Source of the DNA: Rhodothermales bacterium
GTDB lineage: Bacteria; Bacteroidota; Rhodothermia; Rhodothermales; VXPQ01
Reading direction: 5' to 3'
Assembly (NCBI GenBank): GCA_040904565.1
Contig: JBBDTI010000002.1
Location: 1 to 13,572 of the forward strand
Length of the DNA stretch: 13,572 nt
Both the position numbers and the translations under genes were made by a program. Every line of letters starts with the position of its first letter. Within the stretch, counting starts at the first letter, position 1. This document shows positions 1 through 13,572 of the stretch, in pieces. The notes under the pieces were generated by a model. The model saw nothing but the letters and a program-made list of their open reading frames with translations. It was not told the DNA's origin and made no database searches.

Positions 1-1
1 T

Positions 2-148
2 GCCGAATTGAAGGCGTCCATCGCCGAACTGCGCACGGAGGTCGTCCGCATGTCCACCGAATCGGAGACGCGGATGATGCGCTGGGGCATCACTATGATT
101 ATCTCGATGGCGACGATCTTCACCCTGCTCGACATCTTTATCGATTAG
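2..148 (+). CDS. DUF1640/CCDC90-like coiled-coil membrane-anchored protein, 3' fragment (5' end outside window)
   Basis: Not in ORF track. Frame 2 translates AELKASIAELRTEVVRMSTESETRMMRWGITMIISMATIFTLLDIFID-TAG(146-148), nearly identical to the C-terminal half of the protein at 1237-1593. Confidence 0.9.
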   Translation, partial: AELKASIAELRTEVVRMSTESETRMMRWGITMIISMATIFTLLDIFID

Positions 149-163
149 GAGTCTGTCGACGAA

Positions 164-1057
164 TCAACGGCCTCCCCATCCGCAGTCGTACACCCGCACG
201 TACTCCACCTCCATCCGCTGCGGCCAGATGTCGGGGTCGACGCCCTGCTGCCCGCCCCACGCCCCGCCGACGGCGATGTTGAGGATGATGTGGAAGGGAT
301 GATCGAACGGCCACTCGGGCTGACCCGCCTCCTCATCCACAAGAGTTTCGTTCTCGAACGTGAAATAGTGCTCGTCGTTGACGTAGCCGCGGATCTCCTC
401 GGGCGTCCACTCGACCGCATAGACGTTGAAGTCCGTCCGCGCCGTCGGCACCTCGATCTGCGCGCCCTTGTGGGTGCCTATCGAGTGGTTGTAGGCGCCC
501 GTGTGGACGGTCGAATGCACGACGTCCGGATCGTGCCCCACGTGCTCCATGATGTCGATCTCCCCGCCGAGCGGCCAGCCGCCGTACGCGCTGAGATCGG
601 GCAGCATCCAGATGGCGGGCCACGTGCCGCGCCCCGACGGCAGCTTCGCGCTCGCCTCGAACCGCCCGTACGTCCACTCCTCACGCGTGAGCAGGCGGGC
701 TGAGGTGTATTCGCGGCCGTCGTACGCCGCCGTGCCTGCAGTATCTCCGTCTTTCCGCGCCTCGACGATCAGGCGGCCGTCCTCCACGCGGGCATTCTCC
801 GGTCGGGCCCCCGTATAATACTGCAGCTCGTCGTTCCCCCATCCGTGCCCGCCCACGTCGTAGCGCCATTTTTCCGGGTCCGGGAGGCCGTCGTTTTCGA
901 ACTCGTCGGCCCAGACAAGCGCGCAGTCGCTCTGTGCAGCGGTCGTACCGGCCGCCTCCTGCTCCTCCGATTCGCCAGGCGGCGTGCAGGAGGCACACGC
1001 AAGACCGGTAAGGATCGCGGAAAGCAGTAGGACGGGGCGGAGAGGGAGACGCTGCAT
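164..1057 (-). CDS. Glycoside hydrolase family 16 (laminarinase / endo-beta-1,3-glucanase), probably a secreted lipoprotein
   Basis: Catalytic motif GEIDIME, plus WADEF, GWGNDELQYY, YTSARL, GTWPAIWML, WPFDHPFHIILNIAVGG. Basic N-terminus, hydrophobic stretch and Cys (LACASC) suggest a lipoprotein signal. From memory, closely resembles the Rhodothermus marinus laminarinase. Confidence 0.95.
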   Translation of the reverse strand: MQRLPLRPVLLLSAILTGLACASCTPPGESEEQEAAGTTAAQSDCALVWADEFENDGLPDPEKWRYDVGGHGWGNDELQYYTGARPENARVEDGRLIVEARKDGDTAGTAAYDGREYTSARLLTREEWTYGRFEASAKLPSGRGTWPAIWMLPDLSAYGGWPLGGEIDIMEHVGHDPDVVHSTVHTGAYNHSIGTHKGAQIEVPTARTDFNVYAVEWTPEEIRGYVNDEHYFTFENETLVDEEAGQPEWPFDHPFHIILNIAVGGAWGGQQGVDPDIWPQRMEVEYVRVYDCGWGGR

Positions 1058-1142
1058 CGTCTGGTTGTCTGTCGCGTAGGCGGTGGATGTAGGGGCGGAT
1101 GGATCCCGGGCGCGAGTCCTTCGGTGATCGATTTCATTCCGC

Positions 1143-1173
1143 AGGTTATATCGGCGGACTTTACGTGTCTAAT
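1143..1173 (+). promoter_or_regulatory. Bipartite motif AGGTTATATC-N12-GTGTCTAAT, candidate ECF-sigma promoter, copy 1
   Basis: Both boxes and the spacing recur identically at 3758-3788. Both copies lie upstream of DUF1640 genes. GTCTAA resembles ECF -10 elements. Confidence 0.6.
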
Positions 1174-1236
1174 GAATATACCAACCGCATTTCCCGGCCG
1201 AACCGAACTCGCCCCTACACGTTACGTGAATGTAAG

Positions 1237-1593
1237 GTGAACGAAGATTTGACACGGCACATTCTCGTGAACGCAAATTTCAGTGCGGAGCAGGCCGAAG
1301 CGCTCTCGCGGCTCCTCGCCGAGACGGCGACGCGTACGGAGCTCTTCGCCATGGAAGAACGGCTCATCTCCCGCATGGAGGGCATGGAGTCGACGTTGCG
1401 AGCAGAGATCGCGACGTCCATCGCGGGAATGCGTGCTGAAATGAAAGCGTCCATCGCCGAGCTGCGCACCGAGGTTGTCCGCATGTCCGTCGAATCGGAA
1501 ACGCGGATGATGCGCTGGGGCATCACGATGATCCTATCGATGATAATCTCGATGGCGACGATCTTCACCCTGCTGGATATTTTTATTGACTGA
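1237..1593 (+). CDS. DUF1640/CCDC90-like coiled-coil protein with C-terminal TM anchor (118 aa)
   Basis: Start reassigned from 1099 to GTG 1237 because the paralog at 1711 begins GTG-NEDLTR at the equivalent position with a conserved leader. Head FSAEQAEAL, neck ATRTEL, 11-residue coiled-coil repeats, hydrophobic tail RWGITMILSMIISMATIFTLL. Confidence 0.88.
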   Translation: MNEDLTRHILVNANFSAEQAEALSRLLAETATRTELFAMEERLISRMEGMESTLRAEIATSIAGMRAEMKASIAELRTEVVRMSVESETRMMRWGITMILSMIISMATIFTLLDIFID

Positions 1594-1640
1594 GGGTTTA
1601 TCGACTGAGGATGTCATGGACGGAGATCCATTGATGACGC
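1582..1640 (+). repeat. Degenerate ~15-bp tandem repeat of the gene's last codons and stop
   Basis: tttattgactgaggg (1582-1596), tttatcgactgagga (1597-1611), then more decayed gtcatggacggaga and tccattgatgacgc. Confidence 0.7.
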
Positions 1641-1710
1641 GTGCTTTCGATGTCCGATCGGTCGATCGGGGCAGAACAGGAATCACCTTCATACGTAATG
1701 TGAATGTACG

Positions 1711-1989
1711 GTGAACGAAGATCTAACACGGTATATTCTCGTGAAGGCGAATTTCAGTTCGGAGCAGACCGAAGCCCTCGTACGGGTCTTGGGAGAAACG
1801 GCGACGCGCACGGAACTGGCCGCCATGGAGGAGCGGCTCGTTTCCCGCATGGATGGCATGGAGACGCGACTGCGCGCGGAGATTACCCGTGTCGTGGCCG
1901 ACTCTCAAACGCTGATGATGCGCTGGGGCATCACCATGATCGTTTCGATGGCGACGATCTTCACCCTGCTGGACATCTTCATTGACTGA
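1711..1989 (+). CDS. DUF1640/CCDC90-like coiled-coil protein with C-terminal TM anchor (92 aa), tandem paralog
   Basis: GTG start. MNEDLTRYILVKANFSSEQTEAL...ATRTEL...RWGITMIVSMATIFTLLDIFID aligns end to end with 1237-1593. Confidence 0.9.
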   Translation: MNEDLTRYILVKANFSSEQTEALVRVLGETATRTELAAMEERLVSRMDGMETRLRAEITRVVADSQTLMMRWGITMIVSMATIFTLLDIFID

Positions 1990-2067
1990 GCATTCATTGA
2001 CTGAGCATTTATCGACTGAAGATTTCTAGACTGAGGATTTTTCGCCGGAGAATTTATCGCGTGAGAA
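1978..2067 (+). repeat. Six-unit 15-bp degenerate tandem repeat spanning a convergent intergenic region
   Basis: ttcattgactgagca x2, tttatcgactgaaga, tttctagactgagga, tttttcgccggagaa, tttatcgcgtgagaa, with an exact 15-bp period. Confidence 0.85.
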
Positions 2068-3136
2068 CGTCCACGATCCGCTCCGACGCGCGGCCGTCCC
2101 ACAGTGGCGGCACCTCGCCTTTAGAACCGGCCCCGGCCAATCGCTCGCGCACGCGCCGCACGATGACGTCGGCGTCGTAGGGTAGCAGCTCGTTCGTGCC
2201 CATCGTGACGGTGATCGGACGCTCGGTGTTGTCGCGCAGCGTCAGGCACGGCACCTGTAGATAGGTGGTCTCTTCCTGGATGCCGCCCGAGTCGGTGACG
2301 ACGATCGCGGCGTTATCCATCAACCGGAGAAACTCAAGGTAGCCCAGCGGCTCGAGGAGGCGGACGTTGCCGATGGCCTCGAGCTCCGCATCCAGCCCCA
2401 TCTCGCCGAACCGGTTGCGGGTGCGCGGATGCATCGGAAAGACGACGGGAAGCTGCGCCGCCACGCAGCGGAGCACCGAGAGCAGTTCCCGGAGCCCCTC
2501 TTCGTGGTCGACGTTGCCCGGGCGGTGCATCGTCACGAGCGCGTAGCCGCCTTCCTTGATACCGAACCGTTCCAGCACGTCCGCCTCGGCCGCCTTCTCG
2601 CGGAAATGCACCAGCGAGTCAATCATGACGTTGCCGACCATGTGCACTTTCTCGTCCGCCACCCCCTCGGCCTTCAGGTTGTCGATGCCGCTCTGCTCGG
2701 TCACGAAAAGATGGTCGGAGATGCTGTCGGTGACGATCCGGTTGATCTCCTCGGGCATCCCGCGGTCGCCGCTTCGCAGGCCCGCTTCGACGTGCGCCAC
2801 CGGGACGTGGAGCTTGGTCGAGACGAGCGCGCACGCCATGGTGGAGTTGACGTCGCCGACGACGAGGACGAGGTCCGGCTCCACGTCCATCACGACCTCC
2901 TCGAACCCCTCCATAATCCGGGCGGTCTGAACCGCGTGCGACGCGCTCCCCACGCCCAGGTAGATGTCCGGCTCGGGCATTTCGAGCTGGCGGAAGAAGA
3001 TGTCGCTCATTTTCTCATCGTAATGCTGGCCGGTGTGGACGACCATCGACTCGATGCCGCGAGACAGCATCTCCCGGTGCAGCGGCGCGACCTTCATGAA
3101 GTTGGGGCGCGCGCCGACGACGTTGATGATTTTCAT
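2054..3136 (-). CDS. wecB: UDP-N-acetylglucosamine 2-epimerase (non-hydrolysing)
   Basis: True start MKIINVVGARPNFMK at ATG 3136. Motifs HTGQHYD, VVGDVNST, HVEAGLRS, MPEEINR, GNVMID, TDSGGIQEE, RDNTERP, WDGRASERI. Confidence 0.95.
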   Translation of the reverse strand: MKIINVVGARPNFMKVAPLHREMLSRGIESMVVHTGQHYDEKMSDIFFRQLEMPEPDIYLGVGSASHAVQTARIMEGFEEVVMDVEPDLVLVVGDVNSTMACALVSTKLHVPVAHVEAGLRSGDRGMPEEINRIVTDSISDHLFVTEQSGIDNLKAEGVADEKVHMVGNVMIDSLVHFREKAAEADVLERFGIKEGGYALVTMHRPGNVDHEEGLRELLSVLRCVAAQLPVVFPMHPRTRNRFGEMGLDAELEAIGNVRLLEPLGYLEFLRLMDNAAIVVTDSGGIQEETTYLQVPCLTLRDNTERPITVTMGTNELLPYDADVIVRRVRERLAGAGSKGEVPPLWDGRASERIVDVLTR

Positions 3137-3179
3137 AGGGTGGATGGGTGGATGATGATGTGGTGAGTGATGGCGCGAT

Positions 3180-3719
3180 GTGAAGATAACCGAGCGCGCG
3201 GTGCCGTTCACATCCGTAACGACGGCTTCCGGGTGCTTTGCGAGATCGTGCGCCGCAACGATTTGTGAGCTCATCGGCGGGCGCATCATCGCCATGTCGC
3301 CGATCGGATGGTCCCACGCGAATATCGTCCTGCGTCTGAGCGAACTGCTCTGGCAGGGCGGAACGTATCAGGTAAGCGTTCAGAATCCGCTCAGGCTGGA
3401 CCGTTACAACGAGCCGCGGCCGGACGTCGCCCTGCTGCGTCGAGACCACGATCCGACCGGACCGATGCTGGCCAAACATGCCGTGCTGGTAGTCGAGGTA
3501 GCGGATTCGTCGCTGTCGTTCCACGTGCGCGTCAAGCTGCCGCGCTACGCACAGGCGGGCATCCCCGAAGCGTGGATCGTGGACGTGGAGCACCGTCGCA
3601 TCGAGGTCTTCCGGAATCCGGACAACGGGCGGTACCTGGACCGCCGCATCCTGGCGCCAGGCGATCGGATCGACGAGCCCGGCGGCGCAGCGATCGAGGT
3701 GGTGGACGTTTTTCCGTGA
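3180..3719 (+). CDS. Uma2 family (DUF820) PD-(D/E)xK endonuclease-like protein; N-terminus atypical, start uncertain
   Basis: ELIGGRIIAMSPIGWSH, EPRPDVAL, LVVEVADSS, KLPRYAQAGIPEAWIVD match the Uma2 pattern. The first ~29 residues do not resemble the usual N-terminus. Confidence 0.8.
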   Translation: MKITERAVPFTSVTTASGCFARSCAATICELIGGRIIAMSPIGWSHANIVLRLSELLWQGGTYQVSVQNPLRLDRYNEPRPDVALLRRDHDPTGPMLAKHAVLVVEVADSSLSFHVRVKLPRYAQAGIPEAWIVDVEHRRIEVFRNPDNGRYLDRRILAPGDRIDEPGGAAIEVVDVFP

Positions 3720-3757
3720 TGTCGAGACGCTCGTAGCCGCCCCATCGCGGCGGCGTA

Positions 3758-3788
3758 AGGTTATATCTGACGCGGGCAGGTGTCTAAT
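3758..3788 (+). promoter_or_regulatory. Bipartite motif AGGTTATATC-N12-GTGTCTAAT, candidate ECF-sigma promoter, copy 2
   Basis: Same boxes and same spacing as 1143-1173. Ends 107 nt upstream of the DUF1640 gene at 3896. Confidence 0.6.
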
Positions 3789-3895
3789 CTTGTAGGCGTC
3801 ATAATGTGCGGGTGCCTACCGTCTGGTGTGTTGCGTTGCCTGCCTGCCTCGACCGTTATTCGGAAACGTTCTCACGATCTTAATCGTATCCAACA

Positions 3896-4240
3896 TTGGA
3901 TCAGGATTTTATTCGCAGCCACCTCGAAAAGTCGGATTTCAGTCCCGTGCAAGCCGACGGCCTCTCACAGATTCTCGCCGACATGGCCACGAAGGACGAC
4001 CTGCAGCTGCTGAAGGCGGACCTCACGTCGGAGATGCGCCAGGGCTTCGCCCAGATGCGAGCGGAGATGCACAAGGAGCTGGCCACGTTCCGAATTGAGA
4101 GCGTTCAAGCCACCGAGAAGCTTCGCTCGGATCTGAGCGACGCCATCTTGGAAATTCAGGCGAGTACCCTGCGGTGGGTCATCGCGCTCATCATCGCACT
4201 GACGTCCATCGTTGCGCTGCTGGAGGTGCTGATCGAGTGA
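3896..4240 (+). CDS. DUF1640/CCDC90-like coiled-coil protein with C-terminal TM anchor (114 aa), divergent paralog
   Basis: TTG start. Head FSPVQADGL, beta-layer neck MATKDDL, coiled coil, TM tail RWVIALIIALTSIVALLEVLIE. Confidence 0.88.
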   Translation: MDQDFIRSHLEKSDFSPVQADGLSQILADMATKDDLQLLKADLTSEMRQGFAQMRAEMHKELATFRIESVQATEKLRSDLSDAILEIQASTLRWVIALIIALTSIVALLEVLIE

Positions 4241-4276
4241 GGCGTTGTCGATCGAGCCGGGAATGAGGCGCGAGCC

Positions 4277-5311
4277 TCAGGCCGCCTTGACGGATTCGAC
4301 GTAGACGCTGTCGGCCAGGTACGTGAGGGCGCCCACGCGCCGGCTCGCCGAACGCAGGCGCTCGGAGGCGTCGATCGCCAGACGGTAGGTCGGCGGCATG
4401 AGGTGACGATCGCTTTTCTGCAGTCCCAGCCCGAAGTAGCAGTCGACGCTTACGTCGGACGGACCCACCAGCTCCTCGAACCGCTCCCGCAGTTCGCCGA
4501 CGCTCCAGTACCTCACCTCGAAGTCCTTCGGCTCCCTGAACCGGCGCCGCGCCTGATGGTAGAGCGATCGCACGCCGATGCGATGGGGCATCTGGATGAG
4601 ACTGCGGCCGCCCGGCCGCAGTACCCGCTCGATCTCGGCGAGCACGACGCCCACGTTGTCTTTGCTGAGGTGCTGGAGGACGCTGTAGGAAAAGACGGCT
4701 TCGTAGGATGCTTCCCGGAACGGCAGGTAGCGGGCATCCGCGACGACGCCGCGGATCGGCAGGCCCATCTGCCGCGCCACCCGACGGGCCGCCATGACGG
4801 CGCCGAGGGAGGGGTCGATGCCGGTGACGGTGTAGCCTTTCCGCGCCGCCGCGACGCACCAGCGCCCCCAGTTGCAGCCCAGGTCGAGCAGCGGGGCTCC
4901 GCCTCCGGGCGGAAGCCGCAATTCGGGAATGGGATATGCCGACAGCTTGCCGACGAGGTGCTTATAGGTGAAGCCGCTCGTCGCCGCGACCATGAAGGCG
5001 ACGACGGGATCGATGGGGTGGTTTTCCCGAGCGGCCATCTCGGCGAGCTCGGCCTTCTCTCGCTCGCTGATGCCGAGCGTATCCAGATACAGATCATCCC
5101 GTTTCTCGCCTTTCAGTCCGTCGCGCGCGGCGGCGAGCGACGAAGAAGCCACGCCGATCGTCTGCTCGGCCTCTTCGACGAGCATCACCGGGATGCCGTC
5201 GACGACCGGGTACGTCCGCCCACCCTGCGATGCCAGGGCACCGTCGACGACGCGGAGGGGCGTCTTGTCGACGGGGCAGACGAGCTGTTCGAGATACCAG
5301 GGATCTATCAT
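4277..5311 (-). CDS. Class I SAM-dependent methyltransferase with fused N-terminal Trm112-like domain
   Basis: N-terminal LEQLVCPVDKTPL...YPVVDGIPVML (Trm112/UPF0434-like). SAM motif LLDLGCNWG, then GIDPS, ADARYLPF, FSYSVLQH, RVLRPGG. Confidence 0.9.
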   Translation of the reverse strand: MIDPWYLEQLVCPVDKTPLRVVDGALASQGGRTYPVVDGIPVMLVEEAEQTIGVASSSLAAARDGLKGEKRDDLYLDTLGISEREKAELAEMAARENHPIDPVVAFMVAATSGFTYKHLVGKLSAYPIPELRLPPGGGAPLLDLGCNWGRWCVAAARKGYTVTGIDPSLGAVMAARRVARQMGLPIRGVVADARYLPFREASYEAVFSYSVLQHLSKDNVGVVLAEIERVLRPGGRSLIQMPHRIGVRSLYHQARRRFREPKDFEVRYWSVGELRERFEELVGPSDVSVDCYFGLGLQKSDRHLMPPTYRLAIDASERLRSASRRVGALTYLADSVYVESVKAA

Positions 5312-5316
5312 CTATC

Positions 5317-6471
5317 CTATGCCGCCTGTTCGTCGGCCCGCTCGTCGGGCAGCGGGCCGTTCAGCCCGCGAAGTTTGACGATCCGTGGCTGCTTCTCTTC
5401 CACCGCCGTAAGCCGCTGGAATACGCTCGCCACCGTGGGGTAGTCCAGACTGCTCAGGAAGAGGCGGGTGGATACGGCCAGCGCGGCGAGGGGAAAGATC
5501 CAGAAGCGAAATTCGATGGCGGCCATCAGGACGGCCATGATGCCGAAAACGAGGCTCACGCCGTACATGGCGAAGACGGCCCGGCGGTGCCCGTAGCGCG
5601 CCAGCAGTCGGTGGTGGATGTGGTCGTGGTCGGAGTCGAAGATCGGCCGGTGCTCCACGAGACGGCGCGCCATCGCCACGGCCGTATCGACGAACGGAAG
5701 GCCGAGCACGACGGCGCCGACGAGAAGCTGGTCCGCCGTGGCGGCCATCCCGAAGCCGCCCAGCGTCATAGCGGCGATGGCGTAGCCGATCAGCATACTC
5801 CCGCAGTCGCCCATGAAGATCGTGGCGGGGTGGCTGTTGTGGACGAGGAATCCGGCCAGGACGCCGGTCAGGATCAGTGCGGGAAGGAAGAGGGCGAACT
5901 CGCCGCGAATGCCGAAGGCGGCCGTGAGGGAGGCGACGATCACCAGGCAGACGCCCGCCGCGAGTCCGTCGAGCCCGTCCAGGAGATTTACGGCGTTGAT
6001 GATGGCCACCGTCCACACGATCGTCAGCGGCAGCGAGTAGAGCGCCGCCACGTACGGATCACCATCCACGAACGGCAGAAACGAGACGTCGATGCGAAAG
6101 CCCGCGTGGATGAGGCTGTAGGCCGCGGCGACCTGCATCAGGAATTTGTAGTTGGTCCGCAGCCCGAACACGTCGTCGTAGAGTCCGGCCGCGAGGATGA
6201 GTGCGGCGCCGATCCACAGCGGCGCTGTCTGGTGGGCGAAGTCGAGTCCCGTGACCGCGGCCGTTCCCGCGAGGAGGATCCACACGACGGCGAAGCCCGC
6301 CGCCATGGCGAGTCCGCCCACGTTCGGAACCACCCGCGCGTGCCGCTTGCGGTGTCCGTCGGGCCGGTCGACCACATCGAATCGGGCGGCCATCTTCCCG
6401 ACGATCGGTGTCAGGACGACGACCGATGCGGCGGCGAGAAACCATCCCGCGATGAGATACAGGGCGTTCAT
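5317..6471 (-). CDS. Undecaprenyl-phosphate alpha-N-acetylglucosaminyl-1-phosphate transferase (WecA/TagO/MraY family)
   Basis: Polytopic membrane protein with DRPDGHRKRH, PNVGG, GLYDD, NAVNLLDGLDGLA, IFMGDCGS and DHIHHRL motifs. Confidence 0.92.
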   Translation of the reverse strand: MNALYLIAGWFLAAASVVVLTPIVGKMAARFDVVDRPDGHRKRHARVVPNVGGLAMAAGFAVVWILLAGTAAVTGLDFAHQTAPLWIGAALILAAGLYDDVFGLRTNYKFLMQVAAAYSLIHAGFRIDVSFLPFVDGDPYVAALYSLPLTIVWTVAIINAVNLLDGLDGLAAGVCLVIVASLTAAFGIRGEFALFLPALILTGVLAGFLVHNSHPATIFMGDCGSMLIGYAIAAMTLGGFGMAATADQLLVGAVVLGLPFVDTAVAMARRLVEHRPIFDSDHDHIHHRLLARYGHRRAVFAMYGVSLVFGIMAVLMAAIEFRFWIFPLAALAVSTRLFLSSLDYPTVASVFQRLTAVEEKQPRIVKLRGLNGPLPDERADEQAA

Positions 6472-6510
6472 GAGGTGGTGGGTTTGTGCGTGTGGTGGGT
6501 TGGGCGGCGC

Positions 6511-7881
6511 CTAAGCAGCCATAGCCTCCTGCTCGCGGCGGGCGGATCCGAGCACCGGGATGGGTTCGGTGGCCGGCTGCGGCAGCAAGGCCCGCAGCTG
6601 CTCGTCGAATTCGATCATGGCGTTGGCGCGCAGCAGGCGCACGGCGCGGTAGGCGCGGTTGCCTGCGATGCGGCGGCGTACGTCGCTCTGGTACCATCCG
6701 ACGATCCGCAGGGCGACGTCATGCCCGACCCTCTGCCCGACACCACGTTCGCCACCCTGACCGACACCCTGACCGACACCCTGACCGACAGCGCCCCCGC
6801 TGCCGTCCGTGCCCGAGACCACGTCCCCCGCGCCGTGCTCGCGCAGGAAGAGGGCGGCCTCGCTTTCATCCGGACCCAGAAAGAGGCACGGGCGGCCGGC
6901 CGCCATCGCCCCGTAGAGCTTGCTCGGCACGACGAGCCCGCAGGCGTCCCGCTCCATCGTGACGACGTGCAGGTCGCCTGCGCTGAGACTGTTCGCGAGG
7001 CGCTCGGACGGCTGCATGGGCAGCAGGCGGACGTTTTCGAGGTTGTCTCGCTCGATGCGCTCGGCGATCGCGCCGCGCTGCGGGCCGTCCCCGACCAGCA
7101 CGAAGCGGATGTCGGGATAGGCGCCCTTGATCTCCTCCGCCGCGTCGAGCAGCGGGTCGAAGGTGTGCGCGCGCCCCATGTTGCCGGAATACATCACGAC
7201 GAACTTGCCGTTCAGGTCGTTGTCGCGGCGGAAGGCGTTGAATCGGTGTTCGATGGGCCGGATGGACTGCAGCGGCCAGTTGGGGATGACGGCGACGCGA
7301 TCCGGGTCGACGCCGCGCCGCGCGAGCCGGTCTTCCATGCAGCGGCCGACGGCGATGACGAGATCCTTTCTTCGGAGGGCGGCCGACGACAGGCTGCGGA
7401 GCCCGCGCGCGACGACGCCGTCCCGCTTCATGACGCCCAGCGCCTCGGCCACGTCGGGGTAGAGATCCTGCGCCCAGTGGACCGTGCGCGAGCGGAAGAG
7501 GAAGCCCAGCACGGTCGCCATCACCAGGAGCAGCGGCGGATCCGTCTTGGCCACGACGACGTCGAAGCGGCCCAGAAAGAGCCCCCGCAGAAAGAGCGCC
7601 GGGTAGAGAAACAGGAAGGCGAAGAGCCGCTGGAGAAGAAATCCGCTGCCGACCGGGACGCCCTTCACGCGCACGACGCGGACGCCGCCGGAGAGGAAGG
7701 CGTCCTCGTCTTCCGAACCGGCCGGGCCGGTCAATACCGTCACCTGCCAGCCGCGCTGGACGAGGTTCACCGCCATGTCGCGCAGCAGCACGCCCGTCGC
7801 GCCGTTTGCCGGCGGATAGACGCGGTTGATGAACAGGACCGACGGGGAGCGTTCGTTTCGGAGGGCGTGGAGGGTCGACAT
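6511..7881 (-). CDS. Glycosyltransferase family 4 (WcaI/WbuB-like)
   Basis: INRVYPP, TDPP, WAQDLYPD, YSGNMGRAH, VGDG, VPSKLYGAMAAGRP. Carries a Gly-rich repeat insert near the C-terminus. Confidence 0.92.
   Translation of the reverse strand: MSTLHALRNERSPSVLFINRVYPPANGATGVLLRDMAVNLVQRGWQVTVLTGPAGSEDEDAFLSGGVRVVRVKGVPVGSGFLLQRLFAFLFLYPALFLRGLFLGRFDVVVAKTDPPLLLVMATVLGFLFRSRTVHWAQDLYPDVAEALGVMKRDGVVARGLRSLSSAALRRKDLVIAVGRCMEDRLARRGVDPDRVAVIPNWPLQSIRPIEHRFNAFRRDNDLNGKFVVMYSGNMGRAHTFDPLLDAAEEIKGAYPDIRFVLVGDGPQRGAIAERIERDNLENVRLLPMQPSERLANSLSAGDLHVVTMERDACGLVVPSKLYGAMAAGRPCLFLGPDESEAALFLREHGAGDVVSGTDGSGGAVGQGVGQGVGQGGERGVGQRVGHDVALRIVGWYQSDVRRRIAGNRAYRAVRLLRANAMIEFDEQLRALLPQPATEPIPVLGSARREQEAMAA
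6729..6790 (-). repeat. In-frame 12-bp tandem repeat encoding (VGQG)n
   Basis: caccctgaccga x3 perfect (6753-6788) plus two degenerate units toward 6729. Confidence 0.9.
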
Positions 7882-7898
7882 AAGCTTGGTGCGGATTC

Positions 7899-7927
7899 GC
7901 CAGGTATTGCTTTCACGGCCAGGTATT
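7899..7927. repeat. 10-bp direct repeat GCCAGGTATT x2 in intergenic region
   Basis: Copies at 7899-7908 and 7918-7927 (19-bp period) between the carbamoyltransferase and GT4 genes. Confidence 0.65.
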
Positions 7928-7954
7928 TGAACCGCCCGCGAGGGCCGTCACACA

Positions 7955-9841
7955 CTAGGCGGCGCGGCTTCCTATATCTGTTAGCGGGTCGTTTTTCGCT
8001 GCAGCGTGGGCTGCGGTCTCTTGTTTGGTCTTTTCGTTCGATGAGATATTGGGCAAACGACGTACCACGAGGTTGCCGATGACGAGTACGTCCATCCGCG
8101 TGCGCAGAAAGCAGTCGAGCGCTTCCTTCGGCGTGGCGACGATGGGTTCGTTTTCGTTGAAGCTGGTGTTCAGCAGCACGGGCACGTCCGTCAGCGCGGC
8201 GAACTCGGAGATGAGCTTGTGGAAGGTGGGGCTGGCGGTGCGGCTGACGGATTGCAGCCGTCCGCTGCCGTCGACGTGGGTGACGGCCGGGATCTCCGCG
8301 CGCTTGTCCGGCTGCACCGGATAGACCTGCTGCATGAAGGCGTCGGGGGCCGGGTCGACGAAGTAGTCCTGGAGAGCCTCCTCGAGAACGGCCGGGGCGA
8401 ACGGACGAAACAGTTCGCGAAATTTGATTTTCTGGTTGATGAGCTCGCGCACGTCGCTGCGCCGCGGGTCCGCCAGGATGCTGCGGTTACCGAGCGCCCG
8501 CGCCCCCCATTCCATCCGTCCCTGATACCATCCGACGACGGCGCCGTCGGCCAGCAGGCGGGCGACCTCGCGGCACGTGTCGTCCGTCGTTTCGAAGCGC
8601 TCGGAGGCGAAGCGGGAGTCGTCCCCGTGCGCCCGCGCCGTGCGGATGAACTCCCAGTCGTCGTGGTCGACGCTTACGGAAATGTTTTCCATCCCCTCGC
8701 CGGATGCTTCCGAGAAGGCATCGGGTCCCCAGTAGGCGTGATCCATCACGAACCGCCGCTCGCCGCCCAGCTCGTGCCACACGTGGGAGGCCGCTCCCAG
8801 CGCCGTGCCGTTGTCGCCCGCGGCGGGCTGAATGTAGAGGTTCTCGAAGGGCGTGTACGACCGGATTTTGCCGTTGGCGACGCTGTTCATCGCGCAGCCG
8901 CCGGCCAGCGCGAGGTTCGAGGTGCGGGTGCGCTCCCAGAGTCCGTTCAGGACGTGGAGGAAGGCCTCCTCGTAGACCACCTGCACGGAATGGGCGACGT
9001 CCATGTGGAACGTGCTTACCGTGTCGGATCCATCAAACGGGCGAGCCGGGCCCAGCAGCGCCTCCATTTCGTCGGAGAACACGCGCCCCAGCGTCGGGTA
9101 GCCGTCGTCCCAGTTCATATCCACGCCTTCGGAGCCGTGGAGGAAGTAGGTTAGGTCGAGCTCGAAGAGTCCGTCGTCCGTCGGCCGCACCAGCTGCCGG
9201 ATCTCATCGACGTACGCCGGCTTGCCGTAGGGCGCGAGGCCCATCACCTTATATTCGTCGCCGTAGTTGCGGAAGCCCAGGTACTGCGTCACGGCCGTGT
9301 AGAGCATCCCCAGCGAATGGGGGAAGAAGACGCGGTCGAGCACGTCGATCTCGGTGCCGCGACCGCGCGCCAGCGAGGTGCTGACGAAGTCGCCGAAGCC
9401 GTCGACGGCGCACACGGCGGCCTCCTCGAACGGGGAGACGAAGAAGGCGCTCGCGAGGTGTGCCGGATGGTGTTCGACGTTGTGCACCGGAGGGAGCTTC
9501 GCGACGCCCAGCACGCGGGCGAGCGGCGTCTCCACGTCGCCCAGCTTCTTGCGGTTGGAGAGCCGGTCGCGCAGGAGGTCGAGTCCGGGCCGGGTCTTCA
9601 GCACGTACCACGCCTTGCGCAGCAGGTGGGCGCGCGGATCGCGGCTGACGGCCACGTGGTCGACCTCCGACCCCGAGATGCCGGCGATGTCGAGGCAGGC
9701 GCGGATGGCCATGGACGGAAAGCCCGCCCAGTGCTTGACGCGGCGGTACCGTTCTTCTTCGACGGCGGCGACGACCTGTCCGTCCAGCAGCAGGACGGCC
9801 GATACGTCGCCGTGGTATGCGTTGATGCCCAGAATGTACAT
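7955..9841 (-). CDS. O-carbamoyltransferase, NodU/CmcH family
   Basis: ILGINAYHGD, EEER, HHPAH, DGFGD, KVMGLAPYG, GGCAMNSVANG, GDNG, GARALGNRS, KFRELFRPFAP, THVDGSGRLQ, LNTSFN. Confidence 0.95.
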   Translation of the reverse strand: MYILGINAYHGDVSAVLLLDGQVVAAVEEERYRRVKHWAGFPSMAIRACLDIAGISGSEVDHVAVSRDPRAHLLRKAWYVLKTRPGLDLLRDRLSNRKKLGDVETPLARVLGVAKLPPVHNVEHHPAHLASAFFVSPFEEAAVCAVDGFGDFVSTSLARGRGTEIDVLDRVFFPHSLGMLYTAVTQYLGFRNYGDEYKVMGLAPYGKPAYVDEIRQLVRPTDDGLFELDLTYFLHGSEGVDMNWDDGYPTLGRVFSDEMEALLGPARPFDGSDTVSTFHMDVAHSVQVVYEEAFLHVLNGLWERTRTSNLALAGGCAMNSVANGKIRSYTPFENLYIQPAAGDNGTALGAASHVWHELGGERRFVMDHAYWGPDAFSEASGEGMENISVSVDHDDWEFIRTARAHGDDSRFASERFETTDDTCREVARLLADGAVVGWYQGRMEWGARALGNRSILADPRRSDVRELINQKIKFRELFRPFAPAVLEEALQDYFVDPAPDAFMQQVYPVQPDKRAEIPAVTHVDGSGRLQSVSRTASPTFHKLISEFAALTDVPVLLNTSFNENEPIVATPKEALDCFLRTRMDVLVIGNLVVRRLPNISSNEKTKQETAAHAAAKNDPLTDIGSRAA

Positions 9842-9845
9842 GGCC

Positions 9846-10745
9846 TCAGGCGGCGCGCGGTATGCGTACCGTAATGGTGTGTGGGGTCGTTGGGGTGCGT
9901 GCGTCGAGAATTTCGGTGGGATCTTCGTGGTGGGTCTGGCCGCGCTCGCTCTGCTCCGCGCTGAGATACAGCGTCAGCAGCAGTTCGGCGTAGGTACGCT
10001 GGGCGGTGTACAGCCAGCCGGCCGGTCCGTCCAGGATCAGTCCCTTGCGAAAAAGGCAGTAGAGTGGGGTGAGCAGGGGCGCGATCCAGCGCTTCGCGCG
10101 CAGGCGGTCGACGAAACCGAGGGGGGTGGGCGCGGCGGACAGCTTCGCGGCCTCGTGCTCGGCGTAGCGCCGCTGGGCGTCGAGCCACGAAGCGATCGGC
10201 TTGCGGTCGTCGTGGAGGATGCGCGTGTTGATCGGCGCCGTGTCGCCGTCGAGCTGCAGCCGGTGCGCGTGGCCGTCCGCCGCGTAGCAGGCCATCGCGC
10301 GGCGAAAGAGGACGGTGCGCGGGGGATAGAGGCTGGCGCGGAGGGGCGTTCCATCCACACAGTACGTGAAGCGGGCCGTGTATCCGGCCACCTCGCTGTC
10401 CGCCTCGCTGGCCGCCTCGCTGTCCGCCTCGCTGGCCGTTTCGCCAACGAGCGACGCCATTTCCTCCACGAAGCCGTCCGCCAGCACGTAGTCGGCGTCG
10501 AGCGACAGCACCCATTCCGTCTCGATCTTCGTGAGGCCGAAGTTGCACTGGTCGGCGAAGGACTCGAAGGTCCGGTAGTAGACATCCACCCGAGAATCTT
10601 CCGCGAGGATGTCCAACGTCGCATCCGTCGAGAAGCTGTCCACCACCACGATGCGCCGCGCCCACGAGAGGCGGTCCAGCACTCGTTCGAGGTTGGCCTC
10701 TTCGTTGTAGGTGATCAGCAGCGGGGTGACGGATTCGAGCCGCAT
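9846..10745 (-). CDS. Glycosyltransferase family 2 (WaaE/KdtX-like)
   Basis: LITYNEEANL, VVVDSFSTDAT, DxD motif LSLDADY. Confidence 0.92.
   Translation of the reverse strand: MRLESVTPLLITYNEEANLERVLDRLSWARRIVVVDSFSTDATLDILAEDSRVDVYYRTFESFADQCNFGLTKIETEWVLSLDADYVLADGFVEEMASLVGETASEADSEAASEADSEVAGYTARFTYCVDGTPLRASLYPPRTVLFRRAMACYAADGHAHRLQLDGDTAPINTRILHDDRKPIASWLDAQRRYAEHEAAKLSAAPTPLGFVDRLRAKRWIAPLLTPLYCLFRKGLILDGPAGWLYTAQRTYAELLLTLYLSAEQSERGQTHHEDPTEILDARTPTTPHTITVRIPRAA
10391..10438 (-). repeat. In-frame 12-bp x4 (24-bp x2 perfect) tandem repeat encoding ASEADSEAASEADSE
   Basis: cctcgctgtccg / cctcgctggccg alternate twice. Confidence 0.9.
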
Positions 10746-10778
10746 GGGGCGAGGTGGGTGTGTGGTGGGTTGGCTGGA

Positions 10779-11963
10779 TCAGGCGGCCTTTACGGCAGGC
10801 AGATGGTCGGTGCGGGCCGCGACGGTTCCGGCGGAGGGCAGCCCCGCGTAGAGGCTAGTCAGTTTACCGGCGACGCGCGCCCACGTGAATTCGCGTTCGA
10901 TGAGGCGGCGGCCGTTGGCGCCGCGCTTGTGGCGCACGGTGTCGTGAAGGAGGGCGTCGCGCAGGTGACGGCGGACGTCCGACGGGTCGAGCGAGGTCAC
11001 CCAGCCGGCGTCGCCGCGCCGCACGTCGTGGGAGAGATCGACGTGCTCACTGACGAGCACCGGCGTGTGGGCGGCCATCGCTTCGGCGACGCAGATGCCG
11101 AAGTTTTCGTGGGAGGAGGTCAGCGCGAACAGCGACGCCTCGCGCAGCACCTGCGCCTTTTCGTCGCCGTCGACCCAGCCGGTAAAGAGGACCCGGTCCT
11201 GCACGCGTGCCCGGTAGATGATGTCGAGCAATTGCTTGACGTACCGCGGCTCGCCGTCGCCGGCGATGACGAGGCGCCAGTTGCGCAGCGGCTCTTCGCG
11301 CGTGACCTCGATGAAGGCGTCGATCAGGAGTTCGAGCCGCTTCTTCGGATGGATGCGGCTGAGAAAGAGGACGTACGGCGCCCCGCTCCCGTCGCGGCGG
11401 CGGTCGTTGATCTCGATGCCGTGCGGAATGACGACACCGCGGGAGAGTCCGCGCGACGATTCCACGTCCAGGCGCTCGGCCTCGGACGTGTAGTGGATCG
11501 CCGCGGCGCGTTCGAGCATTTGGCGGACGCCCAGGTGCCACGCGATCCGCTTGCGGATGGGTTTACGGTTCATGCTCCACGAGGAGAGGTTGCCGAGCGG
11601 GCGTACCACGTAGGGAACGCCGGCGTTACGCGCGGCCGCCGCGGCGGCGAGGCACGCATGGGAGAAGATGCCGTGGACGTGGACGACGTCGAAGGTGTGG
11701 ACGTGGGCGCGGAGCCAGGCGGAGAGTCCCGGGGCGTACTTGAAGGCCTCCGACCCTTTCCGGTCGAAGAAGATGGCGGGCACCCCCTCGAACGAGGTCT
11801 CGTCGCCGAGCGGCACCGGAAGATCCTTCGGTCCGTCCGCGTTCGTCGCGGCAAGGACTACCTCCACGCCGGACGCCAGGAGGGCGCGCGCCATGCCGAC
11901 GGCGGCCAGGCTGGGGCCGCCGTACCGGGCGGCAAGGGCCGGCACCACGTGGAGAGCTCGCAT
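10779..11963 (-). CDS. Glycosyltransferase family 4
   Basis: LHVVPALAARYGGP, DVVHVHG, VIPHGI, FLSRIHPKKRL, IAGDG, ENFGICVAEAMA (E-x7-E). Confidence 0.93.
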   Translation of the reverse strand: MRALHVVPALAARYGGPSLAAVGMARALLASGVEVVLAATNADGPKDLPVPLGDETSFEGVPAIFFDRKGSEAFKYAPGLSAWLRAHVHTFDVVHVHGIFSHACLAAAAAARNAGVPYVVRPLGNLSSWSMNRKPIRKRIAWHLGVRQMLERAAAIHYTSEAERLDVESSRGLSRGVVIPHGIEINDRRRDGSGAPYVLFLSRIHPKKRLELLIDAFIEVTREEPLRNWRLVIAGDGEPRYVKQLLDIIYRARVQDRVLFTGWVDGDEKAQVLREASLFALTSSHENFGICVAEAMAAHTPVLVSEHVDLSHDVRRGDAGWVTSLDPSDVRRHLRDALLHDTVRHKRGANGRRLIEREFTWARVAGKLTSLYAGLPSAGTVAARTDHLPAVKAA

Positions 11964-12013
11964 GTCGTGTGATCGCGCGAATCGTGAAGGTTACTCGTGT
12001 GGAGGGTCTCTTC

Positions 12014-12029
12014 CGCAAAAGGTGTGCCT
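12014..12029 (-). promoter_or_regulatory. Sigma54 (RpoN) -24/-12 promoter for the glycan operon
   Basis: Minus strand reads AGGCACACCTTTTGCG: GG-N10-GC with GGCAC and TTTGC cores, close to consensus TGGCACG-N4-TTGC. Lies 50 nt upstream of ATG 11963 in the correct orientation. Confidence 0.7.
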
Positions 12030-12080
12030 TTCGGGATTTCTGGGTGGATTTCTCGGAATGTCCCGGATCTGCGATTTCGG

Positions 12081-12105
12081 TCGTGTCCGGCGATCTCCTA
12101 CACGA
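12081..12105. promoter_or_regulatory. Inverted repeat TCGTGT-N13-ACACGA, candidate enhancer-binding-protein site
   Basis: TGT...ACA dyad centred about 90 bp upstream of the predicted sigma54 start site. Confidence 0.4.
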
Positions 12106-12187
12106 GAGCCCTCCTGTACCTGTCAAGCCGATCGCCGCGCGCGGGGTACACTCCGATACGATTCCTCTGATAGGACGCCATCACGCC

Positions 12188-12619
12188 ATGAACGCCGGAT
12201 ACAGAAACGCGGACATTATCGAGCTGCACGACGCGGGCGTCGTGATACACGTAGAGAACCTGCCCCGCGAGGAACTGGGGTGGCGGGATTCGCCCACGGT
12301 CGTCGGGAAGCGATTGTCTATCGCCGGCAATGAGCTGGGGCGGCTCCTCCACGCGGTCGGCATGTCGTTCGATGCGGACGCGCTCTACGACGACGAATTC
12401 GACGTGGTCTTTCATCGGCCCATGCGCCTCGGCGAGGAGAAGCTCGACGTCGCCCTGGAGGACACGCTTCGCATCAAGGAGCTCCTCGCACGGGTGGACG
12501 GGCCGCATCTGCTGCAGGTCCACGTGACGTCCCACGCCGCAGAGAGCGCGGACGAGTTCGTGCAGGAGCTGACCTATACCGGGAGCTTCACCGTGTGGTG
12601 GACGACGGCCGAGGGTTGA
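12188..12619 (+). CDS. Hypothetical protein (143 aa, acidic)
   Basis: Coding-like codon pattern from ATG 12188 (MNAGYRNADIIELHD...WWTTAEG). The upstream extension to 11969 overlaps the sigma54 promoter region. No family recognised. Confidence 0.7.
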   Translation: MNAGYRNADIIELHDAGVVIHVENLPREELGWRDSPTVVGKRLSIAGNELGRLLHAVGMSFDADALYDDEFDVVFHRPMRLGEEKLDVALEDTLRIKELLARVDGPHLLQVHVTSHAAESADEFVQELTYTGSFTVWWTTAEG

Positions 12620-12730
12620 GTGCCGTGTCTGCACGTCCGGCTGGCGGGTGCGATCGGAGATTGCGGTCGGCGGGTCGGGTCGGCGATTCCGGTCGGCCGG
12701 TCCGCCTTCGATCAAGCCATCAGGCATCTG

Positions 12731-12777
12731 TTATAAGTTGCATGCGTTTTGCATGTACATTGCATGCAACTTATAAT
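12731..12777 (+). promoter_or_regulatory. Sigma70-type promoter embedded in a perfect 15-bp inverted repeat (TA operator)
   Basis: TTATAAGTTGCATGC (12731-12745) / GCATGCAACTTATAA (12762-12776). -35 TTGCAT (12749-12754), 17 nt, -10 TATAAT (12772-12777). Confidence 0.8.
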
Positions 12778-12800
12778 GCACCTTCATGCGTGCACGCGGA

Positions 12801-12890
12801 CAGACGTGGCCTCAAGCAGACGTGGACGCAAGTGGCCGCAAGAAGACGTGGCCGTAAGCAGTCATGGTCGTAAGCAAGCGCGGCCGCAAG
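12801..12890 (+). repeat. Degenerate 16-bp tandem repeat (~5.5 units) in TA leader
   Basis: cagacgtggcctcaag, cagacgtggacgcaag, tggccgcaag, aagacgtggccgtaag, cagtcatggtcgtaag, caagcgcggccgcaag. Confidence 0.85.
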
Positions 12891-12910
12891 CGCGTCATCT
12901 ATCAATCCAC

Positions 12911-12951
12911 CATGGCAATCTCACGTGGAGAATCTCACATGGCGAATCTGA
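12911..12951 (+). repeat. Triplicated 13-14 bp start-codon region of the antitoxin
   Basis: catggcaatctca, cgtggagaatctca, catggcgaatctga. Confidence 0.75.
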
Positions 12952-13178
12952 CCGTAAAGAAACTCCCCGACGACCTCTACGAAAAGCTGAAAGAGCAGGC
13001 ACACGCACACCGCCGTTCCATCGCAGCGGAAACGACGGTCATTCTCGAACGCGCACTGGGCGAACGGTTGACGACGGAGTTCGATGTGTTTCATCGTGCG
13101 GCGCGGTTGAGAGGGGACTCCCGCGTCTATCTCACCGAGAACGAGCTAGCAGAGGCCGTCCGCCACGGACGGTCCTAA
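12939..13178 (+). CDS. FitA-like / Arc-family ribbon-helix-helix antitoxin (VapB type), 79 aa
   Basis: MANLTVKKLPDDLYEKLKEQAHAHRRSIAAE is a typical FitA-like RHH N-terminus. GGAG lies 8 nt before ATG 12939. Immediately upstream of a PIN gene. Confidence 0.88.
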   Translation: MANLTVKKLPDDLYEKLKEQAHAHRRSIAAETTVILERALGERLTTEFDVFHRAARLRGDSRVYLTENELAEAVRHGRS

Positions 13179-13196
13179 ATCGGCGGGACCGGATAC

Positions 13197-13572
13197 ATGA
13201 TCGTTGCGGATGTGACCCTGATCAGCTACTTCACGATGGAAGGCGAACACACGCCGAGTGCCTTGCGCGTTCGACGGTGCGACCCGGACTGGGTGGCACC
13301 GCTGCTGTGGGAGTCGGAATTTGGAAACGTGCTCCGGCGTTTCGTTAGGGGCGGCGCCTTCGATCTCGACCTCGCCCTCGCACATCTGGACGTAGCACGC
13401 GACCTCGTGACGGGTTACGCCATTTCGATTTCGGAGGCCCTGCGAGTCGCTTCGAAGTCGGGCTGCTCGGTCTATGACGCGCAGTACGCGTCCCTCGCTC
13501 TGCAGCTCGACATCCCGCTCGTCACGCACAACCGGCAGCTTCTCGCCGCTTTTCAAGGCGTGGCCACGCATC
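13197..13572 (+). CDS. vapC: PIN-domain VapC-family toxin (3' end outside window)
   Basis: Not in ORF track. ATG 13197 gives MIVADVTLISYF...WVAPLLWESEFGNVL...SGCSVYDAQYASLALQLDIPLVTHNRQLLAAF, open to the window edge. Starts 18 nt after the antitoxin stop. Confidence 0.88.
   Translation, partial: MIVADVTLISYFTMEGEHTPSALRVRRCDPDWVAPLLWESEFGNVLRRFVRGGAFDLDLALAHLDVARDLVTGYAISISEALRVASKSGCSVYDAQYASLALQLDIPLVTHNRQLLAAFQGVATH

Follow-up and report, generated by a model that had tools for sequence, protein, structure and literature searches.

Ala-Ala ends shared by the proteins of a six-gene glycan operon in a Rhodothermales bacterium: a candidate C-terminal signal

The proteins of a six-gene glycan operon in an uncultured sediment bacterium of the order Rhodothermales all end in two alanines, which raised the question whether these ends form a signal and, if so, what would read it. 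The operon lies in the window, i.e. the whole stretch of DNA that was analysed (13,572 nt), within an assembly of 4.02 Mb. Its genes share one strand (minus) and are separated by spacers of 4-73 nt (stop-to-next-start distances of 4, 5, 33, 39 and 73 nt):

10779..11963, minus strand: GT4a, a GT4-family glycosyltransferase, operon gene 1 (394 aa; Pfam PF00534/PF13439)
9846..10745, minus strand: GT2-family glycosyltransferase (299 aa; PF00535)
7955..9841, minus strand: carbamoyltransferase of the NodU/CmcH type (628 aa; PF02543 and PF16861, the N and C domains)
6511..7881, minus strand: GT4b, a second GT4-family glycosyltransferase (456 aa; PF00534/PF13439)
5317..6471, minus strand: WecA-like, a polyprenyl-phosphate sugar-phosphate transferase of the WecA/MraY type (384 aa; PF00953, Glycos_transf_4)
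4277..5311, minus strand: SAM-dependent methyltransferase, last operon gene (344 aa; PF13649)

An initiating transferase (PF00953), glycosyltransferases and modifying enzymes, all co-directional, are the components of an operon for lipid-linked glycan synthesis. The WecA-like transferase is a membrane protein, and GT4b carries a Gly-Gln-Gly-Val low-complexity insert. A Pfam search found no flippase, polymerase or exporter within the window, and no TPR or PDZ protein encoded by the operon. The GC3 of the operon (0.85-0.89, versus 0.752 +/- 0.054 for the genome) is atypically high, which suggests transfer.

Ala-Ala ends and C-terminal tails in the operon

Translation of the open reading frames gave the following ends, exactly those listed in the original prediction:

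GT4a: LPAVKAA, Ala codons GCC GCC (10782-10787), stop TGA
GT2: VRIPRAA, GCC GCC, stop TGA
Carbamoyltransferase: DIGSRAA, GCC GCC, stop TAG
GT4b: EQEAMAA, GCT GCT, stop TAG
WecA-like: ADEQAA, GCG GCA, stop TAG
Methyltransferase: ESVKAA, GCG GCC, stop TGA

The other called genes of the window end differently (FID in three, and LIE, GGR, LTR, VFP, AEG and GRS), also as predicted. The terminal Ala codons of the operon do differ, and both TGA and TAG serve as stops. From this, selection on the protein rather than a DNA repeat had been proposed, and the wider comparison supported it: codons, stops and flanks differ between genes, and Ala-Ala recurs in a second cluster of other base composition (on contig C25, described below) and on scattered epimerases. 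Around the stops of the Ala-Ala genes the DNA had nothing in common beyond GCN GCN, with all four Ala codons in use. Immediately before Ala-Ala, at position -3, the operon proteins have K, R, R, M, Q and K, and those of the second cluster V, D, L, R, A and Q, with Leu only once; the residues preceding Ala-Ala showed no conservation among the 12 proteins of both clusters.

Tails were defined as the residues past the part that could be aligned with homologs, and the homologs' own value was obtained alongside:

GT4a: 22 residues, homologs 10 (51 homologs aligned)
GT2: 38 residues, homologs 11 (23 homologs aligned)
Carbamoyltransferase: 33 residues, homologs 4
GT4b: 94 residues, homologs 50
WecA-like: 64 residues, homologs 69
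Methyltransferase: 2 residues, homologs 8 (no extra tail)

The tails of GT4a, GT2 and the carbamoyltransferase are thus 12-29 residues longer than those of their homologs, and the C-terminal ends of GT4b and the WecA-like protein are variable. In the carbamoyltransferase, Ala-Ala sits on an extension of 30-33 residues that is absent from the homologs, which are 580-639 aa long; the alignment stops at about residue 595. The claim that five of the six ends lie on tails beyond the catalytic domain held broadly, with an extra or variable tail in three to five of the proteins and none in the methyltransferase.

Frequency and clustering of Ala-Ala ends in the genome

C-terminal dipeptides were tallied over the whole genome, using 3148 genes from a crude codon-usage caller and 3238 from a better one; whichever start a caller picks, the stop of a gene stays the same. 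Ala-Ala was the commonest end and yet rare (72/3148, 2.29%, or 83/3238, 2.56%), and it was clustered. Outside the two clusters it was found in 60 of 3130 genes (1.92%), above its frequency at the 15 preceding offsets (0.93-1.44%, about 1.2%). The Ala content had been assumed to be 12-15%; it was measured as 9.8% of residues, and that of the Ala-Ala-ended cluster proteins was ordinary (6.5-16%).

The expectation that six such ends in a row lie far beyond chance was borne out. At the 1.92% background, P(6/6) is 5.0e-11, or 1.6e-7 after multiplication by the number of genes, and the longest run in 5000 shuffles was at most 4, never six. Clustering in operons was evident as well: adjacent Ala-Ala pairs exceeded every shuffle. 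The first caller gave 10 pairs, where 5000 shuffles averaged 1.58 and peaked at 7, and the better caller gave 11, where 3000 shuffles averaged 2.06 and peaked at 8.

A second glycan cluster was found on contig C25 (8713-22401), in which six of the eight Pfam-supported genes encode Ala-Ala ends (P for at least 6/8, 1.3e-9):

TPR-sulfotransferase
TPR-sulfotransferase-GT protein (1282 aa, opposite strand)
Epimerase
DegT aminotransferase
AsnB-like amidotransferase
GT-like protein

Both strands carry these genes, several of which come last in their own unit. Four TPR-bearing proteins are encoded in this cluster, including two small cytoplasmic TPR-only paralogs of 165 and 163 aa, which have no signal peptide and do not end in Ala-Ala. 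The GC3 of the C25 cluster is 0.71-0.76, so that a quirk of one donor does not account for both clusters.

Further Ala-Ala ends occurred on PF01370 sugar-nucleotide epimerases, 6 of 20 genome-wide, including those on contigs C16, C54 and C71; C16 alone has three among five neighbouring genes. GT1/GT2 genes contributed 5 of 48, four of these five within the two clusters, and the NTP-transferases of this genome 0 of 6. The clustered pattern was restricted to certain glycan genes. Ala-Ala ends were also present on stable housekeeping proteins, namely EF-G, SMC, GltB (glutamate synthase), IspH, CoaBC and Lgt; the abundant or essential proteins with this end further include Asd, peptide deformylase and a protein of the isocitrate/isopropylmalate dehydrogenase family.

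Relatives, other genomes and strain variants

The original prediction suggested that orthologs might keep Ala-Ala while their tails diverge. This was not the case at 64-67% identity, among the distances available: the orthologs there lack Ala-Ala, an outcome that the original prediction had named as counting against it. Homologs of the carbamoyltransferase ended in Ala-Ala in 2/78 and 4/119 cases (two sets), and none of the 119 best matches, from a collection of 5.8 billion clusters, exceeded 67% identity. No close relative of the operon was found in the collections searched. In G036, with a partly syntenic cluster, none of the 15 genes ended in Ala-Ala. Around carbamoyltransferase homologs (80 loci), the count was 15/900 with a longest run of 2, and in the glycan loci of family relatives 11/221, none of them neighbours. 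No operon-wide pattern was found in about 200 loci of other genomes (at most three Ala-Ala ends, runs of at most two).

Conservation in close relatives was patchy. Epimerases ended in Ala-Ala in 3 of 48 cases in four sister genera, against the 6 of 20 here, and epimerase homologs in 4 of 100 cases in 207 other loci. Three orthologs of the C71 epimerase (75-85% identity) all lacked the end; that of the C25 epimerase was kept in L191 and lost in L192. Of the 21 homologs closest to the C25 DegT protein, 10 have Ala-Ala; L191 has lost it. Among 150 genomes of the order, none gave a full-length match to the 1282-aa protein that would count as an ortholog.

Strain variants cover shorter distances. 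One variant, from run X2, has 73 different letters in GT4a in place of the final 16 codons, the stop and 8 nt, and the carbamoyltransferase tail has small insertions in the strains of runs X2 and X3. The GT2 variant P0246 (99.3% identical) has the same C-terminal end. The WecA-like variant P0249 (93% identical) still ends in ADEQAA, with a 3-residue insertion and five substitutions in the last 45 aligned residues, four of them in the last 22. In the methyltransferase of runs X2 and X3, a G>A change at position 4280 affects the third base of the last Ala codon and turns it from GCC to GCT, which is synonymous. Tails therefore differ between strains, and the few readable ends retain Ala-Ala.

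What may read the Ala-Ala ends

Comparison with the host tmRNA tag gave ANDYSYAMAA. GT4b ends in EAMAA, so its last four residues are the last four of this tag. Together with the clustering far above chance, the recurrence and the lack of a DNA repeat, the AMAA end of the tag makes a protein-level signal likely. Our best single guess, at a probability of about 0.35, is that the ends are a selected signal, put by this lineage on enzymes of particular glycan pathways, whose likeliest reader would be a AAA+ protease that also clears ssrA-tagged proteins. ClpX, working with ClpP, would engage the free Ala-Ala end, which in most of the proteins sits on a flexible tail, through its pore; for the membrane-associated members, FtsH or Lon may take its place. 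The enzymes of the pathway would then be short-lived or conditionally degraded, and the lipid-linked, carbamoylated and methylated glycan would be made only while the operon is transcribed.

This proteolytic reading is favoured by the run of six, by the recurrence in C25, C16 and the epimerases, by the specificity for this genome and by the host tag. It is also favoured by the tails on five of six proteins, by the retention of Ala-Ala in the readable strain variants and by the proteases present in the assembly (ClpP, Lon, two FtsH and two Hsp100-class proteins). On the other hand, the stable housekeeping proteins named above, from EF-G to Lgt, weaken its simple version. Outside the clusters Ala-Ala ends are enriched rather than avoided; by itself, the dipeptide cannot act as a strong constitutive degron here. 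The patchy conservation, and the lack of the pattern in other glycan loci and other genomes, weaken the reading further.

So does the lack of ClpX and SspB among the proteins found in the assembly. No protein of the 94.9%-complete assembly matched ClpX above the family cut-off, the best match being HslU-like, and SspB was not found in it. ClpX was matched in all 18 family relatives, in 17 above the cut-off and in one split over two contigs. Here clpP is located at one end of a contig of 5 kb, and a gap in the assembly is thus the likely cause of the missing match.

In the E. coli data given in PMC10862746, the 100 C-terminal pentapeptides with the strongest degron activity, which depended on ClpXP, had terminal Ala-Ala in 91% of cases. 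It was necessary and not sufficient for a strong degron, as 39% of the pentapeptides with Ala-Ala were weak, and upstream Leu was favoured over K, R or Q (PMC10862746). The residue criteria were Leu, Ala/Arg or an aromatic residue at -3 to -5, with Pro, His, Gly and short polar residues disfavoured at -3. The -3 residues of both clusters fall outside the disfavoured list of PMC10862746, whose rules were measured in E. coli and not in this phylum.

An extension of the proteolytic reading, which we hold tentatively, is that Ala-Ala-COOH may be a two-residue post-translational regulon marker, by which a single AAA+ protease, alone or helped by an adaptor, would remove a whole surface-glycan programme in one step. 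Such a regulon would span the operon, the C25 sulfated-glycan cluster and the epimerases on C16, C54 and C71, and the lineage would have acquired the code repeatedly on non-homologous proteins.

Other explanations were weighed against these. Pure coincidence is hardly credible. Very many windows have been scanned, but with about 3 million genes and similar background rates assumed, only about 1.6e-4 runs of this kind would be expected at 5e-11 per six-gene run, and the second cluster in the same genome has its own P of 1.3e-9. That the ends have no function is a serious possibility, although we do not hold it as our first choice. The Ala-Ala ends would be by-products of fast-evolving Ala- and GC-rich tails and of history (unsampled Ala-Ala-rich donors or mutational bias), and the clustering a tolerated historical accident. 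Ala-Ala is the commonest end of the genome and housekeeping proteins tolerate it, strains differ greatly in their hypervariable tails, and conservation in the closest homologs is patchy. Both clusters are accessory, as seen from the identity of at most 67% between the carbamoyltransferase and its best 119 matches and from the 1282-aa protein with its lack of a full-length ortholog in the order genomes, and the high GC3 of the operon fits transfer. However, at the measured backgrounds of 1.7-5%, 12 of 14 ends in two clusters require a directional force, the Ala content of the proteins is ordinary, and the different compositions make a single donor unlikely. The scarcity of such ends in the loci of other genomes also argues against this explanation.

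A nucleic-acid signal, in which GCN GCN ahead of a TGA or TAG stop would adjust termination, downstream re-initiation or mRNA processing, is very unlikely. TAA, which accounts for 20% of stops genome-wide, is absent from the 12 stops (TGA or TAG throughout), but this has a chance P of about 0.07. An effect of the last two residues on UGA termination in E. coli is reported, as cited in PMC7246954. Against this signal are the varying stop-to-start distances, the location of the C25 genes on both strands, with several last in their unit, the use of all four Ala codons, and the lack of anything common downstream of the stops. A docking motif, by which Ala-Ala might gather the enzymes on a scaffold such as a peptide-binding TPR or PDZ protein at the membrane to form a glycan-assembly complex, appears unlikely, if less so. 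The non-randomness statistics apply to it equally, stable housekeeping proteins with Ala-Ala ends are compatible with it, and the C25 cluster supplies four TPR-bearing proteins, two of them TPR-only. On the other hand, the operon itself encodes neither a TPR nor a PDZ protein, two residues are scant information for a specific site, and the residues upstream vary among the 12 proteins. We know of no scaffold that reads Ala-Ala in the cytoplasm.

Returning to the proteolytic reading, one close known parallel is the ssrA tag of tmRNA, read by ClpXP, which shares the free C-terminal Ala-Ala. The ends here differ in being encoded by the genes, not added by trans-translation; they show no similarity to the earlier part of the tag, and the operon has K, R, M or Q, not Leu, upstream. 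They also occur on nearly all genes of whole pathways, and their degradation would be a prediction. Native Ala-Ala ends degraded by ClpXP are those of Caulobacter CtrA and of the RseA fragment ending in VAA. There, too, the end is encoded or exposed, and it serves regulated, often adaptor-dependent proteolysis; however, these are single regulators, compared with 12 enzymes in two clusters and several epimerases here. To our knowledge, the C-terminal degrons described so far are found on individual regulators or on products of failed translation. The Ala-tails made by RqcH in ribosome quality control also use C-terminal alanines as a degradation mark, but are added post-translationally to stalled chains.

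For envelope glycolipids, FtsH of E. coli, also a AAA+ protease, sets the turnover of enzymes committed to glycolipid synthesis (LpxC and WaaA/KdtA) through a non-polar C-terminal tail, and the present host has two FtsH genes. Only one or two enzymes and not a pathway are controlled there, and the tail motif differs; a link of FtsH to the operon would be plausible only. TPR domains clamp C-terminal peptides in PTS1/PEX5 and EEVD/Hop, in which a code of two or three C-terminal residues marks functionally related enzymes, and C25 has TPR genes. Those systems are eukaryotic, the window has no TPR gene, and binding of this kind here would be hypothetical.

If the proteolytic reading is true, a pathway-wide encoded Ala-Ala end would be a new form of post-translational co-regulation, with the regulon set by a dipeptide and not by a promoter, and would make it simple to predict from sequence alone which pathways are short-lived. 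Should the reader be something other than a protease, at least 12 unrelated enzymes that converged on one dipeptide would still need explaining. The pattern can easily be searched for in other genomes as runs of identical C-terminal dipeptides along operons.

A 14-mer, CCAACCCACCACAC, was also observed in two spacers of the operon:

10760..10773, minus strand: copy 1, 28 nt upstream of the GT2 start
6490..6503, minus strand: copy 2, 32 nt upstream of the start of the WecA-like gene

These two exact copies, both within the glycan operon, are the only ones in the 4.02-Mb assembly.

Ala-Ala ends of the operon and of the proteome

In the assembly (4.02 Mb, 95 contigs, 94.9% complete), the window made up the entire contig C2. 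DNA near-identical to the window was present in sediment-metagenome runs, and none of the five runs listed with the stretch was an RNA data set. The operon consisted of six open reading frames, all on the minus strand, that followed one another at intervals of 4-73 nt. Their Pfam assignments are listed in transcription order.

Genes of the glycan operon (window positions)
10779-11963, minus strand: GT4-family glycosyltransferase (GT4a)
9846-10745, minus strand: GT2-family glycosyltransferase
7955-9841, minus strand: carbamoyltransferase (PF02543 and PF16861)
6511-7881, minus strand: second GT4-family glycosyltransferase (GT4b)
5317-6471, minus strand: Glycos_transf_4 protein of the WecA/MraY type (PF00953)
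4277-5311, minus strand: SAM methyltransferase

Together these genes specify a lipid-linked, carbamoylated and methylated glycan. Pfam and annotation of the window genes revealed no flippase, polymerase or exporter within the window. The flanks of the operon contained a GH16 hydrolase, a UDP-GlcNAc 2-epimerase, an RHH antitoxin-like gene and small paralogous membrane-anchored proteins.

Translation bore out the original prediction that all six operon proteins end in Ala-Ala (6/6, exactly as given), and no other called gene in the window ended in this way, as had also been claimed. The terminal codon pairs were GCC GCC (three times), GCT GCT, GCG GCA and GCG GCC, followed by TGA or TAG.

Genes were called across the assembly with a purpose-written caller that scored codon usage and had been trained on this genome, in which the choice of start had no effect on stop positions and so none on C-termini. 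The first version gave 3148 genes, with Ala at 9.8% of residues. Ala-Ala was the commonest C-terminal dipeptide (72 proteins, 2.29%), followed by Arg-Arg (49); composition predicted 0.97% and positional frequencies 1.35%. The second version, which chose the best-scoring start and recovered genes that the first had lost to overlap, gave 3238 genes, 83 of them (2.56%) with Ala-Ala ends, and the next dipeptide at 41. Outside the operon and a second cluster on contig C25, the ends numbered 60 in 3130 (1.92%). At the 15 offsets before the end, Ala-Ala occurred in 29-45 proteins per offset (0.93-1.44%). The C-terminal dipeptide was therefore mildly enriched in this proteome, and not avoided.

At a background of 0.0192, the probability of six in six was 5.0e-11, or 1.6e-7 when multiplied by the number of genes. 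The longest run in 5000 label shuffles was four, reached by only three shuffles. The clustering that the original prediction had proposed to look for by a proteome-wide tabulation was evident with both callers: adjacent Ala-Ala pairs numbered 10 with the first (shuffle mean 1.58, maximum 7; 5000 shuffles) and 11 with the second (mean 2.06, maximum 8; 3000 shuffles). Over about 250,000 windows, assuming similar backgrounds, the expected number of six-gene runs would be of the order of 1e-4.

Several other features of the window were recorded. Four paralogous small proteins were encoded on the plus strand, at 1-148 (partial), 1099-1593, 1711-1989 and 3896-4240. Each combined a coiled-coil region with a membrane helix at the C-terminus, ended in FID or LIE and lacked a Pfam match. 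Two of the stops were followed by tandem repeats of the final five codons, stop included (xFID-stop): one repeat after 1593 and two after 1989. Low-complexity inserts were seen on the minus strand in GT4b (Gly-Gln-Gly-Val repeats, about 6703-6780) and in GT2 (Ala-Ser-Glu-Ala-Asp-Ser-Glu repeats, about 10390-10436). Long antisense frames on the plus strand (5230-8082, 950 aa; 9354-11972, 872 aa) spanned several minus-strand genes; the codon model scored them as non-coding, and they correspond to the shadow frames usual for high-GC3 genes (GC3 being GC at third codon positions).

Further Ala-Ala clusters in the same genome

The second cluster, also a glycan cluster, lay at 8713-22401 of contig C25 (locus L081, C25:7000-24500). 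Six of its eight Pfam-supported genes ended in Ala-Ala (probability of at least six in eight, 1.3e-9).

Ala-Ala ends in the C25 cluster
TPR-sulfotransferase: SVAA
TPR-sulfotransferase-GT protein, 1282 aa, opposite strand: RDAA
NAD-dependent epimerase/dehydratase: ALAA
DegT aminotransferase: RRAA
AsnB-like amidotransferase: SAAA
GT-like protein: VQAA

Such an end was lacking from the ATP-grasp ligase and from a small TPR protein. The cluster encoded two small TPR paralogs, both cytoplasmic. Its product is probably a sulfated, amino-sugar-bearing polysaccharide. The cluster was also present in another assembly, on a 70-kb contig.

On contig C16 (5547-11522), three of five neighboring genes, around a GT2 gene, were epimerases ending in Ala-Ala. 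Two further NAD-dependent sugar epimerase/dehydratases with this end were found at C54 35891-36880 and C71 21553-22596. With the C25 and C16 groups, the observation was confirmed and strengthened, the pattern being larger than first noted.

Ala-Ala ends by enzyme family, genome-wide
PF01370 epimerases: 6 of 20 (one on C25, three on C16, one each on C54 and C71)
GT1: 4 of 22 called (3 more matches at which no gene was called)
GT2: 1 of 26 called (1 more match at which no gene was called)
DegT: 1 of 3
NTP-transferases: 0 of 6

With the two main clusters set aside, 6 of 63 GT1, GT2 and epimerase genes had the end, against 65 of 3159 for all other genes (odds ratio 5.0, P 0.002), an excess driven by the epimerases. 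The other glycan clusters of the genome, on C40, C30, C49, C19 and C18, had no Ala-Ala ends. The mark therefore belongs to particular loci and families; a general trait of the glycan enzymes of this genome was ruled out by these clusters together with the NTP-transferase and DegT counts.

Two smaller groups were also seen. At C26 37717-38810, a 93-aa open reading frame and a sigma-70 family protein both ended in KAA, and at C51 15797-20700 three of four genes (IspH, a histidine kinase and a 200-aa protein) ended in Ala-Ala.

Conservation among relatives and strain variants

Close orthologs of the operon were absent from 40 relatives. The best carbamoyltransferase match among them was 66% identical, in a genome of the same order (G036), and the best in a collection of 5.8 billion protein clusters was 67% identical. 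An exact look-up of the operon proteins returned only variants 93-100% identical.

Ala-Ala ends among homologs and relatives
Carbamoyltransferase homologs: 2 of 78
Carbamoyltransferase homologs, other set: 4 of 119
Partly syntenic cluster of G036: 0 of 15 genes
Homologous loci of many phyla (80 loci): 15 of 900 genes, in runs of two at most
Glycan loci of relatives in the family (20 loci): 11 of 221, none next to another

At these distances, the proposed check on whether orthologs keep Ala-Ala came out negative. The carbamoyltransferase counts, with those for epimerase homologs (4/100, and 3/48 in four sister genera, against 6/20 in this genome), also led us to reject the end as a trait of the enzyme families.

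The C25 cluster had closer relatives. In a metagenome contig with the same flanking genes (L191, 79-81% identity), the epimerase kept Ala-Ala and the DegT protein did not; in a second locus (L192, 74-78% identity), the epimerase had lost it. Ten of the 21 closest DegT homologs (66-82% identity) ended in Ala-Ala, mostly as x-Cys-Ala-Ala. A full-length ortholog of the 1282-aa protein was not found in 150 genomes of the order. Three orthologs of the C71 epimerase (75-85% identity) ended in SAAM, RATP and DTAV. Some ends therefore predate this lineage, and others were gained within it.

For strain comparison, contigs from three other sediment runs (X2-X4) were aligned to the operon in pieces. Among the differences listed, a G>A change at position 4280 in two runs was synonymous, in the third base of the last Ala codon of the methyltransferase. 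The carbamoyltransferase tail contained small insertions 16-27 codons from the end, those listed for run X2 summing to 12 nt. GT4a differed in runs X2 and X3: its final 16 codons, its stop and a further 8 nt of spacer (10771-10829) were swapped for 73 other letters, 14 nt longer, in strains otherwise 97-99% identical. This gene end is hypervariable. A search among shorter proteins, meant to find the GT4a tail of this variant, gave four matches (43-53% identity), none close. A 93% identical variant of the WecA-like protein had a three-residue insertion and five substitutions in its last 45 aligned residues (four in the last 22), and ended in ADEQAA, unchanged.

These insertions, substitutions and the replaced end showed that the operon tails evolve fast. 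As to whether Ala-Ala is kept while tails diverge, the few strain-variant ends that were readable, among them the WecA-like variant and the synonymous methyltransferase change, keep it, which is suggestive but thin. The tails of GT4a, GT2 and the carbamoyltransferase were 12-29 residues longer than those of their homologs, and the ends of GT4b and the WecA-like protein were variable. AAA+ proteases need a flexible initiation site, and long or variable tails may be of that kind, which favors a degron.

Proposed degron and rival explanations

That the ends are some selected protein-level signal has, in our estimate, slightly better than an even chance. A degron, a reading by analogy, is the best single mechanism, and we place the probability that the Ala-Ala ends are such a proteolytic signal at roughly 0.35. 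An effect of nucleic-acid context is very improbable. Over 45 nt on either side of the 12 stops, only GCN GCN was common, and a shared DNA element at the gene ends was rejected. An exact 14-mer, CCAACCCACCACAC, had only two copies in the 4.02-Mb assembly, both in C/A-rich minus-strand spacers of the operon, one at 6490-6503 and one at 10760-10773, with a start codon 28-32 nt further on. It could connect no more than two of the six gene ends. It may serve as a leader or in translation, or it may be left over from an old duplication in which a GT4 gene was copied with its spacer. GC3 was 0.85-0.89 in the operon and 0.71-0.76 in the C25 cluster (genome, 0.752 +/- 0.054), and a common donor of the two is unlikely because these values differ. 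Selection at the protein level rather than a DNA repeat, as originally proposed, was well supported.

The ends might instead be a tolerated by-product of history, which we hold to be a little less probable than the degron. A single-donor history is opposed by the same GC3 difference, and composition was rejected as a sufficient cause, the Ala content of the proteins being 6.5-16% and Ala-Ala occurring at about 1.2% at neighboring offsets. A docking signal without proteolysis is unlikely. A complex prediction for the 163-aa TPR protein of the C25 cluster with the last 46 residues of the neighboring AsnB-like protein (score 0.02, mark 0.34) gave no verdict either way.

For the degron, the proposed comparison with the host tmRNA tag was favorable: the tag, ANDYSYAMAA (reported by aragorn as matching that of Rhodothermus marinus), ends in AMAA, and GT4b ends in EAMAA. 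In a study in E. coli (PMC10862746), the 100 strongest C-terminal pentapeptide degrons, which all depended on ClpXP, had terminal Ala-Ala in 91% of cases. Ala-Ala was necessary and not sufficient there, 39% of Ala-Ala tags being weak, and Leu was favored upstream of it. In contrast, the operon ends have K, R, R, M, Q and K at position -3, and no Leu.

These -3 residues count against the degron, as do Ala-Ala ends on stable housekeeping proteins and the failure to find ClpX and SspB. Of the 60 Ala-Ala proteins outside the clusters in the first list, 50 were annotated, and many were stable housekeeping proteins (EF-G, SMC, glutamate synthase, IspH, Lgt, CoaBC, Asd, peptide deformylase and a member of the isocitrate/isopropylmalate dehydrogenase family). 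ClpX gave no match above the family cut-off in the 94.9%-complete assembly, and SspB was not found in it. All 18 family relatives had a ClpX match, 17 above the cut-off and one split over two contigs. An assembly gap is likely, since clpP is cut off where its 5-kb contig ends (C57, 5065 bp).

In full-text literature searches, neither operon-wide Ala-Ala ends nor proteolytic control of a whole glycan operon was found described, and one genome, that of an uncultured organism, is so far the only one with the operon-wide pattern. In favor of a degron, the genome encodes ClpP, Lon, two FtsH and two Hsp100-class proteins. An HslU-like gene was also noted on C25 (29936-31369), 7.5 kb from the Ala-Ala cluster.
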